From positions 1 to 64,000 of the forward strand of contig JBCCQY010000004.1 of the NCBI GenBank assembly GCA_039208735.1: 64,000 nt of DNA, given 5' to 3'. The translations under genes were made by a program, and so were the position numbers. This document shows positions 1-64,000 of this stretch, one piece after another; the stretch's first letter is position 1; each line of letters starts with the position of its first letter. This stretch comes from Myxococcota bacterium. Its GTDB lineage: Bacteria > Myxococcota_A > UBA796 > GCA-2862545. The notes below the pieces were generated by a model. It was not told the DNA's origin. It did no database searches and worked only from the letters and a program-made list of their open reading frames with translations.

Positions 1-127
1 GCCAAAAGCTGGATTATTGATACACGAGTGCTCGCTTATCCTCGGAATTCCCCAGCGCTTTCCACAGTCGACGGAAACACGAGTTGCATTCACGAGCCGG
101 GTTCGGAAAATGGCTTGGGGGAGTGCG

Positions 128-1183
128 ATGGCCCGTGAGGAGCTGATCCGGGTCCTTCGCGAGGCGCCGGAGCGTTTGGCGGAGGTGGCCGGGGGACGAG
201 TGGACCTTCGGGGAGCCACGCTTCGGGGCCTGGCCCTCACCGGGATCGACTTCCGCGGTGCAGACCTGCGCGGCGTCGACTGGACGGGAAGTTCATTGCT
301 CCGTTGCAACTTCTACGGGATCGAAGGGGCAGGTTCCAATTTCTCGCAGGTCGACGCACGGGGGGCGGTATTCACCGACTCAGGACTGGTCGATGCGCGG
401 TTTGACGGTGCCAGCCTCATCGGATCGTCGCTGGTGGGTAGCCACCTTGGGAACGCTTCGTTTCGCGGGGCAGACCTCTGCATCTGCAACTTGGGCAACG
501 CGCGACTCGATCGCACGGACTTCACCCAGGCGAAGGTCTTCGACACGGCCTTTGACAACCTCGACTTGTCAGGCGCGATGCTCGTCGACCTCGATTACCA
601 GGGGCCTTGTGACGTGGGCTACACGACCCTGGTGCGCACGGCGCAGAACGCCGATCCGGGTACTCAAGCGATGGTCGAGACGTTCCTCCGTGGGTGCGGT
701 CTCGACGAAAGCGGCATCGAGGCCTTTCGCCGGCTGGTGACGGAGCCTGCCCAGTGGTTCAACGCCTTCATCTCGTACTCGCACGACGATGCGGCGTTTG
801 CCCATCGCCTGTACCGCTGGCTGCAGAGTCGTGGTGTGCGCTGCTGGCTTGATCAGCACGAGTTGTCCGCGGGAGCCCCGTTGCTCGATGCCGTGAACCG
901 AGGCGTGCACCTGGCCGACAAACTCCTGCTGTGCTGCTCGCAGCCCGCCCTGAGCAGTTGGTGGGTGCAGGACGAGGTGCAGAAGGCCATCGACGATGAA
1001 CGGCGGAGCGGGGACCGCAAGATCATCCCGCTCGATCTGGATGGACATCTGCACGATTGGGACCACGGCCTTGCGTCGGCGGTGCGAAGCCGCGTGGCGG
1101 TGGACTTTCGCCAGTGGGAGCAGCCCGGGAAGTTCGACGCGGCAGGGACGATGCTCCTGCGCGCGCTGAAGCCGGACGCTTAG
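128..1183 (+). CDS. Pentapeptide-repeat protein with C-terminal TIR (TIR_2-like) domain
   Basis: A(D/N)Lxx repeats (LRGADLRG, FRGADL); TIR motifs AFISYSHDD, RCWLDQHEL, SWWVQDEV. ATG128 chosen over the upstream start. Confidence 0.85.
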   Translation: MAREELIRVLREAPERLAEVAGGRVDLRGATLRGLALTGIDFRGADLRGVDWTGSSLLRCNFYGIEGAGSNFSQVDARGAVFTDSGLVDARFDGASLIGSSLVGSHLGNASFRGADLCICNLGNARLDRTDFTQAKVFDTAFDNLDLSGAMLVDLDYQGPCDVGYTTLVRTAQNADPGTQAMVETFLRGCGLDESGIEAFRRLVTEPAQWFNAFISYSHDDAAFAHRLYRWLQSRGVRCWLDQHELSAGAPLLDAVNRGVHLADKLLLCCSQPALSSWWVQDEVQKAIDDERRSGDRKIIPLDLDGHLHDWDHGLASAVRSRVAVDFRQWEQPGKFDAAGTMLLRALKPDA

Positions 1184-2547
1184 ATGTGAACCGTTTGGCC
1201 CATGCCTTGGGCCACCGCCTCATACATCGCCTCGCCGAACGTCGGGTGGGCGTGCACCGCGTGCAGCACCTCGTCGACGGTGAGTTCGGCCGATCGGGCG
1301 AGGATGAATTCCTGGATCATCTCGGTGGCTTCGTAGCCTACGATGTGCGCACCTACGATTTCGCCGTGGGGCTCGCCGATGAGAACCTTCACGAAGCCCT
1401 CGGGCTCGTTGGCCCCTTGGGCCTTGCCGTTGGCGAGGAACGGGAATTTACCCACCTTGTAGGCGATGCCCTGGGCCTTCGCCTCTTTTTCGGTGAGGCC
1501 GACTCGGGCAACTTGCGGCTGGCAGTAGGTGCACGAGGGGATGTTGGTGTAGTCCAGATCGGGCACGGGGTGTCCGGCGATGCGCTCGACACACATCTCC
1601 CCTTGGCGGGTGGCGGTGTGAGCGAGGCCCCCGTAGGGGGTCACATCTCCAACCGCGTAGATGCTGGGTACGTTCGTACGCAGTGCACTGTCGACCACGA
1701 TGAAGCCACGGTCGGTCTTCACGCCGAGTTCTTCGAGTCCGATGCCCGCGGTGTTCGGGACGATGCCCAAGGCCACGAGAACCAAGCTGGCCCGGAGTTC
1801 ACTTCCGTCCTTGAGGGTCACCACCGTGCCGTCGCCAGTGTTCTGCGCCTTTTCGACGAAGGTGCCGAGCTTGAACTCGATACCCGCCTTGGCGAGGTAC
1901 TTGCGAGCTTCCTTGGCCACATCTGCGTCTTCACGGGGCAGGATCTCGTCGAGGCCTTCGACCACGGTGACCTTGGCCCCCATCGCCGACCAAAAGTAGG
2001 CGAACTCGAGGCCGATGGCGCCGGCACCAAGAATCGTCACCGACTCGGGTTGCACGTCCCGCACGATGGCTTCGCGGTAGGACAGGATGCGGTCGCCGTC
2101 GAGTTCGATGCCGGGGAAGGTCTTGGCCCGGGCACCCGTCGCCACGATGATGTGGTTCGCGGTCAGCACCTGATCACCGACGGTGACCTGGTTGGCCCCG
2201 GTGATCCGGGCTTCGCCGGCGATGGAGTGCACGCCATACTTCTTGAACAAGCCGCCGACGCCACGTTCGTGCCGCTTGGCGACTTTTCGGCTTCGCTCGA
2301 TGACCTTTGCGAAGTCGATGCTCAGCGTTCCCGCCGACAGCCCAAACTCATCGGCGCGCTCGATGTTGTGGGCGAGTTCTGCCGTCTTGAGCAGTGCCTT
2401 ACTTGGGATGCAGCCCCAATTGAGGCAGACGCCGCCAAGCAGCTCTTTTTCGATGCAGGCGATGCGCAGACCAAGCTGCGCGCCACGGATGGCCGCCGGG
2501 TACCCGCCGGGCCCCGCGCCGACCACAATCACGTCGTAATCAGCCAA
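1180..2547 (-). CDS. lpdA: Dihydrolipoamide dehydrogenase (E3)
   Basis: GAGPGG FAD motif, GGVCLNWGCIPSK redox disulfide, HAHPTFGE C-terminal motif. Confidence 0.97.
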   Translation of the reverse strand: MADYDVIVVGAGPGGYPAAIRGAQLGLRIACIEKELLGGVCLNWGCIPSKALLKTAELAHNIERADEFGLSAGTLSIDFAKVIERSRKVAKRHERGVGGLFKKYGVHSIAGEARITGANQVTVGDQVLTANHIIVATGARAKTFPGIELDGDRILSYREAIVRDVQPESVTILGAGAIGLEFAYFWSAMGAKVTVVEGLDEILPREDADVAKEARKYLAKAGIEFKLGTFVEKAQNTGDGTVVTLKDGSELRASLVLVALGIVPNTAGIGLEELGVKTDRGFIVVDSALRTNVPSIYAVGDVTPYGGLAHTATRQGEMCVERIAGHPVPDLDYTNIPSCTYCQPQVARVGLTEKEAKAQGIAYKVGKFPFLANGKAQGANEPEGFVKVLIGEPHGEIVGAHIVGYEATEMIQEFILARSAELTVDEVLHAVHAHPTFGEAMYEAVAQGMGQTVHI

Positions 2548-2562
2548 GATCGTCCTCTAACG

Positions 2563-3909
2563 CTAGAGATCAGGATGGAGGGCGAGCCACGGGTTCTCGA
2601 CGTACTTCCGCAGGGTCTGCAGGAACTGCGCGCCGACTGCACCATCGATGACGCGATGGTCGCAGGTCATCGTGGCCTTCATCCGCCAACCGGTGGTCAG
2701 TTCGCCATCGACCACTACAGGGACCTGTTCGATGCCGCCTACGGCCAGAATCGCTGACTCGGGCGGATTGATGATCGCCGTGAAGTGCTCGATGCCGAAC
2801 ATCCCGAGGTTCGAGATGGTGAACGTTGCCCCCGTGTACTCCTCGGGAGCCAGGCGCATCGCACGCGCCCGGCCCGCGAGTTCACGAACCTCCGTAGCGA
2901 CCTCGGAGAGGGGTTTGAAGTCTGCGTTGCGCACGATGGGCGTGATCAAGCCCTGATCGATGGCCACGGCGACTCCGATGTCCACCCGCCCATGCTGGGT
3001 GATGGATTGGTCGCTCCACGACGCATTGACCTCGGGATGATCGACGAGCGCCCTGGCGACCGCCTTGATCAGGATGTCGTTGTAGCTGATCTTGACGTCG
3101 GGCAGCTGGACCTTGAGCGCCTTGCGCATGTCCACGAAGCCCTGCATGTCGTAGTTGACCGTCAGATAGAACGCCGGAATCTCGGTAAATGCGAGCAGGC
3201 GCTTGGCGATGGTCTTGCGCATCGGCGAGTTGCGAATCACCGCTTCCTGAAGCGTGGGCACGTTCTTCGAACGGACCGGCCCGCCAGGGGCCTTGTCGAC
3301 GTCGGCGCGCGTGATGCGACCGCCGGGACCAGTGCCCGAAAGCCTGCCTAGATCGACGCCCTTTTCCGTGGCGACCTTGCGCGCCAACGGCGAGGCGAGC
3401 ACCCGGGTCGCGCCGCCTTCACTGGCGAACCGCAGGTCGCCCGGCGGTTCGGCGAAGTCCATCGACAATGGCTGGCCCTGCCACGACCGCGTGATGTCGG
3501 TGGTCACGCCGTTGCTGACGGGAGCAACCGGAGCGGACGCCGCGGGAGTAGGAGCGGGGGCGGCCGGCACCGGAGCCGGGGCTTCGGCAGGAGCGGACTC
3601 CCCTCCTCCTTCTGCGAGGCTCGCCTTGCGCTGTTCAAACTCGGCGAGGAGCGCGCTAACGTCCTCGTCCGCACTCTGGCCCACGATCGCGATGGGGAAG
3701 CCCGGCGGCACTTCATCGCCTTCGGCAATGAGGTGCTTGAGCATGACGCCGGGATCGAAGATCTCGGCATCCATGTTCGCCTTGTCGGTGCCGACCTCGG
3801 CGACCACCGCACTCGATTCGAAGGATGCGCCTTCGGCGATCCTCCACTCGACGAGGGTGCCCACCTCCATCGTGGGGGAAATCGATGGCATCTCGTAGAA
3901 TTCAGCCAT
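2563..3909 (-). CDS. pdhC: Pyruvate dehydrogenase E2, dihydrolipoamide acetyltransferase
   Basis: Lipoyl TDKA, ASPLARK/GTGPGGRI E3-binding domain, DHRVIDG catalytic motif. Confidence 0.95.
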   Translation of the reverse strand: MAEFYEMPSISPTMEVGTLVEWRIAEGASFESSAVVAEVGTDKANMDAEIFDPGVMLKHLIAEGDEVPPGFPIAIVGQSADEDVSALLAEFEQRKASLAEGGGESAPAEAPAPVPAAPAPTPAASAPVAPVSNGVTTDITRSWQGQPLSMDFAEPPGDLRFASEGGATRVLASPLARKVATEKGVDLGRLSGTGPGGRITRADVDKAPGGPVRSKNVPTLQEAVIRNSPMRKTIAKRLLAFTEIPAFYLTVNYDMQGFVDMRKALKVQLPDVKISYNDILIKAVARALVDHPEVNASWSDQSITQHGRVDIGVAVAIDQGLITPIVRNADFKPLSEVATEVRELAGRARAMRLAPEEYTGATFTISNLGMFGIEHFTAIINPPESAILAVGGIEQVPVVVDGELTTGWRMKATMTCDHRVIDGAVGAQFLQTLRKYVENPWLALHPDL

Positions 3910-3918
3910 GGACGGCTC

Positions 3919-4899
3919 CTACCGGTGAACGACCGTCCGCACAGCATCGATCACACGATCGACCGACGGCGTGACGAGTTGTTCGAGGTTGGTCGCATAG
4001 GGTTGCGGCACGTCGCGATTGCACACCCGAAGGACGGGCGCATCGAGCTGGTCGAAGCACGCTTCTTGCACGCGGGCGACGATTTCGGCTCCGACACCCG
4101 CGAACGGGAAGCCCTCTTGCACCACCACCATCCGGTGGGTCTTGGTGACCGCGGAATACAGGGCTTTCTCGTCGAGCGGGCGGATGGTGCGCAGGTCCAT
4201 GACCTGGGCCGAAATCCGATGCTCCTTTTCGAGCTTCTCGGCCGCCTGGAGGCAGGTGTGGACCTGCTTGTTCCAGGTGACCAAGGTCACATCCGTGCCT
4301 TCGCGCTTGATCTTCGACTCGCCCAAAGGAATGAGGAATTCCTCGTCGGGAACTTCGCCCTTGGCTCCGTACGCAAGTTCGGATTCCATGAAGACAATCG
4401 GGTTGTCGTCGCGAATCGCCGTCTTGAGGAGTCCGTAGGCATCGGCGGGATCGGAGGTCGAGACCACCTTGAGGCCAGGGAAGTGGGCGTAGATCGATTC
4501 AAGGGCCTGACTGTGTTGGCTGCCCAGGTTCTCGGCGGCTCCCGTGGGACCGCGGAACACGATGGGCACCGCATAGCTCCCGGCCGTCATTTGGTAGATT
4601 TTCGCTGCGTTGTTGACGATCTGGTCGTACGCGACGAGCGAGAAGTTCCAGGTCATCAGCTCCACGATGGGTCGCAAGCCGGCCATCGCGGCCCCGATAC
4701 CCAGGCCGGCGAAGCCGTTCTCGGCGATGGGGGTGTCGATGACGCGGCGCTCTCCAAACTCCTGGAGCATGCCCTGCGAGACTTTGTAGGCGCCGTTGTA
4801 TTGCGCTACTTCCTCGCCCATGAGGAAGACGCGCTCGTCGCGGCGCATCTCCTCGGTCATCGCGCGGCGCAAGGCCTCGCGAAGCTGAAGCTCGGCCAT
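3919..4899 (-). CDS. pdhB: Pyruvate dehydrogenase E1 beta subunit
   Basis: GEEVAQYNGAYK, DTPIAE, QHSQ, DLRTIRPLD. Confidence 0.96.
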   Translation of the reverse strand: MAELQLREALRRAMTEEMRRDERVFLMGEEVAQYNGAYKVSQGMLQEFGERRVIDTPIAENGFAGLGIGAAMAGLRPIVELMTWNFSLVAYDQIVNNAAKIYQMTAGSYAVPIVFRGPTGAAENLGSQHSQALESIYAHFPGLKVVSTSDPADAYGLLKTAIRDDNPIVFMESELAYGAKGEVPDEEFLIPLGESKIKREGTDVTLVTWNKQVHTCLQAAEKLEKEHRISAQVMDLRTIRPLDEKALYSAVTKTHRMVVVQEGFPFAGVGAEIVARVQEACFDQLDAPVLRVCNRDVPQPYATNLEQLVTPSVDRVIDAVRTVVHR

Positions 4900-5939
4900 C
4901 AGGACTCCGACGGCTTGTAGGTGTAGTCGTAGAGCTTGCTCGGATCGGGTGGGTCCGATTGCTCCGCGAAGGTGTAGGCATCTTGCGCGATCGACTCGAT
5001 CTCGCTCTTGATGGCCTCGAAATCGGACTCGGGGATTCCGAACTGGCTCGACAGCTGCTGCATCGCGAGCTTGAGGGAGTCTTGCTCCTTCTTTTGTTCG
5101 AGTTCCCCTTCCTTACGGTACTTCGCGGGGTCCGACATCGAGTGACCGCGGTAGCGATACGTCACGGCTTCGACGATGACCGGGCCCTTGCCCGATCGTG
5201 CGTGGTCCACCGCCGCCTTGATGTTGCGGTAGACGTCGACCACATCGAAGGCTTCGAACTGCCATCGCTTCATGCCCACGCCATCGCCGCGACGCGACAT
5301 GTCGGTGAGGAAGGACTGGCGTTCGAGGCTCGTGCCCATCGCGTAGTAGTTGTTCTCGACGACGTACACGGCGGGCAGCGCCCACAACTGCGACAGCGCC
5401 AGGGCCTCGAAGAACGCGCCCTGCTGGGCCGCTCCATCGCCGAGGAAGCAAAGCGAAACCGTATTATCGCTGCGATACTGCGATGCGAAGGCGGCTCCTG
5501 CCGCGAGCGGGACGTGGCCCCCCACGATGCCGAAGCCTCCAAAGAAGTTGTGCTCGGCCGAGCCCATGTGCATCGAACCGCCGATGCCGTGGGTGACACC
5601 CGAGGCCTTCCCGAACAGCTCCGCCATCACCGCACGAGGCGTGACGCCGGCTGCGATCGCGTGTCCGTGGTCGCGGTACGCGGTGACGATCGTGTCGGAT
5701 GCTTCGAGCGCCGCGATCGCGCCGACCGCGACCGCTTCCTGCCCGATGTAAAGGTGGCAGAAGCCAAGGATCTTGCGCTGGGTATACGCCTTTGCAGCGA
5801 GTTCCTCGACCCGTCGGATCAAGGCCATCTGCTTGTACCAAGCGAGCAACTGTTCGCGGCTCACTTCGATCGCGTCCCTCTCGGGAGGCGCGAGCGTCGC
5901 CGCGGCGGATTCGAGGTTGGATGCGGGATCAGCCGCCAT
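4899..5939 (-). CDS. pdhA: Pyruvate dehydrogenase E1 alpha subunit
   Basis: GFCHLYIGQEA, GDGA...ENN TPP motif, RYRGHSMSDP. Confidence 0.96.
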   Translation of the reverse strand: MAADPASNLESAAATLAPPERDAIEVSREQLLAWYKQMALIRRVEELAAKAYTQRKILGFCHLYIGQEAVAVGAIAALEASDTIVTAYRDHGHAIAAGVTPRAVMAELFGKASGVTHGIGGSMHMGSAEHNFFGGFGIVGGHVPLAAGAAFASQYRSDNTVSLCFLGDGAAQQGAFFEALALSQLWALPAVYVVENNYYAMGTSLERQSFLTDMSRRGDGVGMKRWQFEAFDVVDVYRNIKAAVDHARSGKGPVIVEAVTYRYRGHSMSDPAKYRKEGELEQKKEQDSLKLAMQQLSSQFGIPESDFEAIKSEIESIAQDAYTFAEQSDPPDPSKLYDYTYKPSES

Positions 5940-5995
5940 GAAATGCTCCACGCGCGTTCGTCCCAGGGGTACCACAGTCCACCCACGGTTGCCCA

Positions 5996-7933
5996 GTGGG
6001 GTGGCGGGGGCGTGGCAAAGGGGTATGGCGCCTGAACACGTCGCCCGGGTGGAGGGATCGCGTGGGGGAACAGGATTGGGTTGCGCTCCTGGCGGCAGAA
6101 GACGTGCAGACGTTCAATGCCACCCGCAGCGAACGGACGCGGATCGACCTTTTTGCCGCGGACCTTCCCGAAAAGAAGCTGACCGGAGCGGATCTCACAA
6201 GAGTGAAACTCGAAAAAGCTGATTTGACGGGAAGTGATCTGACAGACGCGATCCTACGGGAAGCGGATTTGTCAGGCATTGATGGCAGTGGAATGAAACT
6301 CGCCGATGTGATCGCGCATCGAGCGAACTTTCGGGAGGCCTGGCTCGACGGCGTGGACCTGTCGGGGGCGGATTTTACGCAGTCGACGTTTGCCGGCGCG
6401 AATTTAAGTGGATCGAAGGGGACCTACATCCGCTTCAGCCAGGCGAAGCTTCGCGACGTGGATGCGTCAGGCGCGGTGTGGCCCGATGTCGACCTGGCCG
6501 AAGCCAAACTGCACCAGGCGAAGCTCGGCAAGGCCGATCTGCACAATGCAGATTTTACCGGTGCTTCGGGAGCCGAAGCCGACTTTTCGGAGGCCAACCT
6601 CGACAACTCCGTTGCGACGGAAGCGAAGTTTCCCGGAGGCAGGTTCGTCGGCGCGCGGCTTGGGCAGGCCCGTTGGGTCCGCGCGAACTTGGCCAATGCC
6701 GACCTGACGGGAGCGGACCTTTCGGCAGCCGACCTTTCGCAAGCCAATCTTTCAGGGGCGAACCTGACGAATGCTAAGCTTTCGGGCGCGGTCCTCGCCG
6801 ATGCGAACCTACAGGACGCAGTGCTTGACGGGGCCGACTTCACCGCCGCCGATCTGTCGGGCCTCGATCCCATTGACCTGGGTCTGCCCGATGAGGTCGT
6901 CGAGACGCTGGTTGCGAAGGGGGTGCCCTACAACGAAGACGCCCCGTGGACGTACCGTGCCCTTTCGGTGGCCCGTCGCGGCGACCGCGTCGCGACGGTG
7001 TGGGTCAACCTGGACGGCGAAGAGCTGCGTTCCGCTCGTTGGGCGGTCCTCAAGGGCGGCGTCTTGGCTCACGGGGTGGTTCCGGTGCCGGCCAACGCGA
7101 TCGTCGATCTGCAGGTGACGCCGGCGGGTCCCGCTGCAGATGATGGGGACTTTCTCATCGTCGTGGTTCGGGATCGCACGGAAGGAACCGTGCTTCAGTT
7201 GTACCCGTTGGCCTCGGGCGCCGACGGGACCGAGCCGGGGCTACGACCTCCGCGCAGCGGACCGTTGGGCTACCGGCTCCTCTCTCGGCCGGTGGTCAAG
7301 GGAGGCGATGCACCGCGGCTGATCGGGATCGCGGAGCGCGGGCCCACCTTGGTGATCCACGACCTGCTGTCCGATCCGCCTGAACCGGTCGGGTCGTCGA
7401 CGGTCAAGACGGCGCAACGCTTTCTCCCTGGTCAACCCGTCATTTGGTGCAAGAGCGGGGTCGTCATGGAGGTGCAGGGAAGTCGTCCGGGGCCTCCTCG
7501 TTCGCTGCCCGACGGGTTTTCTGACCAGCGGCGAGGGGTCGTTGCACCCGTCGATACGCGGGAGGGCTTGCAGGCGCTGTGGGTTGAACCGAAGAAGCGC
7601 AACATCCCCGGGGGGCTGCGCACCGTGGCCATCGGACCGCGTCACGCTCCCGAACCCACCGTCCTGGGCACCATGGCCGGCGTGGTGGCGCTCGATACCG
7701 CGCCTGAGGAAGGTGGGGTCAGGGTGGTCTGGGCGGAGGCAGGCGACGATGGGGAAGGTCCCGTGCTGGTGAAGACCGTTCGGGTGCCCGATGGCGAGCC
7801 CACGTTCCTCGATGTTCCCGATGATGCCGTGGCGATTTACACCGATATGGGAGTGGCTGCGTTTGTGATGCTTTCGGGTGAGCTACGCATCCTCGATCCC
7901 GCTACGGGCACTGTGCTCGCGACGGTGGACTGA
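5996..7933 (+). CDS. Long pentapeptide-repeat protein with uncharacterised beta-rich C-terminal half
   Basis: About 250 aa of A(D/N)L(S/T)G repeats, then a non-repeat domain; start uncertain. Confidence 0.85.
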   Translation: MGWRGRGKGVWRLNTSPGWRDRVGEQDWVALLAAEDVQTFNATRSERTRIDLFAADLPEKKLTGADLTRVKLEKADLTGSDLTDAILREADLSGIDGSGMKLADVIAHRANFREAWLDGVDLSGADFTQSTFAGANLSGSKGTYIRFSQAKLRDVDASGAVWPDVDLAEAKLHQAKLGKADLHNADFTGASGAEADFSEANLDNSVATEAKFPGGRFVGARLGQARWVRANLANADLTGADLSAADLSQANLSGANLTNAKLSGAVLADANLQDAVLDGADFTAADLSGLDPIDLGLPDEVVETLVAKGVPYNEDAPWTYRALSVARRGDRVATVWVNLDGEELRSARWAVLKGGVLAHGVVPVPANAIVDLQVTPAGPAADDGDFLIVVVRDRTEGTVLQLYPLASGADGTEPGLRPPRSGPLGYRLLSRPVVKGGDAPRLIGIAERGPTLVIHDLLSDPPEPVGSSTVKTAQRFLPGQPVIWCKSGVVMEVQGSRPGPPRSLPDGFSDQRRGVVAPVDTREGLQALWVEPKKRNIPGGLRTVAIGPRHAPEPTVLGTMAGVVALDTAPEEGGVRVVWAEAGDDGEGPVLVKTVRVPDGEPTFLDVPDDAVAIYTDMGVAAFVMLSGELRILDPATGTVLATVD

Positions 7934-7992
7934 ACGGTTGCCCGGTAGACGGTTAAGTGCGAGCTGACTCGCCGAACCACAGGACGGACATC

Positions 7993-8625
7993 GTGGCGAC
8001 AGAGGACCCCTGGGACGCGCCGGATCCTGCGAAGCTCCGCATTACCGCCTCGCCCACGACCCGCCCCCTCCCCAGGCCTCCCGTTCACGAACGCCGGGGG
8101 CCGACCGCTCCGCCGCCTCACCATGCGTCACCAAGGCCCGAACACGGGGTGATCGACGAGGCCGCCGTCGAAGCTCCGCCCATCCCGCGCCCCGAGCAGC
8201 CTCAAGCGCCCAAGCCCGCCATCATCGACACTCGCGTGTCGCAGGGCCAGGCTCCGGTTCCCATGGTGGGAGGGTTCGATGACGCGAATTGGCGAGACGT
8301 CGATGGCACGTTGCCCAAGCCTCCACCGGTGCGTCCGTGGGCGCGCAACGCGGGCATCACGCTAGGGGTCATCGCTTCGCTCGTCATTTTGATCGCGATC
8401 GGTTCGGTGCTGGTGACGGGGCTCTTCCGTGCGATTCAGGATCCAGCCGAGCCGTCAGCCGACGAGCCCATGCCGGGAGCCGAGGCGCGTGTTGAGCCAA
8501 AGGCCTTCCCCGACCCTGTCGAGACCAGCATCGTCGATGAGGACGAGGTGCCGGTCTATGTCGAAGAACCCCCCGAGGAGAACCCCTATGGGGAGGAGGA
8601 AGAAGGGTCTGAGCAGCGGCTCTAA
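7993..8625 (+). CDS. Hypothetical Pro-rich single-pass membrane protein
   Basis: Pro-rich N-terminus, hydrophobic GITLGVIASLVILIAIGSVLV, acidic tail; AGGA before GTG7993. Confidence 0.65.
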   Translation: MATEDPWDAPDPAKLRITASPTTRPLPRPPVHERRGPTAPPPHHASPRPEHGVIDEAAVEAPPIPRPEQPQAPKPAIIDTRVSQGQAPVPMVGGFDDANWRDVDGTLPKPPPVRPWARNAGITLGVIASLVILIAIGSVLVTGLFRAIQDPAEPSADEPMPGAEARVEPKAFPDPVETSIVDEDEVPVYVEEPPEENPYGEEEEGSEQRL

Positions 8626-9224
8626 GCGGCTCGGAATCGATCAAGATCTGCGGCGGTGGCTTTGTGAGGCCCAAGTTCGACCGGCCAATCGCGTTTGTGA
8701 AAGGCCAGATCGGGTGCCGACAACCCGTCGGGATCGGCCACGAAGAACCTCACGTGTTCGGGCGCGATTTCGCTCAGCAGTTGTGCCGCTTTGCGCTTGA
8801 TGACGAAGACTTCGTTGAGGTGACCATCCTCAAGCTGGGCGAGCGCGGCTTCCCCACACCGCAGCTGAAACGCCACCCCACTCGAGACGTCCACCTCTCC
8901 GATGTGGCGGTCCGGCTTGACGAAGAAGAACCGCTGGCCTCGACCGGGGTTGACCCGATTGCCCAAGATGAGGTTGCGGGCGCGCAGGCGCCGCTGGACC
9001 ACTTCGGCTTTGGCCTGTTGTCGGAGACGCTCTGCCATCCGAGCCGCTTGATCAGCCTCGCGGCGTTGTCGTTCGGCTTCGGCAGCTTCACGCTCCTGTT
9101 CCTTCTTTCGCTTTCGAGAGCCCTGTTGCTGTTTGCGCTCCGCCTTCAGCTCGCGATCGAGCTTTCGCTTGCGCTTCTTGTCAACGAGGCCCTTGGCCAA
9201 CAGTTGGTCCCGCAACGATGACAC
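8622..9224 (-). CDS. DUF2058-like (YaiL-like) protein
   Basis: N-terminal SLRDQLLAKGLVD signature followed by a charged coiled coil. Confidence 0.7.
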   Translation of the reverse strand: MSSLRDQLLAKGLVDKKRKRKLDRELKAERKQQQGSRKRKKEQEREAAEAERQRREADQAARMAERLRQQAKAEVVQRRLRARNLILGNRVNPGRGQRFFFVKPDRHIGEVDVSSGVAFQLRCGEAALAQLEDGHLNEVFVIKRKAAQLLSEIAPEHVRFFVADPDGLSAPDLAFHKRDWPVELGPHKATAADLDRFRAA

Positions 9225-9259
9225 CGCACCCTCCGTCGAACGATCGTAGCACTGACGAA

Positions 9260-10327
9260 GTGGATCTTGGGCCCATCGAGGTGGGTCGAACGATCGAACG
9301 GCGCGACGCACAGCTCGGGCACCACGCCGGGCAGTGGTGGGTCGTAGGGGGCCGGAGCGATGAGGGGGTTCCGCTCGGGTGTGTCGAGACCGTCACCCCG
9401 ACCGGGGTGGAACCCGGACCTACGTTACCGCAGGACTGGCATCCGATGGCGGTCTGTGAGGCCGACGGTTCGTTATGGGCGCTCGGCGGGACCCGACGCC
9501 CCCATGAACCGGTCGCCACGGTGCGAATTCTTGATGCGGAAGCTGGTGAATGGGCTCCCGGACCTCGGTTGCCTCGCCCCTTACGGTCAGCCGCGGTCTG
9601 GGTCTTGCCACAAGGCATTGTCGTGGCGGGAGGTCTAGGACTAGGAGCGGCCTTCGGGCCAGCGGAATGGCTCCGGGAGGCCTGGCTGCTCGAGACGGGG
9701 GACCTAAACGCTCGCTGGCGGCCGATTGCGCGACTCCCCGAGCTGCGAGCAGGCGGCGGGGCGCGGCTGGGACCTCCGGGAACGGCGGTTTGGGTCGGAG
9801 GGCGAACCCCCGAAGGCGATGCCGACGAGATGCTGGTGTTGGACCTGGCTGCAGACACTTGGCACCTACGCCCCTGCGGCCCGCCAGGCCTCGGGGCGCG
9901 GGGCGTTTCGACGGTGGCGGACGGTATCGTCGTCTTGGCGGGAGGCCACCGCACGGTGCCCGATACGTCGAAACGTCGTTTTGGTCCCGATCACCATCCG
10001 GTCATCGCGCGCTGCCACCGCGTCGATCCGCTGACGGGCACCGCAGCCCCCTTGCCCGATCTACCCGTGCCCCGTAGGGCCGCCACAGTTGTCCCAATCG
10101 GGCCGCAAGCGGTGCTGGTCCTGGGAGGCGAAGTCAATGGGGCGCGGCCGGGGCAGTTCACGCCCGTGGCGCAGGTCGATCGCATCGATCTCGAAGCCTG
10201 GACGGTCACCGAAGAACCACCGTTGGTCGAGCCCCGCGTGGCTCCGTTGGTCGACGTTCGGGATGGGCAGGTGTTGGTGGTCGGAGGCGGGTCTGGCCGG
10301 GTCGAGGCCCGCCGGATCGTCAGTTGA
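9260..10327 (+). CDS. Kelch-repeat beta-propeller protein
   Basis: Repeated hydrophobic-GG...W...P units (VVGG, ALGG, VAGG, WVGG, LAGG, VLGG); start uncertain. Confidence 0.8.
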   Translation: MDLGPIEVGRTIERRDAQLGHHAGQWWVVGGRSDEGVPLGCVETVTPTGVEPGPTLPQDWHPMAVCEADGSLWALGGTRRPHEPVATVRILDAEAGEWAPGPRLPRPLRSAAVWVLPQGIVVAGGLGLGAAFGPAEWLREAWLLETGDLNARWRPIARLPELRAGGGARLGPPGTAVWVGGRTPEGDADEMLVLDLAADTWHLRPCGPPGLGARGVSTVADGIVVLAGGHRTVPDTSKRRFGPDHHPVIARCHRVDPLTGTAAPLPDLPVPRRAATVVPIGPQAVLVLGGEVNGARPGQFTPVAQVDRIDLEAWTVTEEPPLVEPRVAPLVDVRDGQVLVVGGGSGRVEARRIVS

Positions 10328-11768
10328 GTTCGTACAAATTGATGTAGCGGTTGCCCAAAATCGAGATGCGACCCAGCAGCGACAGCTGGTCTTCGCCGAC
10401 GTGGCGTGCGCCGACTTCGGTGAGCAGGGGCCGGCCCCGGTGCGCCGAGAGGTTGAGCATCCAGCGGGCGAGGTAGAACGGTCCGGCGAGTTCCCAACCG
10501 TCCGCGGGTCGCTTGCTTACCGGGTCGACCCGAGCGACCCCCGGAGCGACGCCAGCGGACAGCCGGTAGCCCGCACGCTGGGTGGCTGCCTTCAGGGCCT
10601 GGGTGGTCCGCACTGCCCCCACCAGTGTCTCACGCAGATCTCCGCCGGCCCAGCAAACGAGCATGGACCCATCGGCGTGTTCCCACACCTCTCCGCCCGC
10701 GGAGGAGATGAGCCCCGACCACTCCTGCGTCAACGCCGCGAGGGTCACGCGAGGGTTGGCCAGGGAGCGCGGAGGGGGGGAGGCCTCACAGGCCACGACG
10801 ACCACCGACTGGGGCTCGAGAGGGCCCTTGGCCCGTTCCTTTTGGTCGGCGGACTCGACGACCCCCCGAATGTACGAGGCCAGGTCGTTGTTGGTGGCGC
10901 GGAGACCCTCACGCACGACCAGGGCACCGAGTTCCTCGAGCATCACCTGGGCGCTTGGGTAGCGATTTGCCGCCTTTGCTTCGAGGGATTTGCGCAACAG
11001 TTGCTCGAGTCCGACCGACAGTTCGGGTCGGAACCCTCGCGGAGAGGGCACTTCAGCCCGGCGTACTCGAGCGATCGTCTCGTCGCGTGTCTTCGCCTTG
11101 AAGAGGCGTCGACCGGTGAGCAGCTCGTAGAGCACGATGCCAAGGGAGAAGATGTCGGATCGACCGTCGAGCGCCTTGCCTTCGACCTGCTCGGGGCTCA
11201 TGTAGGCGTACTTGCCCCGAATCACGTCATGCAAGGACTTGGCTTGGAAAGCCGCACGGCTGATGCCGAAGTCCGTGATCTTCACTTCGCCCGAGTAGCT
11301 AACGAGGATGTTCTGGGGGCTGATGTCGCAATGCACCACGTTGAGCGGCTTGCCGGTCTCGTCGCGCCGCTCATGGGCGAACGCGAGTCCCTTGAGGACT
11401 TCTGCGGTGATGAACAGGGCCAGGGGGACGGGGAAGGGGCCTTGGTCCTTCGCTCGGGCCACGAGCCTTGCGAGGTCGAGTCCATGGACGTACTCGAGGG
11501 CCATGTAGTACTGGCCGTTGACCTCGTTGACATCGAAGATCTGCACGACGTTGGCGTGGCGCACCGCCTCGGCAATCTTGGCTTCGTCGATGAACAGCCG
11601 AATGAATTCGTCATCGCTTGCGAGCGACGGTAGGATCCGCTTGATGACCAGGATCTTCTGGAAGCCGGCAAGGCCCGACGCCCGTGCCCGGTACACCTCG
11701 GCCATCCCGCCCGTCGCAATCTTTTCGAGCAGCTGATAGTCGCCGAGCTGCTGATGGGCTTGTGTCAA
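10320..11768 (-). CDS. Hanks-type Ser/Thr protein kinase with a degenerate class III cyclase-like C-terminal domain
   Basis: GGMAEVY, LVIK, HCDISPQN, DFG, YMSPEQ; C-terminal pattern resembles a nucleotide cyclase fold. Confidence 0.9.
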   Translation of the reverse strand: MTQAHQQLGDYQLLEKIATGGMAEVYRARASGLAGFQKILVIKRILPSLASDDEFIRLFIDEAKIAEAVRHANVVQIFDVNEVNGQYYMALEYVHGLDLARLVARAKDQGPFPVPLALFITAEVLKGLAFAHERRDETGKPLNVVHCDISPQNILVSYSGEVKITDFGISRAAFQAKSLHDVIRGKYAYMSPEQVEGKALDGRSDIFSLGIVLYELLTGRRLFKAKTRDETIARVRRAEVPSPRGFRPELSVGLEQLLRKSLEAKAANRYPSAQVMLEELGALVVREGLRATNNDLASYIRGVVESADQKERAKGPLEPQSVVVVACEASPPPRSLANPRVTLAALTQEWSGLISSAGGEVWEHADGSMLVCWAGGDLRETLVGAVRTTQALKAATQRAGYRLSAGVAPGVARVDPVSKRPADGWELAGPFYLARWMLNLSAHRGRPLLTEVGARHVGEDQLSLLGRISILGNRYINLYELN

Positions 11769-11836
11769 ACGGGCTCCGACGACGGGCTGGTCCCCAAGCG
11801 GCCCCGGACGGGAGTAGACCCGAGGAGGAGGACGGT

Positions 11837-12625
11837 TTGAACGCCTTTCGACAACTGGTCTCTATCGTGTTGCGGCTCCGAGGCGAACAGGGCTGTCCGT
11901 GGGACCGGGCCCAAACCCCGGCGTCGATGCGGCCCTTCGTGCTTGAAGAAGCGTATGAGGTGGTGGATGCGATCGACCGGGGCGATGATGCCGAGCTGAA
12001 GAAGGAACTCGGGGACGTCCTGTTTCAAATCGTGTTGTTGGCGAGGATGGCCGAAGAGCGCGGCGTGTTTACCATCGAAGACGTGGTTGCGGGCATCAAC
12101 GACAAGATGATCGTCCGGCATCCGCACGTCTTTGGCGATGCGGCGGCGGATCCCTCCGCTTCGGCGGCCGAAGTGGGACTGAAGGCGTGGGAAGCGCGAA
12201 AGGCCAAGGAACGGCAGCATCGGGGGTCCGCCCTCGACGGTCTCCCTCTGGCGCTCCCTGCGCTGCTGCGGGCCCATCGGGTGTCCGACAAGGCAGCGGT
12301 GGTCGGTTTTGACTGGCCCGATCGCGATTCGGTGCGAGAGAAGGTCCGAGAGGAACTGGCCGAACTCGACGAGGCGATCGCACAGGACGACGCCGAGGCC
12401 ATCGGCGAGGAGTTCGGCGATTTGTTGTTCTCACTCGTGAACCTCGGTCGACACCTTCCGGTGGGAGCCGAGTCTGCATTGCGCAAGGCAACCTCAAAAT
12501 TCGAACGCCGCTTTCGGGCCATCGAAGCTTCGTTCCAGGCCGAAGGACGCACCGTCCATGAGGCCTCGATGGACGAACTCGAAGCCCGCTGGGCGGAGGT
12601 CAAGTCTAAGGGAGAGGCCCCGTGA
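11837..12625 (+). CDS. mazG: Nucleoside triphosphate pyrophosphohydrolase MazG
   Basis: GCPWDRAQT, EEAYE, EELGDVLFQ, RHPHVFG, GFDW, EEFGDLLF; GGAGGAG RBS before TTG. Confidence 0.95.
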   Translation: MNAFRQLVSIVLRLRGEQGCPWDRAQTPASMRPFVLEEAYEVVDAIDRGDDAELKKELGDVLFQIVLLARMAEERGVFTIEDVVAGINDKMIVRHPHVFGDAAADPSASAAEVGLKAWEARKAKERQHRGSALDGLPLALPALLRAHRVSDKAAVVGFDWPDRDSVREKVREELAELDEAIAQDDAEAIGEEFGDLLFSLVNLGRHLPVGAESALRKATSKFERRFRAIEASFQAEGRTVHEASMDELEARWAEVKSKGEAP

Positions 12626-13128
12626 TCCTGCTGCTGCTCCTATTCACCGTCGTTCCTGCCATTGAGTTGTACGCCCTGTTGCAGCTGGGGGCATGGCTCG
12701 GCGCGCTGCCCACCTTCCTCCTCGTCATCACCACCGGCGTGGTCGGCAGCTGGTTGGCCAAGCGCGAAGGCGTCAGCGTCCTCATGGAGCTGCAGTCCGA
12801 GTTGCAGCAGGGGCTGCCTCCCGGGGAGCGCGTCCTCGAAGGGGTGATGGTGTTTGTCGGCGGGTTGTTGCTCGTGACCCCCGGCGTGTTCACCGACCTC
12901 TTCGGTTTTCTTCTCATCACGGGTCCGACGCGGCGGTTGCTGGCCCCTCGCGTGCTTGCTTGGCTCACGGACCGCTTTGAGCTGCGGGTGCAGGACATTC
13001 ACATGGGCGGTCCGGCCTATGAGCGTGGTGAGCCCAACGTGCGCATTCGCCAGCCTCGCGGGGCAGCGATTCCTCGTCAGAACGAAGCTGAAACGCCATT
13101 TTCTAACAAATTCGACGACCTTCCCTGA
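12622..13128 (+). CDS. fxsA: FxsA family membrane protein
   Basis: PAIELY...GGLLLVTPGVFTD signature. Confidence 0.9.
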   Translation: MILLLLLFTVVPAIELYALLQLGAWLGALPTFLLVITTGVVGSWLAKREGVSVLMELQSELQQGLPPGERVLEGVMVFVGGLLLVTPGVFTDLFGFLLITGPTRRLLAPRVLAWLTDRFELRVQDIHMGGPAYERGEPNVRIRQPRGAAIPRQNEAETPFSNKFDDLP

Positions 13129-13136
13129 GGTCCATC

Positions 13137-13709
13137 ATGTCTGCTGAATCCGACAACCCGACCGAGGTGCCGTCGGCCGAAGCCCAGTCTGCGGACCGTC
13201 TTGCGGCCCTGGAGACGACGTTTCTGGCGGCACTTGCCCACAAAGAAGCCAACGACTTTGACAAGGCCGAGGAGAAACTCCGCGAAATCCTGCGCACCGA
13301 ACCTCGCCTTGCCGAGCCCCACCTCGAGTTGGCGCGTATTCTGCTCGATACCGATCGATTGCCTGACGCCGAGGACCACGCGAGGCAGGCCCTGGAGCTG
13401 TTGTCGCAACCCCACGGACAGTGGATCGACGATCTGCCCGAAAACGTGGTGCTTGCCTTAGCCCATGCCGTGCTCGCCGAGACGCTGCGACGCCGGGCCG
13501 ACGAAGATGACGTGCTGTTCGGAGACCCGGCCACATTCAAGGCGCTGGTGGCCGAGGCCAAGTCGCACTTTGACCAGGCGGCCGAACTCGACCCACAGGA
13601 CGAGTACAGCAGTTATTATGCGTTTTTCCTGGGTATCGAGGATGGGACCGGTCAACCGGCGCAACTCGAACTATCGCCTGCCAAACCCGACGGAGAACCC
13701 GAGTCTTGA
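13137..13709 (+). CDS. TPR-like protein
   Basis: Helical repeats (AEEKLREILRTEPRLAEPHLELA; FDQAAELDP). Confidence 0.7.
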   Translation: MSAESDNPTEVPSAEAQSADRLAALETTFLAALAHKEANDFDKAEEKLREILRTEPRLAEPHLELARILLDTDRLPDAEDHARQALELLSQPHGQWIDDLPENVVLALAHAVLAETLRRRADEDDVLFGDPATFKALVAEAKSHFDQAAELDPQDEYSSYYAFFLGIEDGTGQPAQLELSPAKPDGEPES

Positions 13710-14734
13710 CGAACCTGTACGCCCTCTCCCGCGAAGAGCTGGCTGGATTCATCCAAGACCTCGGACAGCCCGCGTACCGCGCCAAGCAGATTTGGCGATG
13801 GCTCTACGATGAGGGCGCGACCTCGTTCGATGCCATGACGGACCTGCCCAAAGGGCTGCGGGCGACGCTTGGCGTGGAGGCCCAGCTCGGCTCGCTGGTG
13901 CAAGTGACCGAGCAACAGAGCCGTGATGGCACGCGCAAACGGCTGTACCGACTCCAAGATGGCGGCCACATCGAGTCGGTGCTCATGCCCTACGCAGACG
14001 GTCGGCGGACGGCGTGCATCAGTACCCAGGCGGGCTGTGCGATGGGATGTACGTTCTGTGCCACCGGCCAAATGGGCTTTGGCCGGCACCTTACCGCCGC
14101 AGAGATTGTGGAGCAGGCCCTCCGCTTTGCTCGAGGCCTGCTGGCGGATGGACAACGCTTGTCCAACGTGGTGCTGATGGGCATGGGTGAGCCCTTTCAC
14201 AATTACGAGTCTTCGCTGGCCGCGATTCGCCGCCTCATGGGCGATCTGGGGATTGGCGCTCGACACATCACGGTGAGCACCGTTGGCTTGGTCCCGCAGA
14301 TCCGACGGTTTGCCCAGGAAGGCCTGCAGGTCCGTCTTGCGATCAGCCTCCATGCGGCGACCGACGAAGAACGGTCGGCGTTGTTGCCCGTCAACCGCCG
14401 CTACGCCCTCGCTGATCTGATGGCCGCATGCGCAGACTACGCTGCGGTGACGGGTCGCCGCATCACCTTCGAATGGGCGCTCATCGCTGGCGTCAACGAT
14501 GATGTTGCGACGGCAGACCGTCTGGGAAGGCTGATTCGAGGCCTTCCGGCGCATGTAAATCTCATCCCGCTCAATCCCACCAAAGGCTACGAAGGCGGAC
14601 CCACGGCCGCGCCCGCCGCCGACCGGTTTGTCGCCGCGTTGGCCGCCTATGACGTGCCGGCCACGGTCCGTGTCCGTCGAGGCATCGACATCGATGCGGG
14701 CTGCGGCCAACTGCATGATGCGGTGGTGGGGTGA
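13706..14734 (+). CDS. rlmN: 23S rRNA (A2503-C2) methyltransferase RlmN, radical SAM
   Basis: CAMGCTFC, MGMGEP, SLHA, NLIPLNP, IDAGCGQL. Confidence 0.96.
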   Translation: MTNLYALSREELAGFIQDLGQPAYRAKQIWRWLYDEGATSFDAMTDLPKGLRATLGVEAQLGSLVQVTEQQSRDGTRKRLYRLQDGGHIESVLMPYADGRRTACISTQAGCAMGCTFCATGQMGFGRHLTAAEIVEQALRFARGLLADGQRLSNVVLMGMGEPFHNYESSLAAIRRLMGDLGIGARHITVSTVGLVPQIRRFAQEGLQVRLAISLHAATDEERSALLPVNRRYALADLMAACADYAAVTGRRITFEWALIAGVNDDVATADRLGRLIRGLPAHVNLIPLNPTKGYEGGPTAAPAADRFVAALAAYDVPATVRVRRGIDIDAGCGQLHDAVVG

Positions 14735-15669
14735 GTCCGCGCTCCATCGCGCGGCACTCCGCCGATCCGGACCGGGCCGTACTCGAGACCGCGATGTGGC
14801 CCCTCGACGCAGCTCCCGAACGCTTGGATCGGGCGGCGATGTGCCTGTCCGCCTTCCCGACGCGGCAGAGCACCCGCAAGGCGGCCCGCCGGGGCGAGTT
14901 GGCCGTCGATGGCGAGGTGAGTGAGTCGAGTCGGTGGGTGGAACCTGGGCAGACCATCGCTTGGCTCGAGCCCGAGACCCCACGGCATCGCCCCTTGCCG
15001 ATCTCGATCGCGGTCGTCTACGAAGACGATGTCATGGCCGTGGTTCTGAAGCCGGCGGGGTTGGTCACGATGGGGCCTCGGGGCAAGACGCTCGAGCGTG
15101 CGTTGCCTCACAACCTGACGCCGTCCCGCGCAGCCGATGGGTTGGCGGCCCCGCGCCCCGTGCACCGGCTCGATGCGCCCACCTCGGGCCTGGTCGTGAT
15201 CGCTAAGACCCGAGCCGCGTTGGCCGCGTTGGGACATGACTTCGAACGACGGCGGATTCACAAGGGCTACCGAGCCCTTGTGGTGGGGGCGTTGGAGGGG
15301 GAGGGCGTGATCGATGAGCCCGTCGACGGTCGACAGGCTCGCACGCGCTATCGGGGGCTGGCCACTTCACCATGTGTGAAGTCGGGACATGTGAGCCGCC
15401 TCGACGCGTTTCCTGAGACAGGTCGTACCCACCAAATCCGCCGCCACCTCGCTTCGATCGGCCATCCGATTTTGGGCGACCGCTTGTATGGTCAGAAACC
15501 CCATATCCTAAGGGGAAACGGGCTCTTTCTCTTTGCGGTGTCGCTCGAGCTTGCCCATCCCACACAAGGGCACGCGTGCACCTTCGCGATGGACGAGCCC
15601 CCGAAGGTTGCGTCGTTTGTCGCTCGGGAACGACGACGTGTGGCGCGATTACGCGGAGACGCCACGTAG
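14731..15669 (+). CDS. RluA/RluD family pseudouridine synthase
   Basis: S4-like N-terminus, KPAG, HRLD, TGRTHQIR, HPILGD. Confidence 0.93.
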   Translation: MSPRSIARHSADPDRAVLETAMWPLDAAPERLDRAAMCLSAFPTRQSTRKAARRGELAVDGEVSESSRWVEPGQTIAWLEPETPRHRPLPISIAVVYEDDVMAVVLKPAGLVTMGPRGKTLERALPHNLTPSRAADGLAAPRPVHRLDAPTSGLVVIAKTRAALAALGHDFERRRIHKGYRALVVGALEGEGVIDEPVDGRQARTRYRGLATSPCVKSGHVSRLDAFPETGRTHQIRRHLASIGHPILGDRLYGQKPHILRGNGLFLFAVSLELAHPTQGHACTFAMDEPPKVASFVARERRRVARLRGDAT

Positions 15670-15727
15670 CATCAAGGAGTCTCGCCCTGTTGCCGATGCT
15701 CGCACAGATGCCAGTGCCGGAGGCAGG

Positions 15728-16969
15728 GTGGCCCCAAGAGCAATCGAGGACGAGGTTCGTGCCCAGTACGAACAGTACCCGTACCCGCTGCGGTCGCCGG
15801 GCGACGATGCCAAGTGGCTGGCCGACGATCTCTCGCCTCTGGAGGGGCTGCGCTTTGTCAGCCACTTCGGGTTTGCAGGACGTCTGCCAGACCGCCCGAT
15901 GCGCATCTTGGTGGCCGGAGGCGGCACGGGGGATGCCACGGTGCAATTCGCATCGCAACTCAGCGGCATGCCCCACGGCGGTGAGGTGGTGCATCTCGAC
16001 CTGTCGCAAGCCTCGATCGAGGTGGCTCAGCAGCGGGTCGCGCGCATTGAACAGGCCACCCCCATTCGGTGGCACCGGGGGTCGCTTCTCGAAGCCGACC
16101 CCAACGAACTCGGCACGTTCGACTACATCAACTGCTCGGGCGTGCTTCATCATCTCCCCGACCCGTGGGCGGGGGTTGAGGCGCTCAAGCGGGTGCTGGC
16201 GCCCCATGGCGTGATGGGCATCATGGTCTATGGGCCCTACGGACGGCATGGGCTCTACCCGACCCAGGAGCTGTTGCGGCGCCTCACGCAGGCCTACAGC
16301 ACCGAGGACCGCATCGCGATTGCCCGGCGCATCCTGCCCCAGCTGCCCAAGCGGCATCCTCTACAGAACAACGCCATTGTCGGGTACGTCGACAGTGTCC
16401 CCGACAGTGAACTTGTCGATCGCTTTCTTCATCCGTGCGACCGCGCGTTCTCGGTACCCGAAGCCGTGGCGTGGATGAAGGACGGGGGATTGCGCATCGT
16501 TGACTTCGTGCCTTCCATTCGGTACGCCGCTGCGCTGCTTGTGGCCGACCCCTGGGTGCTTCGCGAGCTGTCGCGGATGTCGATGTTCGACCGCTATGCG
16601 GTGGCCGAACTGTGGTCGTTTCACCTTGATCGTCACTCGTTCTTTGCGGTGCGGAGTGACAACCCCACCACCCCATTGATGCCGAGTCCTAGCGTGGTGC
16701 CCAGCGTAGTCCATGCGACCGATCTGGCAGGCATGCTTTCGAAGGAGAAGGCCTTTCGATGTTCGGTGGCCAATGTGCAGTTTCGGGTCCCGCTTCCCCC
16801 AACGACGCTTCACCTGCGCATCCTCGAGGCCATCGATGGTCGGCGAAACTTGCAGACGCTGGCTTCCGACCTCGAAGTCAGCTGGGACCGCTTTTTCGAC
16901 GTCTTTCTAGATCTCTATACTCCGCTGCATCAAGCGGGCTTCATGGTGCTCTCGCCGTCCGAGGCGTGA
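15728..16969 (+). CDS. Class I SAM-dependent methyltransferase
   Basis: VRAQYEQYPYP, ILVAGGGTG, DYINCSGVLHHL; start uncertain. Confidence 0.85.
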   Translation: MAPRAIEDEVRAQYEQYPYPLRSPGDDAKWLADDLSPLEGLRFVSHFGFAGRLPDRPMRILVAGGGTGDATVQFASQLSGMPHGGEVVHLDLSQASIEVAQQRVARIEQATPIRWHRGSLLEADPNELGTFDYINCSGVLHHLPDPWAGVEALKRVLAPHGVMGIMVYGPYGRHGLYPTQELLRRLTQAYSTEDRIAIARRILPQLPKRHPLQNNAIVGYVDSVPDSELVDRFLHPCDRAFSVPEAVAWMKDGGLRIVDFVPSIRYAAALLVADPWVLRELSRMSMFDRYAVAELWSFHLDRHSFFAVRSDNPTTPLMPSPSVVPSVVHATDLAGMLSKEKAFRCSVANVQFRVPLPPTTLHLRILEAIDGRRNLQTLASDLEVSWDRFFDVFLDLYTPLHQAGFMVLSPSEA

Positions 16970-17129
16970 GGGTCAAAACCTGGTTCCGAGACCTTCAAAT
17001 GACTTCACGAGAGAATCGAAAGGTGGTCACGAGAGGGCCTAAAGGCGCCAAGTGGACCCCTCTCACGCGAACTACGGGCCAAAATCGGAACCGGAACGCT
17101 GGCAATCGAGGTATCGAGGAGGCCGGAAC

Positions 17130-18452
17130 ATGAATCTCTCGGAACGCGTGGCCGCGGAGCACAAAGCTCTCGTTGAGGGCCTCAATATGGTGTCCGAGCT
17201 CAGTGCCCAAAGCGTATTGGAAACTGGCGAACGGCTGACTCAGGTCACCGTCCACGTCATGGAACTACGCCGGGTCACCGATCAGGTGTTGCGCCACATC
17301 GATTCCGGTGTGCCACAACAGATCGTCGAGGTGATGCGCGAGGCGTCACAAACGCTCTCCCGTGTCGCGGGGACGCCGGATGACGGCACCGCGTGGACGC
17401 CCTTCCGTCAGTCGGTGGGGAGGCTCACCGGCGTCTTCGAACAGTCGTCGGGGCGCATCGAGTCCGAGGTCGATCGGGCTAAACTCGAGATCGAAGACCT
17501 CAATCGAGCGATTCGATCCCTGACCGACCAATTGATGATCCAGACCGGTCAAGCCGTCACGGCGTTGCAGTTTCAGGATCCCGCCATTCAACACCTGCGT
17601 CGCCTCGACAGCATCGTGCACGACCTTCGGTCCTCGATCGACAAGGATGCGGGTTCGATCCAGTGGGCGCACCGGGTCGGGGACCTGCATCATGAAGGGC
17701 CCTCGACCCCCGAGGCGTTGGCTTCGCGGGCGAAGTCGGTCTGGCAGGACACGCGGGCTCGGGTCCAGCGCTTCCAAGACAAGATGACAAAGGCGGTCAG
17801 CGAGCTTTCCACCGTTCAGCAGGAGATGGCCCATACGGTCGAAGATGACAATGTCATCATGGTGGCCGAGGATATGGGGCAACGCGCCTTTACGCCACGA
17901 AGCACGCTCGATGCGTTGCGCCAGGAGTGCACCGCACTTCACCTGGTGTTGTCGGGACTTGCGGGCGCCTTCACCACGACCATGCCGGTCGATTCCGATT
18001 GTTCAGACCCGTACATGATCCAAGAAGACGCCGATACCACCGTGGTGGTTGAGACGACCGCAGGGGAGGTCCGGCAGTGTACGGCATTGCTACCCCAAAG
18101 TGAGGCGATCAACGATGTCAATCGAGCCCTGACGGGGGTGTCTGACGCCATGGCTCAGCTCACGAACTACAATCGCGCGCTCAGCGAGGTTCGTGGTCGC
18201 CTTCGTGGATCCATTGCGGGGATGACGGCCACGTTGGGGTCTGTTCGACAGTTGGAGGCCGCCCCCTCCGAGGTGGCCCGACGGCTCGAGGCACCGCTTG
18301 GCGCGACCGTCCAAGCTGCAGAGCGCCTCTTCGAGGCCATTGCGGAGTCGTTTGGATTTGACCCTGACGAGGTCGAAGCCGACCCCAATTGGCGTCCAGA
18401 CAGTGCCGCGGAAGACGCTGCGAAGGACGACGATGGCCTCATCTTGCTTTAG
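17130..18452 (+). CDS. Soluble MCP-like/CheZ-like coiled-coil chemotaxis protein (paralog 1)
   Basis: All-helical, no TM segment, ALQFQDPAIQ, acidic C-terminus ending DDGLILL; GAGGAGG RBS. Confidence 0.6.
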   Translation: MNLSERVAAEHKALVEGLNMVSELSAQSVLETGERLTQVTVHVMELRRVTDQVLRHIDSGVPQQIVEVMREASQTLSRVAGTPDDGTAWTPFRQSVGRLTGVFEQSSGRIESEVDRAKLEIEDLNRAIRSLTDQLMIQTGQAVTALQFQDPAIQHLRRLDSIVHDLRSSIDKDAGSIQWAHRVGDLHHEGPSTPEALASRAKSVWQDTRARVQRFQDKMTKAVSELSTVQQEMAHTVEDDNVIMVAEDMGQRAFTPRSTLDALRQECTALHLVLSGLAGAFTTTMPVDSDCSDPYMIQEDADTTVVVETTAGEVRQCTALLPQSEAINDVNRALTGVSDAMAQLTNYNRALSEVRGRLRGSIAGMTATLGSVRQLEAAPSEVARRLEAPLGATVQAAERLFEAIAESFGFDPDEVEADPNWRPDSAAEDAAKDDDGLILL

Positions 18453-18487
18453 GTAGAACAAGGCAAAGCGGACGACGAACGCAACAC

Positions 18488-18518
18488 AAGAAAAGGGCCC
18501 CCGAGGGGGCCCTTTCTT
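18488..18518. terminator. Bidirectional intrinsic terminator
   Basis: AAAGGGCCCC-CGAG-GGGGCCCTTT hairpin with A/T flanks between convergent genes. Confidence 0.85.
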
Positions 18519-18550
18519 GGTTTCGAACGACACCCGAGCCAAGTGCCGCT

Positions 18551-18916
18551 TCAGCTCGCCAGCTTCTTGGCCGCCGCCACGAGCATCGGGGCCTTGAAGG
18601 GCTTCACAATCCAGCCCAACGCACCGGATGCCTTGGCTCGCTTCATGAGCGCAGGGTCGCCCTCGGTGGTCAGCATCACGATGGGCAGCCCGGGTCGGAC
18701 GGCGTCGGACGCCATGCGGTCGAGCATGTCGAGCCCATTGAGGTTTGGCATGTTCACGTCGCAGATGAGCATCTTGATCTCGTCATGCGTCTTCAGCATA
18801 TTGAGCCCTTCGAGACCGTCGTTTGCCTCCAACACCTGGAAGCCCTCAGGCATGAGCGCGAGCTTGACCTGCTGGCGCACCGTGGGCGAGTCGTCCACAA
18901 TTAGAACCGTCGACAT
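18551..18916 (-). CDS. cheY: Stand-alone CheY-like response regulator
   Basis: LIVDDS, CDVNMP, MLTTE, KPF. Confidence 0.9.
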   Translation of the reverse strand: MSTVLIVDDSPTVRQQVKLALMPEGFQVLEANDGLEGLNMLKTHDEIKMLICDVNMPNLNGLDMLDRMASDAVRPGLPIVMLTTEGDPALMKRAKASGALGWIVKPFKAPMLVAAAKKLAS

Positions 18917-19039
18917 GGGTCCTCCCGTCGATCACGTCATTCGTTTCGTGAATCGGCTCGAATTCACTGACGCTTCAGTCCTCGACATCCCAAGTTCAAG
19001 TCCAGGGGATTTGGCCGATAAATCGACTGGAGGGCCCGC

Positions 19040-20758
19040 ATGGCGAGCCGCAGCCTCGAACGGCACCATCGAAAGCTCGTGGCGTGGACCGCGACGATCA
19101 CCGAGATCAGCGGTGATAGCGTGCTGGGCATTGGTCAGGCGCTCGCCGACGTTCTGACGGGTGCGCTGACGCTCGAACAGCGTACGGCTGCCCTCCAAAT
19201 CCAGCCGCCAGCGGGGATGACGCTCGACGTGTCGGAACTCGGTGGGGCTCTGATCGAGCGCATCGATCGGGCCACGGAACTCACCGGACGCGTCCGCAAT
19301 CGGGTGGGGAAGGTGGGGCAGGCTTGCGAACGCCTCACCGAAATCAATGCGATGTGCCAGATCCTGCTGATGCACACCCGCATTGAAAGCGATCGTATTC
19401 GAAAGGTCGATACCGTGCTTACGACCGGCGAGCAGTTGGCGCGCTTCATCGGACACATGGTCGAGGCAACCCAACAGGCTGAGAGCGTGCAGCACGACCT
19501 TCACGAGCTCATCGAAGGGCAGAGCGAGTTGTTGTCCAAAATGCGTCGGTTGGTCGAAACGCTGCACTTTGAGGCGGAGCGTCGACTGTCGCACCGCGAG
19601 GCGCAGCGCGTACGTCACCGGGAGCTGTTTGAACGGGCCGTGCAGGTCATTCGCGACGTCGTGCGCGCGATGGTGGTTCAATCCCAACATGGCGTGTCGG
19701 CGCTTCAGTTTCAGGATCCCGCGATTCAAGGCTTGCAGCGTCTGGACAGCAAGATGGCGGATCTGCAGGCCGGTACCGCAACGGCGGCCCACGTTCGTTG
19801 GGGACGCCGGCTTGGCGACACCACGTTTGATGTCGATCCGCACGACTGGGCCACCATCCACGCAAATGCCCGAGAGCTTCAAACCGACATCCGCAACCGC
19901 GCAGATGGGTTTCGCCGCAACGCGAAATCGGCGGTTGAAACCCTTGAGACCGTGATGGCGGAGCTGGTTCGGCTCATGGACCAGCTTGCCGACGCAGGCC
20001 AGGCGGCGATTCAGCATGCCTCGACGCCCGATGACGTCACGCCCTACCTTCGCAACCAGTTGTCAGACCTCGACCGTCTGACCTCCCGCTACGGTGCGTC
20101 GGCCTCAGAGTCCCAAACCCTTTGTGCGAGCCTCGTGGAGGTGCAGTCGCGCATGCAACGGGTGGCCCGGAAGGTTGAGACCCCGGCCCAGAACCTGTCG
20201 TTGCATGCATCGATGGCCGGACACGAAGGACGAGCGCTTGGCGTGATTGCCGACGAAATGGTGGCGATCAGTCGGGAAGTGATCACGGCGGGACACGAAC
20301 TGGTCGAGGCGGCCAACGTCCTGCTTCAGCTGCTTCCAGAACTGAAGGATGGCGCGTTGCACATTGCCGCGACCACGGCGACGCACGCAGCGGAAACCGA
20401 GCTGGCCGCCGCCTTCGAGAAAGAGGCGACGTCGGCGCGACATCGCGAACTCAACGTGGCGATGGTGAGCGTTCGCGAGCTGGTTCGCACGGTGTCGGCC
20501 GCCCAACAGGCGGCTCGCAACCATTACGGCTTTGCGGAGTCCGTCGCACCGTTCCTCGATGAGATCTCATCCATCGGCGACAGCCTCATCGACGACCTGA
20601 TCGAGCTTGGGGGACCGCCACCGGAAACGCTTCCTCCGCGCCCCGAGCCAAAGCCCGAAGCCTCGTCCGTCGAGAGCGACGACAACGAAGAGTTAGCGTG
20701 GATGTTTGAGACGGAGGAGCATGCCGAGGTCGATGTTGGCGAGCTGATCTTGCTGTAG
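19040..20758 (+). CDS. Soluble MCP-like/CheZ-like coiled-coil chemotaxis protein (paralog 2)
   Basis: ALQFQDPAIQ; degenerate MCP hairpin LSLHASMAGHEGRALGVIADEM; ends DVGELILL. Confidence 0.65.
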   Translation: MASRSLERHHRKLVAWTATITEISGDSVLGIGQALADVLTGALTLEQRTAALQIQPPAGMTLDVSELGGALIERIDRATELTGRVRNRVGKVGQACERLTEINAMCQILLMHTRIESDRIRKVDTVLTTGEQLARFIGHMVEATQQAESVQHDLHELIEGQSELLSKMRRLVETLHFEAERRLSHREAQRVRHRELFERAVQVIRDVVRAMVVQSQHGVSALQFQDPAIQGLQRLDSKMADLQAGTATAAHVRWGRRLGDTTFDVDPHDWATIHANARELQTDIRNRADGFRRNAKSAVETLETVMAELVRLMDQLADAGQAAIQHASTPDDVTPYLRNQLSDLDRLTSRYGASASESQTLCASLVEVQSRMQRVARKVETPAQNLSLHASMAGHEGRALGVIADEMVAISREVITAGHELVEAANVLLQLLPELKDGALHIAATTATHAAETELAAAFEKEATSARHRELNVAMVSVRELVRTVSAAQQAARNHYGFAESVAPFLDEISSIGDSLIDDLIELGGPPPETLPPRPEPKPEASSVESDDNEELAWMFETEEHAEVDVGELILL

Positions 20759-20876
20759 GCCTAGTCTTTGCAGATTCCCCTGGAAGGGACGGTTCCACAG
20801 GCACTTTGCGCTGCCAGGTGGGTGATCCGGCCCGAACCGATGGGCGATTTCGCCCGGCTTTGTCCGGAGGACCTGC

Positions 20877-22163
20877 ATGCACATCACACTGCTCAATGGC
20901 GTTGGATCGAGTCCCTCAAGTGATCGCATCGCAGCGGCCGTGGGGATTCGCGCCTCCCGGCTCACGGTGCATGATCTGGCCTCCCCACCGTTTCGACCCT
21001 GCGATGGGTGCGCACGGTGTTTGGTGGAGCACCCGGGCTTTTGCGCCCATCTTGGTGAGGTCCCGTCCGCCAATCGAGTTCTTGAAGACATCATGGCCGC
21101 CGACCTGGTGGTCATCGTGACGCGGCCTCGCTTTGGCGTCTGGGACTACGCGGTGAAGGCCATGCTCGATCGGGCGTTGGCACTCGGAACCCCGTTCATC
21201 GAGGGCGGGATTCGGCAGCGACGCTACGACCGCTATCCGCGCTGGGCGGTCTTCGCGCTCGGCACACAGCGAGCGGCGGGCCGTTCCTTGTTCCTGCGAG
21301 CGGCGCGGGCCACGGCATCGAGCGTCCTCCCTGGCGGACCGTGGGTCCGGTTCATTGAGCCGGACGTTCCACTGGCCACCTTGGATGCGCTGGCTGGGGA
21401 AGCCCTGGGAAGCCCTGCCCGTGCGGCCCAACCCGAACCGCGCGAAACCGTGTCACACTGGTTGGTCCGCCGAGGCGTCCCTCGGGGAACCGGTCCTCGC
21501 CACGCCGTCGTGTGGGTTGGGAGCGGAAAGCCGTCCCGAACCAGCACCTCCGAGGCTCTAGGGCGGGCGCTTGCCGAGCGGCTGCGGGCCCGAGGTTGGA
21601 CGTTCGAGGTCCTTCCGATGACGGCGCCGAACGCGGATCCCGATCGGTTCGTTGCGTCGCTGCAGCGTGCAGACCTCGTGATTCCGGCGGCGCCCGTTCA
21701 CCATGGCACGCTGCCTGCATCGGTGATCCAAGGTTTGGGGGTGGCTGTGGATGAGCCCTCTCCCGAGCGGACCGCCTGGTTGCCGATCGTCCAGTGTGGA
21801 CTTCCCGAGGTTCGCCACACCACTCTCGCCATCGAAATTCTCCAACGGGCCGTCGGCGAGCGAGGCGATGCCTGGGTGGGTCACCTGGCGATGGGGCAAG
21901 GGGAGGCGCTTCGCGGACAATCTCCCGACGGACGTGGCGTATGGGGGCGTGAACTGGCGTTGGCCCTGGACGCGGCGGCCGATGCGGTCCATGCGGGACA
22001 GCCGCTCTCCGACAGCATCATCGAGCGGTCTGCTCGGCCTCTCATGCCGGCCATGGTCTATCGAGCCGCGCATCGAGCCATTTGGTGGTGGCGTGCCGCG
22101 CGGTTGGGCACCTTGGATCGGTTGGCGGATCAGCCCTTCCGCACCGGACTCCGCGATTCGTAG
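20877..22163 (+). CDS. Tandem flavodoxin-like (NAD(P)H-dependent FMN reductase-like) protein
   Basis: LLNG...PCDGCARC...C, ADLVVIVT; second unit WVGSGK...ADLVIPAAPVHHGTLP. Confidence 0.7.
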   Translation: MHITLLNGVGSSPSSDRIAAAVGIRASRLTVHDLASPPFRPCDGCARCLVEHPGFCAHLGEVPSANRVLEDIMAADLVVIVTRPRFGVWDYAVKAMLDRALALGTPFIEGGIRQRRYDRYPRWAVFALGTQRAAGRSLFLRAARATASSVLPGGPWVRFIEPDVPLATLDALAGEALGSPARAAQPEPRETVSHWLVRRGVPRGTGPRHAVVWVGSGKPSRTSTSEALGRALAERLRARGWTFEVLPMTAPNADPDRFVASLQRADLVIPAAPVHHGTLPASVIQGLGVAVDEPSPERTAWLPIVQCGLPEVRHTTLAIEILQRAVGERGDAWVGHLAMGQGEALRGQSPDGRGVWGRELALALDAAADAVHAGQPLSDSIIERSARPLMPAMVYRAAHRAIWWWRAARLGTLDRLADQPFRTGLRDS

Positions 22164-22987
22164 GCGACCGTTGGCGGGTGGGCCAGCAAGTGATCACGGA
22201 GCGCCCGCGCCGCGGGACTGAGCCGCGCATCTCCGGCGTGCAACAGGCCGAGTTTCCGCACCACCGGCGTGCGAGCGTCGATGACTTCGACGAGCCGGCC
22301 CCGCTTGAGTTCCCCTTCGACGGCGGTGTAGCTGAGCAACGCGATTCCCATTCCTGCCATCACGTGGGCCTTCACGGCTTCGAGGCTGTTCAGCTCCATC
22401 GCGACGGGCACCTCGGGGAACTGGTCGTCGAGGATCGCTCGGTGGTTAGCGCCGGGAAAGAACGTCACGTGGGCGGCTGGCGGCGGGTGATGGGGAGCCG
22501 ACACGAGCACCAAGAGGTCTTCGCCCCAAGCTTCGGCGACAGGCGAGTTGGCGACGATGCCGAGGTCGAGATGACCCGTTTCGACGCGTCGTTCCACCTT
22601 GGATGCCACGAGTTCGCGAAGCTGAAGCTCGATTCCCGGATGTTGGCTTCGAAAGGCCGTGAGCCGCTCGGGCAACAGGTAGCCACAGGCCATCGCCCCG
22701 GCCCCGATCCGCACCTCTCCGTGCTCCAACGTGGCGATGGCGCGGACCGCGCGCCGACCTTGTTCGATGGCCCCCAAGGCCGCCTCGGCGAAGGGCCGAA
22801 GCACTTCGCCTGCGGCGGTCGGTACGGCCCCTCGAGGACCACGGTGAAACAAGACGGCCCCCACCTGATGCTCCAAACGCTGGATGGACGCCGTCAATGC
22901 AGGTTGGGACAGATGAGCATGGCGCGAGGCGGCAGTGAAGGTGCCGTGGTCGCAGATCAGTAGGAAGTGCCGTAGTTCATCGGTCAT
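22130..22987 (-). CDS. LysR family transcriptional regulator
   Basis: TFTAASRHAHLSQPALTASIQRLE...LFHR HTH; substrate-binding domain. Confidence 0.95.
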   Translation of the reverse strand: MTDELRHFLLICDHGTFTAASRHAHLSQPALTASIQRLEHQVGAVLFHRGPRGAVPTAAGEVLRPFAEAALGAIEQGRRAVRAIATLEHGEVRIGAGAMACGYLLPERLTAFRSQHPGIELQLRELVASKVERRVETGHLDLGIVANSPVAEAWGEDLLVLVSAPHHPPPAAHVTFFPGANHRAILDDQFPEVPVAMELNSLEAVKAHVMAGMGIALLSYTAVEGELKRGRLVEVIDARTPVVRKLGLLHAGDARLSPAARALRDHLLAHPPTVAYESRSPVRKG

Positions 22988-23000
22988 AGAGAATTCCTAT
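22986..23000. promoter_or_regulatory. Putative LysR binding box
   Basis: ATAG-N7-CTAT palindrome (T-N11-A) overlapping the lysR start, upstream of the divergent tauE-like gene. Confidence 0.6.
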
Positions 23001-23084
23001 CGCCAACATCAGAAGGTTTCATTGTACTGATGATGGACGAGAGGCGAAGGAGGACCCAGACCTGGACGAGAAACGGGAGACGGC

Positions 23085-23792
23085 ATGGTGCTCGCGCTCG
23101 GACCGCTGGCAGGCGGAATCACGACGGTGCTGGGGCTCGGGGGCGGGCTGATGTTGGTGCTCGTACTGCAGGTGATCCATGGCGACCCGGTGGTCGCCAT
23201 GGCCATTGCATCGCCTGCGTTGATGATCGGAAACGCCCATCGCGCCTGGCTGTTTCGGCGGTACCTACCCCTCGATGCGCCGACTACCCGGCCATGGCTC
23301 ATCGCGGTGGGCATCGGCGCGATCATCGGTGGACTGGGAGCGGTAGGGCTGCCCCCCATTGTTTTGAAGGTGGGCATGGCATTGGCCGCAGGAGTGGCCG
23401 TGCTGCGCCAGTTCGGTTGGTTGACCTCGGTGCCGCGGCCGCGCTTTGTCGCCATCGCGGGCCTGGTGGTGGGTCTTGCGAGCACCACCGGGGGCGCCGG
23501 ACTGCTCGCGGCGCCCTTGTTGTTGTCGCTTGGCTACGAGGGGCACCGCTATCTCGCGCTGCTTTCGGTCTCCGCCTTGGTGATGCACGGAGGTCGCATC
23601 CTGTCGTTTGGCGCGCTTGGGGCCATCACGATGGACCATCTGGTCCTCGCTTGCGGGCTCGCCATCGGGATTGCGGTGGGAAACACCGTGGGACGCAGCA
23701 TTCGGGAGCGACTGAGCGCAACCGTGCTGTCTCGTCTGCAGTCCGTCACGATGATGGTGATGGTCGCGTTGGCACTCGGAGGCCTGCGTTAG
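23085..23792 (+). CDS. TauE/SafE (TSUP) family membrane transporter
   Basis: GLGGG and TGGAG repeated motifs, about 7-8 hydrophobic helices; divergent from lysR. Confidence 0.8.
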   Translation: MVLALGPLAGGITTVLGLGGGLMLVLVLQVIHGDPVVAMAIASPALMIGNAHRAWLFRRYLPLDAPTTRPWLIAVGIGAIIGGLGAVGLPPIVLKVGMALAAGVAVLRQFGWLTSVPRPRFVAIAGLVVGLASTTGGAGLLAAPLLLSLGYEGHRYLALLSVSALVMHGGRILSFGALGAITMDHLVLACGLAIGIAVGNTVGRSIRERLSATVLSRLQSVTMMVMVALALGGLR

Positions 23793-23903
23793 GCCTGCAT
23801 TGAATGCCGCAGCGCTTGTCGCTCGGTTTGGAAGCTTTGAGCTGGACCGACGACATTGAGCCTCGAGCGTCGGGCGTCCAATGTCGTCACGGAGTCTCGA
23901 AGC

Positions 23904-25640
23904 CTACCGATTCACCGCCGGAGCGTCGGGGTCGCGGCAACAGCGGAACCCGATTGAACGGTCGGCGAAGTTGACCGATTCGTCGTTCGACGTAGCGCAA
24001 CGCGTACCTTTCTCGGGCTGGCTCTTCAGGCCACCCTTGACCAGGGCCCGACCTCGACCATCACGGGTGCTCGTCCATTCGCGGACGCTCCCTGACACGT
24101 CGTAGACGCCCCAGCCGGACTGGCATTCGCCACGTTCGCCCGCGAGGTGGGCGTCTTCCACGCCACGTCCGCAGACCCCTTCATCGAAGGCATAGGCGTG
24201 GGCGTAGTTGTAGCCATAGACCGTGGAGTGCGGACCTTTGCAGGCGCGCTCCCACTCATCGGCCGTACAAAGTCGTTTTCCCGCCTCTTCGCAGATCTGC
24301 TCGGCCTGCACGTAGCTCACCGCCGCCATGGGTTCGGCACCCTTGAGGTTGGGGTACTCGAACATGTCGATCAGGTAGCCAGGCGTCGTCCGTTCCTCGG
24401 CGAGGGGCTCGGTGAGGCTCGTTTGCATCTCCGCATGCAGCCGACCGGCCAGGTAAGGGCCTTCCGGAATGTAGATCATGTTGGACGGATGCCGTTCGTA
24501 CATCGCGTTGATCTCAGCCCGCGTGGGCATGCCCTGATTGAGGCGACGCTCGATCCGGGTCCGAATGGCTTCATCGGCGGCAAACGCTTGTTCGGCCGGG
24601 TCACTACGCAAGTTGTAGAGGCCGAGCGCCAGCACGATGACAATCCCGCAGGCCGCCGCCCACCCCACGGGCGAGATCAGAGGCTGGGATTCAGGCTGGT
24701 CTGCGAACGTGGGCTCGGTGAACATACGCTGCAGGTCATGCAGGAAGTCCTGGACCGACGGGTAGCGATCTTCTGCGACCTGGGAGAGCACCACTTCGAT
24801 GATGTTGTTCACATGCTCGGGCAACTCGGGGCGACGGCTCCTCGGGAGCTGGAAGGTCCCGACCGGCGCTTTGCCCATGAGCATTTCGTAGAACAGCACG
24901 CCCGCCGAGTAGACGTCGTTGCCCGGAGAGGGCGTGGGTTCGAAGCCCTTGAGTTCAGGAGCAAGATACTGCGCTTCACCGCGAGCGAACTCGTCTTCTG
25001 CCAGGACCTGGGGCGAAATGAGATCCCAGAACCCCGCGTAGGCGATCTTCACCTTTGCCACAAAGGTCTGTTGACGGGGACCCTTCCAGCTCGCATCGAC
25101 CAGCACGTGCTCGGGACGCAATCCTCGGAAGACGAGGCCGGCCTCGTGGACCGCACCGAGTCCCTGCAGGACCTGGGAGGTGATCTGCGCGGCCTCGTTG
25201 AGGGTAAGGAAGGATCCTTCGCCTCGGCGCTCGTTCAGTAGGTCGCGCAGCGACTGGCCTTCGGTGTCCTCGAAGACGACCACGGGGTAGGCCTCGTGTT
25301 GTTCGAGACCTCGCACCGCAAGCACGTTTTCATGGACGATGCGCTGTCCGCGGGCCATCGCCTCACGGAGGCCGTCGTTCGGTCCTCCCGGCGAGACGGA
25401 CGGTGCGATCAGCAAGAGTCGGACGTAGTCGCCAGACTCCAAATGCTTGGCACGGAATGTGGTGCCGAGGGGGGAGTCGCCAAGTCGATCGACGATCTCG
25501 TACCTCGCGGCAATCAGCATCCCACGCGGATAGTCGAGGGGAGCCGCGCCATCGCGTTCCTCTCGGAATTCATCCTCGCGCCCCGCCGCATCGGATGCGG
25601 TCGCAGGCGCCCCCGGGTCATCGGTGCGTTCGTCGTTCAT
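23904..25640 (-). CDS. Membrane pseudokinase with C-terminal FGE-sulfatase (SUMF1-like) domain
   Basis: Kinase fold (YLAPE, DVYSAG) with degenerate catalytic motifs; TM helix; RLCTADEWE, DVSGSVREW, GFRCC. Confidence 0.85.
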   Translation of the reverse strand: MNDERTDDPGAPATASDAAGREDEFREERDGAAPLDYPRGMLIAARYEIVDRLGDSPLGTTFRAKHLESGDYVRLLLIAPSVSPGGPNDGLREAMARGQRIVHENVLAVRGLEQHEAYPVVVFEDTEGQSLRDLLNERRGEGSFLTLNEAAQITSQVLQGLGAVHEAGLVFRGLRPEHVLVDASWKGPRQQTFVAKVKIAYAGFWDLISPQVLAEDEFARGEAQYLAPELKGFEPTPSPGNDVYSAGVLFYEMLMGKAPVGTFQLPRSRRPELPEHVNNIIEVVLSQVAEDRYPSVQDFLHDLQRMFTEPTFADQPESQPLISPVGWAAACGIVIVLALGLYNLRSDPAEQAFAADEAIRTRIERRLNQGMPTRAEINAMYERHPSNMIYIPEGPYLAGRLHAEMQTSLTEPLAEERTTPGYLIDMFEYPNLKGAEPMAAVSYVQAEQICEEAGKRLCTADEWERACKGPHSTVYGYNYAHAYAFDEGVCGRGVEDAHLAGERGECQSGWGVYDVSGSVREWTSTRDGRGRALVKGGLKSQPEKGTRCATSNDESVNFADRSIGFRCCRDPDAPAVNR

Positions 25641-25735
25641 CGCTCACGACATCGTGCTGGGGGCCGGCGGCTTTACCCGTTTTGACGGGATTGCCGACGA
25701 GTCGATGCGCATTCGGTGCGACCGATGGCCGAGGC

Positions 25736-27562
25736 ATGCACGCTGCGACCATGATGATGCAGGCGGTCAAGCTTGGCCAGTTCCAACGCGCGCTTCGCCA
25801 CTTCGAGGGCTTGACGTCTCAGGAACAGGATCATCCTACGATCCTTGAACTTGCGGCCACGCTCTACGGTCGCACGGGCGACCCAGAGCGCGAAGTACTG
25901 CTTTGGCAGAGGCTTTGGGCGCAATGTCCCGCCGACGATCGAATCGGTCGGCAATATGCGACGGTCCTCCTCAATCAAGGGCTCGCCGCCAAGGCCGCCG
26001 CATTGCTCGAGGCGCTGTCCCCTACGCAGGCTGGCGCGGTCCTGTTGGCTCGAGCCTATGTGCAGCTGCGACGGTACCCTGAGGCCATCGGCCTGTTGGT
26101 CGAGGCGCGTGCACGGGCGGACGTGGTCGAGCCCATTCTTGTGCTCGAGGCGCAGGCTCGCTACCGAAACGACGAGCGGCAACACGCACGAGCCTTGCTC
26201 GACCAAGTGGCTGCGACCGACCCTCACGACGGACCCACGACCCGCGCACTTGGACACATTTGGCACGAACTGTTGGGCATTCAGCAAGCCATCTACTGGT
26301 TTGAACGTGCGCTTGTGGCCCAGCCCGATGACGTTGACACCTGGGAGGTGTTGGCGAGCTGTTTCGAGCAAATTGGCGCGTACGCCCGTGCCCAGACGTT
26401 GGTGAATGCGATTCGGGAGCGGTTTGGGGCGACCGTGTCGCTCCAATGCCTCGAACTCCGTTTACTGCGCCATCGGGGAGCCCATGACGAGGCACGAGAA
26501 CTGGGCACCCAGGTTCTCGAACGTCCCATGACGGTGGCAGTGCGCCGGGCCGTGTTGCTCGAGTTGGCGCAGGTCGAGCAGCGGGCCGGCGACTCGGACC
26601 GCGCGTTTGTATGGGCCTCGGAGGGCAATGCTCTGGCGAAGGCCCAGCTGGCCCAGCAGGGGGTCAGGACGGGCCAATTCAACCAAGGCTTGCGCAGGGT
26701 GCTCGACCTGGTCCGTCGCCCCTTCGCGGCCGCGCCAGCGCGCCGTTCGAACCGTCCCGCTCCGGTGTTCTTGGTAGGAGTTCCCCGATCGGGGACCACC
26801 CTCACCCAACAGATGCTGCAGGCTCACCCGGCCCTGATTGGACTCGACGAAACGGACCCTGCAACCCGGGCGCTGCGACGGTTCTGCCGGGGCCGTCCCG
26901 ACGTGGCCCAGGCGCCCTATCCCGACCGAATCGCCCGGTTGACGCCTGACGATTGGCACCGGTTGCGCGCTGCCTACTGGGAGGAGGTGGCCGCGGACGG
27001 CATCGATCTGGAGCGGATCGACGCTGGAGGTCGCCTGCTCGACAAGTTGCCCCTGTCGATCGTTCGACTCCAGTGGCTCGCTCGGTTGTTTCCCGATGCA
27101 CAGGTCATCGTGTGCTTGCGGGACCCTCGGGATGCGGCGTGGTCCAACTTTTTGCAGGACTATCCGCTCAACGCGTTTGCGGCCGAGGCTACGGATCTTG
27201 ACCAGATTGCCGAGTTGGTGGACCTCGTCTACCAGATCTGGTTGGCGTGGCGTGACACGCCACCACTTTCGATGGTTGAAGTCCGGTATGAGGCGCTCAC
27301 CGACAATCCACAAGTTGCCTTGACGCCCGTGCTAGACGCATTGGAACTTCCCTTTGACGAGGCAGTGCTTTCGGTCGCTCGGCGTCGCCAGGCTCGCGAC
27401 TCCCCCACCCCGAGCTACCACGACGTGACGCGGCCCATCTATGGCCACGCCCGGGGGCGATGGCGGGCATTGCAGTCGCACCTCGCCCCCATCGTAGGTC
27501 GGCTCGAGGCCGTGTCGGTCGCGCTGGGCTACCCTTCGGCGCTCACTCCCGGCGTCGGCTAA
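25736..27562 (+). CDS. TPR-containing sulfotransferase family protein
   Basis: N-terminal TPRs; FLVGVPRSGTTL PAPS motif, DKLP, RDPRD, VRYE. Confidence 0.9.
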   Translation: MHAATMMMQAVKLGQFQRALRHFEGLTSQEQDHPTILELAATLYGRTGDPEREVLLWQRLWAQCPADDRIGRQYATVLLNQGLAAKAAALLEALSPTQAGAVLLARAYVQLRRYPEAIGLLVEARARADVVEPILVLEAQARYRNDERQHARALLDQVAATDPHDGPTTRALGHIWHELLGIQQAIYWFERALVAQPDDVDTWEVLASCFEQIGAYARAQTLVNAIRERFGATVSLQCLELRLLRHRGAHDEARELGTQVLERPMTVAVRRAVLLELAQVEQRAGDSDRAFVWASEGNALAKAQLAQQGVRTGQFNQGLRRVLDLVRRPFAAAPARRSNRPAPVFLVGVPRSGTTLTQQMLQAHPALIGLDETDPATRALRRFCRGRPDVAQAPYPDRIARLTPDDWHRLRAAYWEEVAADGIDLERIDAGGRLLDKLPLSIVRLQWLARLFPDAQVIVCLRDPRDAAWSNFLQDYPLNAFAAEATDLDQIAELVDLVYQIWLAWRDTPPLSMVEVRYEALTDNPQVALTPVLDALELPFDEAVLSVARRRQARDSPTPSYHDVTRPIYGHARGRWRALQSHLAPIVGRLEAVSVALGYPSALTPGVG

Positions 27563-29282
27563 CGAAGAACCCCAGGATCGAGAAGAACACACGCCTCCAG
27601 TACTTCACGGAAAGGAAGCGGAAGAAGAACACGTGCAGGCCCAGGGCGCCGAACAGGAGCAGGCCAACGAGCAGCACCCCAAAGCCTGCTCCCCACACCA
27701 CCGGAATGCCGAAGATCTCTGGGGAATGGGTGGCCAGGAACACCATTGAACCGAGCGTCATCGTCGAGGCGGCCGCGGCGAGTGAAAGGCGTAGCACCGC
27801 GTTCCGGATTTCTTCGCGCAGCAGGATGGCGTCTGGATCCTTTGTGATGATGGTGATGTTGCCACCTTCGAGGTCCATCAGGGCCTGGTTGAGCTGCAGC
27901 GGAACGTCGCGAAGCTGATTCTGCATCTGAACGAGGGCTCGCGCGGCATCTTGTGCGACCTGTTCGGGTGAGAACCGCCGCGTGACGAGGCGCTGAGCGT
28001 AGGGCTTGACCTCCGTCACGATGTCGGTGCCGGGCAGCAGCTTGCGGAGGCTTGCCTCGACGAGGGTGACCGCGCGAGAGAGCACCGCGAATTCGGGGGG
28101 CAGGGAAATGCCGAACCGGGTGCACATCTCGACGAGTTCCATCAGCGTGGCGGGGGATGCAAGATCGTCGAGGCTTGCACCGTGGTACTCGTGCATCTTC
28201 CTCGCGATTTCGTCGCTGAAGGCCTTCAGGTCGACCCGGCCGTGGGTGGCGCCGGCGCGGTAGACGGTCATCGCGAGGGTTTCGGCATCGCGGAAGGCCA
28301 GTGAGGTGAAGGCCGTGATCACGATGTCCTGCATGGCGCCGGTGAGCATGCCGGTGACCCCGAAGTCGAGGTACACGAGCGTGCCGTCGCTTTGCACGAT
28401 CAGGTTGCCTGGGTGTGGGTCGCCGTGGAAGAAGCCGAACTCGAAGGCCTGCAGGTACGTCGATTCCATGATGACGTGGGCCAGGCGTTTGGCTTCGGGT
28501 CCCGCGGGCGCGATGGTACCGAAGGCTTCACGGAGGGTGCTGCCCTCGCAAAGCTCCATGATGAGCATGCGTTGGGTGGACCACTCTTCGAACATGCGCG
28601 GGACCCGCACCTTGAGGTCCGTGCTTTGCAGGTGGGCCGCGAGCCGACTGGCGCTCTGCATCTCTTGCAGGAAGTCGAGTTCCTTGCTGATCGCGATGTC
28701 GAATTCACGAATGATCGCGCGGGGGGTATGGACGCCGGGCAGCTCGATTTGGCCTTCGGCCAGGGTTGCGAGCGTGTAGAGAATGGAGATGTCGCTACGA
28801 ATGACGCGGTCGATACCGCGACGTTGCAGCTTGACGGCGACGACTTCACCGGTTTTGAGTTGGGCTTTGTGAACCTGTGCGATGCTCGCCGAGCCAAGAG
28901 GATTCGGGTCGACGTAGGTGAAGACTTCATCGACGGGGCGTCCGAGTTCCCGCTCGAGCACCCAGGTCACGTCTTCGGGGGCCATGGCGGGAACGCGGTC
29001 TTGGAGCGTCTCGAACTCCACCATGATGTCCTGGGGCAGGATGTCGGGGCGTACCGAAAGCACCTGTCCAAGCTTGACAAACGTAGGCCCCAGCTCTACC
29101 AACACTTGGCGGAGGCGCCGGGCGAACGAAGCTTGGCGTTCTCCTGGAGCCTCATCGTCGGTGGGATTCTGGCCAATGAGGCGCAGCAAGTAGCCGAAGC
29201 CATTGCGGGCCAGAACCAAGGAGATTTCGTTGATGCGGGGCAGGTCGTGGACCTGGAGCCCCTGCGTGGGGACGTGTGCCAT
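27543..29282 (-). CDS. ABC1/UbiB family atypical kinase
   Basis: LGPTFVKLGQ, ASIAQVH, VAVK, HGDPHPGN, LDFG; C-terminal TM helices. Confidence 0.95.
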   Translation of the reverse strand: MAHVPTQGLQVHDLPRINEISLVLARNGFGYLLRLIGQNPTDDEAPGERQASFARRLRQVLVELGPTFVKLGQVLSVRPDILPQDIMVEFETLQDRVPAMAPEDVTWVLERELGRPVDEVFTYVDPNPLGSASIAQVHKAQLKTGEVVAVKLQRRGIDRVIRSDISILYTLATLAEGQIELPGVHTPRAIIREFDIAISKELDFLQEMQSASRLAAHLQSTDLKVRVPRMFEEWSTQRMLIMELCEGSTLREAFGTIAPAGPEAKRLAHVIMESTYLQAFEFGFFHGDPHPGNLIVQSDGTLVYLDFGVTGMLTGAMQDIVITAFTSLAFRDAETLAMTVYRAGATHGRVDLKAFSDEIARKMHEYHGASLDDLASPATLMELVEMCTRFGISLPPEFAVLSRAVTLVEASLRKLLPGTDIVTEVKPYAQRLVTRRFSPEQVAQDAARALVQMQNQLRDVPLQLNQALMDLEGGNITIITKDPDAILLREEIRNAVLRLSLAAAASTMTLGSMVFLATHSPEIFGIPVVWGAGFGVLLVGLLLFGALGLHVFFFRFLSVKYWRRVFFSILGFFVSRRRE

Positions 29283-29424
29283 GATGACCGCCTCTTATCC
29301 CAGTTCCCTAGGTCAGGACCCGGCGGCTTGGTTTTCCCTTCTGACAGGGAGGCACCAGGGAGACGGTTCACAAGGCGACAAAACGAGCGACGCCAAGTTG
29401 TGCCACGCTGTCTGCGGAGGGGCC

Positions 29425-31845
29425 ATGACACAAGTATTCGTGTCCTACGCTCGCCAAGACGTTGCTCGCGTGCGTCCTATCGTCGATGCGCTTGAGGCCC
29501 ATGACGTTGACGTGTGGTGGGATCAGAAGCTTCGCCCTGGGGATCCGTTTCATGAAAGGATCGAACAGGAACTTGCTGATTCAGGTTGTGTGGTGGTGTG
29601 TTGGAGTGCGCGGTCGCGGGGTTCCCGATGGGTCCTTGATGAGGCTCGGCGGGCCATGGGCCGTGGGGTTTTGGTTCCGATTCGGCTCGACGGTCTGTTG
29701 CCCTTAGGCCACGGTGTGGTGCATACGATCGAATTCGAACACTGGAAGGAGACCCCCTCCGAAGACCCTTTTATCGATCTTCTCGGTTCGGTAGAGTCGT
29801 GCCTCTCGGGAACGCCAAGGCCCACGCTGCGTTGTCCAGCGAGGCCGGTGTTTGGCGGCGGAAGCAATCTCTCGGGTGGGGACGAATCCTCGTGGACAGG
29901 CCGAAACGACGAATTGGTATGGTTGGACCAGGCTCTCAATCGAACAGGCTCCGTTGCCGTCGTCAGCGGGGCTCCGGGCATTGGCAAGAGCGCACTCGCC
30001 CGGCGCTTCGCGTTGCGTCGTCTCTCTGATTATCCAGGCGGTTGTTTTCGAATCGAGGGTCGAGGGGGAGGACTACTCTCGGATCAGCTTCGCGACGTTG
30101 CGGTCACCCACGTCGGGCTCACGGACGCAGTTCGTTGGACGCTCCCCCAGCTTTTTCGTGCATTTGCACAAGTGGGTCCCACCCTGCTCATTTTCGACGA
30201 TCTGTTGGGCCCTGATTCCTTGAAGGAGCGCGATGTCCAGCTGTTGCCGGCCGCAGGGCTTCCGATCGATGTGCTCATCACGACCAACTTCGGGGGGTGG
30301 TGGCAGACCGAGGAGTTGGAACTGAGGGCTCTGCCCTTCGATGAAGCACAGCGGTTGTGTAGGATTCTCGTTGGGCAGCGGTCAGATTCAACCCAGACGG
30401 CCAAGCTTGCGATGGCAGCGGATGGCAACTTGGTCTTGCTTTCTGCATGGGCGAAGTTCGTTTGGTCTAAACTTAGACATCGCCGAGAAGTGTCGGAAGG
30501 GGACCTCATAGAAGAGATTCTCACCCATGCTGGTGACACCTTTGAAGGTCCTTGGCGCAACCTAAGCGATGAAGAACAGAAGCGGCTTGGATTGGTCTGT
30601 CGACTCTCTTTGGCGGGCGTGTCGCCAGCGTTGGTGGCCGAAATTGAGGGGGTTCCCTTTTCCGTTGAAGCCTTTGATCGACTGACGGATTTGAACCTCG
30701 TTCAAGGGAATGATGAGCGACGCCAGGTACCCGGTGCGCTGGCGGCCTGGGTCCGCCGGCGGGCTCCCTTGGATGCGCACATGGCTTGCCGGTTGCGGAT
30801 TCGGTTGGTCGATGCTGCGCGGCAGGCGCTAAGTGATCCGCACGATCGCAATGCCGCCGCTATACTTTGGGCATTGGGTTCGCATGCGGGATTTGTGGAG
30901 GAGGCTTTTGTCGAGCCCCGGACGCAGCGTTTTCCTGATCTGCTTGCCGTGGGTGACGCCTTGCTGCAAGCGGGTGCCTTTGACGAAGCCAGAAGCTGGC
31001 ACGAGCGTGCGGCTGGGGTGGCGCAGGAAGGAGATGAACACGGACAGATCAACCATCACCATGTCGCCGAAGGCTTGCATGGGGTTGGGGTCGGCTTTTG
31101 TGAGCAACACCGGTACGAGGAAGCCCTCCCTTGGTGTGAGAGGGCTGTCGCAGAACATCGACTCGGAATTGAGTTTGGAGGGACCGAGCGGATCAAACTG
31201 GGCCAGAGTCTGCATCAGCTCGGCTGGTGTTTGACTCGGCTGGACCGTTTTGGTGATGCGTTGCCCTGGCTCCAGCAAGCCATTGGTGAGTACCTCGCTG
31301 GCGACGGACAAGGTCGTATCGACCACACTGAACTCGGAAAGACGTACTTTGCTGTTGGGCTCTACTTTTCTGGGCAAGAGGACTATGCTCGAGCCCGAGG
31401 GTGGTATGAGGACGCGGTAGACGCGTTTCAGAGAGGAAATGTTTCAGGTCGCGTCGACCACGAGTGTCTGGCGACCGGATATCATCAGATAGGCCTTTGC
31501 CTTTCTCGAACCGAGCAGTTTGCAGAGGCGCTGAGTCATTACGAACGTGCGGCAACCGGGGCCGGATTGGGGGATGTGTTTGGACGGGTCAACCATCAGG
31601 CTGTAGGAGTGAGCCTCCACCAATCCGCACTCTGTTTGCGGAAGCTTGGGAGGGAGGAGGAGGCCCAGGCCCGATTCGAACAAGCGGTCACCGAAATGGC
31701 GCAAGGTGATGTTTATGGACGCGTCAACCACTGGCTTCTCGCCTTGGCTCTTGACGGGGTGGCGGGTTCGCTCGAGAGACGAAGCATGGTCGATGAAGCC
31801 CGGGAATGGCGTCACCGTGCCGAGAAGGCGTGCGAATTGGTCTAG
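29425..31845 (+). CDS. TIR - P-loop NTPase (STAND/NB-ARC-like) - TPR protein
   Basis: VFVSYARQD...SRWVLDEA (TIR); GRNDEL; GAPGIGKS (Walker A); LLIFDD (Walker B); six 45-aa TPR-like repeats. Confidence 0.88.
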   Translation: MTQVFVSYARQDVARVRPIVDALEAHDVDVWWDQKLRPGDPFHERIEQELADSGCVVVCWSARSRGSRWVLDEARRAMGRGVLVPIRLDGLLPLGHGVVHTIEFEHWKETPSEDPFIDLLGSVESCLSGTPRPTLRCPARPVFGGGSNLSGGDESSWTGRNDELVWLDQALNRTGSVAVVSGAPGIGKSALARRFALRRLSDYPGGCFRIEGRGGGLLSDQLRDVAVTHVGLTDAVRWTLPQLFRAFAQVGPTLLIFDDLLGPDSLKERDVQLLPAAGLPIDVLITTNFGGWWQTEELELRALPFDEAQRLCRILVGQRSDSTQTAKLAMAADGNLVLLSAWAKFVWSKLRHRREVSEGDLIEEILTHAGDTFEGPWRNLSDEEQKRLGLVCRLSLAGVSPALVAEIEGVPFSVEAFDRLTDLNLVQGNDERRQVPGALAAWVRRRAPLDAHMACRLRIRLVDAARQALSDPHDRNAAAILWALGSHAGFVEEAFVEPRTQRFPDLLAVGDALLQAGAFDEARSWHERAAGVAQEGDEHGQINHHHVAEGLHGVGVGFCEQHRYEEALPWCERAVAEHRLGIEFGGTERIKLGQSLHQLGWCLTRLDRFGDALPWLQQAIGEYLAGDGQGRIDHTELGKTYFAVGLYFSGQEDYARARGWYEDAVDAFQRGNVSGRVDHECLATGYHQIGLCLSRTEQFAEALSHYERAATGAGLGDVFGRVNHQAVGVSLHQSALCLRKLGREEEAQARFEQAVTEMAQGDVYGRVNHWLLALALDGVAGSLERRSMVDEAREWRHRAEKACELV
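31030..31845 (+). repeat. Six coding 45-aa TPR-like repeats
   Basis: Units start GDEHG, GIEFG, GDGQG, GNVSG, GDVFG, GDVYG at exactly 45-aa spacing. Confidence 0.85.
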
Positions 31846-32031
31846 CGGAGTCAAGCTCGCTGACGGTGAGCGGGGGCCGTTGGAGGCCGGAAGTTTCTCG
31901 GGGGGGTTGGAGGAAATCTGACTCGAGTTGGATAGGACGGGCGTGCTGTCGCTCGCTGATCTCTGCGTTCACCGACGTCAATAATCGAAGTGTTCCGCTC
32001 TTCATATATGAGGCTTACATGAAGTGTTTGG

Positions 32032-32205
32032 GTGTACTGCGTGCAGAACAACAGCTCGGCGCCCGCCACGGACTGCGACGATTCCAATCCGCTGGTGAAT
32101 CCCGAGCTTCCAGAAGTGGTCGATGGTGTCGACAACGACTGTGATGGCGCGATTGACGAAGACACGACTGCATTCGATGATGATGGGGATTGCTACTGCG
32201 AGATT
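32032..32205 (+). pseudogene. Remnant of a Cys/Asp putative metal-binding-motif surface protein
   Basis: DCDDSNPLVNPELPEVVDGVDNDCDGAIDE...DDDGDCYC with no signal peptide or clear RBS; degenerates quickly. Confidence 0.55.
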
Positions 32206-32420
32206 CAACCTGTCGCAAGAGCATCAACAGCATTTGTGAGCCCCAATGGTGCACAGGGAACAACCTCGACAACCCTGGGCTGTCCATAAACGGAATGCGT
32301 TGCCAACGTTGGTTACTGAGTTCATCCCCGCAATCTGGCCCCACGTCCATACTACGCCCCACCCGACACTCGGGCCGAAGTGGCTCCAGCTCCCGGACGT
32401 TAGCTCCGTTGCCGAAATTA

Positions 32421-33149
32421 CTACGTGGGCGGGGGGATAATCTCCACCGTGGTGCGTGACTGTGTTGAGGAAAAGCCGTCTGACTGCGTTTCTTCAAGAA
32501 TGGTCGTGCCGCCATTGAGTAGGTCAGGACCTACAAAATCGCTAACCCAGAACTGTTCGTCGGAGCCGTCAATGAGCCCATCCCGGAACTCAGTATGAGC
32601 CACCCAAGAGATGAGTTCCGTCCCTTCATCATTGAACTGGAAGGTATGGAATACGGTTCCGTCCGATGGCACCCAGACTGCGTTGTTGACTTTGTTGGGG
32701 CAATCCGTCTCGAAGAGAGACCAGCTTCCATCGAAGGTGACGCAGCGTCCTTCGACATTTGGGGCTCCCGTGGTTTCGCCCGTGAACCGAGCCAGGCAAC
32801 TTTGACTCAGGATAGTGACGGCCAGCTCCAACTCAATGATGCCTCCGACCATCGGGTTGGCCGAGGGCCCCGCGCAGGCCGCAGCCATCGCGTCGTCGGG
32901 AGGGGGGCCGGTAGGGATGCGGTCATCTTCGGTTTCATCGCCCGTATCCTTTGGGGTGGTGCCGCCCGTCAGCGTGGGTGGGGCGACGCCGTCCTCGCAA
33001 TCCGGAGCCCCTGCACAGTCCGGGTCGTTGCAGTCGAACAGTCCATCCACATCGTTGTCCGCGCCGTCCGTGCATTCGCCGGGGTCATCGCCTTCGCGTT
33101 CGCGGTCGCCAATCAGGACACACGCGACCAACATCCACCACATCGCCAT
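32421..33149 (-). CDS. Hypothetical lipoprotein with a Cys/Asp motif
   Basis: Lipobox-like LVAC; ECTDGADNDVDGLFDCNDPDC; GGAGG RBS. Confidence 0.7.
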   Translation of the reverse strand: MAMWWMLVACVLIGDREREGDDPGECTDGADNDVDGLFDCNDPDCAGAPDCEDGVAPPTLTGGTTPKDTGDETEDDRIPTGPPPDDAMAAACAGPSANPMVGGIIELELAVTILSQSCLARFTGETTGAPNVEGRCVTFDGSWSLFETDCPNKVNNAVWVPSDGTVFHTFQFNDEGTELISWVAHTEFRDGLIDGSDEQFWVSDFVGPDLLNGGTTILEETQSDGFSSTQSRTTVEIIPPPT

Positions 33150-33294
33150 CTGAGGCCTCCGTTGAGGGGGCTGTCCCCGAGGGGGGCATGATAGCCGCCG
33201 GAAGGCTCCTCGACCTGTCGCACTTGCCGAATCGAAGCCTTATGGAACCGAGTCGGCGCCGGGAGGAGATGTCCCGGCCCGCAACGAGGAGATC

Positions 33295-34770
33295 ATGGCA
33301 CAGGATCGAGCAGTAACCCCCCGTTCCGAGGACTACAGCAAGTGGTACCTCGACGTGATCGCGAGAGCCGACCTGGTCGACGACGCGCCCGTCCGGGGCT
33401 GCAAAGTCCTGAAGCCTCATGGCTATGCGATTTGGGAAGCCATCCAGCGCGATCTTGACCGGCGGTTCAAAGATACCGGCCACGAAAATGCCTACTTCCC
33501 CCTCTTCATCCCGATGTCGTTCCTCTCGAAGGAAGCCGATCACGTCGAGGGATTCGCGATGGAGACGGCGCTCGTGACCCACCACCGCCTGCGAGCCGCA
33601 GAAGGGGGCGGCGTCGAACCCGACCCGGATTCGCAACTCGAAGAACCCTATGTCGTACGGCCGACCTCGGAAACGGTCATTTGGCACATGTACGGCCGAT
33701 GGATCGAGAGCTGGCGCGACCTGCCGATCCTCATCAACCAGTGGGCGAACGTGGTCCGTTGGGAACTCCGCACGCGGCCGTTCCTTCGCACGGCTGAGTT
33801 CCTCTGGCAGGAAGGTCACACCGCCCACGCCACGGCCAAGGAAGCGGAAGCCGAAACCTTGCAAATGCTTGAAGTCTACCGTGCGTTCGCCGAAGACTTC
33901 CTCGCGGTTCCCGTATTGACCGGCCGCAAATCAGCGCGGGAGCGCTTCGCAGGAGCCGTCGAGACCTACACCATCGAAGCGATGATGCAGAACGGGTGGG
34001 CGCTGCAGTCCGGTACGAGCCACTTTCTTGGGCAAAACTTCGCCAAGGCATTCGACGTCACGTTCCAGAATGAAGCTGGCGAGCGCGATTTTGTCTGGGC
34101 GACTTCCTGGGGGGTGTCGACGCGGCTCATTGGCGCGGTGGTGATGACTCACAGCGACGACGACGGGTTGGTTCTGCCCCCAAAGGTGGCTCCGGTGCAG
34201 GTCGTCATCATCCCGGTCTACAAGAGCAAAGACCGCGACGTCGTAATGGAAGCGGTCGACAAGCTGCACGCCGACCTTAAGGCGCACTTCCGGGTCAAGG
34301 TCGACGACCGCGACAACCTACGTCCGGGCGCCAAGTACTTTGAGTGGGAACAAAAGGGCGTGCCCCTACGGCTCGAGGTGGGGCCCCGCGATGTGGCCAA
34401 GGGTCAGGCGTTCGCCAAGCGTCGGACGGGGGGCGACAAGTTCGCTGTCACCCTCGACAACGCCGTGGCCGAAGTCACCGAGGTGCTCGATGGGGTCCAG
34501 CAGGCCTTGTTCGATGCCGCTGTCGCACGGCGAGAGGCCATGACCTACACCGTGGAGTCGCGCGAGGCGTTCGTGGAGGGGCTCGACGAGCAACCCGGGT
34601 TCTACCGCATTCCCTGGGGCGGCGATGACGACGATGAAGCGCAGATCCAGTCGGAGGTCCGCGCGACGCTGCGTTGCTATCCGCTCGAGCAGGACGCGGT
34701 CGAAGGAATGACCTGCCCGCTGACCGGAAAGCCTTCACATACCTGGGCCATCTTCGCGCGCGCCTACTGA
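33295..34770 (+). CDS. proS: Proline-tRNA ligase (archaeal/eukaryote type)
   Basis: VRPTSE, QWANVVRWE, FLWQEGH, SGTSHFLGQNF, SWGVSTR, C-terminal FARAY. Confidence 0.97.
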   Translation: MAQDRAVTPRSEDYSKWYLDVIARADLVDDAPVRGCKVLKPHGYAIWEAIQRDLDRRFKDTGHENAYFPLFIPMSFLSKEADHVEGFAMETALVTHHRLRAAEGGGVEPDPDSQLEEPYVVRPTSETVIWHMYGRWIESWRDLPILINQWANVVRWELRTRPFLRTAEFLWQEGHTAHATAKEAEAETLQMLEVYRAFAEDFLAVPVLTGRKSARERFAGAVETYTIEAMMQNGWALQSGTSHFLGQNFAKAFDVTFQNEAGERDFVWATSWGVSTRLIGAVVMTHSDDDGLVLPPKVAPVQVVIIPVYKSKDRDVVMEAVDKLHADLKAHFRVKVDDRDNLRPGAKYFEWEQKGVPLRLEVGPRDVAKGQAFAKRRTGGDKFAVTLDNAVAEVTEVLDGVQQALFDAAVARREAMTYTVESREAFVEGLDEQPGFYRIPWGGDDDDEAQIQSEVRATLRCYPLEQDAVEGMTCPLTGKPSHTWAIFARAY

Positions 34771-34771
34771 G

Positions 34772-35605
34772 CTACTCGATCGCGGTGGGGTCCCATGCGG
34801 TCCGGCCGTTCTCGTCATCGGCGAGCCCGCCCAGCGCTTCGTGGTCGGACTCGTCGAGGGCGAAATCGAAAATCGCTGCGTTGTCGTCGATGCGTTGGGG
34901 ATTCGAAGACTTGGGCAGGATGACCAGGTTTTGTTCGATGCCCCATCGGAGCAGCACCTGCGCTGCAGTTCGCCCATGTTTGGTGGCTACCGACTGCAGT
35001 GTGGGGTCGTCGAGCCGCTTGCCCTTGGTCAGTGGTGAATACGCCTGAACCGTGATGCCTTGGGCCGCACAGAACGCTCGCAGGCCGGTCTGCGGCAAGA
35101 ATGGGTGGCACTCCACTTGGTTCACGGCGGGCGGAACCTTGGCCTGGTCGAGCAGTTCCGTGAGATGGCGCTGAGTGTAGTTGCTCACGCCGATGGCGCG
35201 GGCCTGACCGTCGGCGAAAATGGCCTCCAAGGCACGCCAACTGTCCTTTCGCTTCTCGGGAACGGGCCAATGGATCAGGTAAAGGTCGACTTGGGCGACG
35301 CCAAGCGTTTCAAGGCTTCGATCGAACGCATGGCGTGCCTCGTCGTAGCCATGGTCATCATTCCAGAGTTTTGTCGTGACGAAAATCTCGTCCCTGGCCA
35401 CCTCGGATGTGCGCAGTGCGGCACCGACTTCCTCTTCGTTCCGATAGATGCTGGCCGTGTCGATGTGTCGATAGCCCGTTCGCAATGCGTGCAGGACTGC
35501 GCCGACCGTTCCGTCTCCTGGGCCGGCACGGAACACCCCGAGGCCTACGATGGGCATCTCGACGTTCGGCGCGATGGTCAGGGTGGATTGCAGGGACATC
35601 GTCAT
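34772..35605 (-). CDS. Aldo/keto reductase (2,5-DKG reductase-like)
   Basis: GYRHIDTASIY, FVTTKLW, YLIHWP, IGVSN, NQVECHP, ILPKS. Confidence 0.95.
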   Translation of the reverse strand: MTMSLQSTLTIAPNVEMPIVGLGVFRAGPGDGTVGAVLHALRTGYRHIDTASIYRNEEEVGAALRTSEVARDEIFVTTKLWNDDHGYDEARHAFDRSLETLGVAQVDLYLIHWPVPEKRKDSWRALEAIFADGQARAIGVSNYTQRHLTELLDQAKVPPAVNQVECHPFLPQTGLRAFCAAQGITVQAYSPLTKGKRLDDPTLQSVATKHGRTAAQVLLRWGIEQNLVILPKSSNPQRIDDNAAIFDFALDESDHEALGGLADDENGRTAWDPTAIE

Positions 35606-36093
35606 GGCAACTCCACGTCCAGGTCGAGTTCATCGATGATCTGTTTGGCCACACGCTGCTCGTGGCGGCCGAGCTGCGGCACAATGACGTGCGACACCAA
35701 TCGATAGAGCTGATCGAGGTCGGAAGCGTCTCCGTCCACGGGTACATAGATCACCGTGCATCGTTCGAGCACCTTGGCCCGGAGCGTCTCGTCGAGGAGC
35801 GTGGTGCTGCCCAACGCGATGACGGGCGGGGTGGACTGTGCAAGCGGACGGTCCAGCAGGGCGGTCTCAGCCTCGCGACGTGCCTCTTCGCCATCTTCGA
35901 GCAGGACGCGGCGGAGGTCCTTGCCCAGACGGTGTTCGACTGCGCGATCGAGGAGGAACAACGGCAGTCCCGTCAAGATCGACACCAAACGAGCCGTCTG
36001 ATTGATGCGGGCCGCGGGAAGTCCCACCAACGCGAGCGGTTTGTCGGGGATGACGAGCGGCGTGTAACTGTAGTAGTCGATCGGTTCAGACAT
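35602..36093 (-). CDS. Shikimate kinase-like protein with a degenerate P-loop
   Basis: LVGLPAARI, LLDRAVE, GEEARREAE, VIALGS follow the AroK layout. Confidence 0.65.
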   Translation of the reverse strand: MSEPIDYYSYTPLVIPDKPLALVGLPAARINQTARLVSILTGLPLFLLDRAVEHRLGKDLRRVLLEDGEEARREAETALLDRPLAQSTPPVIALGSTTLLDETLRAKVLERCTVIYVPVDGDASDLDQLYRLVSHVIVPQLGRHEQRVAKQIIDELDLDVELP

Positions 36094-36120
36094 GAGAACG
36101 TCGTATCGACGATCCAACGC

Positions 36121-36148
36121 AAAACGGAAGCACTAAGGCTTCCGTTTT
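36121..36148 (-). terminator. Intrinsic terminator after the rhodopsin unit
   Basis: Perfect 11-bp inverted repeat AAAACGGAAGC/GCTTCCGTTTT, about 30 nt after the 71-aa gene stop. Confidence 0.75.
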
Positions 36149-36176
36149 CATCCTTCGGTGCTGATGGTCCTGCGGC

Positions 36177-36392
36177 CTAGTCGTCGTTCGCGGCGTTCCA
36201 GTTCCGCGCGACCAGGTAGCCGCCGACCCCGAGGTAGAGAACAGAGATCGACAAGAACGCGTCGAATCCGATGAACCCTAGGCCTTCGGGGATGAAGACC
36301 CCTGCCAGGACGGCCATGATGAGGCCAAGACCGCCCATGAACAGGATGGCAGCACCGGTGGTCCAGTAGTGGCCTCCAGCGTGCTGCAACAT
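36177..36392 (-). CDS. Small 2-TM membrane protein downstream of rhodopsin
   Basis: 71 aa, two hydrophobic helices, ATG 3 nt after the rhodopsin stop, GC3-rich codons. Confidence 0.75.
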   Translation of the reverse strand: MLQHAGGHYWTTGAAILFMGGLGLIMAVLAGVFIPEGLGFIGFDAFLSISVLYLGVGGYLVARNWNAANDD

Positions 36393-36395
36393 GAA

Positions 36396-37181
36396 CTACT
36401 TCGCCGTGGCCAGCCGCGCGTCGGCGACTTCACCCTCGGCTTCCATCTTGGAGCGCGCGATGGCGTAGATCATGAAGCCGTAGCCGCACTTGGCCGCGAT
36501 GTCCGCGATGGAGTAGCCGACCTGCAGGCCCACCACGGTCTCAGGACTCACCCCGAGGAGCGGAAGCGCGTAGGCGATGGGGTAGAAGCCCCACGTGGCG
36601 AGCAGGAGCAGACGGGTGTTGCGGAGAAGAACCTTGGTGTCCTCATCAAAGTCCGCCGCGGCCGAGGTCATTTCGACCCAAAGGACGTAGAGGATGTAGA
36701 GGAACGGAATGGTCGAGAGGACGGCCCAGATCACACGGGTCTGGAAGTCTGCCGAGATCTCGCCAGGGTAGCCAAGGCCGATCATCAGCGCCGAGGCGAT
36801 GACGAGGCGCGGCATCAGCGTGTTGCGGCGTTCGGCCGGCAGCGCGAGAACGGCGACGAGTTCCGCCACGAGGAGAGGCACGGTGAGGAGCCAGTCGACG
36901 TAGCGGTAGGCATCGTTGAACGGCTTTCCGGTTGCGGTGTACACCCCAGCTTCGGTGATGGCATACGCCTCTTCCCAGCTGTTGAAAATTCGCCAGTAGT
37001 GGTACGCGGCAATGCCGACGACCAACGACGAGAGAATCATGGCCGGACGGTACTTCGCAGAGAGCTGCTGGCGAGCCTGAACGAAGAACACGAACGAGCC
37101 GAGCATGGCCGCGATGGCCAGCGACAACATGTTGTACACCAGGTTGAACTGGACTGGCGTAAGTTGGGACGGAAGTTCCAC
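36396..37181 (-). CDS. Xanthorhodopsin/Gloeobacter-rhodopsin-like proton-pumping microbial rhodopsin (DTE)
   Basis: 7 TM; AYHYWRIF, FNDAYRYVDWLLTVPLLVAE, MIGLGYPGE, WGFYP, ADIAAK retinal Lys; GGAGAGGA RBS before GTG. Confidence 0.96.
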   Translation of the reverse strand: MELPSQLTPVQFNLVYNMLSLAIAAMLGSFVFFVQARQQLSAKYRPAMILSSLVVGIAAYHYWRIFNSWEEAYAITEAGVYTATGKPFNDAYRYVDWLLTVPLLVAELVAVLALPAERRNTLMPRLVIASALMIGLGYPGEISADFQTRVIWAVLSTIPFLYILYVLWVEMTSAAADFDEDTKVLLRNTRLLLLATWGFYPIAYALPLLGVSPETVVGLQVGYSIADIAAKCGYGFMIYAIARSKMEAEGEVADARLATAK

Positions 37182-37252
37182 TGTTTTCCTCTCCTTGGAC
37201 GGTTGAAGAGAACCCAGGGGTATCAATTCAAAAGCGGTTCGGAGACCTGTTC

Positions 37253-37296
37253 AAAAAAAACAGAAGCTCTTCACGCTGTAGATGGCGGAAGAGCTT
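37253..37296 (-). terminator. Intrinsic terminator between the MerR gene and rhodopsin
   Basis: Minus strand AAGCTCTTCCGC...GCGTGAAGAGCTT followed by CTG-T8. Confidence 0.7.
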
Positions 37297-37366
37297 GGGT
37301 TTTTCTTGGGTTGTGCCGCTTGTGCGATCTTGGTGAGCCTACACGATCGCGTTCAGCATGGGCTCG

Positions 37367-38284
37367 CTACGTTGGCACTTCGATGCCGTCATGCTTCAAG
37401 ACCAAGTCAAGCAAGTCCTCCATTTGAAGGCGGGCCCATCCCGTGCCCTCTTCCAGGGTCCGATGCACCGTTTCATCTTCGGGCGACTCGCTAACGCAAC
37501 GTCGACTGTACTCTTCGAATGCCACCAACGACGTCACGAGGCTCGCGATGTGGTTCGGGCATTCGCACTGGAGGCTCGCGGACTGTTCAGCTAGCGCGCG
37601 AAGCTGTTCCAACGAGAATCGGGGCTCGCTCGCGGCCCCGCGACCGAGGGAGCGGGCGCCGCTGTCCGCGAGGAAAAAGTCGGCCAGTACCTGGCGGAAC
37701 TCAGCACTTGGAAGTGGCGTGCGCAGGACCCGTACGCCGGGTAGCTCAAGTTCAGCTCGGCGTGCACTCGGCAGAAAGGCGTAGGTGACGACCACCCGGG
37801 CATCGTTGAGCTTTGATTGCAGGTCGAGCACCGCATCCTTGGGCGTTGGTCCAAGTGCGTCGAGACCGATCACGACCAGGTCGACCTCGTCGTTCGGATG
37901 GGGCAGCTCGCTGCGGTCGGAAATGGTCTGGGTGACCTGGACGCGCACGCCCGATCCCGTCGATCCATCGAGTCGCAGGGGCGTTGACCCAATCCACAGC
38001 ACCCGAATGTCACCATGAACCGGCCTCGGTTGATCCTGGGACAGCTCAAGCCGCTGGCGAAGTTCGGCAAGCTCGAGCTTCGCAAGCGTGCTGATGCGTG
38101 AACCACTCTCGACCAACTGTGCGATTAAACAGAGACGATCTACTTCTTCGTTGGAATACCGCCGTTGCCCACCTGGCGTACGCTCGGGGTTGACCACCCC
38201 GTAGCGACGTTCCCATGTACGAAGAGTTTCGGCGGGGATCCCGGTGAGTTCGGCCACGGCAGCGATGTTGAAGTGCCCACGCAC
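37367..38284 (-). CDS. CarA/CarH/LitR-like MerR family regulator with a C-terminal CECP domain
   Basis: IAAVAELTGIPAETLRTWERRYG...RTPGGQRRY DNA-binding domain; C-terminal CECPNH. Confidence 0.88.
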   Translation of the reverse strand: MRGHFNIAAVAELTGIPAETLRTWERRYGVVNPERTPGGQRRYSNEEVDRLCLIAQLVESGSRISTLAKLELAELRQRLELSQDQPRPVHGDIRVLWIGSTPLRLDGSTGSGVRVQVTQTISDRSELPHPNDEVDLVVIGLDALGPTPKDAVLDLQSKLNDARVVVTYAFLPSARRAELELPGVRVLRTPLPSAEFRQVLADFFLADSGARSLGRGAASEPRFSLEQLRALAEQSASLQCECPNHIASLVTSLVAFEEYSRRCVSESPEDETVHRTLEEGTGWARLQMEDLLDLVLKHDGIEVPT

Positions 38285-38309
38285 GATTGCCCCCAAACCT
38301 GGTCAGTTC

Positions 38310-38337
38310 CGAACATGGGCCTCATAGCCCATGTTCG
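38310..38337. other. Perfect 11-bp inverted repeat (terminator-like hairpin or operator)
   Basis: CGAACATGGGC-N6-GCCCATGTTCG between the sdhB stop and the merR start; no U tract. Confidence 0.55.
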
Positions 38338-38338
38338 C

Positions 38339-39088
38339 TCAAGACGCTTCTGCTGTCATCGCCCGGAGGTACTCGCGGTTGAGCTGGGCGATCATGGATA
38401 GGTCGATACCCTTGGGACAGACCGCTGCACACTCACCATGGTTACTACAAGCGCCAAAACCCTGTTCATCATGCACAGCGATCATGTTCAGGACGCGCTG
38501 TGTACGCTCAGGATGGCCCTGCGGAACTTCTGAGAGGTGCGTGACTTTCGCGGCAGTAAAAAGCATCGCGGAGGCGTTGGGGCAGGCGGCGACACACGCG
38601 CCACAGCCAATACAGGCCGCAGCCGCGAACGCACGATCCGCGAATTGCTTGCCAACCTGGATCGCGTGGGCATCGGGGGCTGCACCGGTTCGCACGCTGA
38701 TGTAGCCGCCAGCCTGGATGATCTTGTCGAGCGAGCTGCGGTCGACGATGAGGTCCCGAACGATGGGGAAGGCGTCGGCGCGGAACGGCTCGAGCGTGAT
38801 GGTGTCGCCATCGCGGTACGTCCGCATGTGCAGCTGGCACAGCGTGGCGCGCGTGGTGGGACCATGAGCCACCCCGTCGACCATGCACCCACAGGACCCG
38901 CAGATGCCTTCACGACAATCGTGCTCGTAGGCCACGGGGCGTTCGCCTTTAGACAACAGCTCTTCGTTCAAGACGTCGAGCACGTCCAGCATGGACAGTT
39001 CTTCGGTGACGCCTTGCACCGTATAGGTCTTGAACGCGCCCGCTTTATCGGGCGCTTCCTGGCGCCAGACCTTGAGCGTGAGATTCAC
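38339..39088 (-). CDS. sdhB: Succinate dehydrogenase/fumarate reductase Fe-S subunit
   Basis: [32 protein letters not shown]. Confidence 0.95.
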
Positions 39089-41001
39089 TGGTAGCTCCTC
39101 GTGGAGGGAGTGACAGCCTTGAAAACCAGCTCCTCGGTGTGGCGCACCGGTTCCTGGCCCTCGCCGCGGTACTCGAAGACGGCCGAGTGTGAGAAGTTCT
39201 CATCGTCACGCAGCGCTTCGCCTTCGGGGGTCTGGTGCTCCTCGCGGAAGTGAGCCCCACAGGATTCTTCGCGCGTGAGTGCATCGCGAACCATGATCTC
39301 GGCGAATTCGAGGAAGTCGGCAACGCGGCCGGCTTCTTCGAGTGCGAGGTTCAGGTCGCTGCCCGAGCCGGGCACCGACACGTCGGACCAAAATGCCTTT
39401 TTGATGTCGGGAATACGGGAAAGTGCATCTTCAAGCCCTTCCTTGGTCCGCGACATGCCGCACGCGTTCCAGACGAGCGACCCGAGTTCCCGGTGGAAAC
39501 TTGCCGCAGGGCGGCTCCCCCCGACATCGAGCAGCTTCTGGGTATGGGCGTTGACCTCGTCGACAGCGGCCTGGAACTCACCCTGGCGCTCGTCGACCTG
39601 TCCGGGCTTCTCGCCCGCTAGGTAGTCCCCGATGGTGTAAGGCAGCACGAAGTAGCCGTCGGCCAGACCCTGCATGAGCGCCGAGGCGCCCAAGCGGTTC
39701 GCGCCATGGTCCGAGAAGTTGGCCTCACCGCAAACGAACAGCCCTGGGATGCTGCTCATCAGATGATAGTCGACCCAGAGCCCGCCCATCGTGTAGTGGG
39801 GAGCTGGGAAGATGCGCATGGGAGTCTTGAGGGGGCTGTCGCCCGTGATGCGCTCATACATTTCGAACAGGTTTCCGTACCGTTCGAGAATGCGCTCTTC
39901 GCCAACGCGTGAAATCGCACTTGCGAAATCGAGGAAGACGCTTTCTTTTCGCGCGCCTACGCCAAAACCAGAGTCGCACATGCGCTTGGCGGCACGGCTG
40001 GCAACATCGCGAGGCACGAGGTTGCCAAACGCCGGGTACATGCGCTCGAGGAAGTAGTCGCGTTCGGTCTCTTCATCGATGTCGGCGGGGTCGCGGCCGT
40101 CTTCCTTCTTCTTGGGGACCCACACCCGACCGTCGTTGCGCAGCGACTCGCTCATCAAGGTGAGCTTCGACTGAAATTCGCCCGAACGCGGAATGCAGGT
40201 CGGGTGGATCTGGGTGAAGCTCGGGTTCGCAAAGCCTGCCCCACGCTTGTAGGCGCGGTAGGTCGCGGTGACGTTGCACTTCTTGGCGTTGGTCGAAAGG
40301 TAGTAGACGTTGCTGTAGCCGCCCGTGCACAGCACAACTGCGTCGGCCTTCCAAGTGTCGATGCGCCCCGTCGACAGGTCTCGGGTCACGATGCCCTTGG
40401 CATGGCCATCGACCACGACGATGTCGAGCAGTTCGGTGCGGTTGTGCATCTCGACATTGCCCTCGGCAATCTGTCGGGACAAGGCACTGTACGCACCAAG
40501 GAGGAGCTGCTGGCCGGTCTGGCCTTGGGCGTAGAAGGTCCGCGAGACGAGTGCGCCGCCAAACGAGCGGTTGGCGAGGAAACCACCGTATTCCCTGGCG
40601 AAGGGAACGCCCTGGGCCACCGCCTGGTCGATGATGCCCATGGACGATTCAGCGAGACGGTGGACGTTGGCCTCGCGGGCACGGAAGTCACCGCCCTTGA
40701 CGGTATCGTAGAACAGGCGCCAGACGCTGTCGTCGTCGTTCTGGTAGTTCTTCGCCGCGTTGATGCCGCCCTGGGCCGCAATGGAGTGCGCCCGGCGGGG
40801 GGAGTCGTGGTAGGTGAACGCCGTCACGTGGTAGCCGAGTTCGGCAAGGGACGCGGCGGCGGATGCTCCGGCGAGCCCCGTTCCGACGATGATGACGCTG
40901 TAGCGCCGCTTGTTGGCAGGGCTCACGACCCGAAGGTTGCGCTTGGTGTCGGACCAAGCGGTCTCGACCGAGCCGGAAGGAATGCGAGAATCGAGATTCA
41001 T
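39085..41001 (-). CDS. sdhA: Succinate dehydrogenase/fumarate reductase flavoprotein subunit
   Basis: [43 protein letters not shown]. Confidence 0.96.
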
Positions 41002-41012
41002 CAGTGTTCCTT

Positions 41013-41675
41013 TCAGTTCACGAATCCGAAGAAGATGGCCGAGACGATGGCGGTGTTCCCGGCGAAGACGATGACAGCGATGGTGAGGGCCAAGCCCTTG
41101 CTCCACGACTCGTAGCGAACCGGCAAACCAAGGGTCTGCAGGGCCGACGAAATGCCATGGAAGAGGTGCAGACCCAAGGCGACTTGCGCCACCTCGTAGA
41201 TCCCGGCGTTCACCGGGTTCTGCAGTCCAACGACGAGGTTGTGGTAGACGTCGCCGCGAATGAAGTTCTCATGCACGTGCCCGGTCGTGAAGTGCAGCAA
41301 GTGGTAGACGACGTAGAGGAGCAGGACCGGCCCGCCATAGCGCATGGTTATCGCGGCGTAGTTGGTCCGCTGGTTCTTCCGACCCCCTTGGTACCGGGTC
41401 GCGCGGGCGGAAATGTGAGAGCGCGTGACGCCGACCATGGCCCACACGTGGGCGACCAGTGCGCCCAGCATCACCGCCCGAACCGCCCAAACGGCACCGT
41501 GCGTGCCTTCTTGGATCAACCAACCGTAGTCGTTGATGGCTTTCGACCCCTGAAACACCAGGAGGTTGCCAATCATGTGGAAGAAGACGAAGCCGACCAT
41601 CATGGCGCCCGTGACGGCCATCACGATCTTCTTGCCAACCGAGTTTTGGATCAAGACCTGCCGAGTTTGAACCAC
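41013..41675 (-). CDS. sdhC: Succinate dehydrogenase cytochrome b subunit
   Basis: [16 protein letters not shown], heme His in TM helices, HLFHG. Confidence 0.93.
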
Positions 41676-41896
41676 CGATGACTCCTCGAACTCGTCGCCC
41701 CTATGGGCGTTCGGTGTAGCGGCTGCCTAACCCGACCCATTCGCGGCTAGACCCCGGTTTGCTCCGCCAGCCCCGCGAAGGGCCGTCAAGCAAGAACCGG
41801 GATTTTTCCCTGATACTTCACCCGTATTGAGTGAACGGCTTTTCGACCAGGTTTTGGGTTATCTGAGGGGCTAGGTTCGGCGAATCTCTCGCTCGT

Positions 41897-42730
41897 TTAG
41901 GCAGATTCGGAAACCTGTTCAGTCGCCCACGTCTTCGCGAGCGCGGGCAGGGCGACGCCGAGTGGGGCTTCGACCTTCACACGGGCCAGGCGGTCGGCAC
42001 GTGTCTGGCCGAGATTGATGATTCCAACAGGCTTGTCTTGAGAGAGTGCCCGCTTGACGAATCGATACCCAGAGAACACGGTTAGCGACGAGCCCACAAC
42101 CAACAGTCCATCTGCTTCGTCGACCCATTGGTACGCTTCATCGACCCGCTCCCGGGGGACTGTCCCGCCGAAGAAGACCATGTCGGGCATGAGAGTGCCG
42201 CCGCAATGCGCGCAATCGACAACCTGGAAATCGTCGACTGAGGTGACGTCCGCATCCCCATCCGCCAACAGGATGGGCGCGGGGTTGGCGGTGGGATTTG
42301 CTTTGGCAAACCTTGCTTGTAGTGAGGAGCGTGACGTCACACTCCCGCAGTCCAGGCACCGCACTCGTCGGAGGGCGCCGTGCAACTCTATGATGCGCTG
42401 GGATTCAGCGGCATGGTGCAGCCCGTCTACGTTTTGAGTGATGATCCCGGAGAGCTTTCCCCGGGCCTCGAGTTCAGCGAGGGTGTGGTGCGCCACGTTG
42501 GGGGTGGTGGCGGCCATCAACGGCCAGCCTCGGAACGACCGGGCCCAGTAGCGGCGGCGGGTGAGTGGGTCTTGAACGAAGGCGAGATGCTGAGCCGGAT
42601 TGCGGGCGCGTCGCGCCGTCCCTTCGCCTCGATAGTCGGGAATTCCAGAGTCGGTGCTACAACCGGCCCCCACCAGGGCCACGACCCGGCCCGGAAGGCT
42701 CCGGGCGAGTTCGATGATCGCTTGTTCCAT
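41897..42730 (-). CDS. NAD-dependent deacylase, sirtuin (class II/SIRT4-like)
   Basis: GAGCSTDSGIPDYRG, RYWARS, TQNVDG, ELHG, two CxxC, GSSL. Confidence 0.93.
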   Translation of the reverse strand: MEQAIIELARSLPGRVVALVGAGCSTDSGIPDYRGEGTARRARNPAQHLAFVQDPLTRRRYWARSFRGWPLMAATTPNVAHHTLAELEARGKLSGIITQNVDGLHHAAESQRIIELHGALRRVRCLDCGSVTSRSSLQARFAKANPTANPAPILLADGDADVTSVDDFQVVDCAHCGGTLMPDMVFFGGTVPRERVDEAYQWVDEADGLLVVGSSLTVFSGYRFVKRALSQDKPVGIINLGQTRADRLARVKVEAPLGVALPALAKTWATEQVSESA

Positions 42731-42746
42731 GGGTGGCGTTGTAGCC

Positions 42747-43235
42747 TCAGAGGCCCGGCATGGTGACGGGGCTGGTGTGCGGTCCGGGGTCGGGGGGAAC
42801 CACGATGAGCGCGACCACAGAAAGGATCAGGACAACCGCCCAAATCAGGGCCAGCGGGTTCATCGTGATGAGCCCCGGGAGTCCGAACACGAGCGCCATC
42901 CCAATTTGGATCATGGCCGCCGTCCGAAGCCCCCATACGCGCCCTGCAAGGCCCCGGAGGGCAGCGAACAAGCCGAAGCCCCCGCCGACCAGGTTTACCG
43001 ACGCGACGACGCTCATCGCGGCCAGTGCGAGCACGTAGAGCCCTCCGCCGCTCATGAGCACCTCACGGGGGATTTCGACCTCCATCACGGTCGTCGCGAG
43101 CGCGGCGCCTCCAAGCCCGGCCACGCCGAGCACGACACCAAAGAGCAGGATGACAAACCATAGCAGGCCCATGCCCCCAACGAGTACGCTTCCGCACAAC
43201 AGACACAGGCTGGCCACGGACATCCGACGCTGCAT
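42747..43235 (-). CDS. Hypothetical multi-pass membrane protein
   Basis: About 4 hydrophobic segments; fills the gap in a minus-strand gene run. Confidence 0.6.
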   Translation of the reverse strand: MQRRMSVASLCLLCGSVLVGGMGLLWFVILLFGVVLGVAGLGGAALATTVMEVEIPREVLMSGGGLYVLALAAMSVVASVNLVGGGFGLFAALRGLAGRVWGLRTAAMIQIGMALVFGLPGLITMNPLALIWAVVLILSVVALIVVPPDPGPHTSPVTMPGL

Positions 43236-43290
43236 GGGACCTCTCAACCTTGATTTGCCGTGCAGCTACGCGGTTGTCCAGCAGTCTTGA

Positions 43291-43986
43291 TCACCAAAGT
43301 CCCCGCCCTTCGAGCCAGCGAACCTCATCGTCCATGGGCTCTCGCCAGGCTCCACTTGGCAATTCGCCCAGTGTGAACGGCCCAAAGGCGAGCCGGGCCA
43401 AGTCGATGACCGGATGGCCGGCATTGGCGAGCATTCGCCGGACCATCCGATGCTTTCCTTCGCGGACGGTCAGGGTGACGACATCGCCGTCCAAGGACAC
43501 CCCTTCGGCGGTGAAGACGCCAGCGGCGGTCGCGACGCCTCCGGCTAGGATCGAAGGGAGGTCCGGGGTGGGAGCTGGGTCGACGCGGGCCCGATACGTT
43601 CGCGGAACCTCTCGTTTGGGGTGTAAGAGGTGCTGGGTGACGGCCCCGTCCCTGGCGAAGAGGAGCAGGCCCGAAGTGGGAGCGTCCAGTCGTCCGACGG
43701 GATGAAGCTGCCATGTGAGCAGCTCGGCGACCTCGGATTCAAGGTTGCGGCGGCCCAGGCCGTCACCGACGGTGCAATGCACCCCAGGGGGCTTGTGCCA
43801 CACCAACAGTCGCGGTGGAGGGACCAGCGGTTCACCGTCCAAGGCCACCGCAGCCGATTCGTTGACCCGCTCCCGAGGTTGTCGAACCGGATGCCCATCG
43901 ACGGTGACCCGACCTCGGCGAATCGCACGGCCCGCGTCGCGCCTCGACCATCCGGTTCGCTGGGCCACGAGCTTGTCCAGCATCAT
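43291..43986 (-). CDS. RsuA/RluB family pseudouridine synthase
   Basis: S4 domain, HKPPG, VGRLD, EGKHRMVRRM. Confidence 0.93.
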   Translation of the reverse strand: MMLDKLVAQRTGWSRRDAGRAIRRGRVTVDGHPVRQPRERVNESAAVALDGEPLVPPPRLLVWHKPPGVHCTVGDGLGRRNLESEVAELLTWQLHPVGRLDAPTSGLLLFARDGAVTQHLLHPKREVPRTYRARVDPAPTPDLPSILAGGVATAAGVFTAEGVSLDGDVVTLTVREGKHRMVRRMLANAGHPVIDLARLAFGPFTLGELPSGAWREPMDDEVRWLEGRGLW

Positions 43987-44729
43987 CGTCGGGCCTGGTG
44001 CACGTGGTCACGGCAGCGCGCGAGCCATGCGCCGATGTGGGCTCGCTCGAACGCCTGAGCCCGGTCGTGGTCGGGATGGCCATGTTCCGCGATGCGGAAC
44101 TCCCGGTTGTGGATCTGCCGACGGCCCGTCCTTCCGGTTTGAGGCGGGTACTGCAGGTGAAGGACTTCGTGAAACACGATAAAGCCAATGAACCAGCCCG
44201 GGACGCTCGCATCGTCGAGCACCGGGTGAATCCGGATGCGAGGGGGAAGGCAACTTCCAAGCTTCAGGCTTCGCGTGGGAGCGACGCGCGGCCAATCGCC
44301 CCATTCGACGAACACTTCGGGAGGGCACGCGGGCCACCGTTCGCGCTCCCGGGCGAGCCACGGCTCAAGATCGTGGACGTGGCCCTGGGCTCCACGTTTG
44401 CGAGCGAGAGGGGCGTTGGGCGGGCCCGAGGAGGCTCCGGGCAGGAGGCTGCGGAGCCGTTCGATGGCTCCTGGCTCCTGGTCCAGCCAGGCGATGACGT
44501 CGTCGGGATGGGGCAACAGGGCCCAGTGCACCGACATCTCGACCACGCCGTTTCGCTTGCGCCACCACAACACCCGCTGCCGATTGGCGTTCACGATGAT
44601 TTGGCAGGGGGCATCGAGGCGTGCTCCGACGGTGTGGCCAAGCGCCGCGGCGGCATCATAGGCCGCGGTCGCTCCCACCTCGGCCGGCAGCGAGCCTCGA
44701 AAGCGGACCTCGACGGTCGGTCGGCTCAA
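43983..44729 (-). CDS. HExxH metallopeptidase-like protein (YgjP/SprT-like)
   Basis: IRIHPVLD...FHEVLH...HNREF; TTG start overlaps the tkt stop. Confidence 0.7.
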
Positions 44730-46693
44730 CGGCCCTCGACAAGCGCTGCTGCGTCGGATGCCACCCGTTCGGCGGTGAAGCCAAACTTCTCGGCGAGCAC
44801 GTGGATGGGGGCCGATGCACCGTAGTGATCGATTCCAATCGCCAATCCATCGCTGCCGACGACCCGGTGCCATCCGAAGGTCGCCGCCGCTTCGACGCTG
44901 ACGCGAGGAACGCCGGCGGGGAACACCGAGGTCTGGTAGGCCTCATCTTGGTCGAAGAAGCGTTCGACGCACGGCATGCTGACCACGCGAGCGCGAATGC
45001 CGCGGGCGGTGAGAAGTTCCCGAGCGTCGCAGCACAGCGCGACTTCAGAGCCCGTGCCCACGAGCACCACCTGGGGGTCATCGGCGTCGACGAGGACGTA
45101 TCCACCTTTGGCCGCGGCCTCGGCCGGGGCGTGGGTCGTGCGGTCGATGATGGGCAACCCCTGACGAGTGAAGATCAAGGCAGTGGGCTTGTCCGTGTTG
45201 CGTAGGGCTTCGCGCCACGCAATGCACGTCTCGGTCGCTTCGGCCGGCCGCCAGGTCTCGATCCCCGGCAGCGCACGGAGGGCGGCAATGGTGGAGATGG
45301 GCTGGTGGGTTGGGCCGTCTTCGCCGAGGAAGATCGAATCGTGCGTATAGACGTGGATCACGGGCTGCTTCATGAGCGCCGAAAGCCGCACCGCCGGACG
45401 CTGGTAGTCGTGGAACACGAGGAAGGTGGCCCCGTAAACGCGCACGCCCCCGTGCAGCGTCATGCCGTTGAGGACCGCCCCCATTGCATGTTCGCGAACC
45501 CCAAAGTGGATGGAGCGCCCGCCGGCGAACTCCTGGGCCGAAAGCCACTTGGCACCGATGTTGGTGCCGTTGCTGCCCGCGAGGTCGGCCGAGCCCCCCA
45601 AGAAGAACGGAAGCCCTGCCGTGAGGGCCTTGAGGCACGCGGCGGAGGCTTTTCGGGTCGCGAGCTTGGTGCCCGCTTCGAAGGTGGGCCATTCCACGTT
45701 CGCGAGTGCCTTGTCGATGTCGGGTGATAGCCAGCTCTGGTACTCCGCGGCCCGCGCATGGTCGGAAAACCGTGCGTTCCAGGCCTCTCGAAGTTCGCGC
45801 GACGCGGCATCGCGGAAGGCCGCGGCGACGTCTTCGGGCACCACGAAGGTCGCGTCGGGGTCCATGCCCAGGCGTTCCTTGGTCTTGCGAACCTCGTCGG
45901 GACCAAGCGGCGAACCGTGGGTCTTCTCGGTGCCTTCGTAGGTCGGCGAGCCCTGACCAATCACGGTCCGGCAGGCGATGATCGAAGGGCGATCGGTTTC
46001 CGCGATCGCGGCTTCGATGGCGCTTGCGACAGCTTCAGGGTCGTGACCATCTACCCGCTGCGCGTGCCAACCCATGGCGGCGAGGCGTTGCGTGGCATCT
46101 TCCGTAAACGCGACTTCGGTAGAACCGTCAATGCTGATGCCGTTGTCGTCGTAGAGGAGCACCAAGCGTCCCAACCGCAGGTGGCCGGCCATGGAGCCTG
46201 CTTCCGACGAAATCCCCTCCATCAGGTCACCGTCGCTCACGATGCCGAACACGCGGTGGTCGCACAGTTCGGTCCCGAAGGTCTCGCGGAGCAGTCGTTC
46301 CGCCATCGCCATGCCTACCGCGTTGGCGAAGCCCTGGCCGAGCGGTCCGGTGGTGGTCTCAATCCCTGGCGTTTCGCCATACTCGGGGTGGCCCGGGGTC
46401 TTGCTGTGGAACTGGCGAAACTGCTTGAGATCTTCGAGCGAAAGGTCGTAGCCCGACAGATGTAGCAGTGCGTACTGCAGCATCGATCCATGACCGGCCG
46501 ACAGCACGAAGCGGTCGCGGTCTGGCCAATCGGGGGCGGCCGGGTCGAAGCGCAGGAACCGCGTCCATAAGACGATTGCAGCATCGGCCATGCCCATGGG
46601 CATGCCGGGGTGTCCCGACTTCGCGGCCTCGACCGCATCCATCGCGAGGCCTTTGATGGTGTTGGCACAGCGACGGTGCAACTCGGCGTCCAA
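44726..46693 (-). CDS. tkt: Transketolase
   Basis: [46 protein letters not shown]. Confidence 0.97.
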
Positions 46694-46752
46694 GCTTCCT
46701 CCAGGGCTACGTGACTACCCTACCTTGCCCACGCGACCCTGCCGGTCGGTGG

Positions 46753-49248
46753 TCATCGATCCTTGCGGCGGCGTCGTTTCCGACTCTTCTTGTCGTCGTC
46801 CGAGGAGCCCTCTTCCTCGGTGTCGTCGCCGTCTCCCTTGCCAAAGAGGTTCCGGAAGAATTTGCCGATCTGGGCTCCCGCACCTCCGTGAACCTCACAC
46901 TTTTGATCGGGCTGGTCGCCGGCGTAGAACAGCTCGGTGGTTGTTTCGGAGCAGCGGGCCCGCGAACGCTGGCTGCTCTCGATGCACAGCTCCACTTCAC
47001 GAAGGCCCTCGGGACGCGGGAAGACGCCCTTGATGGTGCCCGTTGCGGCCATGTACCGAGCCCAGGTGGGCAATGCGGCTCGGCCTCCGGAGAGTCCTAG
47101 GTTCTCGCCCTTGTCTTTGCCCACCCACACCGCGGTCGACAGCTCCGGAGACAGGCCCACGAACCAGGCGTCGCGGTACTCGTCGGTGGTCCCCGTCTTG
47201 CCGCCCGCGGGGTGGCCGACGCCAAAATTGGACGCGGCGCGCCCCGTGCCATTGGAGACGACGCTTTGTAGCAGGTGCATGGCCTGGGCAGCGGCTCGGG
47301 GGTCTACCACCATGCGCTCGTTGGAGCGGACTTCGAGGGCCCACTCGCCGTCCGCCGTGCGCACCGCGGTGACGATCTCGGGCCGATGGGCCACGCCAGA
47401 GTGGAAGAGGGTGTAGGCGCCCGCTACTTCGAGCGGGGAGGCTTCGAACGCGCCGAGCGCCGCTGAGGGCAGGCCGTGGGCTTTGGTGAGGCCTGTCGAC
47501 AGCAGAAACCGCTTGAGCTTGCCGAGCCCCACGCGTTCGGCAAGGTGCACCGAAGGGATGTTTCGACTGGCCTCGATCGCGCGGCGCACCGTGACTTCAC
47601 CTTCGTATTTGCCGTCGTAGTTTCGCGGGGTCCACGATTCACCGCCCAGGTCAACGGTGATGGGTTCGTCAGGTAGGCGGGTGGCGGGATTGGCTACATG
47701 ATCGGTGTAGGCCTTGGCGACGGTCAGCGGCTTCACCGTGGAGCCAATCTGGCGATAGCCGTCGACCGCGCGATTGAAGGCGCTTTCGGCATAGTCTCGT
47801 CCCCCCACCAACGCGACGACCTGGCCGGTGTCGATGCGGACCGAAGCCAGGCCCACCTGCGCTCCCCGTGCCTTGTCGTAGGCCTTTTCGAGCGCTTCCA
47901 TCGACAACGCCACGGCCTCCTCGGCCGCACGCTGATAGAGCGGGTGGATCGTCGTATACACGTCGAGACCCCGCGAGAACACGCCCTGGCCGAGTTCTTC
48001 TTCGACCCGCTCGATGGCCGCATCGACGGCGTAGGGGGCCGAACGGACTTGACTCGGGGCAAGCCCGTCGATCACGACGTCTTCACCCTTGGCCCGCTCG
48101 GCGGCGGACGACTCGAGCTTGCCCACGCTCACCATCTGGGTCAGCACCAGATCCCGACGTTCCTTGGCGACTTCAGCGTGGCGAAGCGGCGAGTAGGAGT
48201 TTGGCGAAGGGATGACGCCCACGATGGTTGCCGACTGGGCGAGGGTGAGCTTGCCTGCACTCGTGCCGAACCAGGCCTTTGCCGCCTGCTCGACGCCGTA
48301 CAGGGGCAACCCTCCCATCTGACCGAGGTAGACCTCGGACAGGTACAACTCGAGGATTTCATCCTTGGAGAGTTGCTGTTCGAGGGCGGCCGCGAAGAAG
48401 ACCTCCCGAACCTTGCGGCGTAGCGTACGGTCGTGAGAAAGAAACAGGTTTTTCGCGAGCTGCTGGGTCAGGGTGGACCCGCCCTGCGTCTTGGAACGGG
48501 TGAGGTTTGACCACAGGGCTCGGACAATCCCGGCCAAATCGATGCCGCTATGTTCCCGAAAGCGCTGGTCCTCCATCGACAACAGCGCGGGCTCAATCCA
48601 CTCCGCCATCTGGTCGAGTTTGACGGGCGTACGCTGCTGATCGGGATTGCCGATGCGGGCGAGCCGCGTGGGGGGCAGGACGATTCCGCCCCCACGTGAC
48701 ACCGAGATGACCCGCCGATCCCGGACTTCGAGTCGGCTGCGGCCCTCGGTGATGGGAGGACCCTGGCCGATGGACTGTCCCGAGAACGTCCAGATGTCGA
48801 AGCGCCCCCCCGATAGCGAGAACATGCCGGTTCCATCTCCATCGCCGGGCTTGTCGAGCACGTTGTCGACGCGTTCGTAGCCGGCGGCCAGCAGGTCCCG
48901 GGAGAGCGCCTCGGGGTCGACCGGCATGTCGGGTTCAATGGTGATGGGGGCCGACCACACGGTCGATGGCACTTCAGAGGGTGGAGAGGCGAGGTAGGCG
49001 GCGACGTCGCGCTGGGCCTGCGACCACAGCAGGAACGCGGTGAGTGAAAGGCCGGCCAGAATGCCGCCACCCCAGACGAAGAGTTCGAGGACGATGGCGC
49101 CGGCCGACGGACCGTTCGAGGGCCGCGCGAGTCGCTGGCTGTGCACGGTGTGGCGGGCTTTGGGCGGACGCGGAGGACGTTGCGAGACCTTCGGGGGGCG
49201 CGGCCGAGAGCGCCGGGAGCGCGAAGGCGGCTTTCGATTCGAGGGCAT
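46753..49248 (-). CDS. Class A penicillin-binding protein (PBP1b-like)
   Basis: TM helix, UB2H-like region, EDQRF, GGSTLTQQLAK, STVK, SRN, KTG. Confidence 0.93.
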   Translation of the reverse strand: MPSNRKPPSRSRRSRPRPPKVSQRPPRPPKARHTVHSQRLARPSNGPSAGAIVLELFVWGGGILAGLSLTAFLLWSQAQRDVAAYLASPPSEVPSTVWSAPITIEPDMPVDPEALSRDLLAAGYERVDNVLDKPGDGDGTGMFSLSGGRFDIWTFSGQSIGQGPPITEGRSRLEVRDRRVISVSRGGGIVLPPTRLARIGNPDQQRTPVKLDQMAEWIEPALLSMEDQRFREHSGIDLAGIVRALWSNLTRSKTQGGSTLTQQLAKNLFLSHDRTLRRKVREVFFAAALEQQLSKDEILELYLSEVYLGQMGGLPLYGVEQAAKAWFGTSAGKLTLAQSATIVGVIPSPNSYSPLRHAEVAKERRDLVLTQMVSVGKLESSAAERAKGEDVVIDGLAPSQVRSAPYAVDAAIERVEEELGQGVFSRGLDVYTTIHPLYQRAAEEAVALSMEALEKAYDKARGAQVGLASVRIDTGQVVALVGGRDYAESAFNRAVDGYRQIGSTVKPLTVAKAYTDHVANPATRLPDEPITVDLGGESWTPRNYDGKYEGEVTVRRAIEASRNIPSVHLAERVGLGKLKRFLLSTGLTKAHGLPSAALGAFEASPLEVAGAYTLFHSGVAHRPEIVTAVRTADGEWALEVRSNERMVVDPRAAAQAMHLLQSVVSNGTGRAASNFGVGHPAGGKTGTTDEYRDAWFVGLSPELSTAVWVGKDKGENLGLSGGRAALPTWARYMAATGTIKGVFPRPEGLREVELCIESSQRSRARCSETTTELFYAGDQPDQKCEVHGGAGAQIGKFFRNLFGKGDGDDTEEEGSSDDDKKSRKRRRRKDR

Positions 49249-49307
49249 GCCGGTCCTGGGGAGGCAGTCGCCGATCCCTTACCCCGCTGGCCTACTCACC
49301 AACGTGT

Positions 49308-51149
49308 TCAGGGTTGAACCTTGGCTCTCGCGGATGCTTCCAGGACCCCATGAGGAGCGAAGGAAACCCACTCCCCATCGGGCAACGCACGCAGGACCTG
49401 ATGCTCCTTGCCCCACATGTCGATTTCGAGAATGGCCGCGCCCCGGGCAGGCTGAAGAATGCGCCCTGTCTCAGCGTCGACCCAGGCGTACGGCAGCAAA
49501 TCCGATACTTCGTTCACGACTTCGCCGGTGGTTAGGTCGACGTAGATGACCGAGGCGGTGCCATTTTCAGGCACTTGGAACCGCAAGGCGGCGTATTGGC
49601 CACCGGTGATGCCCCACAATCGGTCCACGTCGATCTTGAGGTCAAGGACATCGCGGCCCTCGGCGGGAATGCCCTGGTTCACCGATACCGAAAGGTCGTA
49701 GATGCCGAGAACGCCCTGTTCATCAAGCACGATGAGGTCGGGCCGTCGGTTCACGAACGTGACGAGCCGAACCGGCACTTCCGCGAGGGGACGAGGGGCC
49801 GAAATGGCGTCTTCTCCTGTGGAGGGATCGAGAACGCGCACCTGGCCGCGTGGGGTGACCACCGCCAACCAGGTTCCCGAGCCCGACAAGGCGAAGGTGT
49901 TCACCCAATCGAGTTCGAATGCACTGTTTTCGGCTAGGTCGAACCAGCGCAACCCGCCACGGCTCCGCATACAGGCCAAGATCCTTCCGCCCACTTCCAT
50001 CTTGGGGGTGTCGGCGGTGTCGGGACCGGCCCCGAAAAGGTGGCGACCGGTGCGGGCCTCAAAGGCTTGCACCCCTTCGCCATCGTCGGACAGAGCGGCC
50101 ACCAAGCGCCCATCCCGATCGATCCGCACTTCGACGAACGGCTGCTTGACCAGGAAGGGGACGCGCTGGCGCCCCTTCGTCCACACCGCCATGCGGTCGC
50201 CGTGGACGGCCACGCGGTGGTCGCCAAATCCCGTGCAGCACAGGACGGGGCCAAGGGTTGGCTTGCTTCCTGGGCGATGGAGCACGCCATCTTCGCCCCC
50301 CACGACCACGCCACGGTGGTCCCAGAACGAGGCGTACGTGGGTTTTTTGGCCCCATGTTTCTCGGAGCCCTTGGGTTCGAGGCCGGGGAGCCGGAACGTG
50401 TGGACGGACCGGCCGGTGACGGCGGCCACCGCGTGGTCGTCGGGCGACACCGCCAACGTGAGAATGCCCGATGAACTGGAGGCCGAAAACGACTGCTGGA
50501 TGCGGCCTTCCATGGTGTCGAACAGCGTGATGCCTCGATCGCCCAGGGCCGCAATGCCTCGGCCGTTCTGGATGAAGCGTGCGGTGTGGATGTCCATGGG
50601 CAGATCTTCAAGGTCGATCTGCGCCTGCTCGAGCAGGTCGAGCAGCTTGGGCTGGCCGTTCTCGTCGACGACGAGCAGCCGGTCCCCTTCGGGGTGAAAC
50701 TCGATGGTTCGGCCGCCAAAACCCTGATAGTTCGCGAGGCGATCCCAACGTTCGAGGTCGTAAATGCGGATGATGCCATCGGCCGCGAGCGCGGCCAGGA
50801 TCGTCCCGCTCGGGTTGAACGCCAGAGCCCGCATGGCCCGAGCCCGACCGGCGGGTCCCTCTTTGAGGTCCTCAAAGGCGCAGGATCCATCGAAGGTCTT
50901 GTAGACGGCTACCGTGCCATCGTCGTCGCCGACCGCGACGAGGTCCCCGCCAATGCTGACGGCGGCGGCTCCTAAGACGGGCGCTCCCATACCGAAGATT
51001 AGCGAGGGAAAATCGTCGTCTGGGGCGGTGATCGCAACGGTACCCAAATCATCGGCGGTCACGAGGGCGCCGGACGTGGGGTCGTAAGCGGCCGCCGTCA
51101 AAGGGCCGGTGTGCGGTGAGGCGCAATAGCGGTCAACGAGCGAGGACAC
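49308..51149 (-). CDS. WD40-like beta-propeller repeat protein
   Basis: Repeats such as LVAVGDDDGTVAVY, LAFNPSGTILAA, LAVSPDD; GGAGAG RBS before GTG. Confidence 0.8.
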   Translation of the reverse strand: MSSLVDRYCASPHTGPLTAAAYDPTSGALVTADDLGTVAITAPDDDFPSLIFGMGAPVLGAAAVSIGGDLVAVGDDDGTVAVYKTFDGSCAFEDLKEGPAGRARAMRALAFNPSGTILAALAADGIIRIYDLERWDRLANYQGFGGRTIEFHPEGDRLLVVDENGQPKLLDLLEQAQIDLEDLPMDIHTARFIQNGRGIAALGDRGITLFDTMEGRIQQSFSASSSSGILTLAVSPDDHAVAAVTGRSVHTFRLPGLEPKGSEKHGAKKPTYASFWDHRGVVVGGEDGVLHRPGSKPTLGPVLCCTGFGDHRVAVHGDRMAVWTKGRQRVPFLVKQPFVEVRIDRDGRLVAALSDDGEGVQAFEARTGRHLFGAGPDTADTPKMEVGGRILACMRSRGGLRWFDLAENSAFELDWVNTFALSGSGTWLAVVTPRGQVRVLDPSTGEDAISAPRPLAEVPVRLVTFVNRRPDLIVLDEQGVLGIYDLSVSVNQGIPAEGRDVLDLKIDVDRLWGITGGQYAALRFQVPENGTASVIYVDLTTGEVVNEVSDLLPYAWVDAETGRILQPARGAAILEIDMWGKEHQVLRALPDGEWVSFAPHGVLEASARAKVQP

Positions 51150-51193
51150 GGTGCTCTCCGCGGAGAAGCCGCAGGAAGGCCGTGTCTTAACCG

Positions 51194-51898
51194 CTACTCG
51201 GCCGGAGGTTCGGCTCGTCCTGAAACGTCCACCATGTCGATGCCCTGGTATTCCTGGGAATAGGCCACGAATCTCCACCCATCGCACGACAGCCCATCGT
51301 CTCGGTACAACGCAAGACCTGGCTCGAGGCGTGCCCATCGGCACCACGGGGCCTCATTGACGAAGCCCTGCGCTTCGGACAGCACGTTTATGCCACGTGG
51401 AGCGTCGACGATAGCGAGCACATGGCCCGTGCTGGCCGCGCGCGCGGAGTGTGGGAGGGGCCCGAAGATCCCAGACGTGTCGCCAACCGTGCCGAGCGAC
51501 CACAACAACAGCGCCGTCGCATCGAGCGGGGGCGGGGTTTCGGCGTACATCACGGGCAGCCCAAAGGCGATCCGAGACCCCTCGGCCCGGAGTTCGAGAG
51601 GGGCCGGGCCCACCCCTTGGGTGTCGGACAACGGTGGAGGCCCTTCGATCGCCATCGCGTACCCAAAGAGGCGAGGTTCGATGTCGGCGGACTGCCACTG
51701 GACGCCCATCTCGTCGTCCGAGATCACCAACCAGGCGACGCCCCCGCGAAACGTGGCCGGGTCTTCGTCTCCATCGAGCAGCGTGCTGTCGAGCCGGCCC
51801 GACAGCGCGAGAAACGGGCCGAAGTCATCGGCCGAACGAATGAGGGCTTGGTCACACCCCGTGGCGGTCAGCCACAAACCCAACCAGGCGGCACGCAT
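51194..51898 (-). CDS. Hypothetical lipoprotein (last gene of the ECF-caspase operon)
   Basis: MRAAWLGLWLTATGC lipobox-like signal; start abuts the upstream stop. Confidence 0.7.
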   Translation of the reverse strand: MRAAWLGLWLTATGCDQALIRSADDFGPFLALSGRLDSTLLDGDEDPATFRGGVAWLVISDDEMGVQWQSADIEPRLFGYAMAIEGPPPLSDTQGVGPAPLELRAEGSRIAFGLPVMYAETPPPLDATALLLWSLGTVGDTSGIFGPLPHSARAASTGHVLAIVDAPRGINVLSEAQGFVNEAPWCRWARLEPGLALYRDDGLSCDGWRFVAYSQEYQGIDMVDVSGRAEPPAE

Positions 51899-52645
51899 TC
51901 AATCGACCTCCGTTTCGACCGCGGATTGGAGGTTGCTTAGGAACGTGTCGTAGTCGGGGTGTTCGGGTTCGATGATCCAAGGCACCTCGGCCGAAGCAGG
52001 CGGCATCATGCCGTCGAGCCACTGGTCGACCCGCAGACCCAGGCGCACCCGAGGGTCGGGGCCATCACCAAGCACCAAGCGTACGGGCTCCGAAACCAAC
52101 GACAGTGCGTCGGGCACCCGGAACTCGACCGTCCGCGACAGGGACGTCTCGTCGGTCGCGACGCAGGCGGTGGCCCGGGCGGCAAACACCGCCTCAGGTC
52201 CGACACTCGCGCCCACGAGTTCGAGGATCGAGGAGGGATAGTCCGCCAATTCGAGGTCCAGCACGATCTCGTCGTCGCTCGTGGCCGGCCCGACAAGGTC
52301 GAGCTGCCGATCGAGCGGCACCGTGAACGTGCGCTCGGTTTCGCCGGTGACGGTCAGCCGGAACTCCGTCAGCTGGAGGTCGACCGCCGTGAAATTTGCA
52401 CTTCGGAGGGGTAGCACGGCAACGTCACCATCCGGGTCGTCGTTGCTGTCCTGGTCGTCGTCGTCGTCGTCGTCCTGGTCGTCATCCCCGTTGCCCTCGG
52501 CGCAGGGATCGACCCCGGGATCTTCGGGTGGCTCGGCGATCACCACGCGAACGGCGAGGCCACCCCGACGAATCGGGGGCGTGAGGTCTGAGCCATCGTC
52601 GCCGGTGCAGGCCACGAAGAGTCCCCAGAAAAGCCACACCCTCAC
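51899..52645 (-). CDS. Hypothetical lipoprotein with an Asp tract
   Basis: MRVWLFWGLFVAC lipobox; DDDQDDDDDDDQD; beta-rich body; GTGA overlap with the caspase stop. Confidence 0.75.
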   Translation of the reverse strand: MRVWLFWGLFVACTGDDGSDLTPPIRRGGLAVRVVIAEPPEDPGVDPCAEGNGDDDQDDDDDDDQDSNDDPDGDVAVLPLRSANFTAVDLQLTEFRLTVTGETERTFTVPLDRQLDLVGPATSDDEIVLDLELADYPSSILELVGASVGPEAVFAARATACVATDETSLSRTVEFRVPDALSLVSEPVRLVLGDGPDPRVRLGLRVDQWLDGMMPPASAEVPWIIEPEHPDYDTFLSNLQSAVETEVD

Positions 52646-54180
52646 CGGTCACCTCGTTGAAAAGAGAGGCCCGCCCGCACCTGAGCGGCGGGTTGAACGA
52701 CGGGATTGCGCGTTCCGTACACCGTGAGGCCTCCGCCGGCGAAGGCCAAGAGCCCCACCGGGCCGGTGAGCGACCACTCGGCCGTCCATCCTAGCAATCC
52801 CCTCCCCAACGGCACCGTGACGGTGCGCGCAGCCGTTTGGTCGCCATACCAGCGTCCCCAGTCGGGGTCGGCGGCTCGTGCGGCGGTCTGGCGGAGGAAC
52901 CCTGCGCCAAAATCCAGCGTGGGGCCTGTCCGCACGCGGTGGCCCCGCACGTCGAGGCCCCACTCCCCATGCACCAGGCCCCAGGTGTCGGTGCCCACCG
53001 CGCGGGTGATGCCAAGCCCCATCTGGCCCCCTTCGACCCCCAACGCGAGGCGATGGCCCCGGCCTGTCGACCGCCGCAGCGACGCGAAGGCGCCAAATCC
53101 ATCGGGCCGCCCTGGTGCGAAGCCAAGCCCCCCACTGGGCCCAACGGCAAACCGCGTGGGCTTAGGATCGAGGAGGCCGCCCTTCGTGCGAACGCCGGGG
53201 TGCGCATAGAGGCGACGGGCCGAGATGATGGCGTATCCTTTGTTCGGAACTACGACTTCGGTCATGGCGGCCCGGCGACCTCGCTCCAGACGGACCAACT
53301 GGTATCGCCCAGGATCGAGGGCCAGGGTTCGTCCGGCTCCGGCGGGGACTTCGGCGGCCACGGCCTTCGCATCGACATCGATCACGAGCACCGGCTTCTC
53401 CACCGGGCCGGTCACCGACAAGCCGCTGGGAGCGTCGACGAGATTGGCGAGCACCAATTCTCCGAGGGACCCCGCCCACCGGGGTCGTTGCACGACGCCA
53501 AGGCCGGCGGCGGTGCGCTCGGTCTGACGCTGGACAAACCCGTACAGTTCGTGAAGCGTGACCTGCCCGTCGCGGTTGTCGTCTGCCGCGCCACGGGCTC
53601 CCGAGACAAAGAAGTGAGTAAAGAGAGCTCCCCGGCGCTGCTCGACTTCGAACGCGAGTTCTTCGGCCCCCGTGCTCGCGATCCAGGCTTCATCGGCGGG
53701 AGGGTCATAGGCAGGGCTTTCGCCGGGAAGCGCGGGCGCATCGGAGACCGCGACCAGCGTAGCCCCTTTCGATCGGAGCATCGTGCCGGCCTGACAGGCG
53801 TCGACGATGAAGACCCGCCGGTCTGCGGGAACAACGCGCGCAGCCGTCTTGAGGGAAGGGATGGGGAGAACGTCTCCCGCGAGGTGGAGTCCCCGTGACG
53901 AAGCGTGGCCCGTGTAGTACACGACCAGCTCCGTCGTACGGCCCTCACGGCGCAAAGCCGAAGCACGGAGCACGGCCTCGCCAAGCGCATCGGTTACCGC
54001 ATCCACGTCCGCCTCGGGGACGCGAAAGAGGTGTTCCGAGGAGACGTCTCCCAAGGCCCGCAACACGTCGGCCACCCGGTCGCCGTCGTCGTCGGCGTAC
54101 CGCAGAGGCACATCGGTGGTCAGGCCCTCGTTGGCGGAAATCACCACCGCGAGCCGAACCAGGGCGGCGGGCAGGCTCAC
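52642..54180 (-). CDS. Caspase-like (peptidase C14) protease with PEGA-like and beta-barrel-like C-terminal regions
   Basis: RLAVVISAN, LRYADDD, YYTGH (His), IVDAC (Cys), DDNRDGQVTLHEL; GTGA overlap with the anti-sigma stop. Confidence 0.9.
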   Translation of the reverse strand: MSLPAALVRLAVVISANEGLTTDVPLRYADDDGDRVADVLRALGDVSSEHLFRVPEADVDAVTDALGEAVLRASALRREGRTTELVVYYTGHASSRGLHLAGDVLPIPSLKTAARVVPADRRVFIVDACQAGTMLRSKGATLVAVSDAPALPGESPAYDPPADEAWIASTGAEELAFEVEQRRGALFTHFFVSGARGAADDNRDGQVTLHELYGFVQRQTERTAAGLGVVQRPRWAGSLGELVLANLVDAPSGLSVTGPVEKPVLVIDVDAKAVAAEVPAGAGRTLALDPGRYQLVRLERGRRAAMTEVVVPNKGYAIISARRLYAHPGVRTKGGLLDPKPTRFAVGPSGGLGFAPGRPDGFGAFASLRRSTGRGHRLALGVEGGQMGLGITRAVGTDTWGLVHGEWGLDVRGHRVRTGPTLDFGAGFLRQTAARAADPDWGRWYGDQTAARTVTVPLGRGLLGWTAEWSLTGPVGLLAFAGGGLTVYGTRNPVVQPAAQVRAGLSFQRGDR

Positions 54181-54815
54181 GGGCGCCTCGTAACCTCGAC
54201 GGCGAAGGACCGGCCGGGATCGAGGTCGGTGTGGCGTCGTCCGAGCAGGGCCTCCTCCGAGGAAGGTTGGTCGGTGAACTGGGCCATGAGCCACTCCTCG
54301 CCGTCGTAGTCGTCGAGGGCAATCGTCAGCTTGAAGCGTTCGCCAGGGTGGACCGGCCGGCCGACCATCAAGGCGGAGACCGAGCCGTCCTCCTGTCGGG
54401 TCCAGACGTCGAGGAACCCTTTTCCGGGGCTGCGAACCACGAGGTTGAGTCGTTCGGTGGCGTTGGCCACGTCGACCTGCAGGCTCCCCATGGGCAGGTA
54501 GCGATCCGGGGTGGGGGAGGGACGGGTCGCGAGGAAGACGAGGAACAACGACGCGGCCAGAGCGAGGGCAGAGGCCCATGGCCACGCACGCTGCACCCAA
54601 GAAGAAGAAGGGGGGTGTGGGCGCAGCGGCGTGGCATGAGCGTTGAAAAAGGCACGGGCATCCGCGAGTTCCTGGTCGGCCTCGGCCAGAGGGCCCGTGC
54701 GGGACGCTTCGACGCGGGCCCGGTCGAGGCCGTCGGAAATGGCGCCCAGCTCGAGCAGATCGAGGTCGATGTCATCCGGGGTGTCTCCCGGAAGAAGGCT
54801 CAGTTGTGGACTCAT
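54177..54815 (-). CDS. Putative transmembrane anti-sigma factor with an extracytoplasmic beta domain (DUF4384-like)
   Basis: Short cytoplasmic helical N-terminus, one TM (WASALALAASLFLVFL), beta-rich C-terminus; ATGA overlap with the sigma stop. Confidence 0.7.
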   Translation of the reverse strand: MSPQLSLLPGDTPDDIDLDLLELGAISDGLDRARVEASRTGPLAEADQELADARAFFNAHATPLRPHPPSSSWVQRAWPWASALALAASLFLVFLATRPSPTPDRYLPMGSLQVDVANATERLNLVVRSPGKGFLDVWTRQEDGSVSALMVGRPVHPGERFKLTIALDDYDGEEWLMAQFTDQPSSEEALLGRRHTDLDPGRSFAVEVTRRP

Positions 54816-55306
54816 GCGGATTCCAGCTTGGTTCGGAGTCGGGATTCGAATTCGGAGCGGGCTCGGCCCACCGTACGGACGGAGATACCCAGGACTTCCG
54901 CAGCGCGTTGATTGGAAAGGCCCTGGAGCCAGGTGAGGAGCACGACCTCTCCCGTGCGTTCATCGACCTCGTTCAACACACGGTGCACCAGGTCGCGATC
55001 GGCATGGGCGCCCTCGGGATGGTGACCGGGTAGCCCTCGAAGGTAGTCGCCATGGGCCACCCGAATCCGCGCCCGATTGCGCCGATTGCGGAGCAGCCAC
55101 AGGCATCGACGCGTCGCGGTCTGGTAGAGCCAGGCCAACGCTTCGGGCAGGCTGCGAATCTCAAAGCCCACCTCGATGGCACGCATGAACGTCCATTGGG
55201 TCACGTCCAACGCCTCCTGGCGGTCGCCGATCATCTGGATGGAGCGGCGGAGAACCAAGGGCCCTGCGCGCTCGTACAGCTCGTCGATGGTGAGGTCAGG
55301 GGTCAT
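54812..55306 (-). CDS. ECF-type sigma-70 factor
   Basis: Region 2 EALDVTQWTFMRA and AWLYQTATRRCL; region 4 QGLSNQRAAEVLGISVRTV. Confidence 0.9.
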   Translation of the reverse strand: MTPDLTIDELYERAGPLVLRRSIQMIGDRQEALDVTQWTFMRAIEVGFEIRSLPEALAWLYQTATRRCLWLLRNRRNRARIRVAHGDYLRGLPGHHPEGAHADRDLVHRVLNEVDERTGEVVLLTWLQGLSNQRAAEVLGISVRTVGRARSEFESRLRTKLESA

Positions 55307-55313
55307 CACGGGT

Positions 55314-55343
55314 CTCAATGCACGGCGCGCCCAGAGTCGGACA
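55314..55343 (-). promoter_or_regulatory. Putative ECF promoter of the sigma operon
   Basis: TGTCCG-N16-GCATTGAG ending 4-7 nt before GTG/ATG (probably leaderless). Confidence 0.75.
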
Positions 55344-55395
55344 CGATTCTCATCGGGACCTTCAACACTACCAAATTGAGAAATCCGACTCGGGT

Positions 55396-55425
55396 TGTCC
55401 GGCTTTTCGAAGCCCGCGCATTGAG
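55396..55425 (+). promoter_or_regulatory. Putative ECF promoter of the Asp-rich lipoprotein gene
   Basis: Second copy of TGTCCG-N16-GCATTGAG, upstream of the AAAGGAGA RBS. Confidence 0.75.
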
Positions 55426-55456
55426 CATGTCGAACGAATGTAAAGGAGACCCGTTC

Positions 55457-56104
55457 ATGCGCCTGTCCACGATTCTTGCCGTGCTCGGTCTGTCCCTGGT
55501 CGCTTGTGAGGATGTCGAGTTGCCGCAGAACGAGCTGCCCGAAGGCGTCTCGCTGCGTGACACTGACAACGACGGCATTCCCGACCTCCAGGACGATGAC
55601 GACGACAACGACGGCATCTCGGATGACCTCGACGATGATGACGATGGCGATGGCATCGACGACGACGACGAGCAGGATGCCGACGGTGACGGCCTCGACG
55701 ACGACGACGACGCCGATGACGACAACGACGGCATCCCCGACGACGAAGATGAAGACGATGACGGCGACGGCATCGATGATGTAGATGAGCCGGATGCTGA
55801 TGGCGATGGCATCGACGATGACCACGACGGCGATGACGACAACGACGGCATCCCCGACGACGAAGACGACGACGATGATGGCGACGGCATCCTGGACGTC
55901 GATGAGCCCGACTCAGATGGCGATGGCATCGACGACGACCACGATGGCGACGATGACAACGATGGCATCAACGATGATGAAGACGATGACGACGACGGCG
56001 ACGGCATCCCCGATTCCGACGAAGGGGACGATGACGGCGATGATGATGATGACGACGACGACGACGACGACGATGACGATCGCGGCGGCTCTTCGGAGGG
56101 TTGA
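55457..56104 (+). CDS. Asp-rich lipoprotein with 12 DxDxDG (thrombospondin type 3-like) repeats
   Basis: MRLSTILAVLGLSLVAC lipobox, strong RBS, tandem 13-aa units, poly-Asp tail. Confidence 0.9.
   Translation: MRLSTILAVLGLSLVACEDVELPQNELPEGVSLRDTDNDGIPDLQDDDDDNDGISDDLDDDDDGDGIDDDDEQDADGDGLDDDDDADDDNDGIPDDEDEDDDGDGIDDVDEPDADGDGIDDDHDGDDDNDGIPDDEDDDDDGDGILDVDEPDSDGDGIDDDHDGDDDNDGINDDEDDDDDGDGIPDSDEGDDDGDDDDDDDDDDDDDDRGGSSEG
55559..56026 (+). repeat. Coding tandem repeat: 12 x 39 nt, arranged as 4 x 117 nt
   Basis: Units DxD(G/N)DG(I/L)xDxxxx; every third unit ends in EQ/EP/EP/EG. Confidence 0.9.
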
Positions 56105-56164
56105 TCGCGTTTGGGGGCGTCCCGGCTCGGCGCGGTAAGAGGCTCCGTGGAGGATCTCGGTCCC

Positions 56165-57046
56165 GTGACGCGCAACGACGCCCCCGTGATGGGCATTGAC
56201 ATCGGTGGAAGTGGCGTCCGGGGGGCGATCGTGACCCCGGACGGCGAGGTGGGCGAGCTGACACGGGTGGCCTTGCAAAACCGCGAGGTCGAGACAGTGT
56301 TGGACGCCATTCGCGAAGTGGTGGGAGACCGACGGCCCCGTGCGATTGGCATCGGCATGCCTGGATTCGTGCGGGCCGCCACGGTCATCGCCTCACCGAA
56401 CTTCCCGAGTTGGCACGAAGTAGACCTGCAAGCCCTGGTTCAAACCCGCTGTGACACGCCCGCGATCGTCATGAATGACGCGAATGCGGCGACCTTCGGA
56501 GCGTACGAGCGGCTTGGCGATGGGCGAGACCTGCTCCTGCTCACCCTAGGCACCGGGGTGGGCGGAGGCGTCGTGAGTCAGCGACGGCTGATCACCGGCC
56601 GCCGAGGGACCGCGGCTGAAGTGGGTCACATCTTTGCCGGTGGGGATGCGCTCTGTGGATGTGGAGGCCGGGGATGCCTCGAGACCTGGTGTTCCACGCG
56701 GGGGCTTGCGCGACAGGCGGCGGAGTGTGGTCATCCCGTGCCCGACGGCCAAAGCGTGGTCGAAGCGGCCGACCGCGGAGAAGCGTGGGCCAAACAGGTG
56801 CTCCACGCGACTGGTGAGGCGCTGGGGCGGGGTCTAGCCTCGCTCACCAACGTGTTTGCGCCGGAGCACATCGTGCTCGCCGGAGGACTTGCGCAGGCCG
56901 AACGTTGGTTGCACGAGCCAGCGCACACGTATTGGCGAGCCCACGCGATTGGGGCAAATGTGGAGGGTGTAACTTGGCGATGGTGGGGAAGGGCTGATGA
57001 CCTTGCCATTCGCGGTTCAGCCTCTGCGGCCCGAGCGATAGGATGA
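56165..57046 (+). CDS. ROK family sugar kinase (glucokinase-like)
   Basis: GIDIGGS, NDANAA, LGTGVGGG, EVGH, CGCGGRGCLE. Confidence 0.93.
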   Translation: MTRNDAPVMGIDIGGSGVRGAIVTPDGEVGELTRVALQNREVETVLDAIREVVGDRRPRAIGIGMPGFVRAATVIASPNFPSWHEVDLQALVQTRCDTPAIVMNDANAATFGAYERLGDGRDLLLLTLGTGVGGGVVSQRRLITGRRGTAAEVGHIFAGGDALCGCGGRGCLETWCSTRGLARQAAECGHPVPDGQSVVEAADRGEAWAKQVLHATGEALGRGLASLTNVFAPEHIVLAGGLAQAERWLHEPAHTYWRAHAIGANVEGVTWRWWGRADDLAIRGSASAARAIG

Positions 57047-58926
57047 CGCGCGTAGCTTTACTCTGGCACTTTCATCAACCGGACTACCGTGACCCTCAAA
57101 CGGGCATTCCGGTCATGCCCTGGACGCGCCTCCACGCGTTGCGTGGATATCGAGATCTGCTGGTCGAAGCTGTCGAATACGACGTGTCGATGACCATCAA
57201 CGTGGTGCCGTCGTTGCTCGACCAGCTGTTGCACTACGCAAACGGGGGAAGCGACACCCACCTCGACCTGACCCGACGCGACGCGGCTTCGTTGTCGCCT
57301 GAAGAAGCCGAGCAAGTGGTGCAGGCGCTACCGACCGGGAATCTCGCGATGACCGAGGCGTGGCCTGACTACGCTCGGCTGCGACGACGCCTTCGCCGAG
57401 GGGCTCCGTACTCGGTGCAAGATCTGCTCGACGTGCAGGTCTGGGGAACGCTGGCGTGGTTTGGGGCGACAGCTCGACGCGATTTCTTGGTGCTTCGCGA
57501 GTTGTCCGACAAGGGACAGGGATTTTCGGAGGCCGACAAGGCCGCCATGCTCGCGGTACAAGACACGATCGTGCGCGCGCTTCCAGACCGGCTCGGCATG
57601 GTCATGGCGGCTCGGGGACCTGCGCTGTCGACCTCGCCTTACTTCCACCCCATTCTGCCGCTGCTCGTCGACGTCCGCCATGCACGACGCAACTTGCCCC
57701 ACCTGCCCGACGACCTTCGCTTCGCCTACCCCGAAGATGCCCGTCGGCAGCTGACCATGGCCCGAGAGCGTCTCACCGAGCTGACCGGGGCTCCGCCAGC
57801 GGGGTTGTGGCCGTCGGAAGGTTCGGTGTCCCCCGAGGTTGTAGGGCTGGCCGGAGAAGTGGGTTTTCGCTGGCTCGTCACCGATCAGGGGGTCCTGGAA
57901 CGGTCGGAGCGTCAGGGGCATTCTGACCAGAAGGGCGGCTGGGATCTTGGCAATGGCATGACCGGGTTCTTTCGCAACACCCACCTCTCTGACGGGATCG
58001 GCTTTCGGTATGCCCACATGGACCCCCATGAGGCGGTGGCCCAGTTCCTCGCCGGCGTGCGAAACGAGGGGCCTGGGGTCGTCACGGTGGCTCTCGATGG
58101 CGAAAACCCATGGGAGACCTACACCGATGCGGGCCGCGCGTTCCGGGCTCGCCTCTATGAGGCTCTCGAGGGAGACATTCGCGCGGTGACGTTCGACGAG
58201 GCCCATGCGGAGCCCCCGGTCGGTACGGTGTCGCGCATCCACACCGGATCGTGGATCGGGGCCAACTTTCAGATCTGGATTGGTCATCCCACGGACCGTG
58301 AGGCTTTTGGGGCGTTGGCAGCGGCCCGCGACGCGGCCGAACAAGCCCCTGAAGCGTTGCGCGAAGCTGCGATGCAGCACCTGCTGCCCGCCGAGGGGTC
58401 GGACTGGAACTGGTGGTACGGCGACGAGTTCCACACCGAATACAACCCGGCGTTTGACGCGCTGTATCGAAGCCATTTGCGAGCCGCCTGGCGGGCGCTT
58501 GGCCAGGAGCCGCCCGAGTCGCTCGATCGGCCCCTGGGGCGTTCGGGGGCGCCCACGGACCGGTCTCCGCTGGGGTTCATCGACGTCACCTGGGACAACG
58601 CATTCTCTACGTTTGCGTGGCGGCGGTCGGGCGCGTTGCGGTCGTGGGGCGGCACGATGGCCCAAGGAGCTGCGGTGACCGAGCTTCGCTACGGGTGGAC
58701 CGTGGATGGAGCCCTCTGGGTGCGGGTGAGCGCGGGTCCCGATCTGCGGCTCTCCGCACCCGATGACCCCGAGGTGCGGGTGCAGGACGGGATCACGGTG
58801 GCTCGATTTGACGGCGGTGCACCCCGCCCCTTTCAATGGGCGGGTCCTGACGGCGTCAGGTGGCCGGCCGAGCCCATCACCCTGGCCCTTCCGGCGCACC
58901 CGACCCTTTCGTGGTGGGACGTGTAG
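57043..58926 (+). CDS. Glycoside hydrolase family 57 (amylopullulanase-like)
   Basis: LWHFHQP, SPYFHPILPL, WPSE, LDGEN, AEGSDWNWW. Confidence 0.93.
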   Translation: MTRVALLWHFHQPDYRDPQTGIPVMPWTRLHALRGYRDLLVEAVEYDVSMTINVVPSLLDQLLHYANGGSDTHLDLTRRDAASLSPEEAEQVVQALPTGNLAMTEAWPDYARLRRRLRRGAPYSVQDLLDVQVWGTLAWFGATARRDFLVLRELSDKGQGFSEADKAAMLAVQDTIVRALPDRLGMVMAARGPALSTSPYFHPILPLLVDVRHARRNLPHLPDDLRFAYPEDARRQLTMARERLTELTGAPPAGLWPSEGSVSPEVVGLAGEVGFRWLVTDQGVLERSERQGHSDQKGGWDLGNGMTGFFRNTHLSDGIGFRYAHMDPHEAVAQFLAGVRNEGPGVVTVALDGENPWETYTDAGRAFRARLYEALEGDIRAVTFDEAHAEPPVGTVSRIHTGSWIGANFQIWIGHPTDREAFGALAAARDAAEQAPEALREAAMQHLLPAEGSDWNWWYGDEFHTEYNPAFDALYRSHLRAAWRALGQEPPESLDRPLGRSGAPTDRSPLGFIDVTWDNAFSTFAWRRSGALRSWGGTMAQGAAVTELRYGWTVDGALWVRVSAGPDLRLSAPDDPEVRVQDGITVARFDGGAPRPFQWAGPDGVRWPAEPITLALPAHPTLSWWDV

Positions 58927-58934
58927 GAGGTCAA

Positions 58935-60059
58935 ATGGGGTGGCTGCTTTGGCTCGGGGCGTGTGCCACCGTGCCTCCCACGCCTGCCGCAGCGCCGCCC
59001 CCGGCTCCCGGCAGTCCCGCTGACGCACTAGATGCGTTCTATCAGAACTATTCCGTCACATTGCCCGAGGTTCCGCCGAGTCCGGCGTGGCCCGACGCGG
59101 TCGACACCCTGTTGTTCGCTTCGTGCTTGCAGCCCTACAAGCCAGCGCCCATTCTCGAGGCGATGCAGGCCACCAAGGCCGATCTGTTCGTGATGCTCGG
59201 CGACAATGTGTATGGCGACGCTCGCGGCGGCGACATGCGCCTACCTGAACTTCGGGAAGCGTACGCCACGCTCGCGGCCCACGAAGAGTTTGCGAACCTG
59301 GTCGGTGCCATCCCCGTCGTCGCCACGTGGGACGACCATGACTACGGCATGAACGACGCGGGAGCCTCGTTTTCGGCTCGCCGATTTGCCGAGCGCATCT
59401 TCGAGACCTTTTGGCGCGTGCCTAACGACGACCCGCGACGGCAGCGCGAAGGGGTCTACGGCGTGCAGACCTTCGGAGCCGAAGGCCGCCGGGTGCAGCT
59501 CGTGTTGCTCGACCTGCGTTCGTTCAAAGACAACTTCGACCCTTCCCCAACCCCCAACCAGCCGGGCACCGAACGCTACGTGCCGTCCGATGACGCCACG
59601 CGGACGTTGCTCGGCCCGACCCAATGGGCGTGGTTGGCCGAGACCCTGGCGGCCCCCGCCGATCTGCGCGTGGTGATTTCGTCGCTGCAGGTGCATGCAG
59701 ATGGACACGGCTACGAGCGTTGGGGACTGTTTCCGGCCGAGCGAGACCGCTTCTACGAGGCGCTGGCCGCGCGAGCCGGAGGCGAGGTGGTGTTGGTCAG
59801 CGGCGACCGTCATCGGGCGGGGATCTACGCTCGTCCCGACCTTGCGGGGGGCCCGTACCCCGAGCTGACCACGTCTTCGCTCAACCTGTCTTTCGGGGGG
59901 AACGAAGAGGCCGGACCGCACCGGTTGGGGCCTACGTTCGTCGATGAGAATTTCGGCACCATGACCATCGACTGGACGGGGCGCACGGTGGGATTGGCGG
60001 TTCACGATGCCAAAGGCAACGTGGTGCTCGACCATTCCGCGACCCTGGGCACTCCGTGA
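58935..60059 (+). CDS. phoD: Alkaline phosphatase D (PhoD) family lipoprotein
   Basis: FASC, GDNVYGD, WDDHDY, LLDLR, SGDRH; AGGAGG RBS; LGAC lipobox. Confidence 0.88.
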   Translation: MGWLLWLGACATVPPTPAAAPPPAPGSPADALDAFYQNYSVTLPEVPPSPAWPDAVDTLLFASCLQPYKPAPILEAMQATKADLFVMLGDNVYGDARGGDMRLPELREAYATLAAHEEFANLVGAIPVVATWDDHDYGMNDAGASFSARRFAERIFETFWRVPNDDPRRQREGVYGVQTFGAEGRRVQLVLLDLRSFKDNFDPSPTPNQPGTERYVPSDDATRTLLGPTQWAWLAETLAAPADLRVVISSLQVHADGHGYERWGLFPAERDRFYEALAARAGGEVVLVSGDRHRAGIYARPDLAGGPYPELTTSSLNLSFGGNEEAGPHRLGPTFVDENFGTMTIDWTGRTVGLAVHDAKGNVVLDHSATLGTP

Positions 60060-60478
60060 GCGGACCCTCGACCGATGCGTTCACCCATCGGCAGATCATT
60101 GCGCTTTCGCAGGTCGATGCAGCAGGGATCCTGTACTTTGCTCGGTTGTTCGAGATTTGCCACCTCGCCTTCGAGCATTGGTTGATCGACGAGGGCCTTC
60201 CGCTCCTGGCGGGCTTGGGCGAAAGTGATGAGCTGATGCCCATCGTGCATGCCGAGGCGGACTATCGGTCCCCGTTGCGACTCGGCCATGTGATCGACGT
60301 TGCGGTTCAGGTGGAAGCCACCGGCCAATCCTCGATCACCTTTGGATTTCGCGTGACCACCCAGGGGCGACTTGCTGCGGTGGCGCGTCACGTTCATGTG
60401 GCCATCGACAAGGCGGACTTCCGATCGCGTCCCTTGCCCGACGCCATCTTGGGCCTTGCCAAGGGAGAACAGCCGTGA
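60056..60478 (+). CDS. Hotdog-fold acyl-CoA thioesterase
   Basis: DAAGILYFA, PIVHAEADYRSPL. Confidence 0.9.
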   Translation: MSGPSTDAFTHRQIIALSQVDAAGILYFARLFEICHLAFEHWLIDEGLPLLAGLGESDELMPIVHAEADYRSPLRLGHVIDVAVQVEATGQSSITFGFRVTTQGRLAAVARHVHVAIDKADFRSRPLPDAILGLAKGEQP

Positions 60479-62160
60479 GTGGATCGTTTTGCCTCGTGCT
60501 CCACGGGCACCTGCCGTGGGTGCTCCACCACGGTCGCTGGCCCCACGGAGAGGACTGGTTGTTCGAGGCGGTCAGCGAGACCTGGCTGCCGATGATCGAG
60601 CTGCTCGATCAATGCCGGGAGGAGGGCCTCCTGCCGCGGTTTACCATCGGGCTCACGCCCATCCTCCTCGAACAGTTGGCGTCGCCCCGACTTCGGGAAG
60701 GCCTTCCGCCGTGGTTGGAAGAGCAGGCGGAACGCGGCCGGCGCGACCGTGCGGAGTTCGAGTCCGAGGGACAGGGCCACATGGCCTGGCTGGCGACCCG
60801 ATGGACAGAGCGGTTTGAACGCCTCCTCGCGCGTTTTGAACAGGCGGATCGCGACATCATCGGCGAGATGCGGCGAGCCTCCGACGAGGGGCTCATCGAG
60901 CTGCTGACGTCGAACGCCACCCATGGCTACCACCCGCTGCTCACCCATGATGCGTGTGGGCGAGCCCAGGTGCGAGCGGGTGTGGCCACCTCGAATCGCC
61001 ACCTGGGGAAGGCTCCGCGAGGCATGTGGCTGCCTGAGTGCGCGTACCGGCCGCCTCGAGGATTTTGGCCGCCCGCGATTCACGGCGATGAGCGGTGGGC
61101 CCAGGGGACGGGGTCGATGGTGGCGGCCGAGGGCATTCGGTACTTCGTTGTCGACTCCCACCTGCTGCACCACGCGACGCCCCAGGCCGTCCTCGTCGGG
61201 CAACGGGCCCAGGCGGTAGGGCCCGAGCAAGCGGGGTGGGACCACCTGCGTGGCTGGAACCACGTGCTCCAACCCCATCGCCTCGTCGAGCAGGAGCGCT
61301 TGCTTGATGTCAGCGTGTTTGCTCGATCACCCAGCGTCAGCGAACAGGTTTGGAGCGGAGCGGTGGGCTACCCCGGCGACGGCCGCTACCTTGAGTTTCA
61401 CAAGCGCCGCGGTCCTCGAGGGCTTCAGTATTGGAAGATCACAGGGCCCAATCGCGATCTGGGAGACAAGGACCTCTACTACCCCGACGACATTGGCTCC
61501 GTTACCCATGCCCAGGCCCAGCACTTTGCCGCGTTGATCCGAGATCAGCTCGGTGGCTTCGAATACCATTCCGGACGCCCAGGCGTGGTCACGGCCCCGT
61601 TTGATGCTGAGTTGTTTGGCCACTGGTGGCATGAGGGGCTGGACTTCTTGCTCGAGGTCGTGCGGGCGATTCACCACGATCCAAGCATCGAGACGGCCAC
61701 GCTCGGTCAGGTGCTGGAGCAGGATCCGCCCGACAAAGCGGTGTCGTTGCCTGAAGGGTCCTGGGGGGAAGAGGGCGACCATCGCGTCTGGCAGAACGAC
61801 GAGTTGCATTTCTACTGGCAGGTCGAGGTCCGAGCCGAAGATCGATTCATGGACCTCTGGCATCGCGCGCCATGGCGGGACGTCGAACCCGTACGGGAGC
61901 TTCTCGAAGAAGCAGGTCGCCAGTTGCTGTTGCTTCAGGCATCGGACTGGCCGTTCGTGATCTCGACCGGAGGAGCTGTGGATTACGGGCTTCGACGCAT
62001 TTTCCACCATGCCTCATTGTTCGATGATCTCTGCAATGGTGTGGAGGATCGCATCGCGCATCCCGAACGAGCGGCCGACCCCGTCGTCGAGGCGGCGCTA
62101 CAGACCTCGCGGCTGCGCGACGCCGTCTTCCCCGACCTGGAGTTGGCCTGGTGGAGCTAA
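60475..62160 (+). CDS. GH57 1,4-alpha-glucan branching enzyme (DUF1957 C-terminus)
   Basis: LVLHGHLPWV, ATHGY, WLPEC, FDAELFGHWWHEG, ASDWPF. Confidence 0.93.
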   Translation: MSGSFCLVLHGHLPWVLHHGRWPHGEDWLFEAVSETWLPMIELLDQCREEGLLPRFTIGLTPILLEQLASPRLREGLPPWLEEQAERGRRDRAEFESEGQGHMAWLATRWTERFERLLARFEQADRDIIGEMRRASDEGLIELLTSNATHGYHPLLTHDACGRAQVRAGVATSNRHLGKAPRGMWLPECAYRPPRGFWPPAIHGDERWAQGTGSMVAAEGIRYFVVDSHLLHHATPQAVLVGQRAQAVGPEQAGWDHLRGWNHVLQPHRLVEQERLLDVSVFARSPSVSEQVWSGAVGYPGDGRYLEFHKRRGPRGLQYWKITGPNRDLGDKDLYYPDDIGSVTHAQAQHFAALIRDQLGGFEYHSGRPGVVTAPFDAELFGHWWHEGLDFLLEVVRAIHHDPSIETATLGQVLEQDPPDKAVSLPEGSWGEEGDHRVWQNDELHFYWQVEVRAEDRFMDLWHRAPWRDVEPVRELLEEAGRQLLLLQASDWPFVISTGGAVDYGLRRIFHHASLFDDLCNGVEDRIAHPERAADPVVEAALQTSRLRDAVFPDLELAWWS

Positions 62161-63140
62161 ATCGCGAAATTCGCCTCGATCCCCTGACCGGTGAGGCGGT
62201 GGTGTTGTCGGAAGCTCGGGCGGGGATTGCCGCGCCGGAACGACCCCTCGTCGAGCCCGACCCTTGCCCATTTTGCCCGGGGAATGAGGAACACACGGAA
62301 CCCACCATCGAAGCCATCGTCGATGAAGACGGGGTCTGGTTGGCCCGAGCATTTGCCAATCGCAATCCCATGCTGGTGGTCGAGAAACCCCGGGATGTGC
62401 ATGAGCAGGGTGTGTTCTCCTACATGGCAGGGCTTGGGGCCCATGAGGTCATCGTCGAGTCTCGTGCGCACCATCCGTTGCACGAGCAGCCGCCGGAGGC
62501 CCAAACGAACGGGCTTCGTTTGGCCACCCGACGCCTCGCCGACCTAAGCGGCGATACGCGATTGGAAGCGGTGGTGTGGTTCCGCAACGAGGGTCGGCGG
62601 GCGGGGGCGAGTCAGCGCCATCCGCACGCCCAGGTCGTCGGATTGCCCTTCGTGCCTGCACGGTGGCAGCAGATGGCCCAGCGGGCTGCGACTCACCACC
62701 GGCGCTACGGACGCTCGCTGCTCGGTGCAGTGCTCGAGCAGGAGCATGAGGACGGCCGGCGCATCGTGATGCGAGACGGACCCATCACCGCACTTTGCCC
62801 CTACGCAAGCCAGCAACCCTACGAAGTCTGGCTGGTTCCCGACGACCCAGGGCCTCGATTCGCGGATGCGTCCGACGACGAACTCGATGCGCTGTCCCGG
62901 CTCTTGGGGCCGCTTGCTCGCGCAGTTGGTCAGGCATCGGGCATGCCCGTTTCCTACAACCTCGTGGCCCTCGGCGCTCCCGAACGCAACCACGAGCCCG
63001 GGCTTGGCTGGCACTTGCGCTTTTTGCCGAACCTCATCCGGGGGGCCGGCTTTGAGCGCAACACCGGCGCGGCGGTCCATGGGACTTTCCCCGAGGCCGC
63101 GGCGACAGCGATTCGTGGGGCCTGGGACGCTACGGCGTAG
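62151..63140 (+). CDS. galT: Galactose-1-phosphate uridylyltransferase-like protein
   Basis: CPFCPGNE, HEVIVES, GASQRHPHAQ, AGFE. Confidence 0.88.
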   Translation: MELNREIRLDPLTGEAVVLSEARAGIAAPERPLVEPDPCPFCPGNEEHTEPTIEAIVDEDGVWLARAFANRNPMLVVEKPRDVHEQGVFSYMAGLGAHEVIVESRAHHPLHEQPPEAQTNGLRLATRRLADLSGDTRLEAVVWFRNEGRRAGASQRHPHAQVVGLPFVPARWQQMAQRAATHHRRYGRSLLGAVLEQEHEDGRRIVMRDGPITALCPYASQQPYEVWLVPDDPGPRFADASDDELDALSRLLGPLARAVGQASGMPVSYNLVALGAPERNHEPGLGWHLRFLPNLIRGAGFERNTGAAVHGTFPEAAATAIRGAWDATA

Positions 63141-63669
63141 ACCAGCTTCCTTCGTACGTGATGGTCCGGTCGGGGTGCGGCGCTTCAAGCGTCCAGGTGC
63201 ACGCCCGGGGCCCGTCCGGGTGAGGGGACGTGACGCGTTGGAGCAAGACCCGGAAGGGGCGTGCGTTCTTGCCTCGGGGGGCCGTAACCTCGTGCTCGCG
63301 GGTGTAGGGCGTGGCTTCGGCTCCTTCGCCCGTGCACGCCGTGGTGACCTTCACTTTCCAGGTGCCGGGAGCGCCGACCGGGGGCACTCGCAAGGCGGCG
63401 TACAAACCGTACTCACCGGGAGCCAACGGTTCTTCTACGCTCTGCCCGAGGAAGGTTTCGCAGGTTTGGGCCCCGCGGCAGAGGCCGAGCCCTTGTTCGT
63501 CGAATGGCCGCACGCCGGCGCGGATCTCGTCGAGTAACGGCCCTACGAGTTGAGCTTCAAAGTTGGTCGCGACCGCGAGTTGTGCGGCGTTTTCGGGACC
63601 CTCCGCGGATGCACCCGTGCATCCGACAAAGCTCGTCCCAATCGCGATCATGGCCCATCTGACGGTCAT
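63130..63669 (-). CDS. Hypothetical lipoprotein
   Basis: MTVRWAMIAIGTSFVGC lipobox-like signal; Cys pairs. Confidence 0.6.
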   Translation of the reverse strand: MTVRWAMIAIGTSFVGCTGASAEGPENAAQLAVATNFEAQLVGPLLDEIRAGVRPFDEQGLGLCRGAQTCETFLGQSVEEPLAPGEYGLYAALRVPPVGAPGTWKVKVTTACTGEGAEATPYTREHEVTAPRGKNARPFRVLLQRVTSPHPDGPRACTWTLEAPHPDRTITYEGSWSTP

Positions 63670-63750
63670 CGGTCGTCCCCCAGGGAGACGGAGACTACCA
63701 ACTGCGACAGGTCTGCGGCACTTGCATAGGTGCTCGAATGGAGGATCCGA

Positions 63751-64000
63751 ATGAGCCTCGCTGAGGCGACGATCAAGGGCCAGCCGGTTGAGCTGCTCGG
63801 TCAAGCCCCCTACGCATGCGAATCGTTGCACCCACTGGTGGGGATCGAGTTCACCCTGCCGACCCGTGATCCTTGGGTGCGGGGCACGGGGGATTCGGCC
63901 CACGCCTACCTGGATGGGGCCCGTCGCGCTTGGTCCGATCTGCCCGAGTACATGGACTTTTTGGCGTTGGATTCGCCGATCTACGATCTCAAACGCGCCG
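63751..64000 (+). CDS. Partial ORF truncated by the window end
   Basis: GGAGG RBS then ATG; open frame MSLAEATIKG...YDLKRA to the edge. Confidence 0.55.
   Translation, partial: MSLAEATIKGQPVELLGQAPYACESLHPLVGIEFTLPTRDPWVRGTGDSAHAYLDGARRAWSDLPEYMDFLALDSPIYDLKRA

Follow-up and report, generated by a model that had tools for sequence, protein, structure and literature searches.

Introduction

About half of the ECF sigma factors autoregulate their own expression through bipartite motifs, which, in the part of PMC7776599 drawn on here, consist of −35 and −10 boxes separated by a spacer such as the 16-nt one and lie before the sigma gene, its operon or a divergent gene, with a few residues of the sigma factor setting the specificity, including the pair formed by RpoE Arg171 and the −31 base. 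The supplement of PMC7826278, as far as it was covered, describes TGTCA-type −35 and CGT[C/T]-type −10 elements for ECF41 (TGTCACA / CGTC) and ECF37 (TGTCAACC / CGTT), and reports that ECF41 controls only itself and one neighbouring gene. The same source describes ECF25, a group that includes Deltaproteobacteria, in which a single-pass anti-sigma, sometimes carrying a DUF4384 domain, is encoded at position +1 and the promoter reads GGAAC / GTC. Operons joining a sigma-70-family gene and a C14 peptidase gene were noted in 2012 in Myxococcus xanthus, Anaeromyxobacter, Haliangium and Sorangium, and the sections of that paper covered treat cell death rather than signalling (PMC3501461). The closest studied case, to judge by the portion of PMC11506125 used here, is the DdvS/DdvA pair of M. 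xanthus, a self-expressed ECF factor with a transmembrane anti-sigma for which a caspase-like proteolytic first step has been proposed.

The window analysed here, a stretch of 64,000 nucleotides from a Myxococcota bacterium (contig JBCCQY010000004.1 of assembly GCA_039208735.1), contains an ECF sigma gene, a divergent lipoprotein gene and between them two copies of a bipartite motif. The motif has a fixed spacer, stands in the sense orientation and is conserved before the sigma transcription unit, as in the autoregulated ECF promoters, while the window sigma clade differs from the factors of PMC7776599 (part covered) in being confined, among the genomes searched, to one family of uncultured Myxococcota. 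Relatives of the window sigma have TGTCAC-N16-GCGTT, which nearly matches the ECF41/ECF37 type, whereas the window copies read TGTCCG / GCATT. ECF41 factors have a SnoaL-like C-terminal extension. The window sigma ends at 164 aa without such an extension, and a predicted membrane anti-sigma and a caspase adjoin it; ECF41 has, as we understand the part of PMC8999054 covered, no anti-sigma. Assignment to ECF41 was rejected on account of the length, the neighbouring anti-sigma gene and the promoter, and assignment to ECF25 on account of the promoter. No assignment to ECF216, ECF220 or ECF267 could be made, the comparison being with the group descriptions. The sigma and C14 peptidase genes of the window share an operon, as in PMC3501461, but the promoter, the anti-sigma, the barrel domain and the target genes have no counterpart in the covered part of that paper. 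Unlike DdvA, which carries a TPR-CHAT protease within the anti-sigma itself and has CBASS/CRISPR defence as its output (PMC11506125, part covered), the window module encodes its C14 protease, for which a barrel is predicted, apart from the anti-sigma, and its predicted output is acidic repeat surface proteins. Membership in the DdvS/DdvA type was rejected because the window anti-sigma is of 212 aa, matches no Pfam family and has no large periplasmic TPR-CHAT part. The supplement text of PMC7826278 that was searched holds no caspase-linked ECF group, and PMC8999054 lists no matching group in the part covered. The literature searched, which took in part of the PMC7826278 supplement and stopped short of the PMC7776599 datasets, contained no description of the motif or of the sigma clade. 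Relative to this literature the motif is a new member of the autoregulated ECF promoters, the design itself being ordinary.

Results

Genes of the locus

The genes flanking the intergenic region are listed below.

51194..51898, minus strand: second lipoprotein of unknown function, kept in most orthologous cassettes
51899..52645, minus strand: lipoprotein of unknown function whose gene and that of the caspase are translationally coupled (no Pfam match)
52642..54180, minus strand: caspase-family (C14) protease, 512 aa, with a beta-sandwich and, at its C-terminus, a beta region of eight strands (Pfam, alignment, structure model)
54177..54815, minus strand: predicted single-pass anti-sigma, 212 aa, with a DUF4384-like outer domain (alignment; complex model with the sigma factor)
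54812..55306, minus strand: ECF sigma factor, 164 aa, with an in-frame GTG at 55309 as alternative start and Gly147 after the TV motif of region 4 (Pfam, TIGR02937)
55442..55449, plus strand: Shine-Dalgarno-like AAAGGAGA 5′ of the lipoprotein ATG (sequence)
55457..56104, plus strand: Asp-rich lipoprotein, 215 aa, with an LVAC lipobox and repeats of the DxDxDG type; predicted to be expressed from the rightward promoter (no Pfam match)

The five leftward genes stand in the order sigma, anti-sigma, caspase and two lipoproteins, and their start and stop codons overlap or abut throughout. The sigma factor contains regions 2 and 4 only, both above the cut-off (Sigma70_r2, 31.5 bits; Sigma70_r4_2, 33.1 bits), and scores 56.5 against TIGR02937, the cut-off of which is 42.9. 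Its own genome contains 22 matches to it.

A hydrophobic segment is present in the anti-sigma alignment. DUF4384 was matched weakly in 4/16 anti-sigma members, and the window protein gave no Pfam match, DUF4384 included. When the sigma factor was modelled with residues 1–75 of the anti-sigma, the complex scored 0.83, while the best control scored 0.01; the pLDDT of the partner was 84 and at least 90% of the contacts agreed between runs. Of the solved complexes, 116 of 157 reached the mark applied to this score, as did two of 215 mismatched pairs; these counts are only a rough guide where own alignments are used, and passing the mark may reflect likeness to solved pairs. The model predicts that the cytoplasmic N-terminus of the membrane protein binds the sigma factor. 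The window anti-sigma has LPMG where its orthologs have R-x-M-G, and about 13 residues of the outer domain are missing in frame. Possibly the window copy is degenerate or under a different regulation. A frameshift was sought in three frames and rejected, as none was found.

The caspase matches Peptidase_C14 with 30.1 bits (cut-off 21.4), and its His92 and Cys129 are invariant in 15 sequences. Its structure model (mean pLDDT 86) shows a caspase fold, a beta-sandwich and eight long C-terminal strands, which are predicted to form an outer-membrane barrel. The barrel reading comes from the predicted secondary structure, because a fold search with the model gave only caspase/legumain-fold proteins among the matches listed. 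The window caspase and several orthologs have no clear signal peptide and other orthologs have one; a barrel would need export. Nine caspase homologs are encoded in the genome, eight of them adjoining an ECF gene. The eight further homologs lie on contigs C77, C30, C20, C50, C1, C55, C14 and C235, and seven of these have an ECF gene and a candidate anti-sigma gene beside them; the C235 copy is near a contig end.

Downstream of the Asp-rich lipoprotein gene, ROK-family kinase and GH57 genes occupy 56111–63140 on the plus strand. No terminator-like site was found between, and it is possible that the rightward promoter reads through into these genes. No ROK homolog was present in the 12 orthologous loci examined.

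Two exact copies of a bipartite motif lie back to back

The first-pass annotation had described the motif TGTCCG-N16-GCATTGAG on the minus strand at 55343–55314 and on the plus strand at 55396–55425. Coordinates, strands, the identity of the 6 + 8 bases and the 16-nt length of both spacers were all exact, and no match to the pattern arose in 100 shuffles of the 64-kb window. The spacers mostly differ, as had been said, being identical at 7/16 positions. The core elements are the following.

55317..55321, minus strand: GCATT, the predicted −10 box for leftward transcription, separated by 16 nt from its −35 box (sequence; ortholog comparison)
55338..55343, minus strand: TGTCCG, the predicted −35 box for leftward transcription of the sigma operon (sequence; kept in orthologs)
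55396..55401, plus strand: TGTCCG, the predicted −35 box for rightward transcription of the Asp-rich lipoprotein gene; 52 bp separate the two −35 boxes
55418..55422, plus strand: GCATT, the predicted −10 box for rightward transcription (sequence; ortholog comparison)

In the whole assembly (9,398,677 bases in 288 contigs, 9.4 Mb), the exact 14-base pattern occurs twice, both times at the sigma/lipoprotein intergenic site, and none of the other spacer lengths between 10 and 23 gave a match. Since the motif had been picked post hoc, a pattern-free background was also computed, in which any inverted 6 + 8 pair with a spacer of 14–20 nt and a spacer identity of at most 60% was accepted. Such a pair was found in 2 of 1173 other divergent intergenic regions, a set from which the window's own region is absent owing to the simple gene caller having missed the window sigma gene. 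One of the two background pairs, GGTCACAC-N15-CTCCAAAC at G000:C47:54808–54935 of the same genome, is likewise bipartite and back to back; it has two tandem ECF-like genes on one side and a divergent lipoprotein gene on the other, and is probably another autoregulated ECF promoter pair.

The region from 55250 to 56300 contained no sigma-70 consensus promoter, and no terminator was found near the motif pair. Short sequences resembling GAGAA(A)TC(C)G were seen upstream of both −35 boxes, at 55376–55395 on the plus strand and 55344–55352 on the minus strand, and could be an UP-like element or the relic of an inverted duplication. The sequence TCCGACTC recurs inverted and adds to the low folding energy of the DNA.

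The motif is conserved before orthologous sigma genes

Orthologs of the window sigma were found in 14 of the 182 genomes of the class, all of them in one family, and in metagenome contigs; the clade had a support of 99 in a quick tree. No member outside this family (f1) appeared in the class (182 genomes) or in the phylum sample of 401 genomes, and 62 further homologous proteins are known as sequences that lack gene context. For the comparison, 103 distinct ECF loci were used, 20 of them from the focal clade (one of these without upstream DNA; L091 and L124 in the set are near-duplicates), and the 200 nt before each sigma gene were searched with TG[TGA]C[CAG][GC]-N16-GC[AG][TC]T.

The motif was present within 200 nt 5′ of the sigma gene at 12 of the 19 clade loci with upstream DNA and at none of the 83 other ECF loci. 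At the remaining seven, a co-directional gene for an acidic protein lies upstream of the sigma gene and the motif stands at the head of that unit. Thus, the motif follows the gene order, and it precedes the sigma transcription unit at 19/19 loci, the outcome of the check upstream of orthologous sigma genes that the first-pass annotation had proposed. Placement was also specific to the spacer: in 18 clade loci (200 kb), 22 of the 41 spacer-16 matches ended at most 60 nt from a called start, whereas only 5 of the 124 matches with ten alternative spacer lengths did so. The base composition of the pattern is partly circular, because the pattern was widened on the same loci, but position and spacer are not. 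A matrix built from 23 sites of other genomes, two close relatives among them and the window's genome omitted, ranked the window sites first and fourth genome-wide.

The conserved core is TG[T/G]CCG-N16-GC[A/G][T/C]T. The 8-base −10 box proposed at first was too long: its conserved part is GC[AG][TC]T, and the GAG that follows GCATT in the leftward copy (55316–55314) carries little information across orthologs, the terminal GAG being shared with the closest relative, G001, only.

Divergent loci with enough DNA have two motif copies, with −35 boxes 0 to 54 bp apart. At L118:7810–7811 the divergent −35 boxes abut (0 bp), and at L123:13011–13016 they are 4 bp apart; because of this proximity two polymerases probably cannot sit there together, and the two directions would therefore compete.

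Predicted start sites and leader

For numbering we assumed the RpoE-style −10 register, in which +1 lies about 9 nt after GCATT. Read in this way, transcription would start at about 55309–55306 leftward (55308 ± 2) and at 55430–55432 rightward (55431 ± 2). The minus copy ends 4 nt before the GTG at 55309 and 7 nt before the ATG at 55306 with no Shine-Dalgarno sequence between, exactly as first noted, and the plus copy is 31 nt 5′ of the ATG at 55457. The start codon follows GCATT by 9–11 nt, with no Shine-Dalgarno sequence, in 7 of the 12 sigma-proximal copies (7 nt if the GTG of the window is used), while in the other five it is 12–20 nt away and four of these have a purine-rich site. On the strength of the seven copies it is plausible that the sigma mRNA is leaderless or nearly so in the sub-lineage to which the window belongs.

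Extent of the predicted regulon and target genes

The motif had been supposed to define a sigma regulon, a claim that the genome scan did not sustain. The rival it implies is that the cognate promoter heads a larger dispersed regulon through looser sites, such as C1:141580 and C118:6161. Several matches to the loose pattern are indeed intergenic and correctly placed, one off-locus strict match in G001 lies between divergent genes, and in G023 and G035 additional copies stand ahead of other genes in the vicinity, a 7TM-transglutaminase / ATP-grasp operon among them. Against this, the upstream intergenic matches, with the sigma-side site of the window uncounted, numbered 15 at spacer 16 and 8–17 at the other spacers, or 4 against 1–6 with the strict pattern, so that spacer 16 stayed within the range of the others; whole-genome counts of the loose pattern were likewise flat across spacers. 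The strict motif is concentrated at the locus, where 3/5 TGTCAC-N16-GCRTT matches of G023 (15 matches with a looser ending) and 2/3 strict matches of G001 are found; away from it, most G023 matches have the ending GCGCT and are placed within genes or elsewhere than ahead of a start. A dispersed regulon is accordingly improbable in our estimate. Since no dispersed targets were found, the regulon appears to be local, its own gene set and the neighbouring lipoprotein gene being the only supported targets, and the few single off-locus candidates are indistinguishable from chance.

Some individual sites may be recorded here. At G000:C1:141580 on the minus strand, TGTCCC-N16-GCGTT and a good ribosome-binding site precede a run of genes labelled TadG/TadE-like from a reading of the sequence; the site is a candidate target or may belong to another sigma factor. 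At L121:3632 and 4909 and at L120:10087, extra motif copies are located downstream of the cassette before another lipoprotein gene, and L121 has an extra copy before the 7TM-transglutaminase / ATP-grasp operon as well.

Of 16 downstream proteins scanned, seven matched TSP3_bac, TSP_3 or MopE repeats above the cut-off and five, that of the window included, had no domain match; the remainder comprised OmpA, a weakly matched carboxypeptidase-regulatory domain, and 7TM-transglutaminase and ATP-grasp proteins. The targets in relatives are for the most part different exported proteins, acidic and with TSP3 or MopE repeats. As the downstream proteins of relatives fall into different families, the target gene appears to have been swapped often while the promoter stayed. 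We take the TSP3/MopE repeats, from the family names and from general knowledge, to bind calcium or other metals, and the Asp-rich lipoprotein of the window is probably calcium-binding.

The adjacent sigma factor as the probable reader of the motif

Bases of the −35 box that vary among relatives appear to change with the sigma factor encoded beside them. Among 151 sigma columns, residue 147 gave the best scores for the fifth and sixth positions of the motif (z 6.3 and 7.0). A Gly at this residue accompanies CG in 10/10 cases, Ile/Leu/Thr accompany AC in 5/5 and Asn/Val accompany GC in 2/2, while the two sigma factors with Ala147 differ at position 5 (AG or CG). This covariation corresponds to three changes on a quick tree and two to three independent pairs, all concordant and too few for significance, and Val143 scores nearly as high. 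Residue 147 follows the TV motif of the recognition helix, as RpoE Arg171 does; the equivalence leans on an ungapped alignment of the sister clade, because a pairwise profile alignment to RpoE places a 4-residue gap after TV. Mutagenesis, as given in the part of PMC7776599 covered, showed that the Arg171 position of RpoE sets the specificity for the −31 base. In the sister clade of sigma-caspase modules, 19 of the 20 members carry another motif, TTTC-N17-GGGTC. That clade includes L004 (G000:C14) and 18 other loci, e.g. L127, L128, L032 and L033; a match at L057, a locus with no upstream DNA, was a slicing artefact and was left out. Sites resembling TTTC-N17-GGGTC precede several lipoprotein genes on other contigs of the window's genome in numbers near background, and the sister motif possibly has a dispersed regulon.

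A real promoter read by a sigma factor encoded elsewhere, for instance an ECF41- or ECF37-like one, would account for the likeness of the architecture to those groups (PMC7826278, part covered) and could draw on any of the 22 matches to the window sigma in the genome. Locus L121, where the sigma has Thr147, would also suit it, since two TGTCCG copies that misfit residue 147 of its own sigma lie downstream beside its own TGTCAC copy. This explanation is nevertheless quite unlikely, given that the motif is restricted to the loci of one sigma clade, changes with residue 147 of the adjacent sigma and is not enriched elsewhere in the genome. It is scarcely credible that the pair makes up a single operator, an inverted repeat bound by a dimeric transcription factor, or else a cruciform or hairpin. 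The intergenic region does fold better as single-stranded DNA than its shuffles do (z −3.05) and the spacers share seven of 16 bases, but among relatives the −35 boxes are anywhere between 0 and 54 bp apart, single sense-orientation copies precede co-directional operons, and the 16-nt spacing is fixed while the spacer sequence is free.

We therefore return to the adjacent ECF sigma, which very probably reads both copies, giving positive feedback on its own operon and induction of the lipoprotein. The original suggestion of a cognate ECF promoter is upheld by the clade-restricted motif, its spacer-specific placement and the covariation of residue 147, the last from few independent pairs, and the proposed tie between the Asp-rich lipoprotein and the sigma system gains from the divergent copy being kept at orthologous loci.

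Discussion

The arrangement suggests a simple circuit. The adjacent ECF sigma would read the divergent promoter pair leftward into its own operon and rightward into the Asp-rich lipoprotein gene, its region 4 binding TGTCCG (at about −35 to −30) and its region 2 opening GCATT (at about −13 to −9). A near-leaderless sigma message combined with the strong ribosome-binding site of the lipoprotein would yield little regulator and much output. In the resting state the membrane anti-sigma would hold the sigma factor; once released, this would amplify itself and also make more anti-sigma, by which the switch would be reset.

As to the trigger, the odds seem about even that the co-encoded, barrel-anchored caspase cuts the anti-sigma after an envelope signal and so frees the sigma factor. 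In favour of the cleavage step, most anti-sigmas carry an R-x-[MK]-G motif immediately beyond the membrane segment on its outer side, the caspase has this motif twice, and orthocaspases cleave after basic residues (PMC6426788, part covered). Against it, Leu replaces the Arg of the motif in the window anti-sigma and the residues that follow the motif (about 13) are absent, R-x-[MK]-G is found in only three of seven paralogous anti-sigmas, and a clear signal peptide is lacking in the window caspase. More broadly, it is conceivable, and we put it forward tentatively, that the promoter is the output of an uncharacterised trans-envelope pathway in which an outer-membrane caspase cuts the anti-sigma and thereby induces interchangeable calcium-binding surface proteins, forming a calcium- or surface-sensing loop.

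The motif shows which output one module of sigma factor, anti-sigma and caspase would have. That the promoter stays while unrelated acidic repeat targets are swapped favours a role in calcium or metal binding on the surface of the cell over one in cell death. The promoter offers a ready reporter for whether the caspase activates the sigma factor, residue 147 provides a natural check on the published ECF specificity code, and the compact bidirectional promoter could serve as an orthogonal part. If the trans-envelope reading is true, the promoter together with the natural Gly/Ile switch at position 147 would be the first direct reporter for sigma-linked caspase signalling in myxobacteria, and each of the paralogous modules would be insulated by its own motif.
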